From positions 11,064 through 75,063 of the forward strand of contig JAKSKR010000003.1 in the NCBI GenBank assembly GCA_024401645.1: DNA of 64,000 nucleotides, written 5' to 3'. Source of the stretch: Paludibacteraceae bacterium. Its GTDB lineage: Bacteria; Bacteroidota; Bacteroidia; Bacteroidales; Paludibacteraceae. The number at the start of each line of letters is the position of its first letter. Within the stretch, counting starts at the first letter, position 1. The notes under the pieces were generated by a model. It made no database searches. It was not told the origin of the DNA and was given only the letters and a program-made list of their open reading frames with translations. The translations under genes were made by a program, and so were the position numbers. Shown piece by piece: positions 1 to 64,000 of the stretch.

Positions 1-1280
1 AGTGTGGAAATTTCTCCATTTAATCGGCATAAATTGACTCTATATGGTATTGATGGCGACTCGAATTCGTCGATGAACCATCCATCATTAAGAAGTGTTG
101 CCTTGTGTGTTCCACTAACCATTTCTGATAGTAAAGTGTACTTTCCATCTAGACTGACTGAAAAAAGTGACTTTGAATGAACGTTTGGGTAAACACACTC
201 AATTAGTAACTTTTTGTCGTTTTCATCGAATCCTACCAACCGAGTCATTTCGTTGTCAAGATTGAACAGCTGTGTCGTGTCCCGATGGTCTATGGAGCAA
301 AGGTAAGGATGGTTAAACCCGTTTCTGCGACTTTGCCAAATGAAATGATGGCCATCTCCAATAAAGACCGGTGCGTGTTCGGGTTCGGTGTACCTGTCAT
401 CGTCCTCTTCCAAAACAGTTTTTTCATACCTTCCTGTCTTGACGTCGAAAAGGTTAAGGCGACAATGTTGTTGGTCTCTTGTTAGTTCTGCTGCAGTTAG
501 CTGATTATCGTTGGGAGTGAAACTTATGCAGCAGAGATAGTCTTCTTTTGCCCCTTGCTTTTCAATAAATGTGACCTTTTTATCGGTTAGGTCATAAATA
601 CCTAATGTTGTTTCTTCGCTTGCTTTCCCTGACATAGGGTAGCGAATGTTGCGTACTGTTGCAATGGGATCTTCAATGTCGACAAGTGGATAATTGGTAA
701 CGTGGCTTTGGTCGGTAACAAAGAATGCCAAGTGCTTGCCATTGTTACTCCAAAATGTACCTTTTTCGTTGCCAAACTCGTCTCGTGCTGCGGTTTGTCC
801 AGCGGTTATTGCATCGTTATCTGATTCATATACTTTTCCAGTTTTTCCTCCTAAATCTAGAAGGTACAGGCCATTCCCCTTAATGAATGCGAACTGTCTT
901 GCTTTGGCATTATAGTCGAAACCCTCCCAATCGGCATCAATCCCTATCCTGTTTTCAATTGTTAGTCTTATGAGATTGACGAAGAGAATCTCTTCCTTAA
1001 GTTTTATCCAAAAAAGTCCGTTTTCATCGTGGACGGTGTGAAGAGTCGTGCTCTCTGTATATTCTTTACCAATCAGATGCTTTATAGATTCGATATCGTG
1101 TTTACAGAGTGCATGAAGCCCCATTTCATCGACTTTGAAGAATTGAAGTTTATTGTCAAAGATGTACGACAATATTCCATCTGCATATTGCAGCTGTTTG
1201 AAACGTTTGGGTTGGAACTCTTCGTAGCGTTCCCCTCCCGGAATAATACCTTCTAGTGGTAGTGCTTTCAATTCTTTCAT
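1..1280 (-). CDS. S9-family serine peptidase, DPP IV-type N-terminal beta-propeller region (5' part of gene; ORF runs off the window start)
   Basis: My own minus-strand translation from ATG 1280..1278 stays open to position 1: MKELKALPLEGIIPGGERYEEFQPK...FWSNNGKHLAFFVTDQSHVTNYPLVD...IRYPMSGK...LTRDQQHCRLNLFDVKTG. These strings fit the DPPIV_N propeller pattern. It is absent from the ORF track because there is no stop in the window. Confidence 0.7.
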   Translation of the reverse strand, partial: MKELKALPLEGIIPGGERYEEFQPKRFKQLQYADGILSYIFDNKLQFFKVDEMGLHALCKHDIESIKHLIGKEYTESTTLHTVHDENGLFWIKLKEEILFVNLIRLTIENRIGIDADWEGFDYNAKARQFAFIKGNGLYLLDLGGKTGKVYESDNDAITAGQTAARDEFGNEKGTFWSNNGKHLAFFVTDQSHVTNYPLVDIEDPIATVRNIRYPMSGKASEETTLGIYDLTDKKVTFIEKQGAKEDYLCCISFTPNDNQLTAAELTRDQQHCRLNLFDVKTGRYEKTVLEEDDDRYTEPEHAPVFIGDGHHFIWQSRRNGFNHPYLCSIDHRDTTQLFNLDNEMTRLVGFDENDKKLLIECVYPNVHSKSLFSVSLDGKYTLLSEMVSGTHKATLLNDGWFIDEFESPSIPYRVNLCRLNGEIST

Positions 1281-1284
1281 TGTA

Positions 1285-1581
1285 TCAACAAGGTATGCCT
1301 CTTCCTCCCTTTGGGGGCTCTGTTGGTTCCTCTCTTACTTGATTGATGAGTGCACCAATGTGTTGCCTTACGTGTTCCCAACCATCCTCTCCACGGTGTG
1401 GCAGGTTACAGTTGCTACAGTCTTTTACACCATTGGGCAAATATTGGAAGTTCCCTCCACATTCTTTGCCAAGGGCATAAAGCGGACAATAGCAGAACAT
1501 ACAATTAAATGCCATTCCTTCGGTTTCTTGGTGGCAGGGGTAGTAGGGACACTTATCGTTGGTGAAACACTTTTGGCTCAT
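1285..1581 (-). CDS. Standalone cysteine-rich small-domain (zf-like) protein
   Basis: 98-aa ORF with CPYYPCH...NCMFCYCPLY...CGGN...CSNC. This matches my recollection of the 'cysteine-rich small domain' family. It is tightly packed between the receptor gene (14-nt gap) and the peptidase gene (4-nt gap). Confidence 0.6.
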   Translation of the reverse strand: MSQKCFTNDKCPYYPCHQETEGMAFNCMFCYCPLYALGKECGGNFQYLPNGVKDCSNCNLPHRGEDGWEHVRQHIGALINQVREEPTEPPKGGRGIPC

Positions 1582-1595
1582 AATCGGGAATATTT

Positions 1596-4127
1596 TTATT
1601 CTCCTCCAAAGTCAAAGTCTTCCATGTCTTCGTTTCCACCGCCATCTCTCTTCTTCTTGCTGTTGCCACCCATATTGCCGAAGTTGTAGCTTAAGCCTAG
1701 GTTGAAGGTTGTGCCGAAGAATTTCATGTCGTTCTCTTGATCGAAGAATTCGTCATGGGTGTCAGACTTGAATCGGAAAGTATTGAAGATGTCACGGACG
1801 TTAAAGCTAGCCGAAAGCTTACGTTTCAGGAATGAACGCTTTAATCCGGCGTTCATGGTAAACATGTGGTGGCTTCTACCTTGTGCTGTTGCCTTTGGCG
1901 AGTTGTAGTTGGCAGTTATCTGTCCGGCAATGTCTAGTGGCAGTTTAAGGTCTGCACTGACTTTTGCGGTCCAGCTGAAACTTGAATTATCGTCTAGGTA
2001 AACGGCTTTCTTTTCAATGTGACCGTTTCTGTTGACGACGTTAATGTCGAAATGTCCGCCTTCCAAATTGTAATAGTATAAGTTGACGTTCGACGTGAGC
2101 GTTAGGAACTTGATGTGGTTCTTCGCTATGAGTTCAAGACCTTCTTGCTGACATTTGCTCAAGTTACCGAAAGTTGTATTCGAAATTTGACCGTCTACCC
2201 ATGTGTAGCGGCTTACAACATCGTTGGTCAGTTTATAGTAGATGGATGCGGTGTAAAGGTCACCTTCTACATTCTTAACGTAATTGAATTCGATGGAATG
2301 GGTTAATTCCGGATCGAGGTCGGGGTTACCGTAACGCAAGTTCAACGAATCGCTGGTATTTACATAAGGATTAATGGAATGCATGCGTGGACGTGACAAT
2401 CGGCGGGTATAGTTCAACTGAATCTCGTCTTTGTCGCTAATGGTGTAGCTGAAGAATGCCGAAGGGAAAAGGTGGAAGTAGGGGTCTTTCGAACTCTTGT
2501 CGTTTGTGATGTTCTGCTCCCAACTCATGTCGGTTAACTCTCCGCGCAAACCAACGTTATATTTGAAACGCTTGTTGATGGTGCTACTGAATGAAACGTA
2601 TGCAGCATAGATGTTCTGTCGCATCTCGAAATCGTTGTTAACGCTAGCTGGCTTTTCACCATCGTACAAATAGTTGTTTTTCTTGAAATTTCCTTCTATG
2701 GCATTTCTTTCGAAAAATTTTACAGTATCTGTTTTTGTCTGGTCGTTACGCCATTCGGCTTTAGCCCCCAATTCAATCTTACTGCTTTTGCCCATTGGCA
2801 ATGTGTAGTCTGCTTGTGCCGAGTAGTTTGTGGTGTTGGTATTCCTGTTCTCAACCTCAAACGATCTGCTGTTACCAACTGCCTGACGTAACGAATCTAA
2901 CTCCGTTAAGCTGTAATGGTTTTCGTTGTCGTTCTTGCTGCTATTGGCAGAGACTGCTAGGCGAAGATTTTCACCTTCACGTGCAAAGTCGTGATTATAA
3001 TCTAGGCTAGTGTTTAAAACCTTACGGTCGCCATCGGTGGTTGTGTAGTTTGTATTGTAGCGGTTTATGTTGGTCACACCATTGTTGATCTTGCCATAGG
3101 TGTAAACATAGTCCGAAACGAAATCTCGCTGCGCTAGAGAACCTAATCCGGTCCAAGAGATAGAATTACTCTTGTTAATCCTATAAGAAGCTCCTAGACG
3201 TAAGAATTCGCTGTTCATGTCGCGATTTGTAATTGCATCGCTTTGGGTGTAGGTGGTGTCGCGTAGGTAGTTCCTTCTGTTTCGCTTAATGCTACCTTCG
3301 TTGCCACGTCCTTGCCAACCTGCGGCACCAGTTAGTGTCCAGTTGTTGTTGGTGTAGGTGATAGATGCGCCTAGACTACCCGTTATGTGTCCATCAACAG
3401 GCACCGATAGTCCTGCGTTTACGCTTCCATAATAACCTTTCGAATGGTCGTCTTTAAGTACGATGTTGATGATGCCGGCTTCGCCCTCGGCATTGTATTT
3501 AGATGAAGGGTTGGTTATGACTTCAACCCTCTCAATGCTGTTTGCTGGCAGTTGTTCAAGAATCTCGGCACTGTTACCTTCGCCAAATCCGGCAGGCTTG
3601 CCGTTAATGTATATTTCTACGTTCTCGTTACTGCGCAGCGATACGTTACCTTCAACGTCAACATCTACCGATGGCACTTCGCGTAAAAGGTCGCTAACCG
3701 AAACACCTTCTATGACTGCGCTTGAATTGACCAAGAAGGTCTTCTTATCGGCATCTACGTGTAGCGATGTGCGCTGTCCTTTGACTTCTACACCCTGTAG
3801 CATGCTGGCATCATCCTTCATATTCACCTTCATGGCTTTTATGTCGGGCTTTGCACTGGTTAGGCTGACGTTAATCTTCTTGGTCTTGTAGCCCATAAAT
3901 TCTACCTTGATCATGTAATGGCCATTAGGTAGATTATTGAATTGGAAATGACCATCTATGGTGGTCATGTCGGTGTTTAATACCCTGGTAGTATCGCTCT
4001 GTTTGTAGATGAGGACATCGGCATCGGGTAGGGCGCCAGAATCGTCATTCACAACGCCGTGTATTGAACCTGCTAATGCCAATGCTGGTGTAAGCAATGC
4101 GTTTGCAAATAAGATAATTTTCTTCAT
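1596..4127 (-). CDS. TonB-dependent receptor-like outer-membrane beta-barrel protein with N-terminal carboxypeptidase-regulatory-like domain
   Basis: 843 aa. It has a signal peptide (MKKIILFANALLTPALALA), a CarboxypepD_reg-like start (GSIHGVVNDDSGALPDADV...YMIKVEFMGYK) and a plug-like segment (VSDLLREVPSVDVD...VEIYINGKP...IERVEVITNPSSKYNAEG), followed by a long beta-rich C-terminus. Confidence 0.85.
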   Translation of the reverse strand: MKKIILFANALLTPALALAGSIHGVVNDDSGALPDADVLIYKQSDTTRVLNTDMTTIDGHFQFNNLPNGHYMIKVEFMGYKTKKINVSLTSAKPDIKAMKVNMKDDASMLQGVEVKGQRTSLHVDADKKTFLVNSSAVIEGVSVSDLLREVPSVDVDVEGNVSLRSNENVEIYINGKPAGFGEGNSAEILEQLPANSIERVEVITNPSSKYNAEGEAGIINIVLKDDHSKGYYGSVNAGLSVPVDGHITGSLGASITYTNNNWTLTGAAGWQGRGNEGSIKRNRRNYLRDTTYTQSDAITNRDMNSEFLRLGASYRINKSNSISWTGLGSLAQRDFVSDYVYTYGKINNGVTNINRYNTNYTTTDGDRKVLNTSLDYNHDFAREGENLRLAVSANSSKNDNENHYSLTELDSLRQAVGNSRSFEVENRNTNTTNYSAQADYTLPMGKSSKIELGAKAEWRNDQTKTDTVKFFERNAIEGNFKKNNYLYDGEKPASVNNDFEMRQNIYAAYVSFSSTINKRFKYNVGLRGELTDMSWEQNITNDKSSKDPYFHLFPSAFFSYTISDKDEIQLNYTRRLSRPRMHSINPYVNTSDSLNLRYGNPDLDPELTHSIEFNYVKNVEGDLYTASIYYKLTNDVVSRYTWVDGQISNTTFGNLSKCQQEGLELIAKNHIKFLTLTSNVNLYYYNLEGGHFDINVVNRNGHIEKKAVYLDDNSSFSWTAKVSADLKLPLDIAGQITANYNSPKATAQGRSHHMFTMNAGLKRSFLKRKLSASFNVRDIFNTFRFKSDTHDEFFDQENDMKFFGTTFNLGLSYNFGNMGGNSKKKRDGGGNEDMEDFDFGGE

Positions 4128-4229
4128 AAATCTATCTTTTAATTATAAACGCCACCCCGAATACCAATTTTGTATTGGCTGTCTCCGAAATGGCGTTTGT
4201 TTCGTGTGTTCATTTGCATCCAAAAAGGT

Positions 4230-6281
4230 TTAGTCCTTTTTTTCAGTATTATCGTTTCCAGATTCGTCGTTTGCTTTAATCTCGGTATCGTTAGATTCAC
4301 CTGAATTTTGAACATCCGATTCATCTTCGCTTTTCTCTTTGTCTGAAGCTTCTTTTTCTGCAATCAGCTCGTCTTGGCGACTCTGCCATTTACGTTTACC
4401 GAATATTTCTTCTAGGTTTTCGGCAAAGATAACTTCCTTATCAAAAAGTAGGTTGGCCAATTTTTCGTGACCTTCCTTGTTTTCGGTGAGAATCTGTGTC
4501 GCACGTTTGTACTGTTCGTCTATGATGCGCTTTACTTCGGCATCAATCAACTCGGCAGTTTGTGCGCCATAAGGCTTGCTGAAGCCATAGTCGTAGGCTC
4601 CAGTTGAGTCGTAATAGCTGATGTTGCGCAACTTTTCGCTGAAACCGTAATAGGCAACCATTGAGTAAGCCATCTTAAAGGCACGTTCAAGGTCATTCAA
4701 GGCTCCGGTCGATACCTTGTGGAATACGAATTCTTCAGCTGCACGTCCGCCTAGCAACGAACAAAGTTCGTCAAGCATTTGTTCCGATGTCGTAAGCTGT
4801 CTTTCTTCTGGCAAGTACCATGCTGCACCCAGTGCTTTGCCTCGTGGCACGATGGTAACCTTAACCAATGGATTGGCGTATTGTAGCATCCAGCTAATGG
4901 TTGCGTGTCCGGCTTCGTGAACCGCAATGCTACGTTTTTCCTCCTTTGTTGTAATCTTATTTTTCTTCTCTAAACCGCCTATTATTCGGTCAACGGCATC
5001 AAGGAAGTCTTGCTTGTCAACCTTTTCTTTCTTTCTACGGGCGGCAATTAGGGCTGCTTCGTTACATACGTTAGCGATGTCTGCACCCGAAAAACCTGGC
5101 GTTTGACGTGCAAGGAAGTCAATGTCGAGTTCTTCGTTGAGCTTGAGTGGACGCAAGTGGACTTCGAAGATTTCCTTTCGGTCGTGTACGTCTGGAAGGT
5201 CTACACTGATTTGCCTGTCGAATCGGCCTGCTCTAAGCAATGCCTTATCCAAAATGTCTACTCGGTTGGTTGCTGCCATGACGATGACGCCACTGTTCGA
5301 ACCAAATCCGTCCATTTCGGTCAATAATTGGTTAAGTGTGTTTTCGCGTTCGTCATTGCTTCCCATGTTCGGATTCTTACCGCGGGCACGGCCCACAGCA
5401 TCAATTTCGTCGATGAAAACGATACATGGTGCTTTTTCCTTTGCTTTTTGGAAGAGATCACGTACGCGCGATGCTCCAACACCTACAAACATTTCCACAA
5501 AGTCGGAACCTGCCATTGAGAAGAATGGAACGTTGGCTTCGCCGGCTACAGCTTTTGCCAATAGGGTTTTACCTGTTCCTGGAGGACCTACCAAAAGGGC
5601 ACCCTTTGGAATTTTTGCACCAAGTTCGGTGTAACGTTTCGGATCTTTAAGGAACGATACTATTTCCGTAACTTCTTCTTTGGCTTCTGTTAGCCCGGCA
5701 ACATCCTTAAAGGTTACGCGAGATGCAGAGTTCTTGTCGAACATCTTTGCTTGGCTCTTTCCAACGTTAAAGATGCCACCGCCAGCACCACCACCGCCAC
5801 TCATTCGGCGCATCATGAAAATCCAAAGGCCGACGATGAGAAGAATAGGCCCGAAGGTCATAAGAAGGCTACCAATGTAGTCCTGTTCTTCGGTATAGGT
5901 GGTTTTAATGTCGCTTTGCTCGTTTTCTGGCTTGTTCTCGTTGTACTTGTCTTGCCACTTGGTAAGGTTCTCGGTGAACTTGTCGGGCGAAGGGATGGCA
6001 ACAGTCATGAAGGGTTTTGCCTTGTACTTTGCAGAATCGGCGCCAAATGCAACACCAACCTTGTCGGCCTTAATGCGTAATAAGGCTGTCTTTTTATTCG
6101 TGGTTACTGTAATTTCTTCTACAGTACCTTGTTCTACTAGCTTCTGAACCTGGTTGTAGCTTATTTCTTTCGACACTACACCATAGTCTAGAAAGTTGAG
6201 GGCAATCAGCACAATTACAATTGCGCCGAACACCCAGTTCATACTGAATTTTGGTAACTTATTATTGTTGTTATCTGCCAT
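4230..6281 (-). CDS. ftsH: ATP-dependent zinc metalloprotease FtsH
   Basis: Walker [19 protein letters not shown], Walker B/SRH region ([11 protein letters not shown]...[19 protein letters not shown]), zinc motif HEAGHA and an N-terminal TM segment. Confidence 0.97.
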
Positions 6282-6298
6282 AAACAGTTTTTTCTGTG

Positions 6299-6667
6299 TT
6301 AGTCAACGTCTGGAATCTCGTTGATGGTAGCGTCTTCCCAAAGGGTTTCGAGTTGGTAAAAAGCGCGTGCTTCTGGTTGGAATACGTGAACAATAATGGT
6401 TCCGTAGTCCATTGCTACCCATTCTGCGTTTGCCATACCATCAACAGCAAAAGGCTTAACGCGAAGTTCTTCACGGACGTGGTCTTTAATGTTTTCGGCA
6501 ATTGAGTTGACTTGGGTGCTTGATTCACCTTCGCAGATTACAAAGTACCCGCAGGTGTAGTTCTCAAGGTCTGTCATGTCAACAATAACTGTCTTCTTAC
6601 CTTTAACGTCCTGAATACCTTCTACTATCTTTTCAATAATCTTCTTATCGTCTGTGCTTTTGTTCAT
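6299..6667 (-). CDS. rsfS: Ribosome silencing factor RsfS (iojap family)
   Basis: 122 aa with ...CDYFVICEG-like YFVICEGESSTQV...WVAMDYGTIIVHVF...Y.LE.LW pattern. It sits immediately upstream of ftsH, as is common. Confidence 0.9.
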   Translation of the reverse strand: MNKSTDDKKIIEKIVEGIQDVKGKKTVIVDMTDLENYTCGYFVICEGESSTQVNSIAENIKDHVREELRVKPFAVDGMANAEWVAMDYGTIIVHVFQPEARAFYQLETLWEDATINEIPDVD

Positions 6668-6685
6668 AAAATGATGTGTCTCTTT

Positions 6686-8023
6686 TTATTTTAATAAATT
6701 GTTAACCGCATTTTCTACCTTTTCGAAGTGGAAATCTCCAATGGTAGCATCCATCAAAGCCTTTATGCGGTCGTTGCAAAGGTTGCCAATGCTACCTTCG
6801 TGGGTGTGATGGATGTTCTTGTTTGGCTTGAATCTGCCGTTTTCACAATCAAGACCTACCTTCTTGTAAGCATCACGGAAAGGCATGCCTTCTGTTGCAA
6901 GACGGTTTACTTCTTCCACACTGAATATGAAGTCGTATTTAGGATCATCAAGAATGTGGTCGTTAATGGTAACCTTGTCCATAATGTAGGTCGCCATTTT
7001 AATGCAGTCCTTCAATTGGTCAATTGCAGGAATAAAGATTTCCTTTATCTGTTGCAAGTCGCGGAAGTAACCGACAGGAAGGTTGCTGATGATCATCATT
7101 ATCTGCTGCGGAACACTCTGAATCTGGTTGCATTTTGCACGAGTTAGCTCGAATACGTCCGGATTCTTCTTGTGTGGCATGATGCTAGAACCGGTTGTGC
7201 AGTCGTCTGGCAACTTCATGAATGCGAAGTTTTGGTTGGTAAACATACATGCGTCAAACGCAAGCTTACCAATGGTGGCTGCTATGCTGGCCAATGCCAT
7301 GGCAACGGTCTTCTCCATCTTACCACGACCCATTTGGGCGTAAACAACGTTGTAGTCCATCGAGTCGAAACCAAGAAGGTCGGTGGTCATCTGTCTGTTA
7401 AGAGGGAAAGATGAACCATAACCTGCTGCCGAACCTAATGGGTTACGGTTGGTGATGTGGTAAGCTGCCAAAAGCAACTCCATATCGTCAACTAGGCTTT
7501 CTGCGTATGCGCCAAACCAAAGGCCGAAAGACGAAGGCATGGCAATTTGCAAGTGGGTGTAGCCCGGCATAAGCACGTTCTTGTATTTTTCACTCTGCGA
7601 AATCAACACTTCAAAGAGATGTTGGCAAAGGTACACTATCTCTTCAATCTCGCTACGGGTGTAGAGCTTCATGTCGAGTAGCACCTGGTCGTTACGGCTT
7701 CGACCACTGTGAATCTTTTTGCCAAGGTCGCCAAGCTTACGGGTTAGCATAAGCTCAACTTGCGAGTGGACGTCTTCAACACCTTCTTCAATTACGAATT
7801 CGCCTTTCTTGGCAATTTCATAAATGCCTTTTAACTCCTTAAGCAATACAGGAAGCTCTTCCTTGCCAATTAGGCCAATGCTTTCAAGCATGGTGATGTG
7901 TGCCATTGAACCGAGAACGTCGTGTTTTGCTAAATACAGGTCGAGTTCGCGGTCACGTCCTACTGTAAAGCGGACAATATCTTCATTAGTGGTCTTTCCT
8001 TTATCCCACAAGTGTTCTGCCAT
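6686..8023 (-). CDS. argH: Argininosuccinate lyase
   Basis: 445 aa with HSGRSRNDQV, PGYTHLQIAMP and the fumarate-lyase signature GSSIMPHKKNPD. Confidence 0.95.
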   Translation of the reverse strand: MAEHLWDKGKTTNEDIVRFTVGRDRELDLYLAKHDVLGSMAHITMLESIGLIGKEELPVLLKELKGIYEIAKKGEFVIEEGVEDVHSQVELMLTRKLGDLGKKIHSGRSRNDQVLLDMKLYTRSEIEEIVYLCQHLFEVLISQSEKYKNVLMPGYTHLQIAMPSSFGLWFGAYAESLVDDMELLLAAYHITNRNPLGSAAGYGSSFPLNRQMTTDLLGFDSMDYNVVYAQMGRGKMEKTVAMALASIAATIGKLAFDACMFTNQNFAFMKLPDDCTTGSSIMPHKKNPDVFELTRAKCNQIQSVPQQIMMIISNLPVGYFRDLQQIKEIFIPAIDQLKDCIKMATYIMDKVTINDHILDDPKYDFIFSVEEVNRLATEGMPFRDAYKKVGLDCENGRFKPNKNIHHTHEGSIGNLCNDRIKALMDATIGDFHFEKVENAVNNLLK

Positions 8024-8077
8024 ATCTCTTGTTTTATTTTTAGTCAGTTAGAAATACAAAAATATGAAATCTTTGCG

Positions 8078-8599
8078 TTATAAGTTATCTGTTAAAATGA
8101 AAAACACCATATCTACTAGTAGAATTAGTGATGTAACGGCCAGTCCTAACCATATCGGAAAGAAGTTTTGGAACTTCTTTCTCCTTAATGTGTATATGGC
8201 ATTGGCAATAAAACTGGCAGCAGCTATGCCAACGTTTATGCCCATAAGCGCATTGCGCATCCAACCTTCTCCGGTCAATCTTCCTAGCCTGATTGCCAAT
8301 AAGGTGGCGGCAAGGATTACAATGGCACCGAATGCAAGGTTTACGTATTTGCGCACCTTGTTCTTCTTCGGAGAATATAAGGCAGACAAGCGTTCATGGC
8401 GTTGTTGCTCTTCTAGTTCTTCCGAAGAAATACAGATTTCTTTCAGATAAACCTGGAAGTTCTTGCCTTTATTTTCTATTTTCTGTCGCCATTCTTGGTA
8501 ATTGTTTTCGAGCTTCGACTTGCATTTCGGACACAACATCAAAAACTCGGTTTTCACCTCTACCAGAGTGTTACATTTGGTGCATTTTATTAGATACAT
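8078..8599 (-). CDS. Hypothetical membrane protein with N-terminal CxxC...CxxC zinc ribbon
   Basis: 173 aa. N-terminus CTKCNTLVEV...CPKCKS, followed by about 3 hydrophobic segments. No function recognised. Confidence 0.5.
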   Translation of the reverse strand: MYLIKCTKCNTLVEVKTEFLMLCPKCKSKLENNYQEWRQKIENKGKNFQVYLKEICISSEELEEQQRHERLSALYSPKKNKVRKYVNLAFGAIVILAATLLAIRLGRLTGEGWMRNALMGINVGIAAASFIANAIYTLRRKKFQNFFPIWLGLAVTSLILLVDMVFFILTDNL

Positions 8600-8629
8600 C
8601 CGTGTTCGTTTGTTTTTTAGTAACCAAAG

Positions 8630-9913
8630 TTAAGAAAAAAATGCATACGCAATAAAAATTGCTGCAATGGCACCGCCTATATCTGCAACTAAACCTGCGC
8701 TGACTGCGTAGCGTGTCTTCTTAATACCTACTGACCCGAAATACAAGGCTATGATGTAGAACGTGGTGTCGGCTGCTCCTTGGAACAGACAACTCAGCTT
8801 CCCCGGAAACGAGTCTACACCGTATGTGGTCATTGTTTCTATCATGATGGCTTTTGCTCCGCTACCGCTCAATGGCTTGATGATTGCCGTTGGCAGGGCA
8901 TCGACAAATCGGGTGTCGTTTAGCCAACCCAAGCTGAATTTTACGATGTCTAACAAAAAATTGAGCGCACCAGAATCTCTCATTACGCCAATGGCAACTA
9001 ACATTCCCACCAAGTAGGGCATTACTTTAACTGATGTATGAAAACCATCCTTGGCGCCATCGATAAATGCTTCGTACACGTTGATGCGTTTAAATAGGGC
9101 TACTCCTAAAAACGCTATAATTATGGAGAATAGCACGAAGTTGCTTGCTACTTTTGAAACAATGACAATGGTTTCTTTGGTGATGGTGTAGTGAATCCTG
9201 AAAAAATCAATATTCCATTGTGCACCATTCCCTAATGCCCAGAATATGGCGATGGATGCGGCTATAAAGGCTATTGCCGAAAGTAATGTTGTCATTACTA
9301 TCTTGTTGGTTAGGTCAAGTCCTTGGCGTATGCCAACATAAAGAATTGCAATGATGGTCGATGCAAATGTCGATAGCAGCAACGGTATGAAAATATCAGT
9401 AGGATTTGCTGCTCCCAATATGGCTCTTTGTGTCATGATGGCTATCGGCATTATGGTCAACCCCGATGTGTTTAAGGCCAAGAACATGATTTGTGCGTTG
9501 CTGGCAGAATCTTTGTTCGGATTTAACTCTTGCAGACTTTTCATGGCTTTCAGACCAAGTGGGGTGGCGGCATTGTCAAGTCCAAGCATGTTCGCCGAAA
9601 AGTTCATGACAAGTTCCCCGTTTACAGGATGGTCTTTGGGGATTTCTGGGAAAAGTTTTTCGAAAAATGGTCCAATAATTCTTGCTAGGAAGTTGATTGC
9701 ACCAGCCTTCTGACCAACGTTCATTAATCCAAGCCACAATATCATAGTACCGGTTAGGGGTAAGGCAATGTCCATGACCGAGACTTTAGCCATGGTAAAA
9801 GTTCCGTTCATTATGCGTTCGAATACTCCCCAGTCGCCGAAAAAGATACTTTTTGTCAGTGCGGCGATGAATGCAATTAGGAAAAATCCAACCCAGATGT
9901 AGTTGAGAGCCAT
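8630..9913 (-). CDS. Nucleoside-recognition (Gate) domain membrane protein, SpmA/SpmB-like fusion
   Basis: 427-aa polytopic protein. The N-terminal string MALNYIWVGFFLIAF...MNGTF..AK.SV.IALPLTG.M.LWLGLM is typical of SpmA-like proteins. Confidence 0.75.
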   Translation of the reverse strand: MALNYIWVGFFLIAFIAALTKSIFFGDWGVFERIMNGTFTMAKVSVMDIALPLTGTMILWLGLMNVGQKAGAINFLARIIGPFFEKLFPEIPKDHPVNGELVMNFSANMLGLDNAATPLGLKAMKSLQELNPNKDSASNAQIMFLALNTSGLTIMPIAIMTQRAILGAANPTDIFIPLLLSTFASTIIAILYVGIRQGLDLTNKIVMTTLLSAIAFIAASIAIFWALGNGAQWNIDFFRIHYTITKETIVIVSKVASNFVLFSIIIAFLGVALFKRINVYEAFIDGAKDGFHTSVKVMPYLVGMLVAIGVMRDSGALNFLLDIVKFSLGWLNDTRFVDALPTAIIKPLSGSGAKAIMIETMTTYGVDSFPGKLSCLFQGAADTTFYIIALYFGSVGIKKTRYAVSAGLVADIGGAIAAIFIAYAFFS

Positions 9914-10005
9914 TTTAATGTTTTTTTACATTGCAAATTTAGTAATATTTGAAAAATAGAACGATATTTGTACATTTCTTAATGTGTAATTTAATTTCAT
10001 TTACT

Positions 10006-10728
10006 ATGAGTTTTAATGATAATGACATGCCACAATTTGGTGGTTCTGCTGGAAACCCGATTGATTACACTCTCGGATTGTCTGCTTTTTTCACAAAAGT
10101 TTATGGTTGGATGGCCTTTGCTTTGGTCCTTTCTGGATTGGCTGCATGGTTAACTGGTCATAACGAAGTTATTGCAAAAGCCATTTTTACAGGCTATACA
10201 CCAATGATTTTGTTCGGTGCTGAATTGGCTTTGGTTTTCGCTATTGGCGCTGGCATGAGCCGATGGTCTGCTTCTGTCGTAACAACACTTTTCGTCATTT
10301 ATTCAGTTGTGAATGGTTTGACCTTGGGTGTTATATTTATTGTGTATGAACTGGGCTCTATTGTTAGTACGTTTGCCGTTACTGCACTCACTTTTGGTGC
10401 TATGAGCCTTTATGGCTATACAACAAAGAAAGATCTTACTGGAATTGGTAAGATGTTGTTCTTTGCACTTATTGGTCTAGTTATAGCATCAATTGTTAAC
10501 TTGTTCTTGCAGAACTCAATGTTCGAACTCGTTGTTAGTGCTATTGGCGTTGTCGTGTTTATTGGCTTAACGGCTTACGATACCCAGAAACTGAAAGCAA
10601 TTGCTTATACTGCAGAAGACCAAGAGTCAATGACAAAGTTGGCTGTTTACGGTGCACTCGATTTGTACCTCGACTTCATCAACTTGTTCTTGTACTTGTT
10701 GCGATTCATGGGTAACCGCAGAAACTAA
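10006..10728 (+). CDS. Bax inhibitor-1/YccA family membrane protein
   Basis: About 7 TM segments and a C-terminal ...DFINLFLYLLRFMGNRRN typical of BI-1. I place the start at ATG 10006; the track ORF begins at an upstream TTG. Confidence 0.85.
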   Translation: MSFNDNDMPQFGGSAGNPIDYTLGLSAFFTKVYGWMAFALVLSGLAAWLTGHNEVIAKAIFTGYTPMILFGAELALVFAIGAGMSRWSASVVTTLFVIYSVVNGLTLGVIFIVYELGSIVSTFAVTALTFGAMSLYGYTTKKDLTGIGKMLFFALIGLVIASIVNLFLQNSMFELVVSAIGVVVFIGLTAYDTQKLKAIAYTAEDQESMTKLAVYGALDLYLDFINLFLYLLRFMGNRRN

Positions 10729-10758
10729 ATCGCATTTATTTAAGATACTCGGCTAACA

Positions 10759-11808
10759 TTGGATCTCGAAAGGTTAAGAAAATACTCCGTCTTAAATAGT
10801 TTCTTGCTATCGCCCGATTTCTCGGAAGGTAGTATTAGAGAATACCTAGGGGATGATACCAAATTCAAGGTTTTGAATTCGGTAGGGGATGCTTTTTCTT
10901 TAGCTTTGCAGTTCTGTAATGTGGCTGAAGGCGATTTTGTTCTTACGCAGGCTATCGGGGCTAAAATGGCCCTTGATTCGATCATAAAATTGGGTGCTTC
11001 GCCTATTCTTATCGATAGTGAAGCTGCTAACTGGAATATATCTGCGATGATGATTGAGGTGGCAATCAATCAGTGTGTGCTGACAAAGGGCTGCCGACCT
11101 AAAGCCATCGTTGTAAAACATTATATGGGCGTGCCTGCCTTTATGGATGAGGTGGTGGCTGTTGCAAAGCGACACCATATCCCCCTTATAGAAGACTGTA
11201 TAGGTTCAATGGGCGCATCTTTTAATGGTAAGGCCTGCGGTACTTTCGGACAATATGCCATCTTCTCCATTCGAGGCTCGAAAATGAACAAGTCAGGTCT
11301 TGGACTGTTGGTTCACTCTGTTCCCCGATTCGACGATCTTCTTCAAAAACTTGTTGAACGTGATGGCCTCGGATACAGAGGAGATTTAGATGGAACCTTC
11401 TCTCTCTCGGAGTTTCGTCGAGAATTGAGTCTTAGAAAGCGTGTCTTCGACATTTATACGTCTGCATTTAGCGATATAGAAGGTGTAAATTTCTATAAAT
11501 GCCTGGTGCCTAACGTTCAGCCAAATCATGCTTACTCACCATTGGTGGTGCAAGAAAGGCTATTCCCGCACAAACGTGACGAGGTTGTTCAGGCAATAGC
11601 CGATGCTGGCTTTGAAGATTGTTGCGCCTTCCCGCCGTCTCTACATACCGTAGATCCATATAAAAATTTTCCCTTCTATGGCTGTATGGTAGGGTCGGAT
11701 ATTTGCACCAATGGCTTGATTCTTCCATCTAATTCGTCGTTATCAATTTCTGATATTGATAAGATTGTGGGAGCCGTCTTTAAGACATTGGGTATAAAAC
11801 GAAAATGA
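10759..11808 (+). CDS. DegT/DnrJ/EryC1/StrS-like aminotransferase homologue (divergent, non-ATG start)
   Basis: LIEDCIGSMGASFNGKACGTFGQYAIFSIRGSKMNKSGLGLLV resembles the DegT block iEDaAqalGa...G.....fSF...K....GeGG. The only in-frame start upstream of that block is TTG 10759; the first ATG is 70 codons in. Confidence 0.55.
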   Translation: MDLERLRKYSVLNSFLLSPDFSEGSIREYLGDDTKFKVLNSVGDAFSLALQFCNVAEGDFVLTQAIGAKMALDSIIKLGASPILIDSEAANWNISAMMIEVAINQCVLTKGCRPKAIVVKHYMGVPAFMDEVVAVAKRHHIPLIEDCIGSMGASFNGKACGTFGQYAIFSIRGSKMNKSGLGLLVHSVPRFDDLLQKLVERDGLGYRGDLDGTFSLSEFRRELSLRKRVFDIYTSAFSDIEGVNFYKCLVPNVQPNHAYSPLVVQERLFPHKRDEVVQAIADAGFEDCCAFPPSLHTVDPYKNFPFYGCMVGSDICTNGLILPSNSSLSISDIDKIVGAVFKTLGIKRK

Positions 11809-11914
11809 ACAGATTGTGTTCCCAGCCCTTCTAAATGGCGGACTGACGTCGATTTTATTTGGGCTCTTGTGTTTTTAATATTAACTTTGTAGGTAAATTC
11901 CATTTCAAGTGATA

Positions 11915-12718
11915 ATGAAAAAATTATTGTTCTTATTTTCGGTATGTGCATTGCTCTCTTCTTGTAATGCTCGTAAAAACATTGTGTATTTGCAAGATAA
12001 CAAGATAGAACAAATACAGGCTATTGCTAATGCTAATAAGATTAAGGTTCAGCCAGGTGATCAGTTGCAAATTATAGTTTCATGTAAAGATCCTGAATTG
12101 GCTGCCATCTTGAATATGCCAATTGTGTCTTTTCATTCGCAGACGTCTACAGTCAACACATCTAATAGTGTTGTCACTTATGTGGTGAATGACGATGGAA
12201 CAATCGATTTCCCTATCCTTGGCTCAATTCCAGTCGAAGGTCTTACTCGTGAAGAAGTAAGAACAACCATTGCTAATAAGATTAAGGAACTTGAGCTGAT
12301 TCAAGATTTCGTGGTTACGGTCAATTTCTCAAATTTGAAGATTTATGTATTAGGCGAAGTTAGTGCTCCTGGTACATATACTATCACTGATAACAATGTT
12401 AACGTACTTCAGGCGATTGCAATGGCAAAAGATTTGACTATACATGGTCGTCGTGACGAGGTTTACGTTGTTCGTGAACAGGAAAACAATAGAGTTACTT
12501 ATCGTTTAGATTTACGTTCTGATAGTATTTTCCAATCGCCTGCTTTCTATTTGAAGCAGAACGATGTCGTTTATGTCGCTCCAAGCAAGGTACGTGCTAA
12601 CCAGAGTACAGTGGGTGGTAATGCAGTGCAGAATCCATCGTTTTGGTTGAGCGTTACTTCTTGTTTGACTTCAGTGGCTACATTCTCGTTAGCAATGTAT
12701 AGATATCGCCACGATTAA
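11915..12718 (+). CDS. Polysaccharide export outer-membrane protein (Wza/BexD family, Poly_export + SLBB)
   Basis: Lipoprotein signal (LLSSC), ...IKVQPGDQLQIIVS...DGTIDFPILGSIPVEGLT.EE...I and the SLBB-like IYVLGEVSAPGTYTI. Confidence 0.85.
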   Translation: MKKLLFLFSVCALLSSCNARKNIVYLQDNKIEQIQAIANANKIKVQPGDQLQIIVSCKDPELAAILNMPIVSFHSQTSTVNTSNSVVTYVVNDDGTIDFPILGSIPVEGLTREEVRTTIANKIKELELIQDFVVTVNFSNLKIYVLGEVSAPGTYTITDNNVNVLQAIAMAKDLTIHGRRDEVYVVREQENNRVTYRLDLRSDSIFQSPAFYLKQNDVVYVAPSKVRANQSTVGGNAVQNPSFWLSVTSCLTSVATFSLAMYRYRHD

Positions 12719-12747
12719 TCATTCATATAACACTTTCAATATTAAAT

Positions 12748-15204
12748 ATGTTCGAGGAGAACAACAAATACATGTCTGCCATCCAGAAAGACGAAGAGGA
12801 AGATGGCATTAACTGGAGAAGTATAATTGATATTATCATTAATAACAAGTTATGGATAATTTTATCCATGGCTTGTTTTTTGGTGTTGGCATTACTTTAC
12901 TTAAGGCATACCCCCAAGATATACTCTAGTTCTACTACCTTCATTGTAAAGGACGATAGAAAAGGACGAGGAACTGGTGGCATTTCTTCTGAACTTTCTG
13001 ATTTGGGTATCATGACGACAAAGTCGAGTGTCGATGACGAAATTGAGGCGTTTAAGTCTCCATATCTTATGTATATGGTGGTTAAGCAACTTGGTTTAGA
13101 TATAACTTATACCGACAAGCAATTTCTTAAAAAGGTAGAGTTGTATAATAAAACCCCATTAAAGGCTCATTTCTCTAGTTTAAAGGATGAAGACGTTTTT
13201 AAGTTTAATGTCAATATGAAGGGTGCTGATGCCTTTTTATTGTCAGATTTTGAGGTAGTTGATAAATTACTTGGAAAGTTAGTTGTATGTGATACTATCA
13301 TCGAAGCTCGTCCTAATCAAGTAGTCAATACACCAGTAGGGCCGGTTAGTATTAATTACACGTCTGAATTTAAACCGAAACAGCTTGGAGACGACATTTT
13401 GATTACCAAGTCCGATTCTTATAAGATGGCAAAATTGTTGTCTTCAAATTTGATGGCCGATTTGGTTTCAAAAAAGGCCACTGTAATTTCTATGGTATAC
13501 CGAGATTTGTCGACAGATAAAGCTACTGATGTCCTGAATAATCTGCTTGAAATATATACCCGCGAGGCTATAGATGATAAAAGACAAACAGCTGAAATTA
13601 CATCTAAGTTTATTGATGGTCGTCTTATGATCATTGAACAGGAACTTGGAGGCATTGATAATGATATTGAACGTTATAAAAGTCATGAACTTCTAACAAA
13701 TGTTCAAGTTGCGGGAAACTCTTATATGGGAGAGTCTTCTGCTTATTCTTCACGTACACTCGATGCAATGAACCAATTAAATATTGCAAAGTTTGTGAAA
13801 GAATGCTTGGCATCTTCGGTTTCTTCTAAACCGACCATGTTACCTGCAAATGCTGGCTTGACTGATCCTAGTGTTAGTAGCCTCATAACCGAATATAATT
13901 CCAATGTTTTGAAGTACGAACGATTGTTGGTTAACAGTGGTGAGAAGAATCCATTAGTCATCGATTTGAAGGTTCAAATCGATGCAATGCGTGTTTCTAT
14001 TGAAAACTCTCTTGATAATCTTATAAAAACAACAACTATGACTGTTGAAACTTTGAAGGCTAAAGAATCTCAAATTCAACAGAAAATTGCCACAAATCCA
14101 AAACAGGAAAAATATTTGTTGTCCATTGGCCGTCAACAGAAAATTAAGGAAAGCCTTTATCTTTACTTATTACAGAAGCGTGAAGAAAATGAGCTTTCTG
14201 GTAATCTAATGGTCAGCAACATTCGTATGTTGACTCCACCTCGTGCTGAAGATAAGCCTGTAGGCCCCCAAAAGATGCGCATTCTAGCTATATGTTTATT
14301 CTTGGGTTTCTTGCTACCGGTTATTTTTATATTGATTCGCGATTTAATGGATGGTACAGTTCGTGGCAAGAAAGACCTAGCTGTTCTTTCTATTCCATAC
14401 TTGGGAGATATACCTCTTTGTGGAAAAATTGAAGATAAGTCCAAACACCCTCTTCCTGTACGTATAGTTGTTGAAGATAAGAAACGCGATGGCTCTAACG
14501 AAGCGTTTCGTGTGCTTCGTTCTAACTTAAACTTTATGACTGCTAACTTGAGTGGGCGTGTCATGATGTTTACTTCTTATTTCCCTAACTCTGGTAAAAC
14601 GTTTGTATCAGCTAACTTGGCACTAGGTATTGCGTTAACGGGTAAGAAGGTTGTGCTGATTGATGCCGATATGCGTAAGGCTGAATTGAGTAAACAGTTG
14701 GCAAATAAACGTCAAGGTTTATCAACATATCTTAATGGGCAATCTAACGATTTAAAGTCGTTGATTGTTAAGTCTTCATTAAACGACAATCTTGATATCT
14801 TACCTTGTGGTGCAATGCCTCCTAATCCTTCCGAGCTTTTACTTACTGATAAGCTCGAAATTATGATTGAGGAACTTAAGAAGATGTACGATTATATTTT
14901 CATCGATTGTACTCCACTAAATATTGTTGCCGATGCATCTATCGTGGGTAAGAAGGCTGACTTGGTGATTTTCGTCATTCGCCAGGGTAAGTTTATTCGC
15001 CAAGCATTGCCTGAACTTGAATCGTTGTATAAGAGCAATACATTCAAGAGTATGGCTACCATACTTAATGGAACTTACGATAGTAAATCACATAGTTATG
15101 GTGGATATGGCTCGTATGGTCGCTATGGTTCTTATGGTGGTTACGGCTCATACGGAGGCTATGGTTCTTATGGTTATGGCTCTTCATCTGCTGATGAAGA
15201 ATAA
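12748..15204 (+). CDS. Capsule/EPS chain-length determinant with tyrosine autokinase (Wzc/BY-kinase family)
   Basis: 818 aa. Wzz-like N-terminus with a TM segment, long coiled coil, second TM segment, Walker A-like SYFPNSGKTFVSANLA, VVLIDADMRK, and a C-terminal Tyr cluster. Confidence 0.85.
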   Translation: MFEENNKYMSAIQKDEEEDGINWRSIIDIIINNKLWIILSMACFLVLALLYLRHTPKIYSSSTTFIVKDDRKGRGTGGISSELSDLGIMTTKSSVDDEIEAFKSPYLMYMVVKQLGLDITYTDKQFLKKVELYNKTPLKAHFSSLKDEDVFKFNVNMKGADAFLLSDFEVVDKLLGKLVVCDTIIEARPNQVVNTPVGPVSINYTSEFKPKQLGDDILITKSDSYKMAKLLSSNLMADLVSKKATVISMVYRDLSTDKATDVLNNLLEIYTREAIDDKRQTAEITSKFIDGRLMIIEQELGGIDNDIERYKSHELLTNVQVAGNSYMGESSAYSSRTLDAMNQLNIAKFVKECLASSVSSKPTMLPANAGLTDPSVSSLITEYNSNVLKYERLLVNSGEKNPLVIDLKVQIDAMRVSIENSLDNLIKTTTMTVETLKAKESQIQQKIATNPKQEKYLLSIGRQQKIKESLYLYLLQKREENELSGNLMVSNIRMLTPPRAEDKPVGPQKMRILAICLFLGFLLPVIFILIRDLMDGTVRGKKDLAVLSIPYLGDIPLCGKIEDKSKHPLPVRIVVEDKKRDGSNEAFRVLRSNLNFMTANLSGRVMMFTSYFPNSGKTFVSANLALGIALTGKKVVLIDADMRKAELSKQLANKRQGLSTYLNGQSNDLKSLIVKSSLNDNLDILPCGAMPPNPSELLLTDKLEIMIEELKKMYDYIFIDCTPLNIVADASIVGKKADLVIFVIRQGKFIRQALPELESLYKSNTFKSMATILNGTYDSKSHSYGGYGSYGRYGSYGGYGSYGGYGSYGYGSSSADEE
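15097..15180 (+). repeat. Short tandem coding repeat (TATGG[YN]-rich) encoding (G-Y-G-S-Y)n at the Wzc C-terminus
   Basis: The translation reads YGGYGSYGRYGSYGGYGSYGGYGSYGYG. The DNA shows reiterated tatggt/tacggc units. Confidence 0.8.
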
Positions 15205-15240
15205 CAAATGAAAAGGTTAAAAGTCTAAATTAAATAATCA

Positions 15241-16116
15241 ATGAAAGGTATTATATTAGCTGGAGGTAGCGCTACACGCTTGTATCCTCTTTCTAAGTCA
15301 ATTTCAAAGCAGATAATGCCGGTTTATGATAAACCGATGATTTATTATCCGCTTTCCACTTTGATGTTAGCTGGTATTCGTGAAGTGTTGATTATTTCTA
15401 CACCGCGCGATTTGCCTATGTTTGAAAGTCTATTGGGTGATGGCTCGCAGTTGGGTATGCGTCTTGAATATATCGTTCAAGAACGTCCCGATGGTTTGGC
15501 GCAAGCCTTTATTTTAGGAGCTGATTTCTTAAACGGAGATGCAGGTTGCCTTATCTTGGGGGACAACATGTTCTATGGACAAAATTTCTCTGCAATGCTT
15601 AAACGTGCTGCTTCTCGCGAAGTTGGTGCTTCTATTTTCGGTTACTATGTAAAGGATCCGAAAGCTTATGGCGTTGTTGAGTTTGATGCAAATGGTAAGG
15701 TTGTATCGCTCGAAGAGAAACCGGCAGTTCCTAAGTCTAATTATGCAGTTCCTGGACTTTATTTCTACGATAAGACCGTTTGTGAGAAAGCTGCTTCATT
15801 AAAGCCTTCTCCTCGCGGCGAATTGGAAATTACTGACTTGAACAAGTTGTATCTACAGGAAGGTAACCTGCATGTTGAGTTGTTTGGCCGTGGTTTTGCT
15901 TGGCTAGATACTGGTAATTGCGATTCTTTGCTCGAAGCTGGTAATTTCGTTGCTACCATTCAAAAGCGCCAGGGGTTCTACGTGGCTTGTATTGAAGAAA
16001 TTGCTTGGCGAAATGGTTGGATTGATGATGCTACTTTGCGTAAGCATGGTAACGATTTGCAGAAAACACTTTACGGACAATACATTCTTTCATTGCTTGA
16101 AATGGAAGGAAAATAA
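15241..16116 (+). CDS. rfbA: Glucose-1-phosphate thymidylyltransferase
   Basis: [39 protein letters not shown]..., a canonical RmlA N-terminus. 291 aa. Confidence 0.95.
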
Positions 16117-16127
16117 GATATCAGAAT

Positions 16128-16679
16128 ATGGAATTTGTTGAACAGAAAATCAAAGGTGTTTGGGTAATCGAACCGAAAGTGTTTGGCGACGCCCGTGGTT
16201 ATTTCTTTGAATCTTTCCGTCAGGAAGAGTTTGATAAGCACATAGGACACCATGTTGAGTTTATTCAAGATAACGAATCGAAGTCATCTTATGGTGTACT
16301 TCGTGGTTTACACTACCAGAAGGGCGAGTTTTCTCAAGCAAAGTTGGTTCGTGTAGTTAAGGGTTGCGTTTTAGACGTTGCTGTCGATATTCGTAAGTCT
16401 TCACCTACTTTTGGCCAGTATGTCGCCGTAGAATTGTCAGAAGAGAACAAGAAACAGTTGTTCATTCCACGTGGTTTCGCACATGGCTTTGTTGTCAAGA
16501 GTCCTGAAGCTATTTTCTGCTATAAGGTAGACAATGCTTATGCGCCACAAGCTGAAGCTGGTATTGTTTTCAACGATCCAACTATCAATGTAGAGTGGGG
16601 TGTTCCTGAAAAGGATGTACTTCTTTCTGCAAAAGACACCGTGTCACCTAAATTGTTGGATGCTGAGGTATTTGAATAA
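16128..16679 (+). CDS. rfbC: dTDP-4-dehydrorhamnose 3,5-epimerase
   Basis: 183 aa with DARGYFFESF...RGLHYQ...AKLVRVVKGCVLDVAVDIR...PRGFAHGF. Confidence 0.95.
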   Translation: MEFVEQKIKGVWVIEPKVFGDARGYFFESFRQEEFDKHIGHHVEFIQDNESKSSYGVLRGLHYQKGEFSQAKLVRVVKGCVLDVAVDIRKSSPTFGQYVAVELSEENKKQLFIPRGFAHGFVVKSPEAIFCYKVDNAYAPQAEAGIVFNDPTINVEWGVPEKDVLLSAKDTVSPKLLDAEVFE

Positions 16680-16707
16680 TCCTTACGTTTATTTTTTTGA
16701 TTTAAAG

Positions 16708-17571
16708 ATGAATATTCTTGTGACTGGTGCAAATGGTCAACTCGGCAATGAAATGCGCCGTGTGTCCGTTAAAAGCGCCAATAACTATATCTTTACTGAT
16801 GTGGCTGAACTTGACATCACAAATGCTGATGCTGTTTTGGCTATGGTAAAGGAAAATAAGGTCAATGTCATTGTCAACTGTGCTGCATATACTAATGTGG
16901 ATAAGGCTGAAGATGATGTTGAATTTGCTGACCTGCTAAACAATAAGGCTGCCGAAAACCTTGCTGTTGCGGCAAAGGCTGTAGATGCAACCTTAATTCA
17001 CGTTTCTACCGACTACGTTTTTCAGGGCGATAAATGTACTCCATGTCAAGAAGATTGGGAAACCGCACCTAATGGCGTTTATGGTAAAACTAAGTTGGCT
17101 GGAGAATTGAGTATTGCTGCCACTGGTTGTAAATTCCTAATCTTCCGTACTGCTTGGTTATACTCTCCATTCGGGAAGAATTTTGTTAAGACCATGCAGA
17201 AGTTAACTGCCGACAAGGATAGCCTAAAGGTTGTGTTCGACCAGGTTGGTACTCCTACCTATGCTGGCGATTTGGCAGCTGTAATTTACAAGGTCATCGA
17301 AGAAAACATGCTCCATAAGCAGGGTATTTACCACTTCAGTAACGAAGGCGTTATATCTTGGTACGATTTCGCAAAGGAAATCTGTGAAATGAGTGGTAAC
17401 ACTTGCGATATTCAACCTTGCCATAGCGACGAGTTCCCTTCTAAGGTTAAGCGCCCTCATTTTTCTGTTCTCGACAAGACCAAGGTTAAGAACACATTTG
17501 GTATAACTGTTCCTTATTGGAAAGATTCTTTGAAGAAGTGTATTGAAGAATTGAAGTCAATGCCTTCTTAA
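16708..17571 (+). CDS. rfbD: dTDP-4-dehydrorhamnose reductase
   Basis: MNILVTGANGQLG...NCAAYTNVDKAE...STDYVFQG...YGKTKLAGE. I place the start at ATG 16708; the track ORF is extended upstream into rfbC. Confidence 0.93.
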   Translation: MNILVTGANGQLGNEMRRVSVKSANNYIFTDVAELDITNADAVLAMVKENKVNVIVNCAAYTNVDKAEDDVEFADLLNNKAAENLAVAAKAVDATLIHVSTDYVFQGDKCTPCQEDWETAPNGVYGKTKLAGELSIAATGCKFLIFRTAWLYSPFGKNFVKTMQKLTADKDSLKVVFDQVGTPTYAGDLAAVIYKVIEENMLHKQGIYHFSNEGVISWYDFAKEICEMSGNTCDIQPCHSDEFPSKVKRPHFSVLDKTKVKNTFGITVPYWKDSLKKCIEELKSMPS

Positions 17572-17591
17572 AAGTTATATTGTCAAAAGAG

Positions 17592-17635
17592 AAATCCCCA
17601 CCCTCAATGAAAAAAGAGGGTGGGGATTTTTCTTT
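17592..17635. terminator. Rho-independent terminator hairpin, usable in both directions
   Basis: aaatccccaccctc (17592-17605) pairs with gagggtggggattt (17616-17629) and is followed by a T-run. It lies between convergent rfbD (+) and the 17670..18539 gene (-). Confidence 0.8.
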
Positions 17636-17669
17636 TGTTATAAGCGACTTCTGGGTCAGCTATGTCTGT

Positions 17670-18539
17670 TTAGTAACCAATGTTTACGCTCTTGTTGTAG
17701 ATGCCAAGTTTGCAACTCTTAGCTGCAGAAAGGCCTGGGGTTAACAATACTTTGTTTACAACTCTCAAGTCAAATGGTTCTGGGTATGCCAATAAGAGTA
17801 AGTGGTCGGTACCAACTGGTTCTGAAAATGCAATTGGGTAATCTTTCAAGTCAATTGTACTCTTTGCAGGAATTAGCAAGTGACTTAAAGTCATACCTTC
17901 GTCAACAGGCATGCAGTCGTAAAGTTCGCCTTCGGCGTTTACGTCAATAATGTTCACGTATAGGTCAACCTCGCTGTTGTTGGTAATGCGGAAGTATGCT
18001 TCCTTACCAATAAACACCTTTGAAAGGGTAGTGTCTGCGTTTCGGTCAATAACGTCGAAGCGTACATTGTAGTCGCTGGTGCCGTTGCTGATTTTAACGA
18101 GTGAGTTGTTAGCTTGTTTGAAGGCGATGGTTCTTGCCATGTCGTTTTCTATGGCGGCACCACGATAGCTACAACCTCCTGCGTTATGGCTAACGGTGCT
18201 ACTGCTACCGTTGAATAACGAACCAACCATGTGGTCGAAATACTTACCAGATGCTGAATTCTGGTTGCTTCTAATGTCACCTATCAAGTCTCCTACTTTT
18301 TGGGCTTCGCCTTGCTTTAGGGCATACACTTTACTGCTTCCCTTGTCAAGAATGCTTAATGCTGAATTCTTGCCAACTCTAACCACGTCAGTTTCTTTCA
18401 GCGTTTCGCGGCGGGTTAGGGCTTTCCAGTTACTTCCGTCCAGTTTTTCTGCACTACCGGTAACGTTATATACTATAAGGTTCTGTGCACCTGCCATCTC
18501 ACAGAGGCAGAGGAGTGCTGCTATAATCCACTTTTTCAT
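17670..18539 (-). CDS. Hypothetical secreted protein (FecR-like N-terminus and DUF4384-like C-terminus suspected)
   Basis: Signal peptide MKKWIIAALLCLCEMAGAQ. The C-terminal FIGKEAYFRITNNSEVDLYVNIIDVNAEGELYDCMP resembles the DUF4384 pattern. The domain calls are tentative. Confidence 0.55.
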   Translation of the reverse strand: MKKWIIAALLCLCEMAGAQNLIVYNVTGSAEKLDGSNWKALTRRETLKETDVVRVGKNSALSILDKGSSKVYALKQGEAQKVGDLIGDIRSNQNSASGKYFDHMVGSLFNGSSSTVSHNAGGCSYRGAAIENDMARTIAFKQANNSLVKISNGTSDYNVRFDVIDRNADTTLSKVFIGKEAYFRITNNSEVDLYVNIIDVNAEGELYDCMPVDEGMTLSHLLIPAKSTIDLKDYPIAFSEPVGTDHLLLLAYPEPFDLRVVNKVLLTPGLSAAKSCKLGIYNKSVNIGY

Positions 18540-18627
18540 ATGCAGTTGTTTTTAGTTCTATTAATAATCTTGGCATTAAGTTATGCAAAAAAAATTAAAC
18601 CTCTACATGTTGCAAGGTTGCAGTTGT

Positions 18628-19353
18628 TTAGGTCGTTTTCGCATTCACTTTACCCATCTCTGGTCTTTCGCCCTTTCGGTAGTAGTACACAATGCCATAT
18701 TCGCAGCAATGTCTTAATTTTTCTTCTTCTGGCAAATCGGCAAAATGTTTTTCTATCTCGTTCCAGATTTCCAATAATAGGTCGTCTACTATGCTGTTCA
18801 TTTCTGCAATGCCTTTCGACGTTCTGCTGGTGTTTTCTTGCAGTACGCGGTGGTTGCTATATTTATCCATAAACTGGTCGAAGTAGACGCATACTTTTGT
18901 GATTGGTGGATTGTAGATAGGAACGCCACCTTGAAGCTTACGTTGCTTTTCTCCTTCAATCACTTTTTTGCCCCAAATTGAAAGATTTTCGTCGCTGGCA
19001 ATATCTGGAACGCTGAAATTTTCAGGGTCAAGTCCGTATAGAGTTTTTGTTTCTGCCTTAATCTCGCCACGTTGTACGCACATGTTAAGCACTTGAATAA
19101 AGTGCGAGACATACATGCGGGCCATACGTGCTTCCTCGCTGCATCCACGGCTATTCTCCGATTGGCGAGAACGGCTCTGCTCATACTCGGTCACCTTCCT
19201 GTTGTAGCTAGGCAGCAAAAGACTGGCTTGCTCTAACAGCTGGTACGGAAAGGCTAGGGCATAAGCATCGTCATATTTTCGTCCAACCGATACGACGTCG
19301 GATAGCGCTCTTAATCGTGCTCGGTTGGTGTTTGGTAATCTTCTGTAAGGCAT
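18628..19353 (-). CDS. Hypothetical protein, no recognisable domain
   Basis: 241-aa ORF, same strand as its neighbours, with normal composition (MPYRRLPNTNRARLRAL...). Confidence 0.5.
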   Translation of the reverse strand: MPYRRLPNTNRARLRALSDVVSVGRKYDDAYALAFPYQLLEQASLLLPSYNRKVTEYEQSRSRQSENSRGCSEEARMARMYVSHFIQVLNMCVQRGEIKAETKTLYGLDPENFSVPDIASDENLSIWGKKVIEGEKQRKLQGGVPIYNPPITKVCVYFDQFMDKYSNHRVLQENTSRTSKGIAEMNSIVDDLLLEIWNEIEKHFADLPEEEKLRHCCEYGIVYYYRKGERPEMGKVNAKTT

Positions 19354-19392
19354 TACTTTTTCTAATTATGAGAAACAACTATTGACCAATGG

Positions 19393-21144
19393 TTACGATT
19401 CGCGTTTCAAAAGATCGTTAGCGAGTTGCAGTAATTGCTCTTTCTGTTCTTTGCTCAACGATGTTTTTTCTAATGCCTTCTTGGCATCTTCGTACTGCTT
19501 GTCCATTTCTAGTTGAGTGACCTTTCTAACGTCCAAGCGGTCATAAATGGCAGTCACTGCACTAATCTTTTCTTGGCGGTCAAATTCTGCTTTCTTGAAC
19601 CATGAAATTAGCGAAGTTTCTTCTGCAGTTCCTTTGGCTAGTTCAAGGGCTTTAAGGTATAAGAATGTCTTTTTGTTTTCTACGATATCGCCACCAATGT
19701 TCTTGCCGAAGACTTCGGTGTTGCCGTAAACGTCGAGCACGTCGTCGCATAGTTGGAACGATAGGCCCACGCCAATACCAAATTCGTAAAGGGCATCGGC
19801 ATCTTCCTTGCTGGCTCCACCGCAAATTGCACCAATTTTTAGTGAACCAGCTAGTAAGACGGCTGTCTTTAGGCGTATCATTTCCAGGTACTCGTCAATG
19901 GTGACGTGGTCTCTAGTTTCGAAGTTCATATCATATTGCTGGCCTTCCATTACGCCAATGACAGTTTCGTTGAATAGGCGAAGAACGGCTGGCAATTGCT
20001 TTGGCTTTGTTTGCGCAATCAGTTCGTAGGCTTTTGCCATCATGGTGTCGCCAGAAAGGATTGCGGTGTTTTCATCCCAAACACAGTGTACGGTTGGTTT
20101 GCTACGGCGTTTGTCGGCTTTGTCCATAATGTCGTCGTGCAATAGAGTGAAGTTATGGAACATCTCCAAGCCGATGGCTGCCGACAATGCAGGCTTAATG
20201 TCTCCACAGAAAAGTTGACATGCAAACAGGGCGAATGCCGGCCTTAAACGTTTGCCGCCAATTTCGCAGAGTTCGTAGGCAATTGGTTCATAAAGTCCTT
20301 CTGGTTTTGTCTTGAACTTTACCTTTGCCAAGTGCTCACGCACATATTCGGTAATCTGCTTAAAGGTTTTCGGCTCCTTTTGCTTGCCTTGTGGTAAGAT
20401 GGTACGCGCATTTCTGCCGAAACTGCGGTATGAGTCGTATTCAATTTCAACGTCGGGCTCCACAAAGTTCTTACGGTCGTCTAATCTGAACGAGATGTAT
20501 TTGATGGTGATGCCACGGCCTAACCATTGTTGTTCGTAATAGGTCTTAATGCTTAAAACCGGGTCGTTTGCCTTTGCCGAAGCATAGAGGTCGGTTATGC
20601 GTTCAACGGCTTCTATATTGTTGGCTTTAATAAGCTCATCGGTATAGGTGAACATAAACTGGCTGTCGGTTTTAAGGTTCATCATGCCGTTGGTTGCCAA
20701 TATTTGTTGGTATAGGCGAAGGAATCCGGTACTAGTTAGGCGCTTGTTCTGTTTCTTCATCTGTGGGTCGGGGAAGGTAAGCCATATTTCGCTCACTTCG
20801 CCTTTCTCGAAGAATGCGCTAATCATTTCAATGCTGGTTCTTATGAATGCTACGTTCTTCAAGCCTTTCTGTAGGGCATCTTTTGCGCCCGTCCACATGC
20901 GTGCCCCCTTTATGTCTACACCAATGTAGTTCTTGTCTTTGTTTAGCTCGGCTTGTGCTACGGTATATTCGCCTTTGCCACATCCCAATTCTAGGACTAT
21001 TGGGTTGTTATTGCCGAAGTAAGAACTCCATTGACCTTTTTTCTCAAAGGGTTTACCTGTTTCGCTCCATACGCCATAGGTATATTGGAATACGTTCTCA
21101 AACGCATCCATATCGCTGAACTTTGCTAATTTTCCTTTTCCCAT
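19393..21144 (-). CDS. trmB: Single ORF fusing tRNA (guanine-N7)-methyltransferase (TrmB-like, aa 1-~225) to a polyprenyl diphosphate synthase (aa ~265-583)
   Basis: N-terminal half: LELGCGKGEY...IGVDIKG...WLTFPDPQMKK...LKTD (TrmB motifs). C-terminal half: GGKRLRP...LLHDDIMDKADKRR (first DDxxD), ...FQLCDDVLDVYG (second DDxxD). There is no stop and no internal Met near the junction. Confidence 0.8.
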   Translation of the reverse strand: MGKGKLAKFSDMDAFENVFQYTYGVWSETGKPFEKKGQWSSYFGNNNPIVLELGCGKGEYTVAQAELNKDKNYIGVDIKGARMWTGAKDALQKGLKNVAFIRTSIEMISAFFEKGEVSEIWLTFPDPQMKKQNKRLTSTGFLRLYQQILATNGMMNLKTDSQFMFTYTDELIKANNIEAVERITDLYASAKANDPVLSIKTYYEQQWLGRGITIKYISFRLDDRKNFVEPDVEIEYDSYRSFGRNARTILPQGKQKEPKTFKQITEYVREHLAKVKFKTKPEGLYEPIAYELCEIGGKRLRPAFALFACQLFCGDIKPALSAAIGLEMFHNFTLLHDDIMDKADKRRSKPTVHCVWDENTAILSGDTMMAKAYELIAQTKPKQLPAVLRLFNETVIGVMEGQQYDMNFETRDHVTIDEYLEMIRLKTAVLLAGSLKIGAICGGASKEDADALYEFGIGVGLSFQLCDDVLDVYGNTEVFGKNIGGDIVENKKTFLYLKALELAKGTAEETSLISWFKKAEFDRQEKISAVTAIYDRLDVRKVTQLEMDKQYEDAKKALEKTSLSKEQKEQLLQLANDLLKRES

Positions 21145-21176
21145 CTCCTGACTCTATGTTAAAGTTTTACGACCAA

Positions 21177-21653
21177 TTACTTCTTAATGGTGTTTATGCG
21201 AACACCAATGTCCGATATGCCTGGTAGTGAATCTACGCGCATACCTTGTATTAGCTCAAAGCGGTATTTCCCTGCCTTGGGGAACTTGATGTTTTTAAGG
21301 AACGAGACTGGCAAATGGTGTGTGGAACCTAGCCCTTCTCCTATCCAGCGCCCGTTGTTGTCTGCCAAAACGCATTCCAGGGTGTCGCGGTACACATCGC
21401 CTTTGGGTGAATAGAAATTGGCGAATAACCAGAAGTTCTGGAAAGGATAGTTGTTTTGGTTTCTAATGTCTATCACAACATCGAAGGTGCCCGTTGTGTC
21501 GGTCGCATTATATACGAAGTTTGCCACGCTATCCTTTTCCCAAACGGCGTTTGGCATATCCTTGCTTTCCTGGAATACGGTGTTGTCCGAACAAGCGGTC
21601 ACCATCAGTCCAGCAAGTGCAAGCACGGCATATCTTATTTTATGCATTTTCAT
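21177..21653 (-). CDS. gldH: GldH-family lipoprotein
   Basis: 158 aa starting MKMHKIRYAVLALAGLMVTAC (lipobox), then ...W.KD....F......G.FDV.I.IRN...YPFQN.WLF.... It sits downstream of PSP1 and holB, as in other Bacteroidota. The start overlaps the PSP1 stop by 14 nt (ATGAAAATGCATAA). Confidence 0.75.
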   Translation of the reverse strand: MKMHKIRYAVLALAGLMVTACSDNTVFQESKDMPNAVWEKDSVANFVYNATDTTGTFDVVIDIRNQNNYPFQNFWLFANFYSPKGDVYRDTLECVLADNNGRWIGEGLGSTHHLPVSFLKNIKFPKAGKYRFELIQGMRVDSLPGISDIGVRINTIKK

Positions 21654-23259
21654 TCCCTCCGTTGTTTTGGTTCTCTTGGTTTCGTGGTGCATTCTGTTCG
21701 CCGTTTCGTTGGTCGCGGCGTTCGTTGCGGTCACGTCTGTCGCCACGGTCGCGTCTGTCACCACGGTCCCTGCGGTCATGTCTGTTGTCGCGTCTGTCAC
21801 CACGGTCGCGTCTGTCGCCACGGTCCCTACGTTCTCCGTTGTCGTTACGCTGCTGGCTATTGTCGGCAGGTTGTTGCGTATTATCGCCGTTGGTGTTAGG
21901 CTGCTGCGGTTCACCATTTTGGTTCTGTGCATTTCTGTCGCCACGGTCACCCCTCTCTCCACGGTCTCTGCGGTCACGTCTGTCGCCGCGGTCTCTGCGG
22001 TCGCGTCTGTCGCCACGGTCTCTGCGGTCATGTCTGTCGCCGCGGTCGTTGTTCTGTTCGTTGGCAGTGCTTTCGCCAGATTCTTGCAGAACGTTGCTTT
22101 GTGGCTGTTCGTTCTTCTGGTTGTCGTTTGCCCCGTTGCCTTCGTTGTTCTCGTGCTTGTTGCCTTTGTTCTTGTGTTTCTTCTTCTTGTCGAAACGGGT
22201 AAGGCTGTCTTGTCCCACAACGTTTTGGTAGCCTTCGCTGTTGTTGCGTTCGCGCTGTTGTTGCTGGCTCTCTTCGTCAAGCAGGTTGTCTACCTTTTCT
22301 CCGCGCTTGTTTAGTGCTTGTATTTCTCTAACACGGTCTGTAGTTAGGGTAACAAGGTTTGCAGCAAAGTGTGGGTCGCTTGAGTATTGCATGGTCTTGC
22401 CAAAGACGTCGGTCTTGAAGTGGTAGAATGTGCCGTCTTTTGTTTCCAATGGAATGTCACGTGGCGGAATTTCCTTCTGTGCCTCCATGTAGGCATCGGT
22501 TTCAAAGTTCAGGCAGCACTTCAACTTTGCACACTGGCCTGCAAGCTTCTGCGGATTTAGTGAAATTTCCTGGTAACGCGCTGCCGATGTCGATACTGAA
22601 ACAAAATTGCTCATCCAGCTGGAACAGCACAATGGACGTCCACATGGACCTATACCGCCAATGCGGCCGGCCTCTTGGCGTGCACCAATCTGTCTCATTT
22701 CAATACGCACCTTAAAGGTGTCGGCTAGCACTTTAATGAGTTGTCTGAAGTCTACGCGTTCGTCGGCAATGTAGTAGAAGATGGCTTTGTTGCCATCGCC
22801 TTGATACTCTACGTCGCCAATCTTCATGTTTAGGTGAAGCTCTTCGGCAATGCGTCGGCTGCGCAACATGGTGTCGTGTTCGCGAGACTTGGCCTCTTCG
22901 TACTTTTCAAGGTCCACTTCGCGTGCAATGCGGTAAATGCGCTTTACTTCGGTGCGCATTGGGTCAATCTTGTTTTTCTTCATCTGTAGAAGAACAAGTT
23001 GTCCGGTTAGCGAAACGGTACCTATGTCGTGGCCAGGCGTAGATTCTACGGCTACCATATCACCTTTTTGCAACTGAAGGTTGTTGGTGTTGCGGTAGTA
23101 GCCTTTGCGGGTGTTCTTGAAGATTACTTCAACGAAATCTGTTGCCGCTTGGGCTTCCGGTATGTCGCAAAGCCAGTCAAAAGTGTCTAACTTATTATTT
23201 GTTCGTTTGCTGCAACCTCTACTATTCATGTTGCAGCCTTGTTGATTACAAGAACTCAT
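21640..23259 (-). CDS. PSP1 domain protein (RicT/YaaT-like) with about 210-aa low-complexity Arg/Asp/Asn/Gln-rich C-terminal tail
   Basis: Core: ...GDMVAVESTPGHDIGTV...YQGDGNKAIFYYIADERVDFRQLIKVLADTFKVRIEMRQIG.R... and the Cys cluster GPCGRPLCCSSW...CAKLKCCLNFE. The tail has RDRGDRRD repeats. Confidence 0.85.
   Translation of the reverse strand: MSSCNQQGCNMNSRGCSKRTNNKLDTFDWLCDIPEAQAATDFVEVIFKNTRKGYYRNTNNLQLQKGDMVAVESTPGHDIGTVSLTGQLVLLQMKKNKIDPMRTEVKRIYRIAREVDLEKYEEAKSREHDTMLRSRRIAEELHLNMKIGDVEYQGDGNKAIFYYIADERVDFRQLIKVLADTFKVRIEMRQIGARQEAGRIGGIGPCGRPLCCSSWMSNFVSVSTSAARYQEISLNPQKLAGQCAKLKCCLNFETDAYMEAQKEIPPRDIPLETKDGTFYHFKTDVFGKTMQYSSDPHFAANLVTLTTDRVREIQALNKRGEKVDNLLDEESQQQQRERNNSEGYQNVVGQDSLTRFDKKKKHKNKGNKHENNEGNGANDNQKNEQPQSNVLQESGESTANEQNNDRGDRHDRRDRGDRRDRRDRGDRRDRRDRGERGDRGDRNAQNQNGEPQQPNTNGDNTQQPADNSQQRNDNGERRDRGDRRDRGDRRDNRHDRRDRGDRRDRGDRRDRNERRDQRNGEQNAPRNQENQNNGGNENA
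21709..22047 (-). repeat. Two blocks of imperfect 24-nt tandem coding repeats (RDRGDRRD units), at 21709-21834 and 21934-22047
   Basis: Reiterated cgcggtc[a/g]cgtctgtc[g/a]cc[a/g]cggtc units on the + strand translate on the minus strand to DRRDRGDRRDRRDRGDRRD and similar. Confidence 0.85.
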
Positions 23260-23337
23260 AAATCTGTTGTGTGTATATATCTAATTCGGCTGCCCTATCG
23301 GGGTTTTGTGTTTCCTGGTAGTCGGTAGCCTACGGTT

Positions 23338-24462
23338 TTACTGTTTAATTAGCATTATCATTTTTAGGGCTAGGTCGAAGAATACTAGCTTGGCTTGCGT
23401 GTTTTGCTCTAGGTCACGCTGGGCAAGTTGCATCTCTCGTGTTAGTCCCGCAATGTTACGTTCGTTAACGAATGGACCAAATTTCTGAACAAAGGCTTGC
23501 TCATAGTTGGTCATATAGTTCAACTCGGGTTGCTTTAAGTTCGAAATGAAACTTTCGCGCAACATGCGTTGGGCATATTCAAGGAAGCTGATTTGCCTCT
23601 TTCTGCCTAAGGCGTGCATGTCTTCCGACCATTCCTTCATCTGCTTGGCGTTTCGGGCATACGAGGCTCGCATCACTCTAACAAAAAGTTCAAAGTATTC
23701 TTTGCTGTCTCCGCTCCCTGTAACAATTTCGTCGGCTTCTATCAAACTGCCTTTGGCAAGGTGTGCCGTGTCAACAATCGCTTGTTCGTCTAGCGTAGGG
23801 TATTTGCTTTTCAAGTATTGTTGAATTGCGTTCTCTTCGGTTGGTGGAACGGGAATGCGTTGGGTTCGCGAGAGTATGGTGCCCAACACGTCTTCCGGAT
23901 TGTTGCTAACCAAGAGGAATAAGGTCTTTCCAAGAGGTTCTTCTATTACTTTCAGCAACTTGTTGGCACATGTTTGGTGCATCTTCTCGGGTAGCCAGAT
24001 TATCATTGTCTTGTAGCCTCCTTCGAAGGCCTTCTGTGCCAAGACGTTGTTTATCTCCTCGCTCTCCTGTGCATAAATAACGCCTTGCTTGTTGTCGGCA
24101 CCTATCGAGTCTAACCACTGGTCTAGCTTGAAGTGTGAATGTTTTGTCGCCATTTCACGCCATTCGGCTGCATAGTCGCTACAGAAGGTGTCTTTGTCTC
24201 CCTTTTTCACGATGGGGTAGGCAAAGTGAACGTCGGGGTGGATTAAACCGGCTATCTTTTTGCACGAAGGACATACGCCACACGAATCCGTATCGGTCCT
24301 TTGCTTGCAGTTGATGTATTGTGTAAAGGCAAGGGCTATGGCTAGCTTTTGTGAACCTTGGGGGCCACAAAGGAGTTGTGCGTGAGGAACTCGTCCCTCG
24401 CGAACTTGTTTCAAAAGCCTTTCTTTTACGGCCTCTTGTCCATATATATCTTTAAACTGCAC
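23338..24462 (-). CDS. holB: DNA polymerase III subunit delta'
   Basis: 374 aa with GRVPHAQLLCGPQGSQKLAIALAFTQYINC, zinc-module cysteines CGVCPSCKK and IIWLPEKM...ANKLLKVIEEP. Confidence 0.9.
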   Translation of the reverse strand: MQFKDIYGQEAVKERLLKQVREGRVPHAQLLCGPQGSQKLAIALAFTQYINCKQRTDTDSCGVCPSCKKIAGLIHPDVHFAYPIVKKGDKDTFCSDYAAEWREMATKHSHFKLDQWLDSIGADNKQGVIYAQESEEINNVLAQKAFEGGYKTMIIWLPEKMHQTCANKLLKVIEEPLGKTLFLLVSNNPEDVLGTILSRTQRIPVPPTEENAIQQYLKSKYPTLDEQAIVDTAHLAKGSLIEADEIVTGSGDSKEYFELFVRVMRASYARNAKQMKEWSEDMHALGRKRQISFLEYAQRMLRESFISNLKQPELNYMTNYEQAFVQKFGPFVNERNIAGLTREMQLAQRDLEQNTQAKLVFFDLALKMIMLIKQ

Positions 24463-24796
24463 AGTTACCTAATTATGGTAATTTATTCAAAATTACTCAA
24501 AAATAGTGGCATAAAAAAATATAGTTACTTATTTGTGAAACGTTTGTGAAATGTGGTGAGGATAAATTGTTTACTGCTAATGTTTTATATTCTGCGAATG
24601 GATAGTAATTTTCCTTCGGTAATATTTTTTCGCATGCCTTTCATCTCTTGTTTTTCTTATGGTAGCATGGTCTTCTTGTATTGGTTTGTAATAATTGAAA
24701 TTTTCATGCAAAAGAAGCTTGTTTATATCATTTCACAGGGTTATTTCTTTCAAGTGCATCGTTAATATCACGGTTGTCCAAGTCTAGAGACCTGTA

Positions 24797-24834
24797 TAAA
24801 AAAGAAAGTCCTAGCGTGGTGTCGCTAGGACTTT
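24797..24834 (-). terminator. Rho-independent terminator of the 27485->24837 minus-strand gene string
   Basis: aaagtcctagcg (24805-24816) pairs with cgctaggacttt (24823-24834). On the minus strand it is followed by CTTTTTTAT. Confidence 0.8.
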
Positions 24835-24836
24835 CC

Positions 24837-25583
24837 TTATGTTTCTTCTTCAAAGTGTTTGACGAGTCGGTTACACATTGGGTAAATCAGCCAGAAACTT
24901 ATTAATCCGGAAATCAGACAGCAAAGGAAGTCGATGATGATCGTAAACGAAAGCACAACTGTGTTCTTGGTGACTTCTATGCCACACCATTTAAACGTTT
25001 GGCGTATGAAGTTGATGGCTAGTATGCGGTTGCCTGCTCGGGTAGATGCTTGCAATACTATTTTTCTGGCAGCACTGCCGGTCACACTTTTCAGCGTGTG
25101 AGTTATTCGGTTACCGCCAATCATAATGGCGCTTACAACTAGCAGTGTTGGTACTGCATTGCATTGGTCGCCATCTTTTTTGTCCATCTTTTTCCCATAA
25201 AGATACATGAGTTTCTGGGCTATAATGAATACTACCAGCTGGAACTGAACGACATCAATAATCAACAATCCCATCTCAATGTAGAAGTTGCAGGGTATGG
25301 CTAATATGAACGATATGGTTGCTGTTGCTAGTGCATGCTTCCAAATGGCCTTTCGCGCAATTTTGTGAATGGTGTCTTTCCCTATTACCTCTACTGGGTT
25401 CCCTTTTATGGCTAGCTCCAAATCTTCGGGGGTGCATAGCGATCCCAGTTTGTTGGTAAGGTAGTCTTTAGCGTCAACGCGCACAAAAGGAATCTTGAAG
25501 GCAAGACTCTGCACCTTTGTGTAAAGGTCCATCCCCCAATTAATTCCTCCTTTTATTTTATCGGTCAACGCACCCATTTTCAT
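24837..25583 (-). CDS. Membrane protein, paralogue 2 of a tandem pair (possibly EcsC-family)
   Basis: 248 aa. It shares FIRQ[TA]FKW.GI...FWL[IF]YPMCNRL, IWKH and D..QFQL blocks with the upstream gene. The start overlaps the upstream gene's stop (ATGA, 25580-25583). Confidence 0.65.
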   Translation of the reverse strand: MKMGALTDKIKGGINWGMDLYTKVQSLAFKIPFVRVDAKDYLTNKLGSLCTPEDLELAIKGNPVEVIGKDTIHKIARKAIWKHALATATISFILAIPCNFYIEMGLLIIDVVQFQLVVFIIAQKLMYLYGKKMDKKDGDQCNAVPTLLVVSAIMIGGNRITHTLKSVTGSAARKIVLQASTRAGNRILAINFIRQTFKWCGIEVTKNTVVLSFTIIIDFLCCLISGLISFWLIYPMCNRLVKHFEEET

Positions 25584-26419
25584 GTGGATTTCTCTTCTAT
25601 GTCTTCTTTTATCTTTTTGCTTATGGTATCTAAATCTTGACTTGTCATGTTTCTGTTGAGCCGATTACACATTGGGTAGAATAGCCAGAAGCTGATGATG
25701 CCCGCCAGTATGGCACACATTATGCCTATCGTAATGGTTGCCGACATCGTTATGGTGTCGCGTGTGGCCGAAATGCCCAGCCACTTGAATGCCTGTCGTA
25801 TGAAATTGGTCAAGATCACGCGCCCGCCAACTCTTGTATAGGCTCTTATTGCTTTCTTTGCCGCCGACTTTGCCAATTTCTTCATCATGTTGCCTACGCG
25901 GTGTCTTCCTATCATCAGTAAGCTTATGGCGCTCATCATAATGGCGGCTTTGCGCATCTGCTTTCCGTCCTTATCACGAAGGTCGTGGTAGCCGTGTAGG
26001 TAAAGAAGCTTTTGAACTACCAGGTAGGTCATCAGCTGAAATTGCAGAAGGTCGAAGACTATCGAAATAATCTGTACGTAGGTGTTACTCGAAATGGCTG
26101 CCAGTGCCGACAGCGCCGCTGTGAATAACGAGTGTTTCCAGATGCAGCGCCTAATCAGTTTGTTTGTCCTTTCTTTGCCTATGGCTGCTATCGGACTCGT
26201 CTCTATGGCCGCCTCTATCTCTTCGGGTGTACAAACACCCTTCAGCCTGTACCGCAGGTATTTTTTTCGGTCTACGTGAACAAGCTTGCTTTGGAATAGC
26301 CATTCTTGGTAGATTCTATGGTAGTGCTTGGCTTTGTTAAGTACTTTTTTTACAGCTTTTATCTGTAACAACTGCTTAACTGTCTGCTTCATTTTCTCTT
26401 TGAGCGTGGCCAATCCCAT
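25580..26419 (-). CDS. Membrane protein, paralogue 1 of a tandem pair (possibly EcsC-family)
   Basis: 279 aa with the same conserved blocks as 24837..25583. The family assignment is from memory of EcsC-like architecture and is tentative. Confidence 0.65.
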   Translation of the reverse strand: MGLATLKEKMKQTVKQLLQIKAVKKVLNKAKHYHRIYQEWLFQSKLVHVDRKKYLRYRLKGVCTPEEIEAAIETSPIAAIGKERTNKLIRRCIWKHSLFTAALSALAAISSNTYVQIISIVFDLLQFQLMTYLVVQKLLYLHGYHDLRDKDGKQMRKAAIMMSAISLLMIGRHRVGNMMKKLAKSAAKKAIRAYTRVGGRVILTNFIRQAFKWLGISATRDTITMSATITIGIMCAILAGIISFWLFYPMCNRLNRNMTSQDLDTISKKIKEDIEEKST

Positions 26420-26429
26420 AGACGTAGTC

Positions 26430-27485
26430 TTACTTGAACTCTATCGTTGCGTTTGTATCGTCAACAGTAAGTTTTACGGTGCGTCCTAGGTAGAGTGGCA
26501 GGTTCTTGGTGGCGTGTCCACTTTCTAAACCATACATAACCGGAATTTTCAGGTCTCCCACTTTTTCTTTTATGATTTCTTCTAGGCTCTTGTCGCTACC
26601 TTGGGTGTTGTTGATGAATTGGCCAATCACAATACCTTTAATGCCGTCAAGTTTTCCACTTAACTTTAGGTTGGTAAGCATGCGGTCTATGGCATAGTTG
26701 GCTTCGCCTGTGTCTTCAATGAACAATATTGCGCCTTTTGCATTAAGGTCGAAAAGTGTGCCGCCTTCGCTGTAGATGAGTGAGAGGTTGCCGCCAACCA
26801 GTCGGCCTTCTGCTGTGCCTGCCACGCAGTTCTTGTTTGCCGCAATGCTAATCTTGTCGTAGCCTTTGCCGAAAAGAGCGTTTTTAAGTGCGGTTGCGCT
26901 TTCTTCGTCTTTCGTGAATCCTAGCATCATTGGTCCATGCACACTTTCTACGCCTAGGTTGTTAAGCGCAATGTGCAGTGCCGTAACATCGCTGTAGCCA
27001 ATAAGCCATTTCGGATTACTCTGCATCACTTTTAAGTCTAGGTAACTCAATATTTGCGATGCTCCGTAACCGCCGCGTGCCATGAAGATGGCTTTCACGT
27101 TCTTGTTGTCTATCATCTTCTGTAAGCCTTCTACGCGCTTGCCTATGCTACCGGCATAGCGGCCGTCGCTTTCATAAAGGTTGTCGGCAAGCTTTACGTT
27201 TAGTCCCCAACTTTTAAGGGTGGCAATGCCTGTGGCAACGTCGCTTTCGCTTACTGCGTTTGATGCTGCACAAACGGCTACCGTGTCACCTTCCTTTAGG
27301 TAATCGGGTCTCACGTCCATGGTTATCTCCTCTTGGCTGTTAAGGATGGTAGAGTAGTATTCTGAATCGTACACGTTGTTTATGTACTGGTTGTTCGTTA
27401 TGTATTCGTTAGTCACGTACTCTTTCTTACAGCCCGTTGTACAAAGTAGGGCGAAAAGAGCAATTGGTAATAGTCTCTTGTTCAT
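26430..27485 (-). CDS. LD-carboxypeptidase (peptidase S66) lipoprotein
   Basis: Lipobox LLCTTGC. LKEGDTVAVCAASNAV...MIDNKNVKAIFMARGGYGASQIL...IGYSDVTALH...GH motif pattern of the S66 Ser-His-Glu enzymes. Confidence 0.8.
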   Translation of the reverse strand: MNKRLLPIALFALLCTTGCKKEYVTNEYITNNQYINNVYDSEYYSTILNSQEEITMDVRPDYLKEGDTVAVCAASNAVSESDVATGIATLKSWGLNVKLADNLYESDGRYAGSIGKRVEGLQKMIDNKNVKAIFMARGGYGASQILSYLDLKVMQSNPKWLIGYSDVTALHIALNNLGVESVHGPMMLGFTKDEESATALKNALFGKGYDKISIAANKNCVAGTAEGRLVGGNLSLIYSEGGTLFDLNAKGAILFIEDTGEANYAIDRMLTNLKLSGKLDGIKGIVIGQFINNTQGSDKSLEEIIKEKVGDLKIPVMYGLESGHATKNLPLYLGRTVKLTVDDTNATIEFK

Positions 27486-27594
27486 GTCTATTTGTGTTTT
27501 GTCCTGTTTTTAGCAAATTTATAAAAAATGCATCTATGCTGTAGCAACTGTTTTTTGAAAATACCCTGATGAGAGAGTCCTTTTGAAAAAAAAT

Positions 27595-28215
27595 CTAGAA
27601 GACGCCAAGGTGAGCTACAACCCTAAACAAGTGTGTAATACTAGTTTTGCTTATTTCCACTGGGTTATAGTCTTTGTTGTCGGCTACAAGCAGTAACTTG
27701 CCTTCGTTTTCCGAACGTTCAATGCGTTTCACGGTTCTTAATCCGTCATCGGTAACTATGGCATATATGCTTCCGTAGTTTATGCTGTCGTTTGGTGCTA
27801 CGTTCTGTAGTGCTATTCGGTCGCCATCGGCAATGGTGGGTTCCATCGAGTGGCCCTTTATGTTGCACCATAGCTGTGCGCCTTGTACGTTTGTCATGTC
27901 AACAAAGCCTGTTGGGTGTTGTGTCTGGTCGTTATACAGTTCTACGAAGCCGCCCGAAAAGTCTACATTGAAATAAGGAATCTTATTTTTTGCGATGTTG
28001 CTCTTGCCGCTAATCATGCTGCCCTTGCCGGTGATTAGCCAGCTGATGTTTAGCTCGGGATATTGTTCGGTTATCTTGCCCATCCATTGGCTGGAAATGG
28101 ACGAACCGTTTACGGTGGCGTTGTGTATCGTCCCGTTCGACATGCCTAGGGCTTGCTCAAACTTGCGTACCGATAATCCTTTGTGTTTAATGAAAGTCTT
28201 AATTCTGTCCAGCAT
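27595..28215 (-). CDS. HTH + S24 peptidase (LexA/phage-CI-like) transcriptional repressor
   Basis: N-terminal HTH (MLDRIKTFIKHKGLSVRKFEQALGMSNGTIHN). C-terminal S24 with catalytic-type GHSMEPTIADGD and ...TVKRI. I place the start at ATG 28215; the track ORF starts at an upstream TTG. Confidence 0.8.
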   Translation of the reverse strand: MLDRIKTFIKHKGLSVRKFEQALGMSNGTIHNATVNGSSISSQWMGKITEQYPELNISWLITGKGSMISGKSNIAKNKIPYFNVDFSGGFVELYNDQTQHPTGFVDMTNVQGAQLWCNIKGHSMEPTIADGDRIALQNVAPNDSINYGSIYAIVTDDGLRTVKRIERSENEGKLLLVADNKDYNPVEISKTSITHLFRVVAHLGVF

Positions 28216-28328
28216 AATTCTAAATATTAGTCCATAATCATTTCTATATTCAAAATTAGGCAATTATTGGCAGAAGTTAAAGGGTGGGGTAGATAATTCT
28301 CTATTTTTTCTGATGTTGGCAGACATTT

Positions 28329-29267
28329 CTACCTGTTCCACCATTCATCTTTTTGCTTAATGCCTATTTGTTCCCCTTCTTCGTCGTAAACGGCTTCTAT
28401 CTCGCTGTCGTTGTCCGAATATTTCTTCCAATCGTTGTCTACATATTTTTCGTTTAGTACTTCGCCTATGCCAATTCTAAAGTCTAGCGAAAATGGCAGT
28501 AGGTTGTCGCCCCAGATGGCTTTTAGGGTTTCGCCGGTTCTGTAGCTGGTCCAGGTGCCCACAAAGTTTCGGTTGCTGTATCCGTAGTTGTCTGCTCCGT
28601 CTCTGTCGGTTAATATTTGACGTTTCAGCTCATTTGTCATGAAGTTGAACGTGGCAAGAACATTTACTTTCGCATAGTAGCTACCTTTTAGTATGCCAGT
28701 ACCTTCTTCGTTCCGGTCTTCTTCAAGTTCGTAAGTTGCCAGTAGCGTGTATGACGCTGTGTCTGTCTTTGTCCTCAATTCGGCTGCTTTAGGGGTTTGT
28801 AGCACTTTCTGAACCTTAATGCTGCCAGTAAAGGGATGTGTTTGTTTGCCGCGTTTGGTTACGCCAAACACTCTTATGGCATTGTCTGCACCGGTTCTTG
28901 TGTAGTCTGAAACGTATACTTGCAGTCGCTTGTTTCTAGGGCCGAATACGCCATTGTAGGGCATTGCATTGTCGCCTTTCCTAATGTGAGACGAATATAG
29001 GTCTATGGCGTTTGCTTCGTAACCTTTTAAGTCGTTTGTCACATTCTTTGCACCTTGGCGGTAGCCATCCCACATAAGGTAGTCGTTCAAAGCTTTGCTA
29101 AAGTCTTGTTCTTCCCAAAGTGTTGAACTCGAATCGGGCATACCCCACATGGCTTGTTTAGTCTCGCCAAAAAGGGTAGTTGTGGTGTCAAGCTCCAGCG
29201 TAAGTGGTTCAGCCGCTTCTACGTTCATTGCCAACACTGGCAAGGTACAAAGCGCAAATATCCTCAT
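28329..29267 (-). CDS. Hypothetical exported protein, no recognisable domain
   Basis: 312 aa with an N-terminal hydrophobic signal-like segment (MRIFALCTLPVLAMNVEAA) and an acidic C-terminus ending EWWNR. Confidence 0.55.
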   Translation of the reverse strand: MRIFALCTLPVLAMNVEAAEPLTLELDTTTTLFGETKQAMWGMPDSSSTLWEEQDFSKALNDYLMWDGYRQGAKNVTNDLKGYEANAIDLYSSHIRKGDNAMPYNGVFGPRNKRLQVYVSDYTRTGADNAIRVFGVTKRGKQTHPFTGSIKVQKVLQTPKAAELRTKTDTASYTLLATYELEEDRNEEGTGILKGSYYAKVNVLATFNFMTNELKRQILTDRDGADNYGYSNRNFVGTWTSYRTGETLKAIWGDNLLPFSLDFRIGIGEVLNEKYVDNDWKKYSDNDSEIEAVYDEEGEQIGIKQKDEWWNR

Positions 29268-29273
29268 CTTGCT

Positions 29274-30308
29274 TTATTTGTATATCTTCTGTTTGTTGAG
29301 GGCGGCATGGTAACGTGCTGCGTTGGCCGAATGTTCTGCACCGGTCACTGCAAAGTTGTGGTAACCGCTAAAGTCCTCTTTCGCACACATATAGATGTAG
29401 TCTGTTTCTTTGTAGTTCAGCACTGCATCAATTGACTGGATGGAAGGTATGCGAATAGGGCCAGGAGGCAAACCTGCATACTTGTAGGTGTTGTATGGTG
29501 AGTCAGTTTGTAGGTGCTCGTTAAGTACACGGCGAAGGGTAAAGTCGTTTGCCGCATATTTCACGGTTGGGTCACTTTCCAACTTCATACCTTTGCGCAG
29601 GCGGTTAATGTATAGTCCGGCAATCAGTGGTTGCTCGTCATACTTCTGGTTCTGTTCTTCTTCTACGATCGATGCCAATACCGATACTTCTTGCTGGGTA
29701 AGGCCTGTACGCGCCAGCTTGTTCTTTCTTTTCTCGTTCCAGAATGCATCATATTCTTTCTTGATGCGGCTCATAAGTTTCTCGGGCGTAATGTCCCAAT
29801 ACACCTTGTAGGTGTTTGGCACGAACAGTCCTATTGCATTGTTGGCATCAACGCCCCATTGTTTCAACAGCTTTTCGTCTTTAATGGCTTTTAGGGCAGT
29901 AATTGAATCCATTTCCAATACTTCGGCTAGTCTTCCTGCAAGTTCGGGGGCTGTTCGCTTGTTGTTGAAGGTCAGCTTTACTTCTGTCTGGTTACCGCTA
30001 GCCAAAAGTCGCACAAGGTCAAAGTTGTTCATCTTGTCTTTCAACAGGTAGCACCCGCTTTTCACATGCTTGTCATATTTTTTCAGCTTGGCTGTTGTTA
30101 CGAACGAATTGATGTCTTTAACGGTGCCGGTCTTTTCCAGTGCGCTCACAACATCGTCCAACTTGTCGCCATGGCGAATGTATAGGAATTTCTGTTCGTC
30201 TGTCGGAACCTGAATGTTTGGTGTCATTAGGGTGCTGTAGCCATAGTAACCGATGCCCGCACCTATTAGTGCTATGGCGGCAATACCGCCAATAATCCAT
30301 TTTTTCAT
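29274..30308 (-). CDS. mltG: Endolytic murein transglycosylase MltG (YceG-like)
   Basis: 344 aa with an N-terminal TM segment, ...EVSVLASIVEEE... (catalytic Glu context) and PGPIRIPS...AVLN, typical of the YceG family. Confidence 0.88.
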   Translation of the reverse strand: MKKWIIGGIAAIALIGAGIGYYGYSTLMTPNIQVPTDEQKFLYIRHGDKLDDVVSALEKTGTVKDINSFVTTAKLKKYDKHVKSGCYLLKDKMNNFDLVRLLASGNQTEVKLTFNNKRTAPELAGRLAEVLEMDSITALKAIKDEKLLKQWGVDANNAIGLFVPNTYKVYWDITPEKLMSRIKKEYDAFWNEKRKNKLARTGLTQQEVSVLASIVEEEQNQKYDEQPLIAGLYINRLRKGMKLESDPTVKYAANDFTLRRVLNEHLQTDSPYNTYKYAGLPPGPIRIPSIQSIDAVLNYKETDYIYMCAKEDFSGYHNFAVTGAEHSANAARYHAALNKQKIYK

Positions 30309-30390
30309 ATCTATTGTTTCTTATTTCAGCTTAAAGTTTTGCTTTTTCATGCCAAAAGTAAAGAAAATGTAATAAAATATTGCTCGATAT

Positions 30391-30421
30391 TTTGGAAAGT
30401 TCAAAAAGTAGTGTAATTTTG
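30391..30421 (+). promoter_or_regulatory. Candidate Bacteroidota sigma-A promoter (TTTG-N19-TAATTTTG) for tRNA-Ser
   Basis: TTTG at 30391-30394 and TAATTTTG at 30414-30421, about 40 nt upstream of the tRNA 5' end. Confidence 0.5.
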
Positions 30422-30461
30422 TGTCACAAAACGAGAAGATGTCGAGCATTTGTCTCATTAT

Positions 30462-30548
30462 GGTGAGATGGGTGAGTGGCTGAAACCACCAGTTTGCTAA
30501 ACTGACGTACGGGTAACCGTACCGGGGGTTCGAATCCCCCTCTCACCG
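30462..30548 (+). tRNA. tRNA-Ser (anticodon GCU), type II with long variable arm
   Basis: Acceptor GGTGAGA/TCTCACC, anticodon loop TTGCTAA, variable arm CGTACGGGTAACCGTACC and T arm GGGGGTTCGAATCCCCC, folded by eye. Confidence 0.93.
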
Positions 30549-30559
30549 CTTCTTTGTTC

Positions 30560-30594
30560 AAGCGCCTATTGCTAATGCAGTTGGCGCTTTTTAT
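30560..30594 (+). terminator. Terminator hairpin downstream of tRNA-Ser
   Basis: aagcgcc (30560-30566) pairs with ggcgctt (30583-30589) and is followed by tttatttattt. Confidence 0.6.
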
Positions 30595-30610
30595 TTATTT
30601 TCATTTGCCG

Positions 30611-32008
30611 ATGGAAACTGTTCTTGATCCTAATGCCGATATTCAAACCGACGGCTTGCCTATGCCTCGCCGCATATATGCGGTGCTGGGTATTTGGTGT
30701 GGTATCTTCTTGTCGGTAATGAACAACAGCATCGCCAATGTCTCTTTGCCTACCATCTCGGCCGACTTGGGCGTCGAAGCTTCTACTGTTGTGTGGGTAA
30801 TCAATGCTTACCAATTGGCTACCATCATGCTCATTCTGCCTTTTGCCGCATTGGGCGAGATTTTCGGTTACCGTAAGGTCTATCTTGTTGGCATTGTTGT
30901 TTTTTCGTTGTCTAGTTTGGCTTGCGCCCTTTCCTCTAGTTTTCCGGTTTTGGTCGTTGCGCGTGTGTGCCAAGGCATCGGCTCTGCTTTCGTTACGTGT
31001 GTCAATACAACTCTGGTTCGTTTAATCTATCCAAAGCGAAAGTTGGGGCGTGGCATCGGCCTTAATGCTTCTGTCGTTGCAACATCGGCGGCGGCTGGAC
31101 CTGCGGTGGCAGGTGCTTTGCTTATGTTTTTCGACTGGCATATCCTTTTCGCCATCAATGTGCCGTTTGGCGTGTTCGCTTTCGCCCTGGGATGGTTCTT
31201 TTTACCGCGTGACCAAAAACATAACATTGGGCAGAAGTTCAATTTCAAATATAGTTTATTAAGTGCTGCTACTTTCGGCTTGCTGATTTTTACACTCGAA
31301 AGCTTTACGCACGGATGGTCCTGTTGGTCGACGGTCGTTCTTGGTGCGTTGTTCGTTCCGGTGGCATTTGTCTTTGTTCGTAGCCAGTTGTCGGCAAAGT
31401 ATCCGCTTCTGCCGTTCGACTTGTTGCGCATACCTTTGTTCTCGGTTTCCATCATGACTAGTGTTTGTTCCTATTTGGCACAAATGTTGGCGCTTATATC
31501 CTTGCCTTTTTTCTTCCAACGTGTTCTGGGGTATTCTGAATCGCAAACCGGAATGCTTATGACGTCGTGGCCTGTCATTATTATCTTTATTGCACCCGTT
31601 GCCGGATTCTTGGCGGAAAAGGTTCATGCGGGTGCCATGGGTGGTGTTGGGTTGGCTTGTTTGTCTGGCGGACTGTTTCTCTTATTTTCCTTGCAGGGTA
31701 ATCCGTCAACGTTTTCTATCGTTTGGCGCATGTTGTTGTGCGGTTTCGGTTTCGCTTTGTTCCAGTCTCCAAACAACAGCGCTATCGTAGGCTCGGCGCC
31801 TCGTGAGCGTAGTGGAAGTGCTAGCGGCATGTTAGCTACGGCACGTCTACTAGGGCAGACAACAGGAGCTTCTATTGCGGCTTTTGTCTTTATTGTTTTC
31901 CCCGACAATGGACCTCGTATGTCTTTGTTGGTAGCTGCGGCTATTGCTTGTGTTGCTTCTGTGGTTAGTTTTTCTCGCTTGTCTTTTCGGAAAACACAGT
32001 TCCAATAA
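30611..32008 (+). CDS. MFS transporter, 14-TMS drug:H+ antiporter (DHA2/EmrB-like)
   Basis: 465 aa, about 14 hydrophobic segments. MNNSIANVSLPTISADLG and GEIFGYRKVYL are typical of DHA2. I place the start at ATG 30611, after the tRNA terminator. Confidence 0.85.
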   Translation: METVLDPNADIQTDGLPMPRRIYAVLGIWCGIFLSVMNNSIANVSLPTISADLGVEASTVVWVINAYQLATIMLILPFAALGEIFGYRKVYLVGIVVFSLSSLACALSSSFPVLVVARVCQGIGSAFVTCVNTTLVRLIYPKRKLGRGIGLNASVVATSAAAGPAVAGALLMFFDWHILFAINVPFGVFAFALGWFFLPRDQKHNIGQKFNFKYSLLSAATFGLLIFTLESFTHGWSCWSTVVLGALFVPVAFVFVRSQLSAKYPLLPFDLLRIPLFSVSIMTSVCSYLAQMLALISLPFFFQRVLGYSESQTGMLMTSWPVIIIFIAPVAGFLAEKVHAGAMGGVGLACLSGGLFLLFSLQGNPSTFSIVWRMLLCGFGFALFQSPNNSAIVGSAPRERSGSASGMLATARLLGQTTGASIAAFVFIVFPDNGPRMSLLVAAAIACVASVVSFSRLSFRKTQFQ

Positions 32009-32103
32009 TAATCGTATGACTTTTCCCCATATTCATTATCAGTAAGATGGAAATTTTTTATACAAAAAATGCTTGAATGTTTTGCATTGTTCAAAATATT
32101 ACC

Positions 32104-32111
32104 TAATTTTG
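32104..32111 (+). promoter_or_regulatory. Candidate -7 box (TAATTTTG) for tRNA-Leu
   Basis: Exact TAnnTTTG match 32 nt upstream of the tRNA 5' end. Confidence 0.45.
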
Positions 32112-32142
32112 CACCGCAATCAAGCGATACCGAATGCTTAAT

Positions 32143-32224
32143 GCCCAGATGGCGGAATCGGTAGACGCGCTGGTCTCAAACACCAGTGGAGCAATCCATC
32201 CCGGTTCGATCCCGGGTCTGGGTA
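32143..32224 (+). tRNA. tRNA-Leu (anticodon CAA)
   Basis: Acceptor GCCCAGA/TCTGGGT (G1-U72 wobble), anticodon stem CTGGT/ACCAG with loop CTCAAAC, variable arm, and T arm CCCGGTTCGATCCCGGG. Confidence 0.9.
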
Positions 32225-32227
32225 CTG

Positions 32228-32256
32228 AACGGAAGAAGAAATTCTTCCGTTTTTTG
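32228..32256 (+). terminator. Terminator hairpin downstream of tRNA-Leu
   Basis: aacggaagaa (32228-32237) pairs with ttcttccgtt (32242-32251), followed by a T-run. Confidence 0.8.
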
Positions 32257-32268
32257 TTTTATATACTT

Positions 32269-32766
32269 ATGCAAATTTACTCTAGATACAATTCTCCCAT
32301 TGGCGAAATGTTATTGGCTAGCGACAAGGGCGGGCTAATTGGTGCTTGGTTCGTAGGGCAGAAGTATTATGCTAGTGTATTGCAAACTTCTGCTACGGCA
32401 GGATCTTCTATGTTTATTGATGATGCGGTGCGTTGGCTTAACGACTATTTTTCAGGTGCTCGCCCAAACTATGTACCCCAGTTGTCTTTTATTGGTTCTC
32501 CTTTCCGTTTGAAAGTGTGGAAGCTGCTGTTGACTATCCCTTATGGGCAAACAACTTCATATAAGGCGTTGTCTGATGCTGTTGCTGCACAGATGTCTTT
32601 ACCCCAAATGTCGGCTCAAGCGGTTGGTGGCGCTGTCGGACACAATCCTATTAGCATTATTGTGCCATGTCATAGGGTGTTAAGTGCCACTGGCAATCTT
32701 ACGGGTTATGCAGGCGGGCTAGACAGAAAGGAATATCTGTTAAGGCTAGAAGGGGCTATAAGGTAA
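32269..32766 (+). CDS. ogt: Methylated-DNA--protein-cysteine methyltransferase
   Basis: 165 aa with ...IPYGQTTSYKALS...AVGGAVGHNPISIIVPCHRVL (active-site PCHRV). I place the start at ATG 32269; the upstream part of the track ORF is the tRNA-Leu gene. Confidence 0.92.
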   Translation: MQIYSRYNSPIGEMLLASDKGGLIGAWFVGQKYYASVLQTSATAGSSMFIDDAVRWLNDYFSGARPNYVPQLSFIGSPFRLKVWKLLLTIPYGQTTSYKALSDAVAAQMSLPQMSAQAVGGAVGHNPISIIVPCHRVLSATGNLTGYAGGLDRKEYLLRLEGAIR

Positions 32767-32811
32767 TCTGGCTAGTATTGCAGTAAGATTCAAATGATTA
32801 TTGATATGAAA

Positions 32812-32837
32812 AAAGGGGATGTGTCTACATCCCCTTT
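32812..32837. terminator. Hairpin between convergent ogt (+) and the 32842..33306 gene (-)
   Basis: aaaggggatgt (32812-32822) pairs with acatccccttt (32827-32837) around a 4-nt loop. Confidence 0.7.
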
Positions 32838-32841
32838 AGCT

Positions 32842-33306
32842 TTATACAAGTTGTTGTCCCAGTTTCGAATAGTCTACTTTTGCAATCATGTCAGCCATTT
32901 TCTCAAGTCCTTCTTTAATTTTAGAACCCAAGGCCATTTTCAACATGAAAGGAAGGTCGGCTTTTAGCGTAAGCTTAATGGCGCTTTCGTTGTCGCTGGT
33001 TTGCTTCATCTGAATCCAAACATTGAATTCGAATGGTGAAGGCTGTCCGCCGAACTTAACGAGTTTGCCAGGCTCTCTTTCTACTATGAGGATTCCCATT
33101 CTGCCAACCATTGGTGCTTCAAAGAAGACTGAATCGGTATTGCATTCCATGCTTTCAAGAATCTTAAGCTTGTCGCCGTGTTCTTCCTTCATGTTTGCAG
33201 GAATCATGTTTCTCATTTTAGCCACATTGTTCATGTCCGACACCACTTTGTAGATGTCGTCTGCCTTTGCATATACTTTTTTGACGCTGCTTTCGTAGGT
33301 CTCCAT
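32842..33306 (-). CDS. Hypothetical protein, SRPBCC-fold (CoxG/polyketide-cyclase-like) suspected
   Basis: 154 aa with alternating beta-rich core and a C-terminal amphipathic helix (LKMALGSKIKEGLEKMADMIAK). The fold call is tentative. Confidence 0.55.
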   Translation of the reverse strand: METYESSVKKVYAKADDIYKVVSDMNNVAKMRNMIPANMKEEHGDKLKILESMECNTDSVFFEAPMVGRMGILIVEREPGKLVKFGGQPSPFEFNVWIQMKQTSDNESAIKLTLKADLPFMLKMALGSKIKEGLEKMADMIAKVDYSKLGQQLV

Positions 33307-33324
33307 TTCTTCTTATTTATAGTT

Positions 33325-33367
33325 AGAGACGCAAGAGGGCAGTTTTTGCATGCCTTTTTGCGTCTCT
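33325..33367 (-). terminator. 10-bp stem hairpin between pyrE and the downstream gene (weak T-tract on minus strand)
   Basis: agagacgcaa (33325-33334) pairs with ttgcgtctct (33358-33367). Confidence 0.4.
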
Positions 33368-33390
33368 TTTAGTTTCTTAATCTAATTTAA

Positions 33391-34023
33391 TTACTTACCC
33401 CAAGTGTCAGGTGTCTTTCTCCATTCAGAAAGGGTAACCTTGTCATCTTCGCTGATGAGTTCTTTCTTCAACAAGTGGTCAAGAACTGCCTCGTAGTTTG
33501 AAAGGGTAGTCAATTCGCAGTTGGCTTTCTTGAATTCGTCAGATGCTACTGGGAATCCGTATGTGAAGATTGCTACCATGCCAAGAACTTCGCAACCTTC
33601 CTTGCGGATGGCTTCTACTGCCTTCAAGCTGCTCTTGCCAGTTGATATGAGGTCTTCAACAACAACAACCTTCTGTGAGGTCTTAAGGTCGCCTTCAATA
33701 AGGTTTTCCAAACCATGGTCTTTCGGAGCTGAACGAACATAAACGAATGGAAGGCCAAGTTCGTCTGCTACCATAGCACCCTGTGCAATTGCACCAGTTG
33801 CAACACCGGCAATTACTTCTACTTCTGGATATTTCTCACGGATGATGCGTGCAATTTCAATCTTAATGAAAGTGCGGATGTCTGGGTATGAAAGGGTCTT
33901 GCGGTTGTCGCAGTATATTGGTGACTTCCAACCAGATGCCCAAGTGAATGGGTTTTCTGGCTGTACCTTAATTGCTTTAATCTTTAGCAGGTTTTCTGCT
34001 ACTAGGTTTTCGAGTTTTTCCAT
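33391..34023 (-). CDS. pyrE: Orotate phosphoribosyltransferase
   Basis: MEKLENLVAENLLKIKAIKV...FTWASGWKSPIYCDNR... and the PRPP motif KVVVVEDLISTGKSS. I place the start at ATG 34023. Confidence 0.93.
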   Translation of the reverse strand: MEKLENLVAENLLKIKAIKVQPENPFTWASGWKSPIYCDNRKTLSYPDIRTFIKIEIARIIREKYPEVEVIAGVATGAIAQGAMVADELGLPFVYVRSAPKDHGLENLIEGDLKTSQKVVVVEDLISTGKSSLKAVEAIRKEGCEVLGMVAIFTYGFPVASDEFKKANCELTTLSNYEAVLDHLLKKELISEDDKVTLSEWRKTPDTWGK

Positions 34024-34143
34024 ATTTATTTGAACAATTATTTTTTTCGTTTTAATCTTGTCAAAGTTATACAAAAGTGTAGATAATCAGGTAACCCTAA
34101 CGGCATTTATTTTCCTATTCTACAACACATGTTTTCAACTTCT

Positions 34144-34881
34144 TTACGCTTCTTTTTTCTTGCTGCCGAAAAGGTATATGATTACCGACATGGTAATGAA
34201 CAGTAAGATGATGGCAGGGATGGCTGCCATTTGAAGCCCAATTAGTAACAAGATTGAAGAACCTATTAAGATGTATTTTGGCTCGTTGCCTTTCCAGTGT
34301 AGGTGCTTAACCTTAAGCGAGAACATTGGCAATTCGCAAATCATTAGGTACGAGAAGATGGCTACATAGGCCAAAATGACGTACGGGTTAGATGCAATGC
34401 CACGCAACCATTCTACATTGTAGGTGCCCCAAATGTGTTCGGTGTCGAACAAGGCAATCAGCGATGCTGTTAACATGCTGACTGGCGGAGTTGGTAAGCC
34501 GATGAACGAACTGGTCTGGCGTTCGTCTAGGTTGAACTTTGCCAAACGTATTGCTGCAAATGCACTTAAAATGAAGCAAAGGTATGGCAGTGGGTCGCAC
34601 AAGTCTGCGTTTGTTACTTCCTTAAGCCATACGCATAGAATCATGCCTGGCGCCAAGCCGAAGCTGATGTCGTCTGCCAGCGAGTCTAACTCTTTCCCTA
34701 TTGGCGATGATACGTGTAGCAAACGTGCTGCCATACCATCGAAAAAGTCGAAGATAGATGCACAGTAAATAGCTAGCGAAGCGTAGAAGTAAAGATGATT
34801 GAATGCAAGGACACATGCAATAGCGCCTGAAATCAGGTTCAAGCATGTAATGGTGTTTGGTATATGCTTAACAATGCTCAT
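34144..34881 (-). CDS. pssA: CDP-diacylglycerol--serine O-phosphatidyltransferase
   Basis: CDP-alcohol phosphatidyltransferase motif FDFFDGMAARLLHVSSPIGKELDSLADDISFG, polytopic, adjacent to psd. Confidence 0.88.
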   Translation of the reverse strand: MSIVKHIPNTITCLNLISGAIACVLAFNHLYFYASLAIYCASIFDFFDGMAARLLHVSSPIGKELDSLADDISFGLAPGMILCVWLKEVTNADLCDPLPYLCFILSAFAAIRLAKFNLDERQTSSFIGLPTPPVSMLTASLIALFDTEHIWGTYNVEWLRGIASNPYVILAYVAIFSYLMICELPMFSLKVKHLHWKGNEPKYILIGSSILLLIGLQMAAIPAIILLFITMSVIIYLFGSKKKEA

Positions 34882-34939
34882 ATATCCAGTTTCTTTGGTA
34901 GTTAACCTATGGTATTAAAAATACGGTGAGTGTTTCACC

Positions 34940-35614
34940 TTAATTTTCCTTCTTCTTCAATCGGGCAATAACGGTCTGGTTACCTTTTACCGATTGTTTC
35001 ATGTTAACAAGAATCTCTGTGTCTAGCGGAAGGAACAAGTCGACGCGCGAACCGAACTTAATGAAACCAACCTGTTGGTTAATGTCGCAAGGCTCACCTT
35101 CTTTTGCATAGGTTACGATTCGGCGGGCCAGTGCTCCGGCAATCTGGCGCATCAAGATGCGGGTTTTGTCGGCGGTCTCAATTATGATGGTCGAACGTTC
35201 GTTCTCGTTACTCGATTTCGGAAGGTTTGCGTTCATAAAGTGGCCGTTGTTATGTACGTAGTAGGTCACCTTTCCCTTTGTTGGGTACCAGTTGGCATGA
35301 ACGTTGAAAATGCTCATGAAGATAGAAACCTGAATGCGACGTTCGTGTAGACATTCATTCTCGTCGGTTGGCTCTATCACAACAACAGTTCCGTCGGCTG
35401 GGGCTAGAATCATACCGTCTTCGTAATTCTCGAACACACGTTTAGGGTTCCTGAAGAAGTTGACGAAGAACAAGTAGATGCAAATGCTTCCCGTAATAAC
35501 TGATTTGTAGACGATTGAGGCGTCTTGATAACAATAATAAACAATAAGGTCGGCTATAATGAACAATATAGCCAATGTTATAAGTATGCCTCTACCTTCT
35601 TTATTTATTGTCAT
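34940..35614 (-). CDS. psd: Phosphatidylserine decarboxylase proenzyme
   Basis: 224 aa with an N-terminal TM region, ...APADGTVV.IE... and the C-terminal self-cleavage context GFIKFGSRVDLFLP. Confidence 0.88.
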   Translation of the reverse strand: MTINKEGRGILITLAILFIIADLIVYYCYQDASIVYKSVITGSICIYLFFVNFFRNPKRVFENYEDGMILAPADGTVVVIEPTDENECLHERRIQVSIFMSIFNVHANWYPTKGKVTYYVHNNGHFMNANLPKSSNENERSTIIIETADKTRILMRQIAGALARRIVTYAKEGEPCDINQQVGFIKFGSRVDLFLPLDTEILVNMKQSVKGNQTVIARLKKKEN

Positions 35615-35708
35615 CAGTAATCTGTTTTATTTACAAAATTAATAAAATGCTTTTATTCCTTGCTATTTTTTCCTTGCGAATGAGCCTTGCTATGTTGTCA
35701 AACATCAC

Positions 35709-36533
35709 TTATAGCATTTCCGAGCATAGCTTTATGGCTGTGAGCAAGAACAAAATGAACGGTGCTCCCAATAGGGCGCTGTCAAACCTGTCGAGCACAC
35801 CACCGTGCCCTGGTAGGAATTTGCCGGAATCTTTAATGCCAAGGTAACGCTTGAAGACCGACTCCACAAGGTCGCCAAGTGTGCCAATGGCAAACGAGGT
35901 TGCTGCAAACAACATCCACAGACCAGTGCTTAAGCCTAATGGATTGTTAACTCCCGTAATTAGGTTTGAAGCTATGTAGCCGGCAATTAGCGAGAATACC
36001 AATCCGCCGGTAGTTCCTTCCCATGTCTTCTTTGGCGATATGCGTTCACACATCTTGTGCTTGCCAAACAACTTGCCCGAACAATAGGCGCCTGTGTCGC
36101 TAACCCATACGAATATGTAGAAAGCCAATAGGTAATAGTAACCCATTTGCCATATTTGGCTCATGCAGCAGAATGGGAATGCAACGTACATTAGGCCTAG
36201 CAAACCAAAGGCGAGATTGTGCATTGGGTTTTCGCCTTTTCTAAAGACTTCTGCAATGAATAATATTGCCCAAAACGGCAAGAATGCGTAAAATCCATAA
36301 ACTGGGGCTACTATGCTGCAAAGGAATGCAATAATGCCTGCTACAATGCATAGCTTGTCAAGAGGGTTCGCACCGTTAATGTTCTTGCACAATGAGTAGA
36401 ACTCGCGCAAGCCCATTGCTAGTGTGACTGTGAAAATACAAGCAAATAGTATTGTGTTCTCACTTACTATTGCAGATATCATTGCTGCCACATAAATGGC
36501 ACCCGATAGTGCACGTGTTACGAGGTTATTCAC
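35709..36533 (-). CDS. cdsA: Phosphatidate cytidylyltransferase
   Basis: C-terminal signature SVFKRYLGIKDSGKFLPGHGGVLDRFDS. I place the start at GTG 36533 (VNNLVTRALSGAIYV...), because a TATTTTTG -7 box lies at 36581-36588, inside the longer track ORF. The start is uncertain. Confidence 0.85.
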   Translation of the reverse strand: MNNLVTRALSGAIYVAAMISAIVSENTILFACIFTVTLAMGLREFYSLCKNINGANPLDKLCIVAGIIAFLCSIVAPVYGFYAFLPFWAILFIAEVFRKGENPMHNLAFGLLGLMYVAFPFCCMSQIWQMGYYYLLAFYIFVWVSDTGAYCSGKLFGKHKMCERISPKKTWEGTTGGLVFSLIAGYIASNLITGVNNPLGLSTGLWMLFAATSFAIGTLGDLVESVFKRYLGIKDSGKFLPGHGGVLDRFDSALLGAPFILFLLTAIKLCSEML

Positions 36534-36580
36534 GATAACGATTTTTTTGTCTTTATTAGACGTTATGTTTATACAAATTG

Positions 36581-36588
36581 CAAAAATA
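36581..36588 (-). promoter_or_regulatory. Candidate -7 box (TATTTTTG on minus strand) for cdsA-psd-pssA
   Basis: The + strand reads caaaaata, an exact TAnnTTTG on the minus strand, about 48 nt upstream of GTG 36533. Confidence 0.45.
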
Positions 36589-36616
36589 CCTATTTTTCTT
36601 TTTACCAACAAATAAT

Positions 36617-36624
36617 TAACTTTG
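36617..36624 (+). promoter_or_regulatory. Candidate -7 box (TAACTTTG) for the divergent 36652..37047 gene
   Basis: Exact TAnnTTTG 27 nt upstream of ATG 36652. Confidence 0.45.
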
Positions 36625-36651
36625 GCCACAAATAAGATTTAAGTTTCTTTA

Positions 36652-37047
36652 ATGAAGTATTTCGAAGGTGTAAGGGTTTTTGCGGTACCAATTCCTCCTT
36701 TTTCATGCCGATCGTGTGCCGTTACATTGCCAGGGGTGGGTATTTTGTGTAGTCCTAGTCTTGTCGACAATGTTTATCTTCTGCGACATGAGTTCGGACA
36801 CATTTTGCAACGGCGCTATTTTGGCTGGTGGTTCTTCTGGTTCAAAGTTGCTCCGGTTAGCTTGTGGAGTGCGGTCAAGGCGGCTTTGCATGGCGGCAAG
36901 TCTTTTTATCATTGCGATACTTGGACCGAGTGGAGTGCCAACCGCTTGTCTTTTGCCTATTTTCATCAACCTGCCGATTGGCCCGATTGGCGTTTTCCGC
37001 GCATGGCTTGTCACCAACGAAAGGGCACTCAATTCCCGGTCGCTTAA
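36652..37047 (+). CDS. Small hypothetical protein with HExxH zinc-metallopeptidase-like motif
   Basis: 131 aa, Trp/Phe-rich, with LLRHEFGHILQ (aa 43-53). It is preceded by a -7 box. Competing ORFs in two other frames lack any motif. Confidence 0.45.
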   Translation: MKYFEGVRVFAVPIPPFSCRSCAVTLPGVGILCSPSLVDNVYLLRHEFGHILQRRYFGWWFFWFKVAPVSLWSAVKAALHGGKSFYHCDTWTEWSANRLSFAYFHQPADWPDWRFPRMACHQRKGTQFPVA

Positions 37048-37351
37048 TGAAAGAATTTTCCAAGTTTTTCATGCGAATGTTATATAACATAATTTTGCGG
37101 CATTAATTCGCAGTCGATATTGTGTTGATTTATATTTCTGGTTATTAGTTGTATATGCTTAATTTGGTGGCGAAAAGACTAACTAAAGGCCTAAATGACT
37201 GAAAAATGCAATTTTCAGATGGCTCTTTACTCACTCTTTTTAGTGTTTTAAAGTTCATTTTCCCTTTAAATATGTCTATGTCTTTTTTTTGTAAAACATT
37301 TAAACCGGTTATAGTGCTTGTTTATACCTTGTATATGTTATCTTTGTAGGT

Positions 37352-38245
37352 ATGAAGAAGTTTTTATTCATAACGTTGCTTATGTCGGTGTTGGCATTCT
37401 TTAATGCCAATGCTAAAGTCTATACGGTCCAAAGTTTGCCGGTTGTTACCCGTGGCACTGCAAAGTTTGTTTGTAATCCCGATGGTATTTTGTCCCCAGC
37501 TACTGTCAGTTCCATTTGTAGCAAGATGCAAAAATTGGAAGACAGCACCAGCATTCAAGTGTTGGTGGTGGCGGTCGATAGCATCAGTCCTGAAAGTGAT
37601 TACGATTTTGCTGAAGAGGTTGGTAACCGCTATGGCGTTGGCGTAAAGAAGTACAATAGCGGATTGGTCATCCTGTTGGTTCGCAGCATGCGTGCCATTC
37701 GTTTTGTTACGGGTGAAGGTTTGGAAGGCGATCTGCCCGATGCTATCTGTAAACGCATTCAGTACCAGCGAATGGTTCCTTATTTGAAAGAGAATAGGTG
37801 GGACGAAGGCATTATGGCTGGTGTAGATGCTGTTTATGGCCAACTTCGCGGCACTGAAAGCTTTGCTCCAATGGAAGAGCAAATTGAAGATTTGGAACTG
37901 ACACTTACCGATTGGATTATCATCATCTTAATATTGGGTATTCCGTTGGCATTAATCATCTATTCGGTTTATCGCAGCGGTCGTTGCCCTTATTGCAAGG
38001 CAAAGCTCCAATCGGTAGGTCAAAAAAGTTACCGCACAGGTTATAAGGAAACCATATTAAGGAATTATTTGTGTAGCCATTGCGGCCGTACAATTACCCG
38101 TAAGTCTATTATCGACCATACGCCTCGTTCTTCTTATGGCGGCGGTGGTTTTGGCGGTGGCTTCGGCGGCGGTGGCGGCTTCGGTGGCGGTTCTTCCTTT
38201 GGTGGTGGCAGCTTTGGTGGCGGTGGCGCAGGTAGCCGTTTCTAA
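37352..38245 (+). CDS. TPM-domain protein (YgcG-like) with TM segment, 4-Cys zinc ribbon and Gly-rich tail
   Basis: Signal peptide, then the TPM-like VLVVAVDSI...GVGVKKYNSGLVILLVRSMRAIRFVTGEGLEG, a TM segment, CPYCKAK...CSHCGRT and a GGGGFGGGFGGGGGFGGG tail. Confidence 0.8.
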   Translation: MKKFLFITLLMSVLAFFNANAKVYTVQSLPVVTRGTAKFVCNPDGILSPATVSSICSKMQKLEDSTSIQVLVVAVDSISPESDYDFAEEVGNRYGVGVKKYNSGLVILLVRSMRAIRFVTGEGLEGDLPDAICKRIQYQRMVPYLKENRWDEGIMAGVDAVYGQLRGTESFAPMEEQIEDLELTLTDWIIIILILGIPLALIIYSVYRSGRCPYCKAKLQSVGQKSYRTGYKETILRNYLCSHCGRTITRKSIIDHTPRSSYGGGGFGGGFGGGGGFGGGSSFGGGSFGGGGAGSRF

Positions 38246-38277
38246 CGATTAATAATTGAAATTCTAATAATAAATTA

Positions 38278-38892
38278 ATGATGAAAAACTTATTCGCTCG
38301 CTGCATCCAGTTCGTGGTTGTGGCATTCTTGGCAATCAACATGTCTAGCTGTAGCTATAATAGCTTTGTAGGACAGGAAGAGAAGGTTAACGAAGCTTGG
38401 GCAAACGTTCAGACTCAATACCAGCGTCGTCTCGACCTTATCGACAACTTGGTAAACACTGTTAAGGGTTATGCTAAACACGAAAAGGAAACTTTCGAGT
38501 CTATCACCCGTGCGCGTGCTAACGTTAGCAGTGCTATTAACGTTAACATCGATGATCTCGATGAAGAAAAAGTTGCTGAAATCCAGAAGAAGTTGAACGA
38601 GGCTGCTTCTCAAATGAACTCTGGTTTGAGCCGTTTGATTGCTGTTTCTGAAAATTATCCTGATTTGAAGGCTAGCGACCAGTTTAAGGAATTGCAGGCT
38701 CAATTAGAAGGTACAGAAAACCGCATTGCTGAAGCTCGTAAGAAGTACAACGGTGCTGTTAAAGAATACAATACCGCTGTTCGCGAGTTCCCTGGCCTTA
38801 TCACTGCTAAAATCTTCGGTTTCAAGACCAAGTCTATGTTCGAGGCTGAAGCTGCAGCTGCTCATGCTCCTAGAGTTGACTTCAACGACTAA
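38278..38892 (+). CDS. LemA family protein
   Basis: 204 aa with ...EKVNEAWANVQTQYQRRLDLIDNLVNTVKGYAKHEKETFESITRARA...YPDLKA...F.ELQ.QLEGTENRIA..R..YN, typical of LemA. The start could be ATG 38278 or 38281. Confidence 0.88.
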   Translation: MMKNLFARCIQFVVVAFLAINMSSCSYNSFVGQEEKVNEAWANVQTQYQRRLDLIDNLVNTVKGYAKHEKETFESITRARANVSSAINVNIDDLDEEKVAEIQKKLNEAASQMNSGLSRLIAVSENYPDLKASDQFKELQAQLEGTENRIAEARKKYNGAVKEYNTAVREFPGLITAKIFGFKTKSMFEAEAAAAHAPRVDFND

Positions 38893-38911
38893 TTGAATTC
38901 AATTATACAAG

Positions 38912-38951
38912 AATGGGGTTGTGCCGTTTGGTACAACCCCATTTACTTTTT
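38912..38951. terminator. Hairpin between convergent LemA (+) and helicase (-) genes
   Basis: aatggggttgt (38912-38922) pairs with acaaccccatt (38933-38943), followed by tactttttag. Confidence 0.75.
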
Positions 38952-38978
38952 AGCGACTAACCCATTGGGTTGGTCCCA

Positions 38979-40925
38979 TCATTCTTCCTGTTCTGTTTCT
39001 GCTTCTCTTTCCTCGGCTTGTGTTGGCCTTTCTATCTTGCCGTCTTGTTCCACGTATTCATATAGTTTTTTGTAGAATGGGTGGCGTGTAAGTGTGTCGG
39101 CTGCTCCAACAATTATCAGCTTCATTTTTGCACGTGTCATGGCAACGTTCATGCGTCGCAATTCACGTAAGAAACCAATGTTACCTTCCTCGTTGGCACG
39201 GACTAGGGAAATGAGTACAACGTCGCGTTCTTGTCCCTGAAAACCGTCTATCGTGTTTACGGTTATAGCTCGCTTTATGGGCTTCAAGGCGGCGCTGTGC
39301 TTAACTAGTTGGCGAAGGCGTTGCACCTGGTTCTTGTAAGGCGAAATCAGTCCAAAGTCAATGCGTTCGTCTAGTATGCGCTTAATGCTCACGCTATCGG
39401 CATAGGCTTCTAGAGCTTTAACTATGAATTTTGCCTCTTCTGTGTTGTAGCGTCCGCTTAAGTCGGCAGTTGCCTCTTCATTATAGTCTAGGTCGCTGGT
39501 GTCAAGCCAAACCATAGGTGCTTCGTATTCCAATATATTTCTGAACCTAACGCTTGGCGAAGATTTCAGTTGCCCTTGGTAGAACCAGTCGGAAGGAAAT
39601 TTGGCTATGGCTTCGTGCATGCGGTACTGGGTGTCGAGTAGTTGCACGCAGTCGGGGCGGCGTTTGGCCACCTTCTCCATCAGTGTAACATCCAGTCCGG
39701 CATGTGCGGCCTCCATGCATTTTATGGTTGGCGGCAGTTGGCAGTGGTCGCCGGCAAAAATCACGCGGTCGGCTTTCCTAATGGCTATCCAGCATGCCGC
39801 TTCTAGCGCTTGTGCAGCTTCGTCGATGAAGACCGATTGAAAGCGGATGCCGTCTAGTAGGCGGTTGGCTGCTCCGGTTAGTGTGCAGGCCACAATGCGG
39901 CATTGGTCAAACAGGTCGTGGCGTATGCAAAGCTCCAAATTGGTGCCTCTATCCCTCAAGCTGTTTATTTTTTCGTGTATGGCGCGCCTGTTGCCTGTTT
40001 TTGCTTGGCTGCGTAGTTGGCGCATGGCTTGCCTCACACTCCACAATTCGCTGTAGAGTGGGTGTGCTTCAAAACGGCGTTCATAGGTGAAGCCTAGCAT
40101 CTTGTCGGTAACGCGTGTGGGGTTGCCTATGCGCAACACACTCACGCCACGGTCGTTCAGTTGCTCGCTTATCCAGTCTACGGCCATGTTGCTCTGTGCG
40201 CAAACCAGTATCTGGTTTTCTCGGTTCAGCACCTCGCAGATGGCTTCAACTAGGGTGGTTGTTTTTCCGGTGCCCGGAGGGCCATGCACAATGGTGACGT
40301 CTTTCGCGTTCAGCACCTTGTTGACGGCAGCTTCTTGCGAAGGGTTTAGCCATGGATAGCTAATTGGTGCGTTGTTTCTGAAGTTGGCTGGTTGTGTGCC
40401 AATCAGTATGTCGCGCAGCTGTGCTGTGCGGTCGCCTTTGGCACGTTCCACGTTGCGCAGTGCTTCAAACATCAGTTGGTAGGTGGTTTCGTCAAAGTAG
40501 AGTTGCACACCCAGGTTCTCTGCTGTTTTCAGCACGTTTATTTCTTCTTCCCGGTTCAGTACTACCACCATGCGGTTGCCGTCTACGTAGCTTATCTGTC
40601 CGGTTACGCCATTCAGTTTGGCGTCGCCTAGTCCGCTTTGGGTGAAGAAGCTGACAGGCTTGCCGTACTCAAATTCAGTGTCCTCTTGTGTTTGTTCTTC
40701 TGTTGGTGCTGTCCTGAAGACGTCTACGCAATATTGGTTGATCGAATTGTAGTAGGTGCGGCCCAGGGTTAGAGGAAACCAGCAAATGCCGCGTTTCACT
40801 TTCCATGCTATTCCGGTCAGTTTCGAACGTTCTTCGTAGGCCTTCTTCTCAAAGTCGTACTCCATTTTCAGCAACTGTTGCTGCCTTTGAAGGTTGCCTG
40901 TTACTATATCTTTAGGGTCACTCAT
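38979..40925 (-). CDS. Superfamily 1 helicase, Upf1/DNA2/IGHMBP2-like (AAA_11/AAA_12)
   Basis: 648 aa with Walker [25 protein letters not shown] (motif II), ...GDHCQLPP..., YRMH, and GFQGQERDVVLISLVRAN...NVAMTRAK. Confidence 0.88.
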   Translation of the reverse strand: MSDPKDIVTGNLQRQQQLLKMEYDFEKKAYEERSKLTGIAWKVKRGICWFPLTLGRTYYNSINQYCVDVFRTAPTEEQTQEDTEFEYGKPVSFFTQSGLGDAKLNGVTGQISYVDGNRMVVVLNREEEINVLKTAENLGVQLYFDETTYQLMFEALRNVERAKGDRTAQLRDILIGTQPANFRNNAPISYPWLNPSQEAAVNKVLNAKDVTIVHGPPGTGKTTTLVEAICEVLNRENQILVCAQSNMAVDWISEQLNDRGVSVLRIGNPTRVTDKMLGFTYERRFEAHPLYSELWSVRQAMRQLRSQAKTGNRRAIHEKINSLRDRGTNLELCIRHDLFDQCRIVACTLTGAANRLLDGIRFQSVFIDEAAQALEAACWIAIRKADRVIFAGDHCQLPPTIKCMEAAHAGLDVTLMEKVAKRRPDCVQLLDTQYRMHEAIAKFPSDWFYQGQLKSSPSVRFRNILEYEAPMVWLDTSDLDYNEEATADLSGRYNTEEAKFIVKALEAYADSVSIKRILDERIDFGLISPYKNQVQRLRQLVKHSAALKPIKRAITVNTIDGFQGQERDVVLISLVRANEEGNIGFLRELRRMNVAMTRAKMKLIIVGAADTLTRHPFYKKLYEYVEQDGKIERPTQAEEREAETEQEE

Positions 40926-40936
40926 TATTCAAATTT

Positions 40937-40997
40937 TTTGCAAAGATAGTTAGAAGCTGTTTAATTTCTTATATTGGTGAATTTTATGAGTGCTTTT
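40937..40997 (+). repeat. About 60-nt intergenic module homologous to 54849-54914 (one arm of the palindromic element near lpxK)
   Basis: tttgcaaa...agaagctgtttaatttcttatattggtgaattttatgagtgctttt aligns with tttgcaaa...agaagctgtttaaatttttttattggcgaattttatgagagatttt. By-eye alignment gives roughly 40 of 46 identical in the core. Confidence 0.75.
40941..40948 (-). promoter_or_regulatory. Candidate -7 box (TATCTTTG on minus strand) for the helicase gene
   Basis: The + strand reads caaagata. It lies 15 nt upstream of ATG 40925, so the leader would be short. Confidence 0.4.
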
Positions 40998-41009
40998 CCC
41001 TTAAAAACG

Positions 41010-41042
41010 AAAATCCCCGCGCTATATCAGCGAGGGGATTTT
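41010..41042 (-). terminator. Rho-independent terminator of glnN
   Basis: aaaatcccc.cgc pairs with gcg.ggggatttt. On the minus strand it is followed by TTTTCGTTTTT. Confidence 0.75.
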
Positions 41043-41095
41043 CAGCATTAGCAATTATTAAAATCAAACACAGTTTTCTGTGTAAGAGTACTCTC

Positions 41096-43282
41096 TTATC
41101 GGATGAAGAGCATTTCGCGATATTTAGGAAGTGACCACATTTCGTCTTCTACGATTTCTTCGAGCTTGTCGATGTGGTAGCGTACAGATTCCATGTATGG
41201 TTCAACCTGATCGTGGTATGCGATTGCCTTTTCACGTTCGCTTTCAATCTTGTTAGCAACCTTACGTGCTTCAACCATCTTTGCAACGTTTTCAGCGATG
41301 AATGCGTTGTGCTCTGCAATCTTTTCGATGATGATGATGTTGTTTGCGTTCAACTTGTCAGCCTTGTCACCGAAGATTGACTTCATCTTGGTTACGTTGT
41401 CGATGAGGGCGCTCTGGTAACGGGTAGCCATTGGAATGATGTGGTTCATTGCCATGTCGCCGAATACGCGAGCTTCAATCTGAATCTTCTTGGTGTAAGT
41501 TTCCCACTTGATTTCGTTACGTGCTTCAAGCTCGTTCTTTTCCATAACCTTCATGTCGTGGAACATCTTGATGCTTTCTTCGCTCAAGTAGTTGTCGAAG
41601 ATGAGTGGGCAGCTCTTTTCGCAGTCTAGGCCGCGCTTTGCTGCTTCCTTCTGCCATTCATCGCTATAACCGTTACCGTCGAAGTGGATAGGCTTGCAAG
41701 TCTTGATGTCTTCGCGAAGTACGCTCAAGATAGCTGCTTCTTTAGCTTCACCCTTCTTGATCAATTCGTCAACACGAGTCTTGAAGTTGGTCAATGCTTC
41801 TGCTACTGCGGTGTTCAATGCAATCATTGCTGATGCGCAGTTTGCTTCAGAACCTACAGCACGGAACTCGAAACGGTTACCGGTGAAGGCGAATGGTGAA
41901 GTACGGTTACGGTCGGTGTTATCGATCATCAATTCAGGAATCTGTGGGATGTCGAGCTTGTAACCCTTCTTACCTGAAAGCTTCAAAATATCTTCGGTGT
42001 CATTCTTTTCAATGTGGTCAAGCAATGCTGACAACTGTGAACCCAAGAATGAAGAGATGATTGCAGGAGGTGCTTCGTTTGCGCCAAGACGGTGTGCGTT
42101 GGTTGCGCTCATGATTGATGCCTTCAACAAACCGTTGTGCTTGTAAACACCCATCAATGTTTCTACGATGAAGGTTGCAAAACGCAAGTTGCTAGCTGCA
42201 TCCTTGCCTGGTGCGTGCAAAAGTACGCCTGTATCGGTGGTCAATGACCAGTTGTTGTGCTTACCTGAACCGTTAATGCCGTCGAATGGCTTTTCGTGAA
42301 GTAGGCAACGGAATCCGTGCTTGCGTGCAATCTTCTTCATCAAGCTCATCAACAACATGTTGTGGTCTACTGCCAAGTTACATTCTTCGAAGATTGGAGC
42401 AATTTCGAACTGGTTAGGTGCAACCTCGTTGTGACGGGTCTTACATGGAATGCCAAGTTCAAGTGCCTGAATTTCCAAGTCGCGCATGAATGCTGCTACA
42501 CGTTCAGGAATTGAACCGAAGTAGTGGTCATCCATCTGCTGGTTCTTTGCTGAGTTGTGACCCATCAAAGTGCGGCCAGTCAATACCAAGTCAGGACGTG
42601 CTGCGAAGAGGTCTTCGTCTACCAAGAAGTATTCCTGTTCCCAACCCAAGTTTGCGGTAACTTTTGATACGTTTGGATCAAAGTATTTTGCTACTGCTGT
42701 ACCTGCTTTGTCTACTGCAGTAATTGCCTTCTTCAAAGGTACTTTATAGTCAAGTGCTTCACCAGTGTATGATACGAAGATGGTTGGGATCATCAAAGTG
42801 TCACCAATTACGAATACTGGTGATGTTGGATCCCATGCAGAGTAACCACGTGCTTCGAAAGTTGAACGGATACCACCTGAAGGGAATGAAGATGCGTCTG
42901 GTTCCTGCTGTACAAGTTCCTTACCGCTGAAGTCTTCTACCATACCGCCCTTCCAGTCGTGTTCCATGAATGAGTCGTGCTTTTCAGCAGTTCCTTCTGT
43001 CAATGGCTGGAACCAGTGTGTGCAGTGTGTTACGCCAAGTTCCATTGCCCAAGTCTTCATGCCTTGTGCAACTTCGTCTGCAATCGCACGGTCGAGTGGT
43101 GCACCATTCTCGATTACGTCGATCATTTTCTTGTAAACCTTCAATGGAAGGTACTTGAACATTTTCTGTTTGTTGAATACGTACTTCGCAAAGAATTCAG
43201 AAGGACGTACTTCGGGAGCTGGAACCTCTACGGGTCTCTTTTGGAATGCTTCCTTTACAACTTTGAATCTTAATGATGCCAT
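41096..43282 (-). CDS. glnN: Glutamine synthetase, type III
   Basis: 728 aa, the GSIII size class. N-terminus MASLRFKVVKEAF...FAKYVFN, ...HNEVAPNQFEIAPIFE... and ...NGSGKHNNWS..., as in Bacteroides-type GlnN. Confidence 0.93.
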   Translation of the reverse strand: MASLRFKVVKEAFQKRPVEVPAPEVRPSEFFAKYVFNKQKMFKYLPLKVYKKMIDVIENGAPLDRAIADEVAQGMKTWAMELGVTHCTHWFQPLTEGTAEKHDSFMEHDWKGGMVEDFSGKELVQQEPDASSFPSGGIRSTFEARGYSAWDPTSPVFVIGDTLMIPTIFVSYTGEALDYKVPLKKAITAVDKAGTAVAKYFDPNVSKVTANLGWEQEYFLVDEDLFAARPDLVLTGRTLMGHNSAKNQQMDDHYFGSIPERVAAFMRDLEIQALELGIPCKTRHNEVAPNQFEIAPIFEECNLAVDHNMLLMSLMKKIARKHGFRCLLHEKPFDGINGSGKHNNWSLTTDTGVLLHAPGKDAASNLRFATFIVETLMGVYKHNGLLKASIMSATNAHRLGANEAPPAIISSFLGSQLSALLDHIEKNDTEDILKLSGKKGYKLDIPQIPELMIDNTDRNRTSPFAFTGNRFEFRAVGSEANCASAMIALNTAVAEALTNFKTRVDELIKKGEAKEAAILSVLREDIKTCKPIHFDGNGYSDEWQKEAAKRGLDCEKSCPLIFDNYLSEESIKMFHDMKVMEKNELEARNEIKWETYTKKIQIEARVFGDMAMNHIIPMATRYQSALIDNVTKMKSIFGDKADKLNANNIIIIEKIAEHNAFIAENVAKMVEARKVANKIESEREKAIAYHDQVEPYMESVRYHIDKLEEIVEDEMWSLPKYREMLFIR

Positions 43283-43353
43283 AAAATTAGCGTTTTTATT
43301 TATTAATTATTTTGTTTCTTTTTTGTGTCGACTGCGTTTCTTTATCGACGTTG

Positions 43354-43361
43354 CAAAATTA
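43354..43361 (-). promoter_or_regulatory. Candidate -7 box (TAATTTTG on minus strand) for glnN
   Basis: The + strand reads caaaatta, about 72 nt upstream of ATG 43282. Confidence 0.45.
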
Positions 43362-43806
43362 TACCTTTTTTGTGGTGTGACATCTAAAATTTACCTTATA
43401 ACACATTATTTTTTAATGTTTATGATAATTTTATCTGTTTTTTCGTTGTTTTTCTTATGAATTGATAGATTTTTCGTTTGTTTAGTGATTGTTGATAACT
43501 TTTATTTTTATGTAAATTCCGTCGGTTTTTCGTTTTCTGTGATTTTGCCCATTGTTATAGGTCGATTTTGCAGTTTTTGTGAGTCGTTTTTGTGTAAATT
43601 CCCCTTTGTACGGGTTCAAAATCCGCTTTTGTCCCGTTAAATTGTGGAATTTCGACAAAAATGGCCGCTTACAATTTGTAACCGGCTTTTGGCGTTTGGT
43701 TCTAAATCGTAATTCTTCACATTTTTTCATACCTATTATATATAGGCGACTAAAAATTCGGCTTACGATATGTAAGCAAACTAATAGGCACCTTGCAAAA
43801 TTTCAT

Positions 43807-43814
43807 TATTTTTG
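43807..43814 (+). promoter_or_regulatory. Candidate -7 box (TATTTTTG) for ubiE/menG
   Basis: Exact TAnnTTTG 52 nt upstream of ATG 43867. Confidence 0.45.
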
Positions 43815-43866
43815 TAAAAAATTGGATAGTGTGCCTTCTTGCACCCTGTCGCTATCTCTTTACCGA

Positions 43867-44610
43867 ATGTCAGATATTAAAGTTGAAAAGGTGTTGCCTT
43901 ACGAAAGCAAGGGCAATAACAAGACTGAACAAGTTGAGGAAATGTTCGACAAGATTGCCGGACAGTACGACACAATGAACCATTTGATGTCTCTCTTCCA
44001 AGACCGTAACTGGAGGCGTAGTGCCTTGCGTTCTTTGATTGACCTTAGGCCAAAACGCATGCTCGACATTGCTACCGGTACTGCCGACTTTGCAATTAGT
44101 GCTTACGAAGAGCTGGAGCCGACAGAAATTGTAGGCATCGATCTTTCGAAAGAAATGCTCGAGGTGGGTAAGAAGAAGATTGAGGTGAAGGGATTGGACA
44201 AAATCATTTCCTTGGAACAGGGCGACAGCATGTCCTTGCGTTTCGACGATAATGCGTTCGATGCGCTAACTGTGGCTTTTGGTGTCCGAAATTTTTCTGA
44301 TTTGAAGAAAGGGCTTTGCGAAATGAACCGTGTTTTGCGTCCGGGTGGGCGTGCGCTCATTCTCGAACTTAGCGAACCTACCAATCCGCTTTTCAAGTTA
44401 GGCTACAAGTTCTACACCAAGTGCATCATTCCGCTCATGGCGAAGGTGGTGGCTAAAGACTTAAGGGCTTACGAATATCTGCCAGAAAGCATTGCCGCTT
44501 GCCCTCAAGGGCAGGAAATGGCTAGCCTTATGTTGGAGTGCGGTTTCTCGTCCGTTTCGGTTTGTACCTTCATGTTTGGTGCGTGCTCGCTTTATGGGGG
44601 CGTTAAATAA
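43867..44610 (+). CDS. ubiE: Demethylmenaquinone/ubiquinone C-methyltransferase
   Basis: MSDIKVEK...VEEMFDKIAGQYDTMNHLMSLFQDRNWRR...MLDIATGTADFA...LTVAFGVRNF. I place the start at ATG 43867; the track ORF is extended 96 codons into intergenic DNA. Confidence 0.9.
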   Translation: MSDIKVEKVLPYESKGNNKTEQVEEMFDKIAGQYDTMNHLMSLFQDRNWRRSALRSLIDLRPKRMLDIATGTADFAISAYEELEPTEIVGIDLSKEMLEVGKKKIEVKGLDKIISLEQGDSMSLRFDDNAFDALTVAFGVRNFSDLKKGLCEMNRVLRPGGRALILELSEPTNPLFKLGYKFYTKCIIPLMAKVVAKDLRAYEYLPESIAACPQGQEMASLMLECGFSSVSVCTFMFGACSLYGGVK

Positions 44611-44635
44611 TTTTGAAAGTTTCTAGTTTTAAGAT

Positions 44636-45643
44636 ATGAAGATTTTAATTACCGGTGCTTCTGGCTTTATTGGCAGCTTTGCTGTTGAAGAGGCTTTGCG
44701 CCGTGGTTACGAGGTTTGGGCTGGCGTGCGTGCTAGCAGTAGTCACGAGTACCTCGATAAACCCGGTACCAACTTTGTTGACTTGCCTTATGCTTCGCCC
44801 GAAAAATTAGTGGCGAAGTTGCAGGAAATGAAGCAACAGATTGGTCGCTGGGATATTATTGTGCACATAATGGGCTTGACCAAGTGTAAGGAAAAGTCCG
44901 ATTTCGACCGTGTCAATTTCGAATATACCAAGAACTTTGTTGAAGCCTTGCGTCAAACCGGCATGGTGCCTCAACAGTTCGTTTATATGAGTAGCTTGTC
45001 TGCAATGGGGTCGGGCGACCCTGTTTCCCTTAAACAGATTGACTACACCGACGAGCCCAAGCCAAACACGCTTTATGGACAGAGTAAGTTGAAGACCGAG
45101 AACTATTTCCGTTCTTTGCCCGATTTCCCTTACACCATTCTTCGTCCTACAGGTGTTTATGGGCCGCGTGAAAAAGATTATTTCGTCATGTTGCAGACTT
45201 TGCAGCGTCACATTAATCCGGCTATTGGTTTCAAACCGCAATACATTACCTTTATTTATGTAAAGGACTTGGTAAAGGTCATCTTTGCTTGTGTCGACAA
45301 GCAGAAGATACACGAAACTTACTTTGTTGCCGATGGCGATGTTTGGACGAGCGACGACTATGCCGCTTTGGCTAAACGCAAGTTAGGCGTGTCGTGGACC
45401 ATTCCGTTGCGCGTGCCTTGCTTCTTGGTGAAAGGCATCTGTGCCATTATGGAAGAGGTGGGCAGCTGGTTCGGTAAGTTCCCAACCCTCAACAACGATA
45501 AGTACAACATCCTTTCGTCGCTGAACTGGAAGTGCGATACCAGAAAGTTGGTCGACGAACTCGAGTTTAAGGCCGATTATCCGCTCGAAGCTGGTCTCGA
45601 CGAGTGCATCCAATGGTATCGCGAGAAAGGTTGGATTAACTGA
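44636..45643 (+). CDS. NAD-dependent epimerase/dehydratase family (extended SDR) protein
   Basis: MKILITGASGFIGS Rossmann motif and the YGQSK (YxxxK) catalytic motif. 335 aa. Confidence 0.85.
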   Translation: MKILITGASGFIGSFAVEEALRRGYEVWAGVRASSSHEYLDKPGTNFVDLPYASPEKLVAKLQEMKQQIGRWDIIVHIMGLTKCKEKSDFDRVNFEYTKNFVEALRQTGMVPQQFVYMSSLSAMGSGDPVSLKQIDYTDEPKPNTLYGQSKLKTENYFRSLPDFPYTILRPTGVYGPREKDYFVMLQTLQRHINPAIGFKPQYITFIYVKDLVKVIFACVDKQKIHETYFVADGDVWTSDDYAALAKRKLGVSWTIPLRVPCFLVKGICAIMEEVGSWFGKFPTLNNDKYNILSSLNWKCDTRKLVDELEFKADYPLEAGLDECIQWYREKGWIN

Positions 45644-45671
45644 TTTTTTATTTTTTGATAATTTATTAAGT

Positions 45672-46289
45672 ATGAAGATAGAAAACAACAAATTTGTGGC
45701 TGTGTCTTACAACCTTATCGTAGGCGAAGCCGAAAACGATGCTACCGTTATGGAAACGGCATCTGCCGAACGCCCTTTAGCTTTCATTCCTGGTTTGGAT
45801 ATGATGATCCCTAAATTCGAAGAAGCACTCATGGGTAAGGAACAGGGCGAAAAGTTCGATTTCTGCCTTAAGCCAGAAGATGCTTATGGTTTGCCAGACC
45901 CTAACATGTTTGCTAACATTCCACTCGATGTTTTCCGCGACGAAAAGGGTAAGATTGACTACACTACTGTTGCTGTTGACCACACTCTTCCTATGATGGA
46001 TTCTGAAGGTAACGTCCGTCATGGTACTATTGTCGAAATCGACAGCAAGAAGAATGTCGTTCTCATGAACTTCAACCATCCTTTGGCTGGCGAAACCTTG
46101 CACTTCGTTGGCGAGGTAATCGAGGTTCGTGAGGCTACTGCCGAAGAAATGGCTGCTGCTACTCAACCTCACACTTGCGGCGGTTGCGGCGGTGGTTGCA
46201 ACGGCGGCTGCGGTGGCTGTGGCGACAAGGAAGAAAAAGGTGGTTGCTGCGGTGGCGGCGAAAAGAAGGGTGGCTGCTGCCACAGTTAA
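45672..46289 (+). CDS. slyD: FKBP-type peptidyl-prolyl isomerase SlyD-like with Cys/Gly-rich metal-binding tail
   Basis: FKBP/IF-domain pattern (...LAFIPGLDMMIPKFEEALMGKEQGEKFDF...NHPLAGETLHFVGEVIEVREAT). The tail reads HTCGGCGGGCNGGCGGCGDKEEKGGCCGGGEKKGGCCHS. Confidence 0.85.
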   Translation: MKIENNKFVAVSYNLIVGEAENDATVMETASAERPLAFIPGLDMMIPKFEEALMGKEQGEKFDFCLKPEDAYGLPDPNMFANIPLDVFRDEKGKIDYTTVAVDHTLPMMDSEGNVRHGTIVEIDSKKNVVLMNFNHPLAGETLHFVGEVIEVREATAEEMAAATQPHTCGGCGGGCNGGCGGCGDKEEKGGCCGGGEKKGGCCHS

Positions 46290-46304
46290 TAGCATTTCAT
46301 AGCA

Positions 46305-47381
46305 ATGAGCAACACATTCGGTAACATATTCAAGATTACCACATTTGGCGAAAGCCATGGCGTGGCTGTTGGTGGCATCATCGACGGTGTTCCGGCAGGT
46401 CTAGTCCTCGACGAGGCTTTCATTCAAAGCGAACTCGACCGTCGTAAACCCGGTCAGAGTGCCATTACCACTGGACGCAAGGAAGGCGACAAGGTCGAAT
46501 TCCTTTCTGGCGTTTACGAGGGTAAGTGCACAGGCACTCCGCTTGCTTTCGAGGTGCGCAACACCAACCAGCATTCTAACGACTACGACGAGATGAAGAC
46601 GGTTTTCCGCCCATCTCATGCCGACTATACCTATACTTCTAAATATGGTTTCCGCGACCATCGTGGCGGTGGTCGTTCAAGTGCGCGCGAAACCCTTTCG
46701 CGTGTGGTTGGCGGTGCCATTGCCAAGTTGGCGCTTAAGCAGTTGGGCATCACCGTGCAGGCCTACACTTCGCAGGTTGGCAATTTGGTGGTCGAAACTC
46801 CATACAATCTGCTCGACCTTTCATTAACCGAAAGCAATGCCGTTCGTTGTCCCGATGTGGAAATGGCTGCGCAGATGGAAGAACTCATTAAGCAGGTAAA
46901 GGCCGATGGCGATACTATTGGAGGTGTCATCACTTGTGTGGCAAAGGGTGTGCCTGTTGGTTTAGGCGAACCTGCCTTTGGCAAGCTGCATGCCATGTTG
47001 GGTAACGCCATGTTGTCTATCAATGCTTGCAAGGGCTTCGAATATGGTATGGGCTTTGCGGGTGTTGGCATGCGTGGTTCGCAAGTTAACGACATCTTCA
47101 CGGGTAAGGATGGTCACGTCCGCACGTTGACCAACTATTCTGGTGGCATACAGGGTGGTATTTCTAACGGAGAAGATATTTATTTCCGTTGTGCTTTCAA
47201 GCCTATTGCTACGCTGTTGCGTGAGCAGGCTACCGTCGACTTGAATGGTAACGAGGCTAGCATTAAGGCACGCGGCCGTCACGATCCGTGCGTTTTGCCA
47301 CGTGCAGTGCCTATTGTCGAAGCTATGGCTGCCATGACGTTGCTCGATGCTTACCTCATGAACAAGTGTACACATATTTAA
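46305..47381 (+). CDS. aroC: Chorismate synthase
   Basis: [19 protein letters not shown]...GRSSARET...RHDPCV signatures. 358 aa. Confidence 0.95.
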
Positions 47382-47438
47382 ATGTTGTGTCCTCTTCTTT
47401 TAACGTGTTGACAGTTGGTCTTTTAAATAATTTTTAAT

Positions 47439-47446
47439 TATCTTTG
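47439..47446 (+). promoter_or_regulatory. Candidate -7 box (TATCTTTG) for the OMP gene
   Basis: Exact TAnnTTTG 32 nt upstream of ATG 47479. Confidence 0.45.
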
Positions 47447-47478
47447 TCAGTACGCTTTATAAATAAGTAATTTCTAAT

Positions 47479-48378
47479 ATGAAAAAGAGAATTGTTGTAT
47501 TGGGTTTCTTGGTTGCACAGACTGCTTCTTTGTTTGCAACTGTTGAAGATGCTACAAGCGCTACTGCTGAAACTCCAGTACTTGCGGTAGAAGACACTGT
47601 TAAGACTATAAGCGAAGCTCCTGTTGATACCACCAACTACTTCGACGAAAATAACGATATTATTGAAATGGATGCCCAAAAGGCACTGCCGGAATATCGT
47701 TGGACAACTATCGGTGTAACACTCGGTGGCGGTGTTTCTTATTACAATAGCACCCCAGCTAACAACCACAATGTACCTTGCATTCGTGGTGGTTTGAATT
47801 TCGACATCCCTGTCGGTCAGTGGTTCTCTATCCAGCCCGAATTGCTCTTCTCTACCCGTGGTGGTGGCTATGCTCAAATGGGTGTTAAAAAGACGACTAA
47901 TAAGGTTAATGACCCTGGCAAGCCTTACGAATATGACGTTGTAGACCATCTCTTCTATTTCGATGTGCCTATCAATGTTAAGCTCAGCAAGCGTATGAAC
48001 TTCTCTCGCGAAACCACTGGTCGTGCCTATATTTCTGCCGGTCCTGTTCTCAGCTTGGGTGTTTTCGCAAAAGACGAGGCTGAACTTTGGAACGGAAGGA
48101 AAAAGGTTAATGCTTTCGTAAATGAGCTTAACGCTCCTGGTCACGAATGGGAACATGCTCTATACCGCAATTTCGACTTCGGCTTTAATTTCCGTTTAGG
48201 TTACGATTTCGACTTTGAGTGGTCGTTTGCCTTAGGTTACCAAATGGGTTTGGTTAACTTGTTTAACGACTCAAAGTTCGATGCTAGCGAAGCTGATTAT
48301 TACAAAAAGACATATAGCGAGTCTTACCCTTCTTTGAAGAACAACTCTTTGTATGTTACAGTTGGTTACCGTTGGTAA
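47479..48378 (+). CDS. Outer-membrane beta-barrel (porin-family/OmpW-like) protein
   Basis: Signal peptide, alternating beta-strand pattern, and a C-terminal ...SLYVTVGYRW aromatic terminus typical of OM barrels. Confidence 0.7.
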   Translation: MKKRIVVLGFLVAQTASLFATVEDATSATAETPVLAVEDTVKTISEAPVDTTNYFDENNDIIEMDAQKALPEYRWTTIGVTLGGGVSYYNSTPANNHNVPCIRGGLNFDIPVGQWFSIQPELLFSTRGGGYAQMGVKKTTNKVNDPGKPYEYDVVDHLFYFDVPINVKLSKRMNFSRETTGRAYISAGPVLSLGVFAKDEAELWNGRKKVNAFVNELNAPGHEWEHALYRNFDFGFNFRLGYDFDFEWSFALGYQMGLVNLFNDSKFDASEADYYKKTYSESYPSLKNNSLYVTVGYRW

Positions 48379-48400
48379 ATCTTTTTTTAACGCATATATG

Positions 48401-48436
48401 ACGGAATCCGCAGTTGTGGATTCCGTTTGTTTTTTA
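48401..48436 (+). terminator. Rho-independent terminator of the OMP gene
   Basis: acggaatcc (48401-48409) pairs with ggattccgt (48418-48426), followed by ttgtttttt. Confidence 0.8.
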
Positions 48437-48450
48437 CATAGAAACAATAA

Positions 48451-49794
48451 ATGGCTATACCTATGATGAATTGGAAACAGCTCTTGTCTACCAAGCGTTT
48501 CGGATTGGAGCATCTCGACCAAAGTAATCCCGATCGCACTGAATTCCAGCGCGACTACGACCGTCTAATCTTCTCGCCAACCTTCCGCCGGTTGCAGAAC
48601 AAGACACAGGTGTTCCCCTTGCCAGGCAACATTTTCGTACACAACCGCCTTACGCATAGCCTCGAGGTTAGTTGTGTGGGCAGGTCGCTGGGCGAACGTG
48701 TAAGCCATTTCTTAAGTGACAAGTATGGTGCCGAAGGTGGACCGTTTATCGGTGAATTGGGGGCTGTGGTCAGTGCCGGTTGTTTGGCGCACGACTTGGG
48801 TAATCCGCCTTTCGGTCATTCGGGCGAGAAGGCTATCGCCAGCTTCTTTAGCGAGGGAAATGGTTTTTCGCTTAAGGAAAAATATAAGTTGACCGATGCC
48901 GAGTGGGACGATATTGTCAACTTCGAGGGTAATTCTAATGCGCTTCGTTTGTTGACGCATCAGTTTGTTGGGCACCGTGCTGGCGGATTTGTTCTTACTT
49001 ATTCAACTCTTGCCTCTATTGTAAAATATCCTTGGGAATCGCCTTACATACAAAAACTTAAGAAACATAAGTTCGGATTCTTCCAAAGTGAGAAGGAGGG
49101 CTACAGGCGCATTGCTAATGAGTTGGGTATCATAGAAATTGAGCCTGGCCGTTTTGCACGGCACCCGCTGGTTTACTTGGTCGAGGCTGCCGACGACATC
49201 TGTTACGAAATTATGGATATTGAAGATGCACACAAGTTGCGCATCCTTTCTACCGAAGAAACCATAAACCTCATGTTGGCGTTCTTCGACGAGGAACGTC
49301 AGGCTCACCGTCGCGAACACATGAAGGATATTGCCGATGTGAACGAGCAGATTGCCTATTTGCGCAGTAGCGTGGTGGGTGAGTTGGTAAGGGAATGTTC
49401 GCGCGTCTTCATCGAAAACGAGGAGGACATCTTGAATGGGAAGTTCGAAGGTAGCCTTATAAACAGTGTTGCCGAAAGGGTATTGAATGCCTACAAGACG
49501 TGCTCAAAGGTGTCGTTCGACAAGATTTACCAGTCACAAGCGGTGGTCGATATCGAGATTGCCGGTTATAATATCATTTATACCCTTATCGACCGTTTGG
49601 TCAATGCGGCTTTCCAACCCAAGAAGGCCTATTCGCAACAGTTGCTTTTCCGCGTGCCTAATCAGTACGATATGTATGCCGAAAAGCCTTACGATCGCAT
49701 TTTGGCGGTGCTCGACTATGTGTCTAGCATGACCGACATCTATGCGCTCGACCTCTACCAGAAAATTACGGGCATGAGTTTGCCTAACTTATAG
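48451..49794 (+). CDS. dgt: dGTP triphosphohydrolase-like HD-domain protein
   Basis: ...FQRDYDRLIFS..FRRLQNKTQVF......HNRLTHSLEV...GCLAHDLGNPPFGHSGE... The start could instead be the Met at 48466 (MNWKQLLS). Confidence 0.9.
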   Translation: MAIPMMNWKQLLSTKRFGLEHLDQSNPDRTEFQRDYDRLIFSPTFRRLQNKTQVFPLPGNIFVHNRLTHSLEVSCVGRSLGERVSHFLSDKYGAEGGPFIGELGAVVSAGCLAHDLGNPPFGHSGEKAIASFFSEGNGFSLKEKYKLTDAEWDDIVNFEGNSNALRLLTHQFVGHRAGGFVLTYSTLASIVKYPWESPYIQKLKKHKFGFFQSEKEGYRRIANELGIIEIEPGRFARHPLVYLVEAADDICYEIMDIEDAHKLRILSTEETINLMLAFFDEERQAHRREHMKDIADVNEQIAYLRSSVVGELVRECSRVFIENEEDILNGKFEGSLINSVAERVLNAYKTCSKVSFDKIYQSQAVVDIEIAGYNIIYTLIDRLVNAAFQPKKAYSQQLLFRVPNQYDMYAEKPYDRILAVLDYVSSMTDIYALDLYQKITGMSLPNL

Positions 49795-49888
49795 GGTGTG
49801 TTTGGCCATAACGTGTTTTTATTGGTATAATACCGTTCAACTATAACCCTTTTTGCCGTATTTTTGCATAAAATTTCAAATAGAAGAG

Positions 49889-51430
49889 ATGATAACTTTT
49901 TTAACGGCTCTTGCCCTCCTAATCTTGGGCTATGTTATTTACGGAGCATTTGTAGAAAAGGTGTTCGGCGCCGATAAGGACCGCCAGACTCCTGCTTACG
50001 AGAAACAAGATGGCATTGATTATTTGCCAATGCCTTCTTGGAAGGTTTTCCTAATTCAATTCTTGAATATTGCCGGCACAGGCCCTATCTTCGGTGCCAT
50101 TCAAGGTATCTTGTTTGGACCTGCGGCCTATTTCTGGATTGTCTTGGGTTGCATTTTTGGTGGTGCTACTCACGACTATTTGGCTGGTATGATTAGCTTG
50201 CGCAAGGGTGGTGCTAGTTTGCCCGAAGTGGTTGGTGCCGAGTTGGGCTCTGCTGGCCGTTTCTCAATGCGTTTCATATCGCTTTTGCTCATGGTCATGG
50301 TGGGTGCAGTTTTCGTAACCACACCTGCTAGTCTGCTCGATGACTTATGCCCTATGCAGAATTTTTTTGGTGGTTCTGCATGGCCTTTTGTTATTTTCTT
50401 CTACTACATTTTGGCCACTCTTTTGCCAATCGATGCGTTAATCGGGCGTGTTTACCCATTGTTTGGTGTAGCCCTCATCTTCATGGCAATTGGCGTGTTG
50501 TTCGGCGTCGTTACGCAAGCGGGCTCATTGCCCGAAATTACCGAGGCTTTCACTAACCATCATCCAAAGAGTATAGGTTTGTTCCCTGGCTTGTGCATTA
50601 CCATTGCGTGTGGTGCGGTTAGTGGTTTCCATGCAACCCAAAGCCCTATGATGGCGCGTTGCCTTAAGAACGAGAAACTTGGCCGCCCTGTGTTCTATGG
50701 GGCTATGATTACCGAAGGTTTGGTGGCGCTCATCTGGGCTGCGGCTGCCATCAAGTTTGCCGATTCTTTGCCTGGCGATGGCACTCCTTACGAAAGGTTG
50801 TTGCAGGCAATGACTGGTGCCGATGGCAAGATTAATCCGGCAATTGTGGTCAATACCATCTGTAGCAGTTGGTTAGGAACGGTTGGTGCCTTCTTGGCTG
50901 TCTTGGGTGTTGTGGCTGCGCCTATCACTTCTGGCGATACTGCGTTCCGTGCTGCTCGACTCATTACTGCCGACTTCATGAACTTCAAGCAAGACACTGT
51001 TGTTCGCCGTTTAATCTTGGCAGTGCCTTTGTTCGTTATTGCGGCTATCTTAATGGTGGTAGACTTCTCGGTTCTTTGGCGTTACTTCGCTTGGCTGAAC
51101 CAGACTTTGTCTATTTTCACATTCTGGGCAATAACCTTGTGGCTCTATAAGATCAACAAGCCTTACATCATAACCTTGATTCCTGCCTTGTGGATGACTT
51201 GTGTGTGCACAACATTCATCATGCAGTCTGGCGAGGGATTCTCTATGTTGTTCCACAACCAGGTAGACCATCCTTCTCTCTACATCGAACAGTGGCCTCT
51301 AATTGCCAACTTCATTGGCTTTGCTGTTACCGCGGCTTTGTTGGCTTTGTTCGTTAAGTTTATGAAGAACAATCCGGTTTCTTCTTTGCCAAAGGCACAA
51401 GAAAACGGAGTTTCTAACGTTAATAACTAA
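49889..51430 (+). CDS. cstA: Carbon starvation protein A (CstA family peptide/pyruvate transporter)
   Basis: 513-aa polytopic protein with ...FLIQFLNIAGTGPIFGAIQG...GGATHDY...GFHATQSPMMARC. I place the start at ATG 49889. Confidence 0.88.
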   Translation: MITFLTALALLILGYVIYGAFVEKVFGADKDRQTPAYEKQDGIDYLPMPSWKVFLIQFLNIAGTGPIFGAIQGILFGPAAYFWIVLGCIFGGATHDYLAGMISLRKGGASLPEVVGAELGSAGRFSMRFISLLLMVMVGAVFVTTPASLLDDLCPMQNFFGGSAWPFVIFFYYILATLLPIDALIGRVYPLFGVALIFMAIGVLFGVVTQAGSLPEITEAFTNHHPKSIGLFPGLCITIACGAVSGFHATQSPMMARCLKNEKLGRPVFYGAMITEGLVALIWAAAAIKFADSLPGDGTPYERLLQAMTGADGKINPAIVVNTICSSWLGTVGAFLAVLGVVAAPITSGDTAFRAARLITADFMNFKQDTVVRRLILAVPLFVIAAILMVVDFSVLWRYFAWLNQTLSIFTFWAITLWLYKINKPYIITLIPALWMTCVCTTFIMQSGEGFSMLFHNQVDHPSLYIEQWPLIANFIGFAVTAALLALFVKFMKNNPVSSLPKAQENGVSNVNN

Positions 51431-51470
51431 TGATAGTCAGTGCTATTTTTTGAAAAAAAGATAATTAGAT

Positions 51471-52739
51471 ATGAATTTTAAATCGTACCTATTGGTGTCG
51501 CTCGCTTCTATGGCTTTGGTGAATGTAAGCTGTAAAAAGGACGACAAGGATGAAAACAAGTATGCTAAAACCGATCCCCGAATCGAAACTGTAATGGTTC
51601 GTGGGGTGACTACGACTTTTATTGTTAACGAGGTCGAACATCTTATTTTCAATTACGATTCCCTCCCATACGGTACCGATATCACTTCCAAGGTTATCTC
51701 TTTTTACGGATACGATGCTGCCCCTAGCATTCAGGTCTTTAAGAATGGTGCTTGGGTAGATTTCCCTAACAATGGAGCTGATTCTACCAAACTCGATTTG
51801 ACTAATTTGAAAATCCGCACCCTCTCGGTCGATGGTTCAAACTCTTACGAATATACACTTGATGTAAGGGTGCATAAGTTCGATGCTAGTGCGTTCAACT
51901 GGACAGCGGCTTCTTCTTTGCCTGTTGTAGGCGATGTGGCTTCTTCTCGTTCGGTTTATGTTGCAGGTAACATCCACTATTTCTATACCAATACGCTTGG
52001 CGAAAGCTATGTACTTTCGTCTGCCGATGGCGAAAAGTGGACTTCTACGGCATTGAGTGGTACTTTCAATTGGTCAAGCCTTACGGCGCTCAACTCTAAA
52101 TGCGCATTGATAGGCGAAGATGGTATCCTTTTGCTTGATCCTGCCAATGGCTTTACTAGTGAAACTGTGGCAAACGATGCAAACCTGAAGGATTTGCTTT
52201 TCTTCTATGGCAATAAGTATTGGGCTGTTAGCGATGACGCCCTTTATGCAACTGCTAGCCTCGATTCTTCATTTGAAAAGGTTGCAGATTTGCCGGTTGG
52301 TTTCCCTACTGGCAAACTTTCTAGTTTAGTGTCTCTTACAGGAACAAAGACGCAGATTGGTTACATTTATGGTAACGATGGCAGGAAGGCTTCTTTGTGG
52401 GCTGTCGACGAGTATGGCAACCTATTGCAGATTACGACTACCGATAAGGGTAACTTGCCGGTTCTCAATGGCGCTGCCTTGGTGTCGGTCAGTGGCGAAA
52501 TTGGTTTAGTTGGTGGCACTAGTGTCGATGGTTCTCTCTGTTCTACCTATTACTCTTCTAGCAATTCTGGCTTGTCTTGGTCTGACAATTGGCACAAGTC
52601 TTTGCCTGAAGCTATTGGCTCTGTTTCTAACATTGGTGCATTCTCTGTTTCCAACAGCAAGTTGGTTCTTGTTGGTGGCGACAATGCCAAGGGTCCATCG
52701 CTCTCTGTTTGGAACGCAGTGCTGAAGGGTGCAAAGTAA
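51471..52739 (+). CDS. Hypothetical lipoprotein, beta-propeller-like repeats suspected
   Basis: Lipobox LVNVSC. The second half has repeated ...G.IY.....G......W....G... segments. No named family is asserted. Confidence 0.6.
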   Translation: MNFKSYLLVSLASMALVNVSCKKDDKDENKYAKTDPRIETVMVRGVTTTFIVNEVEHLIFNYDSLPYGTDITSKVISFYGYDAAPSIQVFKNGAWVDFPNNGADSTKLDLTNLKIRTLSVDGSNSYEYTLDVRVHKFDASAFNWTAASSLPVVGDVASSRSVYVAGNIHYFYTNTLGESYVLSSADGEKWTSTALSGTFNWSSLTALNSKCALIGEDGILLLDPANGFTSETVANDANLKDLLFFYGNKYWAVSDDALYATASLDSSFEKVADLPVGFPTGKLSSLVSLTGTKTQIGYIYGNDGRKASLWAVDEYGNLLQITTTDKGNLPVLNGAALVSVSGEIGLVGGTSVDGSLCSTYYSSSNSGLSWSDNWHKSLPEAIGSVSNIGAFSVSNSKLVLVGGDNAKGPSLSVWNAVLKGAK

Positions 52740-52762
52740 CAAAACATAATTACTGAATATGT

Positions 52763-52796
52763 AAGGCAACGAGTTCATAGCTCGTTGCCTTTTTTC
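52763..52796 (+). terminator. Rho-independent terminator of the lipoprotein gene
   Basis: aaggcaacgag (52763-52773) pairs with ctcgttgcctt (52781-52791), followed by tttt. Confidence 0.8.
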
Positions 52797-52830
52797 ATTG
52801 CAACGTCAATATCCCTTTTGCAGACTCCAC

Positions 52831-52878
52831 AAAATAAAAGGGCACATCTCAAGCCATTGGCTAAAGATTGTGCCCTTT
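52831..52878 (-). terminator. Terminator hairpin downstream of punA
   Basis: aaagggcaca (52837-52846) pairs with tgtgcccttt (52869-52878), with an inner agcca/tggct stem. The minus strand continues TTTTATTTTG. Confidence 0.75.
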
Positions 52879-52898
52879 CTATTCTATTGTAACGTTGT

Positions 52899-53711
52899 TT
52901 ACAATGCTCTTGCCAACTCGCGGAAGAGGGTTGACAAGTTCTTCTGTGCTTTCAACGAGTTGCGTTGTACGTCTTCGTGGTTGTTTTCAACAACACCCGC
53001 TTCTGCCAAGATGTTTGAAACGACCGAAACACCGAAACACTTAATGCCACACCAGTGTGCAACAATAATTTCGGGCACGGTACTCATACCGCAGGTGTCA
53101 CCACCAATCAAGCGGAAGTACTTGTACTCGGCTACGGTTTCAAATGTAGGTCCTTGTGTTCCCACGTACACACCCTTCTGGTAAGGAATGTCTAGCTTGT
53201 GCGCAATTTCTTCGGCCTTTGCAACGAGGTCGCGGTTATATGCGTTGCTCATGTCTGGGAAACGAACGCCCAATTCATCGATGTTTGGACCGTGAAGTGG
53301 ATGTTCAGGGAACAGGTTGATGTGGTCGGTAATAATCATAATATCACCTGCCTTGAAGTTCTCGTTTAAGCCTCCTGCTGCGTTTGACACAAACAAGTAC
53401 TTAATGCCGAATGCTCTCATCACCTTCTCGGGGAAAGTAATGTCGTCCATGCTGTAACCTTCGTAGAAGTGAAGGCGACCCTGCATGGCCATTACATCCT
53501 TTCCGGCAAGTTTTCCAAATACTAATTGGCCTTTGTGGCCGGCTACTGTGCTGGTCTTGAAATTTGGTATCTCGTTATATGGAATGACGTCTTTTACCTC
53601 TATTTCATCGGCTAGTGCGCCTAATCCAGATCCCAATATGATAGCAATTTCAGGACGCTCCTTGGTCCTATTCTTCAGATATTCGCAAGTACTGTTTATT
53701 TTTGTTAACAT
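52899..53711 (-). CDS. punA: Purine nucleoside phosphorylase (PNP family 2, inosine/guanosine type)
   Basis: ...PEIAIILGSGLGALAD...GHKGQLVFG...MQGRLHFYEGY...VGTQGPTFETVAEYKYFRLIGGDTCGMSTVPE. Confidence 0.92.
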   Translation of the reverse strand: MLTKINSTCEYLKNRTKERPEIAIILGSGLGALADEIEVKDVIPYNEIPNFKTSTVAGHKGQLVFGKLAGKDVMAMQGRLHFYEGYSMDDITFPEKVMRAFGIKYLFVSNAAGGLNENFKAGDIMIITDHINLFPEHPLHGPNIDELGVRFPDMSNAYNRDLVAKAEEIAHKLDIPYQKGVYVGTQGPTFETVAEYKYFRLIGGDTCGMSTVPEIIVAHWCGIKCFGVSVVSNILAEAGVVENNHEDVQRNSLKAQKNLSTLFRELARAL

Positions 53712-54768
53712 AGTCTCTAATTTGTTTGTTGAACAATTCTTCGTTATTTACCAACTCTATTTCTAGTGGTATATAGTAAATTTTCTTTTTCAGTTCCTGT
53801 GGCAGTTTCTCGTCGCACTTCATGCGCATGGCGTCTTTTTCGGTGGTGAGGATGATGCCGTTTGTCAAACCATTCATTTCGTCCGACATCTTCTTGTAGT
53901 TGCGTGCCTTAAAGTTGTGGTGGTCGGCGTAACGCAAGTTGGTGGTCATTTTGCAGATGTTTTGGGCTTCTTGCTCAAACAATTCAGGTTTGGCAATGCC
54001 GCTTACAACAACTGCCGAATGGTTCTTTAGCTCGGTTTCGTCCAGTTCTTCAGCCTCTTCGGGGAAGAGCGGTGTGACCTTTTGGTATTTTATGGTAGTG
54101 AAGTAAAGTGTCTGGTAGGGGTATAGGTTCAACTCCTTGCCAATTATGCGTAACTCTATCGGTTTAACATCTGGTGGACACTTGGTTACCACTACTATGT
54201 TTGCGCGGTCTTTTGCTTTCAACGGCTCCCTCAATCTGCCTATTGGGAAGATGTGGTCGTTGGTGATTAGGTTGTTGTAGTCAACCAGCAGAATGGCAAT
54301 GTCGGGCTTGACGTAGCGGTGTTGAAACGCATCGTCTAGTACCACAACATCGGGTCTTGGCTTCACTTCCTGTATCAGTTTCGAAATGCCGCGTGTGCGT
54401 TTGGCATCAACCGCAACGGCTACATCCGGAAACTTCTGTTTCATCTGGTATGGCTCATCGCCAATTTCCTTAACCGTGCTTTCGGTTGTCGAGAGCAGGT
54501 AGCCGCTGGTCTTGCGTTTGTAACCCCTGCTCAAAATGGCTACATTGTTGTCTTCTTTCAGCATGCGCACAATGTGCTCGGTAAATGGGGTCTTTCCGGT
54601 TCCGCCCATGCTGATGTTCCCTATTGAAATGACAGTGAGGTGCTCGAACTTTCTTTGACTAAAAAGGCCTATTTCAAATAGCCAGTTGCGTATGCTGGTT
54701 CCCAACCAATAGAGGAATGCTATTGGCATTAATAATATTTTTATGGGTAGTGGCTTGTCGTTTGTCAT
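53668..54768 (-). CDS. lpxK: Tetraacyldisaccharide 4'-kinase
   Basis: ...VISIGNISMGGTGKTPFTEHIV...SRGYKRK...GDEP...DDAFQHR. The 3' end overlaps the punA start by 44 nt. Confidence 0.9.
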   Translation of the reverse strand: MTNDKPLPIKILLMPIAFLYWLGTSIRNWLFEIGLFSQRKFEHLTVISIGNISMGGTGKTPFTEHIVRMLKEDNNVAILSRGYKRKTSGYLLSTTESTVKEIGDEPYQMKQKFPDVAVAVDAKRTRGISKLIQEVKPRPDVVVLDDAFQHRYVKPDIAILLVDYNNLITNDHIFPIGRLREPLKAKDRANIVVVTKCPPDVKPIELRIIGKELNLYPYQTLYFTTIKYQKVTPLFPEEAEELDETELKNHSAVVVSGIAKPELFEQEAQNICKMTTNLRYADHHNFKARNYKKMSDEMNGLTNGIILTTEKDAMRMKCDEKLPQELKKKIYYIPLEIELVNNEELFNKQIRDYVNKNKQYLRISEE

Positions 54769-54867
54769 AAGCGCTTTATGTCTTTTTTGTTCTAAGATGT
54801 CCCTTGTCTTTTTTAGAGATTACTTAAAGTTAGCTTTTATTTGTCCTCTTTGCAAATGTTTCTATTA

Positions 54868-55045
54868 AGAAGCTGTTTAAATTTTTTTATTGGCGAATTT
54901 TATGAGAGATTTTTTAGGATAGTTTGAATGGTTTAGAAAGGAGCAATGGAAACTCCATTGTGACTGAAAAACCATTCAAAATAGACAAAAAAGATCCATA
55001 AAATGCCCAATAAGAATTCTTTCGTAAAATTTTTAAATAGCTTCT
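54868..55045. repeat. Long imperfect palindromic intergenic element (arms about 67 and 77 nt around a small central hairpin)
   Basis: Arm 54868-54934 versus the reverse complement of 54969-55045. Perfect blocks: tttgaatggttt/aaaccattcaaa (12 bp), tttttt/aaaaaa, attttatg/cataaaat, attgg/ccaat, agaagct.tttaaa/tttaaa.agcttct. Central hairpin caatgga-aac-tccattg at 54944-54960. Confidence 0.8.
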
Positions 55046-55052
55046 AAAAGTT
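55030..55052 (+). repeat. Left copy of the 23-bp direct repeat bracketing the kinase/receiver module
   Basis: TTTTTAAATAGCTTCTAAAAGTT is 20/23 identical to 57908-57930. It contains the stop codon (cta, 55044-55046) of the receiver gene. Confidence 0.8.
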
Positions 55053-56465
55053 CAGTTTGTTATACTTTTTTGCGAATAACGGATAAGCTCCCTTGGTGTC
55101 TTTTATGTTGTCTACAATGTTGAAAATTTCAAGCCGGTCGCCTTCTTGTAGTGGTGTGTGGGGTATAATCAGGCACTTGCCGCAGTGCCAGTTGCCACGT
55201 CCATCGCGTTCCACGCACATCATTTGGTGCTCAAAGGCATCCTTGTTCAGCTCGCTGCTGCCAATTGGCTCCATCTGTTCTTCCTCTCTCGGTATGATGT
55301 CGTAGTAGTTCTTGCCTCCGCCAACCGGTATGTTTTCTTTCGGGTGACTAGCTGGTTTGTTCTTCTTTTCACTTCTTTCACGAATGAAGTTTTTTCCGTT
55401 CGATTCGCTCTTTTTCACCTTTTGGCACCATTTCATGTTCTTGTCTCTGTCGGGGTGCTTGCCGATGTATTTGCCATACCAGATTATGGCATCGCATAGT
55501 TCAAGGGCGAAACTGAAAAGTTGACGGCTACCTCCAACAGTTGCAAAATAGTCGACAACGTTTTTCGACTCGTCTACCGTTTCGTCTGCCGTGTGGGTGC
55601 ATGCGTTGGCGGTGTTTAGTATCTGTTGCAGGTTGTTGCTTAAGATTTCTGGGAATAGGTGGTCGCCTAGGGCATACGATCCGTATCTGACACCAAGGTG
55701 CTTGGTGTCTTCCCCCGATAGGTAACGTAGCGATTCTTGTAGGTTTATTTTACCATTTATGGCGCATTCATCGGGTAAAAGTCCGGTTTGGTTGCAGGCT
55801 CTGAATAGGTATTCAATAACTTGCCTTAATTGGGTAAAACTAGACAGGCTGAACTCGGTGGTAACGGTTTCGGGGAAGTGCATGGCTTTCAGCACTGGGG
55901 TGAGTAGGTTGGCAACTTCCTTGTCGAGCATGTTCTGGCGTTCTTCAATCGTTTTGAAGACGTCTGGGTATAGTGCACGAATCTTGGTAGTGTAACTCGA
56001 ATCGTTGGAATGGCGAATATTGGAGAAAAGTAAGTCCAAATCGGTGGTTCCATCGGTGTTTCGCTTGTCTTTGAAGTAGAGTAGTTGTCCCCAGTCTTCG
56101 TTGTGCTTTTTGCGGTCGTCGTTGTTCACCATTTGCAAGACCAGGTCAAACTGTTCCATGGTGCCGGCACTTAATACGTACCATGGCAGCTCGGCATGTT
56201 TTTCGCCGAATATCTTTGCCAGGCGTGGCATAACGTAGGCCAGGAAGGTCTTGTCTTCCACGCTGTCGGCGCTAAACTCGCAGTTGGCATCGAGTATGAT
56301 GGCAGAAAACTCGTTGAAATGGTCTTTTAACTCACTTTCTGCAGCCTCCCAGTTCGGAAAGCATGGTAGGTCTATGTTATATTGCTCTGCCATCATTTGC
56401 GTACTTTCTACGATGGAATGGTCATTGTCGACCCAAAGCACTTTCATTATTTCGTTTGTGTCCAT
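55044..56465 (-). CDS. Receiver (REC)-domain protein with uncharacterised helical domain, Lys-rich linker and C-terminal beta-rich (OB/cold-shock-like?) module
   Basis: 473 aa. REC-like KVLWVDNDH (D13/D15), AIILDANC (D59) and PWYVLSAG (S99). The helical region QLRQVIEYLFRA...LQQILNTANACTHTAD...FSFALELCDAIIWY is reminiscent of DUF4145. The C-terminus reads GNWHCGKCLIIPHTPLQEGDRLEIFNIVDN..KGAYPLFAKKY. Confidence 0.7.
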   Translation of the reverse strand: MDTNEIMKVLWVDNDHSIVESTQMMAEQYNIDLPCFPNWEAAESELKDHFNEFSAIILDANCEFSADSVEDKTFLAYVMPRLAKIFGEKHAELPWYVLSAGTMEQFDLVLQMVNNDDRKKHNEDWGQLLYFKDKRNTDGTTDLDLLFSNIRHSNDSSYTTKIRALYPDVFKTIEERQNMLDKEVANLLTPVLKAMHFPETVTTEFSLSSFTQLRQVIEYLFRACNQTGLLPDECAINGKINLQESLRYLSGEDTKHLGVRYGSYALGDHLFPEILSNNLQQILNTANACTHTADETVDESKNVVDYFATVGGSRQLFSFALELCDAIIWYGKYIGKHPDRDKNMKWCQKVKKSESNGKNFIRERSEKKNKPASHPKENIPVGGGKNYYDIIPREEEQMEPIGSSELNKDAFEHQMMCVERDGRGNWHCGKCLIIPHTPLQEGDRLEIFNIVDNIKDTKGAYPLFAKKYNKLNF

Positions 56466-56478
56466 GGTTCTTTTGTTT

Positions 56479-57825
56479 TTAGGTGTAAGAAATGCAGTTT
56501 TGGAAGGTTAGCACGTAGGCAAAGGGGTATTCCGAGGCATCGTTGCAGTCAATGGTGGCTGTTCCGCCAAATCGGCTCATGAGGTTCCTTATTTGGAAGG
56601 CGCCCAGGCCGTTGTGTCCATCGGTGCCTACGGCTGTCGATCCGCCATACATGAATACTTTTTCTTCCGACATGCCTTTTTGCAACGGTTTGCCGTTGTT
56701 GGCAATGGTCAGGGTGCAGGTGCTGCCTATGCTGTTGTATTCTATGCGTATAATGTTGTTCTTGTCTTCAATGCCCGAAAATCCGTGCGAGCAGGCGTTG
56801 CTCACAATGTTGTCGAGTATTTGGTTGAGTGCTTGCTTCGGAAAGTCGAGGTAAACGAGTGGATCGCCTTTGTGAAGCACGCTTTCGCCTTTCATTTTAA
56901 AGTCATCGGTTGCATATTTGCCCGTTTCATCGAACTTATAGGTAAACATTGGACTTTGGTGACTGTTGATGTATTCGCCGATGAATGGGGCAAGAGCAAT
57001 CTTTTCTTTCTCCATTCCATCGCCAATGGTGAAGGTGTTTATCTGGTTCGAGATGATGTTCAGCGTTTCGCCTATGCGGTTGTAGATTTCCCCTACGGCC
57101 ACAGGACGAATCTTGCCGGTTGTTGTGTCATCTTTCAGCACACCGTTGTTTTCTTGCCTTGCTTTCTGCAATGTGTTCCACCAATTGTTCAGGTTGAATA
57201 TGGTTTGTCCAACGGCATGCTTTTTCAGGTGAATGTCCTTTTGGTAATTCTCGAAATCGGCCTGTTTCTGGCTCATCAGCTCTTGCAGAAGGTCTAGCAT
57301 GTCGTTCTTCACTACCATGTCTTGCATTTCAAGGCTTGGTAAGTCTATGCGTAACGAAAGTAAGTCGTTTTCGTCGATTAAATCGCTTATTTTATGTGGC
57401 TGCTCTGTCTCTTTTATGTTGCGCTTCAACTGCTGGCTCATATCGTCCGACACCAGTTCTCGCAACAGGTAGTCTTCGTTGACGACATTGTGGTTTTTTA
57501 TGTGAAAGGCAAAAAACGGTATGCGGTCTACGTAAACGCCTTCTTCCAAGCCCTTCATGCTGCTAATGCGTGCCACCTTGAAGTGGTCGCCGCTAACCAC
57601 TGCCATAAGGCATGGCGATTTAATCACGGTTTTAACGCGGTAGTTGGCAGGACCAATATTCTTTGCTGTAATGTACGACAGCATGTACTGACTCGTAAAG
57701 TCAACCAGCGACATGCATGGCTTGTTGTCTACGGGTACGGCCAGGCTTAATCGTTCAAGCGCAATTAGGTCGATTAAATCGCCCAATTTGTAGGCTTGTG
57801 TTTCTAATTCATGCTCTCTTTCCAT
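56479..57825 (-). CDS. Histidine kinase with N-terminal type I R-M HsdS-like target-recognition domain
   Basis: 448 aa. TRD-like aa ~10-175 (YKLGDLIDLI; LMAVVSGDHFKVARISS; NEDYLLRELVSDDMSQQLKR; LRIDLPSLEMQDMVV). H-box-like DIHLKKHAVGQTIFNL (H199/H203). N box LNQILDNIVSNACSHG. G boxes IANNGKPL and DGHNGLGAFQIRNLM. Confidence 0.75.
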   Translation of the reverse strand: MEREHELETQAYKLGDLIDLIALERLSLAVPVDNKPCMSLVDFTSQYMLSYITAKNIGPANYRVKTVIKSPCLMAVVSGDHFKVARISSMKGLEEGVYVDRIPFFAFHIKNHNVVNEDYLLRELVSDDMSQQLKRNIKETEQPHKISDLIDENDLLSLRIDLPSLEMQDMVVKNDMLDLLQELMSQKQADFENYQKDIHLKKHAVGQTIFNLNNWWNTLQKARQENNGVLKDDTTTGKIRPVAVGEIYNRIGETLNIISNQINTFTIGDGMEKEKIALAPFIGEYINSHQSPMFTYKFDETGKYATDDFKMKGESVLHKGDPLVYLDFPKQALNQILDNIVSNACSHGFSGIEDKNNIIRIEYNSIGSTCTLTIANNGKPLQKGMSEEKVFMYGGSTAVGTDGHNGLGAFQIRNLMSRFGGTATIDCNDASEYPFAYVLTFQNCISYT

Positions 57826-57907
57826 AACTTATCAAATACTATTGTCCTTACCTAAAGGTAGCTAATTATTGTTGGATTAAAAAATTGAAAGAGGCTTTTC
57901 TTTTTTG

Positions 57908-57930
57908 TTTTTTAACAGCTTCTAAATGTT
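57908..57930 (+). repeat. Right copy of the 23-bp direct repeat bracketing the kinase/receiver module
   Basis: TTTTTTAACAGCTTCTAAATGTT contains the stop codon (cta, 57922-57924) of the MetH activation-domain gene. Confidence 0.8.
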
Positions 57931-58857
57931 GTGCATGAGCCATTTCCCCAACTCGTTTCTGTCGCTTCCACTTCGTTTCGCATAGTCGTCGAGTTGGTCG
58001 TTTCCCACTTTACCTACCATAAAGTAGAACGACTTTGGGTGCGAGATGTAGAGTCCGCAAATTGATGCGTTTGGCTGCATGGCTCCGTTCTCGGTGATGT
58101 GCATGTCAATCTCTTCCATCTTTAAAAGTTGGTTCACTCTAAAAATTATGCGTTGGTCGGGTATGGCTGGGTAGCCAATGGCTGGACGTATGCCTTTAAA
58201 AGGTAACTTCATCAGTTCCTTCGGGGTAAAGCTTTCGTCGGGGGCATAGCCCCAGTAGGTGGTGCGTACTTGCTGGTGTAGCCATTCGGCTGTTGCTTCT
58301 GCAAGTCGGTCGGCAACACTCTTAATCAGTATCGAGTTGTAAAGGTCGCCTTCGGTTTTGTAACGCTCGCTCAACTGGTCGGCACCGTCTATGCATAGAG
58401 AAAAAAGACCGATGAAATCGGATTCGGGCGATACGAAATCGGCTAGCGAGATGCACTTGCCTACCAGTTCGCTAGGGTGCTGTTGCCTTAACATGGGCAA
58501 GTAGATATCTTCGCCATCTTCGGGCGTGAGCATAATGCCTTCGTTAGCACTATGGGCAGGACTGAACACGATTCGTGCCCTAATGTGTAGAAGGTTTTCA
58601 TCCTTTGCTCTTTTTAGCATGTTCCTGGCGTCCACAAACAGGTTCATCGCTTCGCGTGCCTTGTCGGTTCCATACTTGCGGTTGGTTACCAAAAAATTCT
58701 GTAAGCATTGCTCACATCCGCAAAAATTATCCAATCCATCGAATCTTCCAGGCAGTCCCCATGCCTTAAAGAAGAATACCCAGTCTATGTAAGGAGCAAC
58801 GGTCGAAATTTCTATGTTTTCAAACGTTTTTGTTCCTTTTAATCGGGGAATATTCAT
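57922..58857 (-). CDS. Standalone methionine synthase (MetH) AdoMet-binding reactivation domain protein
   Basis: 311 aa with ...FKGIRPAIGYPAIPDQ... and ...ASICGLYISHPKSFYFMVGKVGNDQLDDYAKRSG.....L.KWL, which parallel the E. coli MetH C-terminal activation domain. Confidence 0.85.
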   Translation of the reverse strand: MNIPRLKGTKTFENIEISTVAPYIDWVFFFKAWGLPGRFDGLDNFCGCEQCLQNFLVTNRKYGTDKAREAMNLFVDARNMLKRAKDENLLHIRARIVFSPAHSANEGIMLTPEDGEDIYLPMLRQQHPSELVGKCISLADFVSPESDFIGLFSLCIDGADQLSERYKTEGDLYNSILIKSVADRLAEATAEWLHQQVRTTYWGYAPDESFTPKELMKLPFKGIRPAIGYPAIPDQRIIFRVNQLLKMEEIDMHITENGAMQPNASICGLYISHPKSFYFMVGKVGNDQLDDYAKRSGSDRNELGKWLMHNI

Positions 58858-59801
58858 TATAGTCTTGCCTTGAAGTCGTTAGCAAATTCCTTCGAAATGT
58901 AGTTCTCTAGGCTGGTGCATACGAATGAGCTGAACTCTACGCCGCAGTTAATCACCTTGTCCCACACTTCCACCGGTACGCGGCCCATCTTAAGGTCGTC
59001 GTAGCTAATGTTGTAGCGGAGCAATCCGTAAATCACTCCAGCGTTAAAGCTGTCGCCAGCGCCAACTGTACTTACAGGTGTAACCACCTTTGCTGCGTAA
59101 TTCTTTGGCGCGTTGCCGTTGCTGTATAGGGTGATGCCGTCGGCCCCCCTTGTGTAGATGAAGTTCTTGGTGAAGAAATCGATGTGCTCCTTATAGGTAA
59201 GGTCGCTGTCGTTTTCATTGAATAGGTAGTTAAAGTCTTCGTCGCTGCCTTTAAAGATGCTCACGTACTCCATGTTTTCAAGGAAGGCAGGCATCAGGTG
59301 GCGAACTACGTTTGCAAGGTTCTTGCGGAAGTTTACGTCGTAGTAAACGATGGCCTTTCGGTCGCGCGCTAGGCTCAACAGTTCAATCAGTGGGGTACGC
59401 AGCTCTTCATTAAGGGCAAAGAACGAACCTATAAGAATAATGTCGTTCTCCCTAATGTCGGGCATGGTGTAGTCTAGTCGGCCATAGTTAGGGTAGTCGG
59501 TGTAGAACATGTACTCTGGTTTCTCGTTCTGGTCGAGGAAGGCGAGTGCTACTGCCGACTTGTGCTCGTGTGGCAAGGTGCACATCAGTTCGGTCGATAC
59601 GCCATTGTCGTTCATGCATTCGCGAACCATTTCACCGACCTTGTCGTTGCCGACTTCGCTGATGAATAATGGGTGTTCGCCAATTCGGCCTAATGAAACC
59701 ATTGCGTTGAATACCGAACCTCCGGGCTTTCCGCTAATGGGTTGTCCGTTCTTAAAGATGATGTCGAATACGGTTTCGCCTATTCCTATTACCTTGCGCA
59801 T
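58857..59801 (-). CDS. PfkB-family carbohydrate kinase (fructokinase-like)
   Basis: MRKVIGIGETVFDIIF....GKPGGSVFNAMVSLGR and the C-terminal VSTVGAGDSFNAG signature. I place the start at ATG 59801. The stop overlaps the next gene's start (TAATG). Confidence 0.85.
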   Translation of the reverse strand: MRKVIGIGETVFDIIFKNGQPISGKPGGSVFNAMVSLGRIGEHPLFISEVGNDKVGEMVRECMNDNGVSTELMCTLPHEHKSAVALAFLDQNEKPEYMFYTDYPNYGRLDYTMPDIRENDIILIGSFFALNEELRTPLIELLSLARDRKAIVYYDVNFRKNLANVVRHLMPAFLENMEYVSIFKGSDEDFNYLFNENDSDLTYKEHIDFFTKNFIYTRGADGITLYSNGNAPKNYAAKVVTPVSTVGAGDSFNAGVIYGLLRYNISYDDLKMGRVPVEVWDKVINCGVEFSSFVCTSLENYISKEFANDFKARL

Positions 59802-60248
59802 AATGTTGTCTTTTTTATGTGTTTTAAATAGTTTGGGCAAATATAAGCAAATTGTTTGCCTTTCATCTCTCTTTTTGGTGCTTTTTGTTTTGTAGCTCAC
59901 GGTTTGTGTGCCGTGTTTTACATTTTGTAAGTGTTTATGCGTTCTTTTGGTCGCTTTTATGCCTTATTTGTGTTACGTGTTTGCTGTTTTGCCCCATTTT
60001 TTTGACTTTTTTATGCGTTTTGCCGATTTTAGTTTTACAAAATGTCTGTGTTTTACTTTTATTTCTGTCAGTTTGAATTTATTTCTCTCTGTTGATAAAT
60101 TTTTCGAAAGTTTTAATCTATTAGGAATTTCTTCCTTATTGCTTATAGTTTTTTAGTGTTTTGGCTTAATTTTTCTATAAAATGAAAGTTAGTGCCATTT
60201 TTTACTATTTATCAACATGCCAATTCCTATCTTCATTGTATATAATAG

Positions 60249-60256
60249 TAATTTTG
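60249..60256 (+). promoter_or_regulatory. Candidate -7 box (TAATTTTG) for gltB; a second candidate TAAATTTG lies at 60288-60295
   Basis: Exact TAnnTTTG matches 97 and 58 nt upstream of ATG 60353. Confidence 0.4.
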
Positions 60257-60352
60257 CATTCGGAATGTCGAGAGTATATTCCATAAGTAAATTTGTAAAC
60301 TAACAAGATTTTATAACCGGCTGTTAAGATAGAGCCATAAAAGAAACAAATT

Positions 60353-63300
60353 ATGCAAAGCAATTATCCTACGCAAGGGGGACTTTACAATCCCGAGTAC
60401 GAGCACGATGCGTGTGGTGTCGGAATGTTGGTAAACATCCACGGCAACAAGAGTCACGAGCTCGTGGATTCAGCATTGAAGGTTCTTGAAAACATGCGCC
60501 ATCGTGGTGCTGAAGGAGCCGACAACAAGACCGGTGACGGTGCCGGCATCATGTTGCAGATTCCTCACGAATTCATTCTTCTTCAAGGTATTCCTGTTCC
60601 TGAAAAGGGAAAGTATGGTACAGGTCTCGTTTTCTTGCCAAAGGATAAGAAGAAGCAGCAAGAAATCCTTAACATCATCATCGAGGAAGTTGAAAAGGAA
60701 GACCTCACGCTTATGCATTTGCGCGACGTCCCTACCAACTCTGAATGCTTGGGTAAGGCTGCTGCATCTGTTGAACCTGACATTAAGCAGATTTTCATTA
60801 CCGGCGTAACTAACGACAAGCTCGATATTTTCGACCGTATCCTTTACGTTATCCGTAAGAAGATTGAAAATCGTGTTAAGGACGAAGATTTCTATATTGT
60901 TTCGCTTTCTAGCAAGAACATCATCTATAAGGGTATGCTTACCTCTATGCAGGTTCGCGAATACTTCCCTGACTTGAGCAATAGCTACTTCACCAGTGGC
61001 TTGGCGTTGGTTCACTCTCGTTTCTCTACCAACACCTTCCCTCGCTGGTCTTTGGCACAGCCTTTCCGTCTCCTTTGCCACAACGGTGAAATTAACACCA
61101 TCCGTGGTAACCGTGCTTGGATGGAGGCACGTGAAAGTGTCCTTTCTTCTGAAGCCCTTGGCGACGTTAAGAAGATTCACCCAATCATTCAGCCTGGCAT
61201 GTCAGACTCTGCGTCTCTCGACAACGCTCTCGAGTTCTTCGTAATGTCTGGTATGAGCTTGCCTCACGCAATGGCCATGTTGGTGCCAGAACCATTCAAC
61301 GAAAAGAACCCTATCAGCGAAGACTTGAAGGCATTCTACGAATACCACTCAATCCTTATGGAACCTTGGGACGGCCCTGCTGCCCTCTTGTTCTCTGATG
61401 GTCGTTTCGCTGGTGGTATGCTCGACCGTAACGGTCTCCGCCCTTCTCGCTACCTCATCACTAACAACGACATGATGTTGGTTGCTTCTGAAGTTGGTAC
61501 CATCGAATTCGAACCTTCTGAAATCAAGCAGAAAGGTCGTTTGCAGCCTGGTAAGTTGTTGCTTATCGATACCGAAGAAGGTAAGATCTATTATAACGGC
61601 GAAATTAAGGACGAACTCTGCAACCAGAAGCCTTATCGCCAGTGGTTGTCTACTAACCGTATCGAACTCGACAAGTTGAAGAGTGGACGTAAGGTTAGCA
61701 ACGACGTTGAAAACTACGACCGCAAGTTGCTCCACTTCGGTTTCACTCAGGAAGACATCAAGCGTACCATCGTTCCTATGGCTTCTACTGGTGCCGAACC
61801 GGTTGCTGCAATGGGTAACGATACTCCTCTTGCTGTTATCTCCGAAAAACCTCAGTTGCTCTTCAACTACTTCCGTCAGCAGTTCGCACAGGTAACCAAC
61901 CCTGCTATCGACTCTATCCGTGAAGAGTTGGTTATGAGCCTTACCGAATATATCGGTGCTGTTGGTATGAACATCCTTTCTCCAAGCTCTGACCACTGTA
62001 AGATGGTTCGCTTGCCACAGCCTGTTCTTAACAACACCCAGCTCGACATTTTGTGTAACATCCGTTACAAGGGCTTCAACACCGTTAAGTTGCCTATCCT
62101 CTTCGAAAAGGCAAAGGGCGAATCTGGCTTGAAGGCTGCTATCGACGAAATCTGCAAGAAGGCAGAAGAAAGTGTCGACAACGGTGTTAACTACATCATC
62201 CTTTCCGACCGCGACATCGACGAGGCTCACGCAGCTATCCCTTCTTTGTTGGCAGTAAGTGCTGTTCACCAGTACCTCATCTCTGTTCAGAAGCGTGTTC
62301 AGACTGCTATCATCATCGAGTCTGGTGAAATCCGCGAGGTTATGCACGCAGCCCTCTTGTTGGGTTATGGTGCTTCTGCTCTCTGTCCTTACATGACTTT
62401 CGCTGTCATCAACGACATGATTAAGAAGGGCGAGATCAAGGAAAACTACGAATCTGCTGAAAAGAAATATATCAAGGCTGTCGATAAGAGCTTGCTCAAG
62501 ATCATGGCTAAGATGGGTATCTCTACTATCCGTTCTTACCGTGGTGCCAAGATTTTCGAAAGCATCGGTCTTAGCGAAGATCTTCTTAGCACTTACTTCG
62601 GTACCAAGCAGACCACTATCGGTGGTATTGGTTTGAAGGAAATTGCTCGCGATGCTATCCGCATGCACGACGAAGCTTTCGCTTCTAAGATTAGCCCAGT
62701 TCTTCCAAGCAGCGGTTTGTTCGCTTACCACAAAGACGGTGAAAAGCACGCTTGGAACCCTGAAACTATCGCTAACTTGCAGTTGGCAACACGCTTGAAC
62801 GACTACGCAAAGTATAAGACTTACGCTAAGTTGGTTAACGAGAAGGAAGATCCTTTGTTCATCCGCGACTTCTTCTCTTTCAAGAAGAATCCAATCGACA
62901 TCAACAAGGTCGAACCGGTTGAGTCTATCGTTAAGCACTTCGTAACTGCTGCAATGTCTTTCGGTGCTATCTCTAAGGAAGCTCATGAGGCACTTGCCTT
63001 GGCAATGAACAAGTTGGGTGCTCGCAGCAATACCGGTGAAGGTGGTGAAGACAACGAACGCTTCACTGGCACTTTCGACGGCATCTCGCTTAACTCAAAG
63101 ACCAAGCAGGTTGCATCTGGCCGTTTCGGTGTAACTACCGAATACTTGGTAAATGCAGAAGAAATTCAGATTAAGGTGGCACAGGGTGCTAAACCTGGTG
63201 AAGGTGGTCAGTTGCCTGGTTTCAAGGTCGACGCTGTCATCGCCAAGACTCGTCACTCTATCAAGGGTATCTCTCTTATCTCACCTCCACCTCATCACGA

Positions 63301-64000
63301 TATCTACTCAATCGAAGACTTGGCTCAGCTCATCTTCGACTTGAAGAACGTCAACCCTAAGGCTGCAATCTCTGTCAAGCTCGTTGCTGAAAGCGGTGTT
63401 GGTACAATTGCTGCCGGTGTGGCAAAGGCAAAAGGCGACCTTGTAATCATCTCTGGTGCAGAAGGTGGTACTGGTGCTTCTCCTGCTTCTTCAATGCGTT
63501 TCGCTGGTATCTCTCCTGAAATTGGTTTGAGCGAAACTCACCAGACTCTCGTCGAGAACAACCTTCGTGGTTACATCCGTGTTCAGGTCGACGGTCAGTT
63601 GAAGACCGGTCGCGACGTAGTCAGCATGGCACTCCTTGGTGCTGAAGAATACGGTTTCGGTACAGCTCCACTTATCGTATTGGGTTGCGTAATGATGCGT
63701 AAGTGTAACACCAACACTTGTCCTGTAGGTGTTGCAACACAAGATCCTAAGCTTCGCGAACGCTTCCGTGGTCACTACGAATATGTAGTTAACTACTTCC
63801 GCTTCGTTGCTGAAGAAGTTCGTGAATACTTGGCTGAAATGGGCTTCACTTCTTTGAAGGAAATCATCGGTCGTACCGACCTCATCGAAATCAAGCCTCG
63901 TAAGGAAGGTTCTAAGGCTGCAACTCTCGACTTCAGTCGTCTTTTGCACCGCGTAGAGAATGGCGCAGACATCTGCTGCACTACTGCTCAGAACCACGAA
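60353..64000 (+). CDS. gltB: Glutamate synthase large subunit (5' 1216 codons; continues beyond window end)
   Basis: My own + strand translation from ATG 60353 reads [31 protein letters not shown]...[19 protein letters not shown] (Ntn amidotransferase Cys) and later ...AMSFGAIS...GEGGE...[16 protein letters not shown]...[15 protein letters not shown]. It is open to position 64000. Confidence 0.95.
   Translation, partial: [1216 protein letters not shown]

Follow-up and report, generated by a model that had tools for sequence, protein, structure and literature searches.

A pair of adjacent genes in a Paludibacteraceae genome raises the question of what a DNA-recognition domain of the restriction-modification (R-M) type does when joined to a histidine kinase, and what the product of the neighboring gene does with the resulting signal. 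They lie in a 64,000-nucleotide stretch of contig JAKSKR010000003.1, the window analyzed here, from whose first letter all coordinates are counted. An earlier reading, made from the sequence alone, had described two co-directional genes 13 nt apart with no terminator between them, isolated between housekeeping genes, and had interpreted them as a horizontally acquired, nucleic-acid-sensing two-component module. The observation itself is confirmed, and the overall interpretation is partly supported. The ORF list places both ORFs on the minus strand, at 57825-56479 (448 aa) and 56465-55044 (473 aa), and no terminator-like site was found in the spacer:

56479..57825, minus strand: gene 1, soluble sensor histidine kinase (TRD, stalk/DHp, CA), 448 aa; ORF, Pfam HATPase_c E 7e-8
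56466..56478, minus strand: intergenic spacer between gene 1 and gene 2, 13 nt, AAACAAAAGAACC
55044..56465, minus strand: gene 2, receiver-effector (REC, DUF4145/HEPN-like helical domain, linker, OB-like barrel), 473 aa; ORF

The flanks are housekeeping genes as claimed: upstream are PfkB and a gene with the Met_synt_B12 activation domain (MetH_act; 57922-58857, E 1e-87), and downstream the LpxK gene (53668-54768, E 1e-77) is followed by PNP. All six genes run in one direction. The window shows no WYL regulator, no methyltransferase (MTase)-like domain in the kinase and no defense gene adjoining the pair.

A restriction-type recognition domain joined to a kinase core

No hydrophobic segment was found in the gene 1 protein, nor does its kinase have a conventional input domain. 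The AF2 model (pLDDT 85, pTM 0.71) resolves three parts:

57340..57798, minus strand: HsdS-type target-recognition domain (TRD), aa 10-162; PADLOC Specificity_I E 0.004, beta-rich AF2 model
57031..57339, minus strand: stalk helix plus second helix, forming the DHp, aa 163-265; AF2 helices 165-225 and 244-265
56488..57006, minus strand: catalytic ATP-binding (CA) domain, aa 274-446; Pfam HATPase_c over 331-428, Foldseek 3sl2 TMt 0.76

A protein with 100% identity to the gene 1 product occurs in a Paludibacteraceae MAG.

The proposed HsdS-type TRD is weak in the window protein, which on its own gives just the Specificity_I matches at E 0.004, but firm across the family, where 24 of 33 members match that model (best E 1.9e-12) and 13 of 33 match Pfam Methylase_S. 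Among solved structures, the family profile also retrieves HsdM and, at E 1.5e-4, the HsdS chains 5ybb_D and 3okg_A. An 'IDLPSLEMQ' motif, whose P163 and Q168 do not vary across the 33 sequences of alignment A2, closes the TRD, and in the AF2 model an unbroken 60-aa stalk helix holds both this PxLxxQ motif and His203. Both H199 and H203, named in the earlier reading, do lie in the H-box, but only H203, the candidate phospho-acceptor, is invariant (69/69 aligned; codon 57217-57219, checked), with K202 and Q207 each conserved in 68/71.

The claim of a complete kinase core is borne out by Foldseek, which aligns ~270 columns of gene 1 to the DHp and CA domains of WalK, HK853 and CpxA and also returns ZraS, with E-values down to 4e-10. 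The CA domain displays an N box (N339, N343, H347), a G1-like box (N376, G378) and a G2 box (H404, G406, G408), of which N343, N376, G378, G406 and G408 are invariant across 71 kinase sequences. This is a genuine histidine-kinase core.

A divergent receiver with a probably non-transcriptional output

The gene 2 protein alone gave no match to Pfam, PADLOC or PDB sequences; its AF2 model (pLDDT 83.7) shows four parts:

56061..56453, minus strand: divergent receiver domain, aa 5-135; Foldseek vs PDB
55434..56042, minus strand: all-helical domain, distantly DUF4145/HEPN-like, aa 142-344; AF2 helices, pLDDT mostly >90
55257..55406, minus strand: Lys/Glu-rich disordered linker, aa 354-403; pLDDT 32-38
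55047..55238, minus strand: C-terminal five-stranded OB/cold-shock-like barrel, aa 410-473; AF2 strands, pLDDT ~96

Receiver matches dominate both fold searches: PorX (E 4e-6), RssB and PmrA in the PDB, with stand-alone receivers superposing at TMt ~0.7 and rmsd 3.5-4 Å, as well as response regulators in BFVD. Response_reg and an NCBIfam response-regulator model recur below threshold. The acidic pair D13/D15, the phospho-acceptor Asp59 (codon 56289-56291) and S99 are present as the sequence-only reading had listed them, and K132 can be added; D/E13, D59, S/T99 and K132 are each conserved in 67/67. Judged from its sequence, the receiver is divergent, yet it retains the full set of phospho-chemistry residues (Asp59, Ser99, Lys132).

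The helical domain had been likened to DUF4145. Matches to this family indeed recur, it being the commonest Pfam match among 121 diverse relatives (11 members, best E 0.013), with one further match in the relative L052 that spans an invariant His, but every one of them falls below threshold, and the helical-domain profile matched no solved structure. The sub-threshold matches suggest a distant HEPN kinship. Conservation centers on R214 (66/67), E218 (67/67) and H291 (67/67; codon 55593-55595), the last invariant in the 121 further relatives too, and N343 is near-invariant. The canonical Arg of the Rx4-6H motif is absent across the family, and an invariant Arg-x3-Glu lies on a helix other than that bearing the His.

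The Lys-rich linker noted earlier is predicted to be disordered (pLDDT <50 over residues 354-403) and varies in length and sequence across the family. The OB/cold-shock assignment of the C-terminus is upheld by the confident five-strand model and by weak matches in relatives to OB_RNB (5.5e-4), S1CSD-TOTE-2 (7e-4), Rho_RNA_bind (0.007) and S1CSD-TOTE-1 (0.14); C431 and N453 are conserved. The barrel is optional, being doubled in some relatives and missing from about half.

These features bear on whether the partner kills or regulates. One alternative, which we regard as rather unlikely though deserving of weight, is that kinase and partner, joined by the WYL protein in the majority of relatives, form a regulatory cassette that neither kills nor cuts but controls immune genes, whether adjacent (in relatives) or distant (in this genome), much as BrxR/CapW or CapK-CapS do; the partner would then act on transcription or RNA, e.g. 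as an antiterminator via its cold-shock-like barrel. RNA binding is classic for cold-shock and OB domains, and the HEPN-like domain may be non-catalytic because the canonical Arg is absent. However, about half of the partners do without the barrel, and no HTH or other recognized DNA-binding domain was found in the window protein or its relatives, in line with the earlier remark that the usual transcription-factor outputs are missing.

A large family of kinase-partner pairs in defense neighborhoods

With its relatives, the pair makes up a large family that has no name, comprises at least 900 clusters (50% identity) and is patchily distributed (Bacteroidales, Oscillospiraceae, Lachnospiraceae, Erysipelothrix, Treponema). 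Family loci were retrieved by the partner protein alone and the kinase pairing still held: 69/70 partner genes are directly preceded by a co-directional kinase gene, at a median gap of 3 nt (≤30 nt in 63/69). Two loci (L069, L071) carry tandem paralogous kinase-partner pairs, and in a natural fusion (P0165) a dead MTase and TRD are joined straight to the partner, with no kinase and with the acceptor Asp lost.

Most family kinases carry an N-terminal HsdM-like MTase domain in which the catalytic NPPY is lost (0/58 keep [NDS]PP[YFW]), whereas adjoining real HsdM genes retain NPPF or NPPY. The fused domain is thus predicted to be catalytically dead, and sensing would be independent of catalysis. 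A WYL-WCX regulator is encoded upstream in 51/60 loci. The sequence-only reading had overlooked that, beside this typical arrangement, the window pair is a shortened derivative: by all appearances it is a reduced family member in which both the WYL gene and the MTase-like domain have been lost while every catalytic residue persists.

Such reduction invites the explanation that the pair is a decaying relic of a longer system that has lost signaling, and the restriction of the short kinase form to a few lineages agrees with this. We consider decay very improbable, as both ORFs are intact, the AF2 models are confident, and copies at 40-60% identity still have every phosphorelay residue and the R214/E218/H291 triad. 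Moreover, kinase-core identity in the close relatives P0088-P0095 (0.61-0.82) exceeds TRD identity (0.41-0.62), as expected of a working sensor rather than of drift.

The suggested neighborhood check of homologs returned PIF1-like helicases (22), type I R-M genes (13) or AIPR (3) downstream in 38 of 55 loci, and other defense-type genes (YhcG, Schlafen or DUF2130) in 2/55. YhcG nucleases, Schlafen-type proteins and SIR2 were also seen near family loci. The kinase TRDs are unlike the HsdS TRDs encoded in the same locus; therefore, the kinase is not simply reading the site of the linked R-M system. A constant WYL-kinase-partner block preceding variable cargo resembles the layout of regulators upstream of diverse immune operons (PMC13373217) and favors the cassette that only regulates. 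On the other hand, most loci already have a dedicated transcription factor in WYL-WCX, and the block also occurs free of cargo, as a WYL-kinase-partner trio amid housekeeping genes (L010-L012) or as the kinase-partner pair alone (L005 and the window clade). Since the pair or trio occurs without cargo, the partner must carry the output.

Descent of the pair at a housekeeping locus

The claim of a horizontally acquired islet with flanking repeats fails. Relatives share the order PfkB-MetH_act-[pair]-LpxK-PNP, with the pair down to 52-61% identity and the flanks at 62-87%; pair and flanks diverge about equally (kinase 61%, LpxK 62%, MetH_act 62%), and the pair is vertically inherited within a Paludibacteraceae clade. 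The sequence-only reading had taken universal conservation here as the mark of a core regulatory system; at similar divergence, L078 has PfkB-MetH_act-LpxK-PNP without the pair. Because this site is empty while other relatives hold the pair there, the pair is accessory but old.

Two copies of a 23-nt direct repeat (87% identical; 55030-55052 and 57908-57930) are physically present, as is a palindrome, but the repeat was not found at the corresponding junctions of syntenic relatives and does not mark an islet. We rejected an insertion scar, the repeat being unconserved, and read it as a chance likeness of two AT-rich gene ends. The palindrome lies within the 275 nt that separate gene 2 from lpxK:

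54911..54992, no strand assigned: imperfect 24-nt palindrome with nested hairpin, arms 54911-54934 and 54969-54992 (inverted repeat I1)

Its RNA fold reaches -30.7 kcal/mol (z = -3.8), its arm sequence is found once in the window, and an inner terminator-like hairpin lies at 54960-54944, the number of such sites being no higher than chance. It is probably a transcript-end structure of the pair.

The pair has kept this one locus while identity fell to 52-72% for the pair itself and for three of its four flanking genes. This long stay, which also speaks for the regulatory cassette, is atypical for a defense islet and compatible with a domesticated regulatory role. The pair could accordingly be a housekeeping two-component system whose immune role has gone in this clade and which now regulates either adjacent core functions (lpxK/lipid A, the reactivation of methionine synthase, purine salvage) or some different process in the cell. 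The conserved order, the shared direction of all six genes, their matched divergence, and the lack of a WYL regulator or defense neighbors in the window all agree with this. We nevertheless find it improbable: L078 implies that the flanking genes do not need the pair, the nearest out-group copy, that of L005 (39-41% identity), is found at an unrelated locus, all other family members occupy defense-type contexts, and the partner has no transcription-factor output.

Comparison with known systems

That the pair fits no described system agrees with PADLOC, which, over all its system models, found neither Detocs nor any other for gene 2, and for gene 1 nothing beyond type I S subunits; relatives gave scattered single matches and, in long forms, the mad2 methylase domain. 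Detocs is a defensive two-component system of DtcA, DtcB and DtcC (bioRxiv 10.1101/2023.01.24.525353). The present systems follow its logic, in that a cytoplasmic histidine kinase with a sensor part would hand a phosphoryl group to a receiver whose fused effector is non-transcriptional; a swappable effector module and defense contexts are shared as well. Whereas the Detocs sensor is TPR-based, its effector mostly a PNP ATP nucleosidase, and a third gene for a stand-alone 'buffer' receiver (DtcB) is needed, here the sensor is an R-M TRD (to which most relatives add a dead MTase domain), the effector a DUF4145/HEPN-like domain with an OB barrel, and no buffer gene is present.

Homology to type I HsdS covers the TRD as well as the 'P-x-L-x-E-Q' helix that comes after it, and the N-terminal domain of long relatives is homologous to HsdM (EcoR124 M, E 7e-15; Eco57I-type matches). 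Unlike HsdS with its two TRDs, each chain carries a single one and has a histidine kinase as its C-terminal half; unlike HsdM and type IIG MTase-TRD fusions, NPPY is kept in 0/58 and the window protein has no MTase domain; and unlike type I R-M, most loci have no HsdR partner. PrrC, too, guards a type I R-M system, and its output is an RNase of the HEPN class. As in PrrC-EcoprrI and Ronin, a nuclease-free R-M recognition module would serve as the sensor that triggers a suicide effector. Ronin 'decoy immunity' combines HsdS and HsdM without HsdR, plus RonA, and still works with a motif IV mutant, so that methyltransferase catalysis is dispensable (bioRxiv 10.1101/2023.04.06.535777), paralleling the degenerate motif IV in all kinase-fused MTase domains. 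In contrast to the direct protein sequestration/release of Ronin and PrrC, signaling here is by predicted phosphotransfer; the sensor is one polypeptide fused to a kinase, with Ocr/ArdA as a candidate trigger, and RonA differs in being a 61-aa membrane peptide.

MADS, the methylation-associated defense system (mad1-8; bioRxiv 10.1101/2023.03.30.534895), likewise combines methylase, specificity and kinase genes, and the best-fitting model for the MTase-like domain of long relatives is that of the mad2 methylase (13/33 members, best E 3e-18). The match is restricted to that domain, which lacks motif IV while mad2 is active; apart from one weak mad5 match (E 4.5e-4) no other mad model matched, and none matched the window proteins or the partner family.

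DUF4145 is an HEPN family linked to R-M and fused to HsdR or REase (PMC3710099), and in RAZR/PD-T7-4 it is a proven RNase with the catalytic Arg R146 (PMC13017515). The partner's domain resembles these RNases in its all-helical character, its conserved 'G/S-N-x-x-S/A-H' helix and its association with R-M loci, and their oligomerization-dependent activity would suit control by a receiver. Unlike DUF4145 families, every match is below the Pfam threshold, and unlike RAZR R146 there is no Arg at -4 to -8 from the His, the invariant Arg-x3-Glu being on another helix. Terms for a receiver-fused DUF4145-like architecture do not occur in the searched text of the 2013 HEPN census (PMC3710099).

A mechanistic interpretation

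We hold it moderately probable that the pair is a cognate cytoplasmic phosphorelay and a reduced member of a large, unnamed, defense-associated family; its most likely function would be that of a defensive phosphorelay switching on an RNA-targeting effector. Gene 1 would act as a dimeric histidine kinase. The TRD is joined to it via the HsdS 'conserved-region' helix, which continues into the His203-bearing DHp helix; therefore, a kinase dimer would show two TRDs on a helical bundle, an arrangement that type I S subunits share. The stalk may change when the DNA-binding groove takes up or lets go of a ligand, and this change would toggle autophosphorylation. Candidate ligands are duplex DNA, in line with the DNA input that the sequence-only reading supposed, or an anti-restriction protein that mimics DNA (Ocr or ArdA, for example), and a decoy for the latter fits at least as well. 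As the conserved chemistry suggests, the phosphoryl group would move to Asp59 of the partner, and receiver dimerization would pair two DUF4145/HEPN-like domains, with the OB barrel holding single-stranded RNA that is bound or cut. The infected cell might then stop growing, or the invader's transcripts be destroyed.

Against a defensive phosphorelay count, besides the long residence at one housekeeping locus, the absence of the OB barrel from about half of the relatives, the stripped-down state of the window copy, without WYL, MTase-like domain or defense neighbors, and the fact that an ordinary-DNA ligand would leave the sparing of self DNA unexplained. The family is nevertheless large, unnamed and found beside anti-phage genes; hence, the pair probably represents a new kind of bacterial immune sensor, in which a restriction DNA-recognition domain is fused to a kinase and the partner looks like a switchable RNA-cutting protein.

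The locus and its TRD-kinase

The two genes lie on the minus strand of the window, where the ORF list places them at the positions and with the 13-nt spacer that the sequence-only reading had claimed, and no terminator-like site was found between them, again as that reading had it. Its housekeeping flanks are likewise borne out by Pfam, which identifies a stand-alone methionine-synthase activation domain (MetH_act) and PfkB upstream, and LpxK and a purine-nucleoside phosphorylase (PNP) downstream, with all 6/6 genes from PfkB to PNP running in the same direction.

Features of the locus
57825-56479, minus: gene 1, the kinase, 448 aa
56465-55044, minus: gene 2, the partner, 473 aa
57922-58857, minus: stand-alone methionine-synthase reactivation (AdoMet-binding) domain gene, 311 aa
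60000-60499: low-GC stretch upstream of the PfkB gene (GC 0.33 against ~0.45 around it)

Base composition over the pair is unremarkable, no Rfam families were detected in 50-64 kb of the window, and a protein from a Paludibacteraceae MAG is 100% identical to gene 1. The reactivation domain is a stand-alone gene in the window clade too, and forms the C-terminus of a 1199-1253-aa MetH in the loci of four more distant matches (L079, L081, L083, L085). All ORFs within the low-GC stretch are short and look spurious; the stretch probably serves as promoter region for the co-directional PfkB-to-PNP string.

In the AF2 model of gene 1 (pLDDT 85) a beta-rich domain (residues 10-162) is followed by an uninterrupted 60-residue helix (165-225), a second helix (244-265) and then an alpha/beta domain. 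Foldseek relates the C-terminal ~270 residues of this model to the DHp and CA domains of WalK, HK853, CpxA and ZraS (E ~4e-10), and the sequence alone matches Pfam HATPase_c at E 7e-8 (33.2 bits against a cut-off of 26.4). The modelled DHp hairpin with its acceptor His is that of a class I histidine kinase, and the CA domain has a Bergerat fold with N, G1 and G2 boxes: N343, N376, G378, G406 and G408 are invariant among 71 kinases, the G1 box reading NNG and not DxG. Both H199 and H203 had been flagged; H203 is His in 69/69 aligned kinases, and position 199 is half His and half Arg across the family. There is no membrane segment in gene 1.

The proposed joining of an HsdS-type TRD to this kinase core is upheld by profile matches and Foldseek. 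Alone, the window protein gives weak matches to PADLOC type I specificity subunits (E 0.004), and the identity of the TRD is settled because of matches at the level of the family: PADLOC Specificity_I is matched by 24/33 kinase homologues (best E 1.9e-12) and Pfam Methylase_S by 13/33, and the kinase-family profile retrieves, among solved structures, EcoR124 M (HsdM, E 7e-15), the HsdS chains 5ybb_D and 3okg_A (E 1.5e-4) and the WalK kinase domain. The long helix starts at the HsdS hallmark 'IDLPSLEMQ' and ten turns on reaches 'HLKKH203AVGQT'; therefore, the coiled-coil helix of the S subunit is here the first DHp helix. P163 and Q168 are invariant in the 33-sequence kinase alignment A2, and across 71 kinases P163 is present in 52, with position 168 being Q in 41 and R in 21. 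Gene 1 has the HsdS-like succession of TRD homology and conserved helix, with a single TRD as against the two TRDs and two conserved regions of HsdS. The window locus lacks the arrangement of two TRDs with HsdM and HsdR: neither an HsdM nor an HsdR gene occurs within the surrounding ~10 kb of the pair, and no second TRD- or MTase-like ORF anywhere in the window.

The receiver-effector partner

The sequence of gene 2 alone has no Pfam, PADLOC or PDB match. Its AF2 model (pLDDT 83.7) comprises four segments.

Domains of gene 2 (residues)
5-135: (beta/alpha)5 domain
142-344: all-helical domain
354-403: disordered Lys/Glu-rich linker
410-473: five-strand barrel

Foldseek matches the first of these to PorX (E 4e-6) and to stand-alone receivers (TMt ~0.7), and viral response regulators in BFVD also match the gene 2 model. 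Across 67 partners the acidic pocket (D/E13 in 67/67, D15 in 55/67), D59 (67/67), S/T99 (67/67) and K132 (67/67) are conserved, so that the receiver-like N-terminus of the sequence-only reading is well founded. Pfam Response_reg is seen in 8/121 relatives, below threshold (best E 0.0058), and by its modelled REC fold the region is a divergent receiver.

The helical domain, with the invariant residues R214, E218 and H291, is confidently modelled as all-helical. Full-length Foldseek searches against PDB and BFVD gave receiver matches only, a profile of the isolated domain found no match in PDB, and a word-indexed protein search returned family members only. The resemblance to DUF4145 noted from the sequence survives in part. 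When 121 diverse partner relatives were scanned singly against Pfam (24,736 models), DUF4145 (PF13643) was the commonest family (11 members and one further relative, best E 0.013), with no match above the Pfam gathering threshold; for 11 independent sequences to pick the same one of 24,736 models is nonetheless far more than chance would give. In one relative the match spans the helix with the invariant His. This His (121/121 and 67/67) lies in a family motif [KR]-x2-[IL]-[LI]-x3-N-x2-S-H-T, in which the Arg of the Rx4-6H motif is absent: positions -4 to -8 are N, hydrophobic or mixed in the 121 relatives, and position -11 is K or R in 74/121. At least some families in the 2013 HEPN census have the His but not the Arg (PMC3710099), and the absence of the Arg thus lowers the likelihood of HEPN membership without abolishing it. 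In the census DUF4145 is one of the HEPN families, and it frequently accompanies R-M enzymes, either in fusion or as a gene alongside (PMC3710099); experiments have established the DUF4145 domain of RAZR as an RNase (PMC13017515).

The C-terminal barrel of five strands (pLDDT ~96 in the AF2 model) has no profile match in the window protein itself and weak ones in relatives: OB_RNB (5.5e-4), S1CSD-TOTE-2 (7e-4) and Rho_RNA_bind (0.007). It is optional, being missing in about half of the relatives and duplicated in some.

A widespread family with a degenerate methylase domain

Clustered at 50% identity, the matches to a profile of the helical domain number 901 at E ≤ 1e-3 and 568 at E ≤ 1e-10; in almost all of them the domain comes after an N-terminal region of ~130 residues. 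A one-genome-per-species scan with the partner protein only yielded 61 loci, mostly from gut and rumen Bacteroidales but also from Oscillospiraceae, Lachnospiraceae, Ruminococcus, Erysipelothrix and Treponema, a distribution that is a lower bound since two receiver peptides served as seeds for the locus search. With kinase and partner genes found by home-made HMMs, a kinase-core gene lies immediately upstream and on the same strand for 69/70 partner genes (median gap 3 nt). From this strict adjacency and the conserved chemistry on both sides, we infer that a phosphoryl group probably passes from kinase to partner.

Most of the relatives' kinases are ~800 aa long, with an additional HsdM-like domain at the N-terminus (Pfam N6_Mtase, Eco57I). 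We aligned 58 of these fused domains with four genuine HsdM genes taken from their loci: motif IV, (D/N/S)PP(Y/F/W), is kept in 0/58 of the former, which either have FPPM, FPPI or TPPW in its place or lack it altogether, whereas the genuine genes have NPPF or NPPY in this column (4/4). Its loss in all 58 argues that the sensor does not methylate. Mean pairwise identity is 0.30 for the TRD, 0.30 for the MTase-like region and 0.45-0.48 for the kinase core, which points to faster evolution of the sensor parts. A reading in which the kinase recognizes the same site as a linked R-M system was rejected, the kinase TRDs not being similar to the HsdS of the same locus.

In one relative's protein (P0165, 975 aa) the MTase-like domain and TRD are fused straight to the receiver-helical-OB partner, DHp and CA are missing, and the acceptor Asp of the receiver is replaced ('AIVFGPHF'). 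This Rosetta-stone fusion argues that sensor and partner act together, and suggests that covalent coupling can take the place of the phosphorelay.

Duplications and rearrangements of the module were also seen. Tandem kinase-partner pairs occur in Prevotella and Prevotellaceae MAGs (L069:3580-11059, L071:7655-13449); that the entire module is duplicated in this way implies that the cognate pairs are insulated from each other. In the lineage of the protein P0128 (L002/L003:8365-18742) no partner gene comes directly after the long kinase; upstream of it is a gene for an HD-domain protein, after it come three SprT-like genes in tandem and a NADAR gene, and a partner homologue lies ~5.4 kb downstream.

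Genomic neighbourhoods

The surroundings of the relatives are of a defence type. The counts below rest on gene calls from a crude longest-ORF script, and on neighbour families named from one representative per cluster (clustering and Pfam).

Genes adjoining the kinase-partner pair in relatives
Directly upstream, WYL-WCX regulator: 51/60 loci with enough sequence
Downstream, same strand, PIF1-like helicase-TPR protein: 22/55 loci
Downstream, type I R-M operon: 13/55 loci
Downstream, AIPR: 3/55 loci
Downstream, other defence-type genes (YhcG, Schlafen or DUF2130): 2/55 loci
Downstream, nothing recognised: 15/55 loci

YhcG nucleases, Schlafen-HATPase_c_4 proteins, SIR2 and DUF2130 also recur nearby. 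In three loci (L010-L012) the trio of WYL regulator, kinase and partner is set between housekeeping genes and can therefore stand alone.

These neighbourhoods bear on the main rival to an immune role of the pair's own, namely a cassette that regulates the immune operons next to it, like CapW/BrxR or CapK-CapS. Such a cassette would account for the variable cargo downstream and for the catalytic Arg missing from the HEPN-like domain; it fits poorly with the cargo-free occurrences, with a partner that has no DNA-binding output, and with the separate WYL regulator already present. We class the pair as a probable two-component defence system whose sensor derives from R-M parts.

Several of the cargo genes have distinctive architectures. 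The PIF1-like helicase (~687 aa with a TPR tail, e.g. L051:14105-16168, L070, L073) occurs mostly in loci with an OB-less partner, is sometimes preceded by two small ~160-aa proteins with no Pfam match, and may be a fourth component of the OB-less subfamily. Proteins combining Schlafen/AlbA_2 with HATPase_c_4 (with or without a wHTH or Fic-like C-terminus; L049:14408-16102, L067:15149-16693, L054:16569-18047) are embedded in or beside type I R-M operons after the pair, and the same type was recently reported beside BREX loci (PMC12839542). In L035:13144-16293, downstream of the pair, a 1049-aa SIR2_2 protein is encoded between HsdM-like and HsdS-like genes, in the position expected of HsdR.

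A single family match was found in IMG/VR (2.9 million contigs) and none in PLSDB, and this near-absence indicates that the family is not a typical phage or plasmid gene. An 82-kb scaffold from a human faecal virome, labelled 'UNVERIFIED Bacteriophage sp.' (L089, MT835483.1:9452-28483), contains a complete block of WYL, MTase-TRD-kinase, partner, HsdM, HsdS and HsdR, and represents either a virion-packaged mobile element or bacterial contamination of the virome.

History of the window copy

The window kinase has no MTase-like domain and its locus no WYL gene. In relatives this short form recurs between the same neighbours, in the order PfkB-MetH_act-[pair]-LpxK-PNP (kinase 73% and 61% identical, partner 79% and 52%; Ca. 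Physcocola equi and Bacteroidales UBA3297 are among these relatives), the pair and its flanking genes diverging at about an equal rate; the next nearest short copy (L005, ~40% identity) lies in an unrelated locus. The site is empty in a relative that has diverged to a comparable degree (L078:6001-7200), where PfkB, MetH_act, LpxK and PNP are contiguous, with ~50 nt from MetH_act to lpxK and flanking genes 58-79% identical to those of the window. Taken together, the shared site, the equal divergence and the empty site indicate that the pair is accessory, anciently resident and under purifying selection.

The horizontally acquired islet of the sequence-only reading is thus not supported: the pair is vertically placed at one site in the relatives and is no recent arrival. 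The direct repeats and palindrome on which that view drew are physically present, but the repeat is absent from the relatives' junctions and the islet interpretation fails with it. The 23-nt repeat (D1; 87% identical; 55030-55052 and 57908-57930) spans the stop codons of gene 2 and the MetH-domain gene; no repeat is present at the junctions in L014, L015 and L016, so that an insertion scar was rejected, and the likeness of these AT-rich gene ends is probably due to chance. Downstream of gene 2, the palindrome folds with z = -3.8 and occurs nowhere else in the window; the simplest reading is a hairpin at the end of the transcript.

Relation to known systems and a proposed mechanism

PADLOC v2 includes Detocs models, and in PADLOC-DB v2 no DtcA or DtcC profile is matched: gene 2 has no match, gene 1 matches Specificity_I only, and the relatives have scattered single matches with no Detocs model among them. 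Detocs and the window pair have in common the logic of a kinase acting on a receiver-effector (bioRxiv 10.1101/2023.01.24.525353), but both sensor and effector differ. Detocs is moreover a three-gene operon with a stand-alone buffer receiver, DtcB (bioRxiv 10.1101/2023.01.24.525353), and neither the window nor the relatives' loci contain a stand-alone third receiver gene. Lacking both that receiver and a Detocs profile match, the pair is not a form of Detocs; nor did a model of any other described system match it, in line with the sequence-only reading.

The closest PADLOC model to the relatives' MTase-like domain is the MADS methylase mad2; mad2 matches no other part of these proteins, mad5 alone among the other mad models gives a match, a weak one (E 4.5e-4), and the window proteins match no mad model. 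MADS is an eight-gene operon (mad1-8) with an active mad2 methylase (bioRxiv 10.1101/2023.03.30.534895). Profile results and gene content led us to reject membership in Detocs, MADS and CapK-CapS. Full-text literature searches turned up no account of such an architecture; a DefensePredictor figure legend includes an unvalidated HATPase+REC prediction. The family resembles Ronin and PrrC in its use of R-M recognition parts as a sensor, differing in that it would signal by phosphotransfer. In Ronin, methylase catalysis is dispensable and decoy logic has been shown (bioRxiv 10.1101/2023.04.06.535777).

We propose that the kinase dimer would present two TRDs on a helical bundle in the manner of an S subunit, with occupancy of the DNA-binding groove altering the stalk and hence autophosphorylation of H203. 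Phosphotransfer to D59 would then dimerise the receiver with its attached HEPN-like domain, and the partner dimer, aided by the OB barrel, might bind or cut RNA. Two inputs are plausible. One is DNA itself, which leaves the discrimination of self from non-self unexplained; the other, by analogy with decoy logic, would be DNA-mimicking anti-restriction proteins, with which the universal loss of motif IV fits better.

More tentatively, and as a reading that we hold to be possible but rather doubtful, the family could be a new class of immune sensors, in which an R-M module built permanently into a histidine kinase would act as decoy or guard and control a phosphorylation-gated, non-canonical HEPN RNase with an OB domain. 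The sensor would be a dead methylase plus TRD, or the TRD alone as in the window; the signal would be either DNA that is foreign or damaged, or the DNA mimics with which phages counter restriction; and phosphorylation-driven dimerisation would turn on an RNase having its own RNA-binding OB domain. If true, no earlier HEPN nuclease would have been gated by phosphorylation, and no earlier two-component system would have had DNA-sequence-recognition hardware for its input domain.

Significance

Known inputs of two-component kinases are small molecules, light, membrane state and proteins. If the input of the present kinase is the DNA-recognition module of a restriction enzyme, it would constitute a new input class, and would give a handle on how DNA or restriction-system trouble is turned into a phosphoryl signal. 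The TRD-stalk-DHp junction is an attractive scaffold for the engineering of sequence-programmable kinases. The family is concentrated in gut and rumen Bacteroidales, in which defence systems are poorly explored. It would be the second defensive two-component system after Detocs, mechanistically distinct from it, and through its universally inactivated MTase domain it would be tied to the 'decoy immunity' of Ronin and PrrC.

Follow-up and report, generated by a model that had tools for sequence, protein, structure and literature searches.

What does the N-terminal region of the protein encoded at 56479..57825 do, and can a domain known from restriction enzymes serve as the sensor of a histidine kinase? 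The stimuli that histidine kinases are known to perceive are small molecules, light, redox state, membrane stress and proteins. An input that reads DNA and is taken over from restriction enzymes would, if true, be a new signalling logic. The gene lies in the window, the whole 64-kb stretch of Paludibacteraceae DNA analysed here, and its product is identical (100%) to P0001, which carries the source name 'ATP-binding protein, Paludibacteraceae', an inadequate annotation for this gene. As judged from sequence, the 448-aa window protein is a soluble cytoplasmic histidine kinase with a single HsdS-type TRD as its predicted input. On balance we favour the reading that the region is the input domain of a soluble two-component kinase, that it consists of a single TRD, and that the kinase is paired with a regulator and descends from a methyltransferase-TRD-kinase cassette.

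The N-terminal domain and its relation to HsdS

The gene and the features of its N-terminal part are as follows.

56479..57825, (-) strand: predicted TRD-histidine kinase gene, an ORF of 448 aa (AF2 mean pLDDT 83.4)
57340..57798, (-) strand: single HsdS-type TRD, residues ~10-162, assigned from profiles, the HsdS HMM, Foldseek viral matches and dN/dS
57322..57339, (-) strand: TRD-terminal motif P-S-L-E-M-Q, residues 163-168, the counterpart of HsdS 'PLPPLxEQ'

By translation check, residues 10-170 correspond to 57316-57798 on the (-) strand and read QAYKLGDLIDLI...LPSLEMQDM. The five strings quoted in the earlier note are all found in the translation, including DIHLKKHAVGQTIF, which contains His203 at 57217-57219. 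A stop codon one codon 5' of the kinase ATG excludes a hidden N-terminal domain. By inspection, no convincing Bacteroidetes-type promoter motif was found upstream of the kinase.

The earlier note had proposed that residues ~10-170 parallel one half of HsdS block by block. The register of its pairwise blocks is right, as it is reproduced by hhalign of the family profile with EcoKI HsdS (E 0.0011), while the blocks are no proof by themselves, with BLASTP of EcoKI HsdS against window aa 1-200 giving a non-significant E of 4.2. Direct scans of the single protein are too weak, and family profiles are required for TRD detection. Scanned with Pfam and NCBIfam, the window protein matches just HATPase_c and weak kinase models, and PADLOC returns four weak Specificity_I matches (E 0.004-0.015). 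The suggested search with PF01420 gave a divided result: the window protein has no Methylase_S match in Pfam at E<=1, and 9/31 homologues do match it, with a best E of 1.4e-4.

At the level of profiles the relationship becomes clear. A TRD-only family profile built from 21 sequences finds seven matches in the PDB at E<=1, all seven of which are S subunits: 1yf2 (1.3e-6), 5ybb/3okg (~8e-6) and EcoKI 2y7c (0.0075). Searched against 1.84e9 representative proteins, the profile finds 8162 at E<=1e-3, among them proteins of ~400 aa with two TRDs (E 7e-16 to 5e-14). All ten two-TRD proteins scanned with Pfam carry Methylase_S twice. In the reverse direction, an HMM from those ten HsdS proteins matches the window protein over residues 82-195 with 36.8 bits (E 1.9e-10), compared with 9.9 bits for the best of 2000 shuffles. 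D-L-P-S-L-E-M-Q (161-168) aligns with IPLPPLEEQ of 1yf2 and 5ybb and with ipipplaeq of EcoKI, and Pro163 and Gln168 are invariant across the family alignment.

The AF2 model of the TRD is confident, with pLDDT >83 in most 10-residue blocks. When the whole model is compared with a viral structure library by Foldseek, viral kinases rank first and are followed by M+S proteins, namely adenine methyltransferases of giant viruses that carry S domains, and a protein named 'Type I restriction modification DNA specificity domain protein'. These matches surface in this library because it is kinase-poor; they reach E 5.8e-6 to 4.8e-3 and probability 0.99-1.0 over 197-316 columns of a whole-model query, for which the aligned residues are not displayed.

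Could residues 10-170 be an unrelated alpha/beta domain that is TRD-like by look? The weak BLASTP score and the missing direct Pfam match would fit such a chance resemblance. However, the profile evidence is strong in both directions, homologues carry the domain right after an N6-methyltransferase, and the AF2 model matches M+S proteins. We regard chance as effectively refuted and give it next to no probability. The TRD identity proposed in the earlier note thus holds by profiles and HMM in both directions and by the M+S structural matches. Sequence comparison indicates that the N-terminal domain is homologous to HsdS TRDs, with a resemblance far above chance at the profile level, and the predicted model has the TRD fold. 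The window protein and every kinase-bearing relative contain just one stretch that matches a TRD, where HsdS has two TRDs alternating with two conserved helical regions; the remainder of the window protein is DHp plus CA.

The kinase core and its partner regulator

The C-terminal part of the protein contains the following features.

57031..57333, (-) strand: continuous signalling helix into the DHp hairpin, helices 165-225 and 244-265, from DSSP of the AF2 model
57217..57219, (-) strand: codon of His203, the predicted phospho-acceptor, in the H-box K-K-H-A-x-G-Q-T, invariant in 31/31
56482..57030, (-) strand: CA domain, residues 266-448, with N box NIVSNACSHGF, G1 NNG and G2 HxGxG

In the AF2 model with DSSP, the helix that follows the TRD is unbroken from 165 to 225 through His203, in agreement with the earlier proposal that it runs straight into the DHp. 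The spacing from Gln168 to His203 is 34 residues in 31/31 aligned relatives. Among the wider representatives it is 34 in 86/108 and 41 in 3, which corresponds to +7, i.e. one heptad more. The conserved helices of HsdS form an antiparallel coiled coil, while helix 1 of the DHp pairs in parallel in kinase dimers. Because of this difference in geometry, the two TRDs of a kinase dimer cannot adopt the HsdS arrangement.

The assignment of a C-terminal histidine kinase is borne out as well. Pfam HATPase_c matches residues 331-428 above the gathering score (E 7.4e-8), and, together with His203, the CA residues N339, N343, N376, G378, H404, G406 and G408 of the N, G1 and G2 boxes are invariant. In the Foldseek comparison of the kinase model with the PDB, chains of HK853, WalK, CpxA, DesK and EnvZ type are best, with E about 1e-9, and the top 50 matches are all histidine kinases, which makes this search uninformative on the TRD. 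Sequence and model agree on a genuine DHp+CA histidine kinase in the C-terminal part, for which autophosphorylation is predicted.

The gene 13 bp downstream of the kinase has these features.

55044..56465, (-) strand: ORF of 473 aa, predicted cognate response-regulator gene
56061..56447, (-) strand: divergent REC domain, residues ~7-135, with acidic pocket VDNDH, Asp59, Ser99 and Lys132
56289..56291, (-) strand: codon of Asp59, the predicted phospho-acceptor, in I-L-D-A; invariant, translation checked
55431..56042, (-) strand: orphan all-helical output domain, residues ~142-345, from AF2, with invariant R214, E218 and H291
55047..55253, (-) strand: small C-terminal beta-barrel, residues ~405-473, with C-x-x-C and YP(L/Y)FA, from AF2 confidence and DSSP

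A regulator homologue is present at every kinase-carrying locus examined. It adjoins the kinase in the window and at loci L001, L005-L036 and L038, and lies 5 kb apart in L002/L003. No Pfam domain was found in 86 regulator homologues, and in a Pfam scan of 28 family members Response_reg stays below threshold, weak in 4/28 with a best E of 0.11. The receiver is recognised by structure: Foldseek against the PDB matches the REC to the REC domains of PmrA, PhoP and PhoB at a target-normalised TM of about 0.7 and to PorX at E 5e-6. Weak profile matches to the REC of NtrC and PhoP point in the same direction, Asp59 aligns with the phospho-Asp position of the NtrC REC, and D59 and K132 are invariant. 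On this basis, the downstream gene is the kinase's predicted cognate divergent response regulator, with phosphotransfer predicted from sequence and model.

The output domain of the regulator represents an uncharacterised fold family. A profile search of the PDB with this domain gave 0 matches at E<=10, and in the Pfam scan of the 28 regulators it gave noise only. With the output domain alone as query, 109 proteins are found, essentially all of which, complete or fragmentary, belong to the same receiver-plus-helical-domain family, and no informative Pfam domain occurs in these 109. Foldseek of the regulator model matched the REC domain plus some helices and nothing else. The beta-barrel is preceded by a linker that AF2 predicts as disordered (354-404); it is kept in most partners of at least 410 aa and missing from the roughly 350-aa forms.

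The weak Response_reg scores would also be compatible with a system without any phosphorelay, in which the GHKL module is an ATPase or clamp like the MORC/paraMORC proteins of R-M systems and the partner stays unphosphorylated. GHKL ATPases linked to R-M are known (PMC8011034), and the H-box KKHAxGQT is atypical, as Pfam HisKA-type models give no match. Against this, an invariant His sits on a DHp-like hairpin next to invariant N, G1 and G2 boxes, orthodox kinases are the best structural matches, the partner has a REC fold with Asp, Asp, Ser and Lys in place, the two genes are strictly linked, and HATPase_c_3, HEF_HK and Response_reg_2 are unmatched. We consider the absence of a phosphorelay very improbable.

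Family, selection and proposed mechanism

The database search for a combined TRD and kinase architecture that had been suggested was successful. Among the best 150 of the 8162 TRD-profile matches, 108 are MTase+TRD+HK and 13 are TRD+HK proteins. The family is not rare; counted with the TRD-only profile in 50%-identity clusters, it comprises 53 at E<=1e-30 and 431 at E<=1e-10, and it is concentrated in gut and rumen Bacteroidales. Most members are methyltransferase-TRD-kinase proteins of ~800 aa, with a mostly degenerate methyltransferase, and the window pair is a reduced member. The homologues place the TRD directly after the N6-methyltransferase domain, like M-S fusion enzymes. The form with an N6-methyltransferase-like N-terminal domain is the commonest and probably the ancestral one. 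The window copy would be a stripped-down chromosomal derivative, from which the methyltransferase domain, WYL gene and defence cargo have gone.

At 19 genome loci of long forms, the regulator is downstream in 19/19 and a WYL gene upstream in 18/19. The cargo that follows is type I hsdM-hsdS-hsdR at eight loci, hsdR alone at one, AIPR at three and GmrSD at one. Spacing between cassette and cargo is tight or overlapping, with the exception of a 189-bp gap before GmrSD. Three independent metagenome gene arrangements also have the cassette directly upstream of type I R-M operons. The copies in the window, L005 and L006 have no R-M neighbour, and the window locus is flanked by housekeeping genes with defence cargo absent. 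This wider context, consisting of the methyltransferase form, the always-linked regulator and the WYL-kinase-regulator cassette before defence genes, was not part of the earlier note.

We found no dedicated Pfam or NCBIfam model for the family, and a full-text search of the open-access literature found no published TRD-kinase or methyltransferase-TRD-kinase family. The statement that no TRD-kinase fusion had been described therefore stands for open-access full texts, and the methyltransferase-TRD-kinase family is apparently undescribed.

Motif IV of the methyltransferase is canonical ([DNS]PP[YFW]) in 6/75 close long forms and degenerate in 69/75, which fits a sensing rather than a catalytic role. 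We also considered that the kinase TRD copies the specificity of the neighbouring HsdS. This was rejected by a BLASTP matrix of 8 kinase TRDs and 9 HsdS, in which cognate pairs score no higher: the kinase TRD is not closer to adjacent HsdS TRDs than to unrelated ones, so that the specificity of the adjacent enzyme is not copied.

A degenerate methyltransferase and a TRD that forms its own conserved lineage, unrelated to the specificity of the neighbouring HsdS, would also suit a guard or decoy. Here the TRD, together with the degenerate methyltransferase where present, would mimic the type I M-S core and be bound by anti-restriction proteins (Ocr, ArdA) or by host HsdM, which would switch the kinase. 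Precedents for guards are PrrC, which is embedded in type I loci, and PARIS, which senses anti-restriction proteins. The position of the cassette directly upstream of type I R-M in 8-9/19 genome loci and in the metagenome arrangements favours this model. However, AIPR and GmrSD genes also follow the cassette and leave no type I enzyme to guard, and the copies in the window and L005/L006 lack any R-M neighbour. We judge a guard function unlikely, and retain the TRD as a direct input as the favoured reading.

Orthologues at 72% identity share the synteny of the kinase and regulator locus (PfkB, Met_synt_B12, kinase, regulator, LpxK, PNP), and in Paludibacteraceae purifying selection maintains the window pair at a fixed place on the chromosome. 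In an orthologue pair below saturation (dS 0.35), dN/dS is 0.03 for the TRD, 0.024 for helix plus DHp and 0 for the CA domain; the TRD is under strong purifying selection. It is at the same time the most divergent part of the kinase, with 53% identity between close orthologues vs 74-78% elsewhere. This divergence, together with the loss of methyltransferase domain, WYL gene and defence cargo from the window form, could be read as a sign of a relic, in which the TRD is a leftover scaffold for folding or dimerisation and the kinase is constitutive or controlled otherwise, for instance by a partner protein or the ATP level. As the input domain of a kinase normally changes faster than its catalytic core, the divergence of the TRD is not unusual. 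The low dN/dS, the invariant linker length from TRD to His and the confident AF2 domain model all argue against a relic, which we consider quite improbable.

The homologies, architecture, linkage and selection are observed here; which ligand binds, which way control runs and what the output is are inferences of the favoured reading. The DHp helices would dimerise the kinase and thereby present two TRDs. Their ligand would most likely be double-stranded DNA, perhaps DNA with a certain sequence or state of modification. Ligand binding would be transmitted through the rigid helix of fixed length to His203 and alter autophosphorylation, and the phosphoryl group would pass from His203 to Asp59 of the regulator. 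The response would be executed by the orphan helical domain and the C-terminal beta-barrel. The pair would descend from the ~800-aa methyltransferase-TRD-kinase proteins in WYL/regulator cassettes before type I R-M, AIPR and GmrSD.

Several points bear against parts of this scheme. Binding of DNA by the TRD, and control of the kinase through it, are predicted features, and a TRD that has no methyltransferase partner may be a poor DNA binder; there is no methyltransferase domain in the window protein and no hsdM-like gene was found in the 64-kb window. Further, the TRD is moderately conserved, with a mean pairwise identity of 30% across the family, and not hypervariable, which may point to a shared ligand bound regardless of sequence, or to a protein as ligand. 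The parallel geometry of a kinase dimer, a TRD that does not copy the adjacent HsdS, a regulator output domain with no recognisable relatives and the housekeeping flanks free of defence cargo weigh on the same side.

It is possible, though we would sooner doubt it, that this is the first two-component system with DNA itself as stimulus, read by a restriction-type TRD, and a portable front end of defence. If true, the kinase would signal that DNA is present, which sequence it has or how it is methylated, or else that there are phage DNA mimics directed against type I enzymes, and the response would go through a regulator whose output domain has not been seen before. WYL, pseudo-methyltransferase-TRD-kinase and regulator would then serve type I R-M, AIPR and GmrSD as a sensing front end in gut Bacteroidales and some Clostridia, and the window copy would be a version of it domesticated on the chromosome. 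The fixed place between WYL and interchangeable defence genes makes a coupling of foreign-DNA or anti-restriction detection to immune output testable.

Comparison with known systems

The closest relatives of the input domain are the HsdS subunits (PF01420; 1YF2, 3OKG/5YBB, EcoKI 2Y7C). Both share a TRD with terminal P-x-x-E-x-Q followed by a long helix, and in many relatives a real hsdM-hsdS-hsdR operon adjoins the kinase gene. In contrast to HsdS with its two TRDs, the kinase has one, its helix enters the DHp and not a second conserved region, and its TRD is a separate conserved lineage. Local HMM and phmmer screens of the 64-kb window found no hsdM-, hsdS- or hsdR-like ORFs.

Single-chain enzymes that combine an N6-methyltransferase and a TRD, i.e. 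M-S fusions, type IIG, BREX PglX/BrxX and giant-virus proteins, share the N6_Mtase-TRD order with the long relatives, and the giant-virus proteins with M and S domains match the window model in structure. However, their chain stops behind the TRD or goes on into a nuclease or helical extension and has no histidine kinase, while motif IV is mostly degenerate in the family described here and the window protein has no methyltransferase domain at all. Membership in MADS was rejected. PADLOC mad2 matches the long forms with E down to 3e-18, but the genuine neighbouring HsdM scores better (6e-22), which makes this a generic N6-methyltransferase similarity, and the other genes of the mad1-8 operon are absent nearby.

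Pairs of HEF_HK (PF19191) and Response_reg_2 (PF19192) are linked to R-M systems (Bellieny-Rabelo et al. 2021, PMC8011034). As in our pair, a soluble kinase-like protein and a divergent receiver are encoded side by side, enriched near R-M, and the output domain of the regulator is unrecognised. Unlike our pair, they have an N-terminal paraMORC-type ATPase and no TRD, and they accompany mainly type II systems and C5 methylases (PMC8011034). Identity of the two pairs is rejected, since PF19191, PF19192 and HATPase_c_3 are matched neither by the window proteins nor by the 31 kinases or the 28 regulators.

Detocs consists of the TPR-sensor kinase DtcA, the buffer receiver DtcB and DtcC, a fusion of a receiver with a PNP nucleosidase (Rousset et al. 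2023, bioRxiv 10.1101/2023.01.24.525353). It is a precedent for immune phosphorelays, with a cytoplasmic histidine kinase and a receiver with non-canonical output in defence contexts. The window pair differs: it comprises two genes, its sensor is a TRD, a stand-alone buffer receiver is missing and the output domain is unrelated. With two genes, a TRD input and neither PNP nor another Pfam match in the regulator, it does not belong to Detocs; PADLOC reported nothing beyond Specificity_I, in a release that may not hold Detocs models.

CapK/CapS and the WYL regulators CapW and BrxR act upstream of immune operons. CapK is an anti-sigma-type Ser kinase of HTH-STAS-GHKL architecture, with single-stranded DNA as its activator, and CapS is a STAS-wHTH repressor (PMC13373217; PMC9122601). 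CapK/CapS has no His-Asp relay and no TRD, and the window copy lacks both a WYL gene and a downstream defence operon. What these systems share with the family described here is a small sensor module directly upstream of interchangeable defence operons, in the case of the long forms as a cassette that itself starts with WYL.

The target recognition domain of the window kinase

The kinase gene of the window encodes 448 residues, and all strings quoted in the earlier note are present in this frame, including the H-box. The frame is closed one codon 5' of the ATG and the preceding gene ends 96 bp off, so that no N-terminal domain is hidden upstream.

Kinase gene in the window
56479..57825, minus strand: ORF of the kinase with its target recognition domain (TRD), 448 aa (ORF call)
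57316-57798, minus strand: residues 10-170, the region likened to the type I specificity subunit HsdS (translation)
57217-57219, minus strand: codon of His203, inside the H-box DIHLKKHAVGQTIF (translation)

The earlier note had claimed a block-by-block likeness of residues 10-170 to HsdS. Judged from its own sequence, the window protein resembles HsdS no better than chance. Pfam reports HATPase_c only (E 7.4e-8, residues 331-428), with Methylase_S absent at E<=1. BLASTP of residues 1-200 against EcoKI HsdS is not significant (E 4.2), and the four type I specificity matches in PADLOC are marginal (E 0.004-0.015). The homology to TRDs is solid at the sequence level when relatives are included. 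There are 42 detectable homologues of the kinase, and individual scans of 31 found HATPase_c in all, N6_Mtase in 13 and Pfam Methylase_S in 9 (best E 1.4e-4). The Methylase_S model PF01420 thus misses the window protein but recognizes a part of its homologues.

At E<=1, a TRD-only family profile from a 21-sequence alignment restricted to the N-terminal region (A2) matches seven sequences in the PDB. Each of them is a restriction-modification (R-M) protein with an S-type TRD: six are specificity subunits, and the seventh chain bears the name of a type I methyltransferase subunit.

PDB matches of the TRD-only profile (E<=1)
M. jannaschii 1yf2: 1.3e-6
T. tengcongensis 5ybb/3okg: ~8e-6
EcoKI 2y7c: 0.0075
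Further matches: S.BsaXI, 7eew, EcoR124

In a search of 1.84 billion cluster representatives, this profile matches 8162 proteins at E<=1e-3; the number falls to 431 at E<=1e-10 and to 53 at E<=1e-30. Among the best 150 are 15 proteins of 353-470 aa without kinase or methyltransferase part, most of them with two TRD-matching stretches; the ten that were scanned are all classical HsdS (Methylase_S twice, E 1e-24 to 1e-41). In the reverse direction, an HMM from these ten HsdS proteins scores the window protein with 36.8 bits (E 1.9e-10, residues 82-195), while its N-terminal 200 residues, shuffled 2000 times, reach 9.9 bits at best. By hhalign, the family profile aligns to a genuine HsdS of a related locus with E 3.5e-6 and to EcoKI HsdS with E 0.0011, through the EcoKI segments ediviamssgsksvvgksa, fcgvlrpek... 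and inipipplaeq. This is exactly the register drawn in the earlier note, although the pairwise likeness itself is not significant.

The AlphaFold2 model of the kinase (mean pLDDT 83.4) matches histidine kinases in all top 50 PDB structures. Among viral structures, which contain few kinases, further proteins rank behind the kinases: giant-virus adenine methyltransferases, a 'type I restriction modification enzyme, M and S domains' and a 'Type I restriction modification DNA specificity domain protein', all at E 5.8e-6 to 4.8e-3 and probability 0.99-1.0. These model-based matches, for which the search displays no aligned residues, agree indirectly with TRD homology. The domain belongs to the Methylase_S/TRD superfamily, and we regard its identity as a TRD as nearly certain.

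Kinase core, linker and response regulator

By anatomy, the window protein is an orthodox-type histidine kinase. The family alignment contains the invariant His203 in K-K-H-A-x-G-Q-T, the N box N-I-V-S-N-A-x-x-H-G-F, the G1 box N-N-G and the G2 box H-x-G-x-G, and in the model helices 165-225 and 244-265 make up a DHp-like hairpin, after which comes an alpha/beta CA domain. At the end of the TRD stands D-L-P-S-L-E-M-Q, the counterpart of PLPPLxEQ in HsdS, with Pro163 and Gln168 invariant. From this motif a single unbroken helix is modelled to residue 225, passing His203, as had been proposed from the sequence. All 31 aligned relatives have exactly 34 residues between the conserved Gln and the His, as do 86 of 108 representatives; among the exceptions, three are longer by one heptad, at 41 residues. 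Signalling helices of sensor kinases are typically of fixed length, and the rigid linker together with the model thus supports a mechanical path from TRD to kinase. In established HsdS structures, the antiparallel pairing of the conserved helices keeps the TRDs apart, one at either end. Pairing of DHp helix 1 is parallel, so that the two TRDs of a kinase dimer must lie side by side, unlike in HsdS.

Pfam gives no model at threshold for the regulator encoded next to the kinase. Its AlphaFold2 model superposes on the receiver domains of PmrA, PhoP and PhoB (target-normalised TM ~0.7) and matches PorX with E 5e-6. The regulator family keeps the V-D-(D/N)-D pocket, Ser99, an invariant Asp59 (I-L-D-A) and an invariant Lys132.

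Response regulator (473 aa)
55044..56465, minus strand: gene, starting 13 bp past the kinase stop
Residues ~142-345: all-helical domain after the receiver, with invariant R214, E218 and H291
Residues 354-404: disordered linker of ~50 residues, lysine-/arginine-rich (pLDDT ~30)
After the linker: confidently modelled small C-terminal beta-barrel with C-x-x-C and YP(L/Y)FA motifs
55047-55403, minus strand: linker and barrel, residues 354-473

For the parts behind the receiver, relatives were detected only inside the regulator family. The barrel, which may bind nucleic acid, is present in most partners of at least 410 aa and absent from the ~350-aa forms. By anatomy, kinase and regulator are therefore a soluble His-Asp two-component pair, and very probably they form a phosphorelay.

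Long and short forms and their genomic setting

The window protein is a minority form of its family. Of the best 150 TRD-profile matches, 108 combine an N6-methyltransferase-like domain, TRD and kinase core (long form, median 804 aa), 13 have TRD and kinase only (short form) and 12 have methyltransferase and TRD without kinase. Several members are much longer (P0194, P0206, P0216, P0217, P0219, P0248 and P0270; 1098-1363 aa), with several hundred more residues between or before methyltransferase and TRD, or with two TRD-matching stretches.

Among 75 proteins whose kinase core is closely related, methyltransferase motif IV is canonical ([DNS]PP[YFW]) in only 6 and degenerate in 69, most reading F/T/I-P-P-I/L/V/F. 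The six retain NPPF, NPPY or SPPY; degenerate examples are FPPI, APPI and TPPF (long forms such as P0016, P0022 and P0129; loci L013 and L021). From these motifs we infer that the methyltransferase-like domain of long forms is usually non-catalytic, and they suggest repeated or early loss of catalysis. The main rival to the relay proposed below is a decoy whose ligand would be an anti-restriction protein or a partner HsdM. The degenerate motif favours it, and so does the separateness of the kinase TRD, which forms a conserved lineage of its own with no relation to the HsdS encoded nearby. We consider this decoy unlikely and prefer the proposed relay.

A scan of species-representative genomes gave 23 loci, mostly from gut or rumen Bacteroidales and a few from Clostridia MAGs, whose neighbourhoods were read by local HMM screens. 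The four short-form loci, all from Paludibacteraceae, Candidatus Physcocola or UBA3297, consist of kinase and regulator only. In the 19 long-form loci, linkage is strict: the regulator lies directly downstream of the kinase in all 19, and a WYL-domain regulator directly upstream in 18, the remaining locus being cut by the contig end. The long forms sit in defence islands. 3' of the regulator follow hsdM-hsdS-hsdR (8 loci), hsdR directly (1), an AIPR abortive-infection gene (3) or GmrSD with RhuM (1), usually at a few bases or overlapping, and at 189 bp before GmrSD. Independent metagenome loci share the order HTH, WYL, kinase, regulator and type I R-M, and some other family loci are located in mobile elements. 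The cassette lies behind the WYL regulator, and the defence genes after it are interchangeable; this suggests a role as their sensing front end. Alternatively, the long forms may act on their own as an immune relay like Detocs (bioRxiv 10.1101/2023.01.24.525353).

Single loci depart from this arrangement. In L022, a complete HsdR (10581-13649; HSDR_N, ResIII, T1R_D3-like, EcoR124_C) comes directly after the regulator, hsdM and hsdS being absent between them, and the contig ends ~270 bp past HsdR; this raises the question whether the methyltransferase-TRD-kinase could itself substitute for the M and S subunits. L011 (3330-5901) has two overlapping ORFs in place of one gene, an open frame of 461 codons for the methyltransferase-like part and one of 393 aa for the TRD-kinase, and in L007 (10115-11385) the regulator is split over three frames; decay, frameshifts or errors of assembly could account for both. 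In L002/L003 (10436-16739), the most divergent member P0042 (29% identity) has its regulator 5 kb downstream, with small ORFs between them, among which are three SprT-like genes in tandem and a NADAR gene on the opposite strand.

The window locus is flanked by housekeeping genes, PfkB and Met_synt_B12 upstream and LpxK and PNP downstream. This arrangement is repeated around 72%-identical orthologues, and a second short-form lineage occupies a different housekeeping site. An unsaturated orthologue pair (dS ~0.3) has a dN/dS of 0.03 for the TRD, 0.024 for helix plus DHp and 0 for the CA domain. The short form is under purifying selection and not decaying. The TRD is its fastest-evolving part (53% identity versus 74-78% among close orthologues).

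Other genes near the kinase
57922-58857, minus strand: stand-alone Met_synt_B12, 311 aa (E 1.3e-87), 96 bp upstream of the kinase on the same strand
52899-53711, minus strand: PNP_UDP_1 (purine nucleoside phosphorylase family), 270 aa, two genes past the regulator, overlapping lpxK
60470-63997, minus strand: long ORFs of 236, 545 and 168 aa with odd low-complexity-like translations

Met_synt_B12, the S-adenosylmethionine-binding reactivation domain of methionine synthase, is syntenic in orthologous loci. Long-form relatives carry a SAM-dependent methyltransferase-like domain just before the TRD; the similar placement in the window probably reflects housekeeping and coincidence. Detocs has effectors of the PNP family; the window PNP_UDP_1 lacks a receiver domain and, being conserved in synteny, has the look of a housekeeping gene. 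For 60470-63997, synteny with locus L008 predicts a large plus-strand glutamate synthase gene running off the window end, so that the minus-strand ORFs are probably antisense shadow ORFs.

Proposed relay and known systems

We propose that the kinase dimer presents two TRDs, that DNA or a DNA-like ligand on them would shift the signalling helix in its register or its tilt and thereby alter His203 autophosphorylation, and that the phosphoryl group would pass from His203 to Asp59 of the regulator, whose orphan output domain would then act. We consider such a TRD-input relay, taken as a whole, reasonably likely. That the ligand is DNA is a tentative assignment, with chances slightly short of even.

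Neither Pfam nor NCBIfam holds a model for the regulator or kinase family, whose proteins carry source names such as 'ATP-binding protein', 'signal transduction histidine kinase' or 'hypothetical protein'. Full-text searches among open-access papers yielded no description of a TRD-kinase or methyltransferase-TRD-kinase family, in line with the earlier note, whose observation is confirmed and whose anatomical core of interpretation is supported.

Several known systems were considered and rejected. None of 59 proteins scanned matches PF19191, PF19192 or HATPase_c_3 of the published R-M-linked HEF_HK/Response_reg_2 pair (PMC8011034). Detocs comprises three genes with a TPR sensor and a PNP effector, and CapK/CapS has STAS domains and Ser phosphorylation. 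The mad2 match of long forms to MADS is generic, and real HsdM scores better. In contrast to HsdS, the window protein has one TRD and no second conserved region, with no hsdM or hsdR nearby. The window copy is a reduced form without methyltransferase domain or defence neighbours. The suggested front-end logic of the long forms is comparable to CapW/BrxR and DNA-activated CapK/CapS (PMC13373217, PMC9122601). We rate the window system as a two-component system with an unprecedented input, borrowed from restriction enzymes. This architecture is unexpected for specialists and opens the testable idea of DNA-sensing immune signalling.
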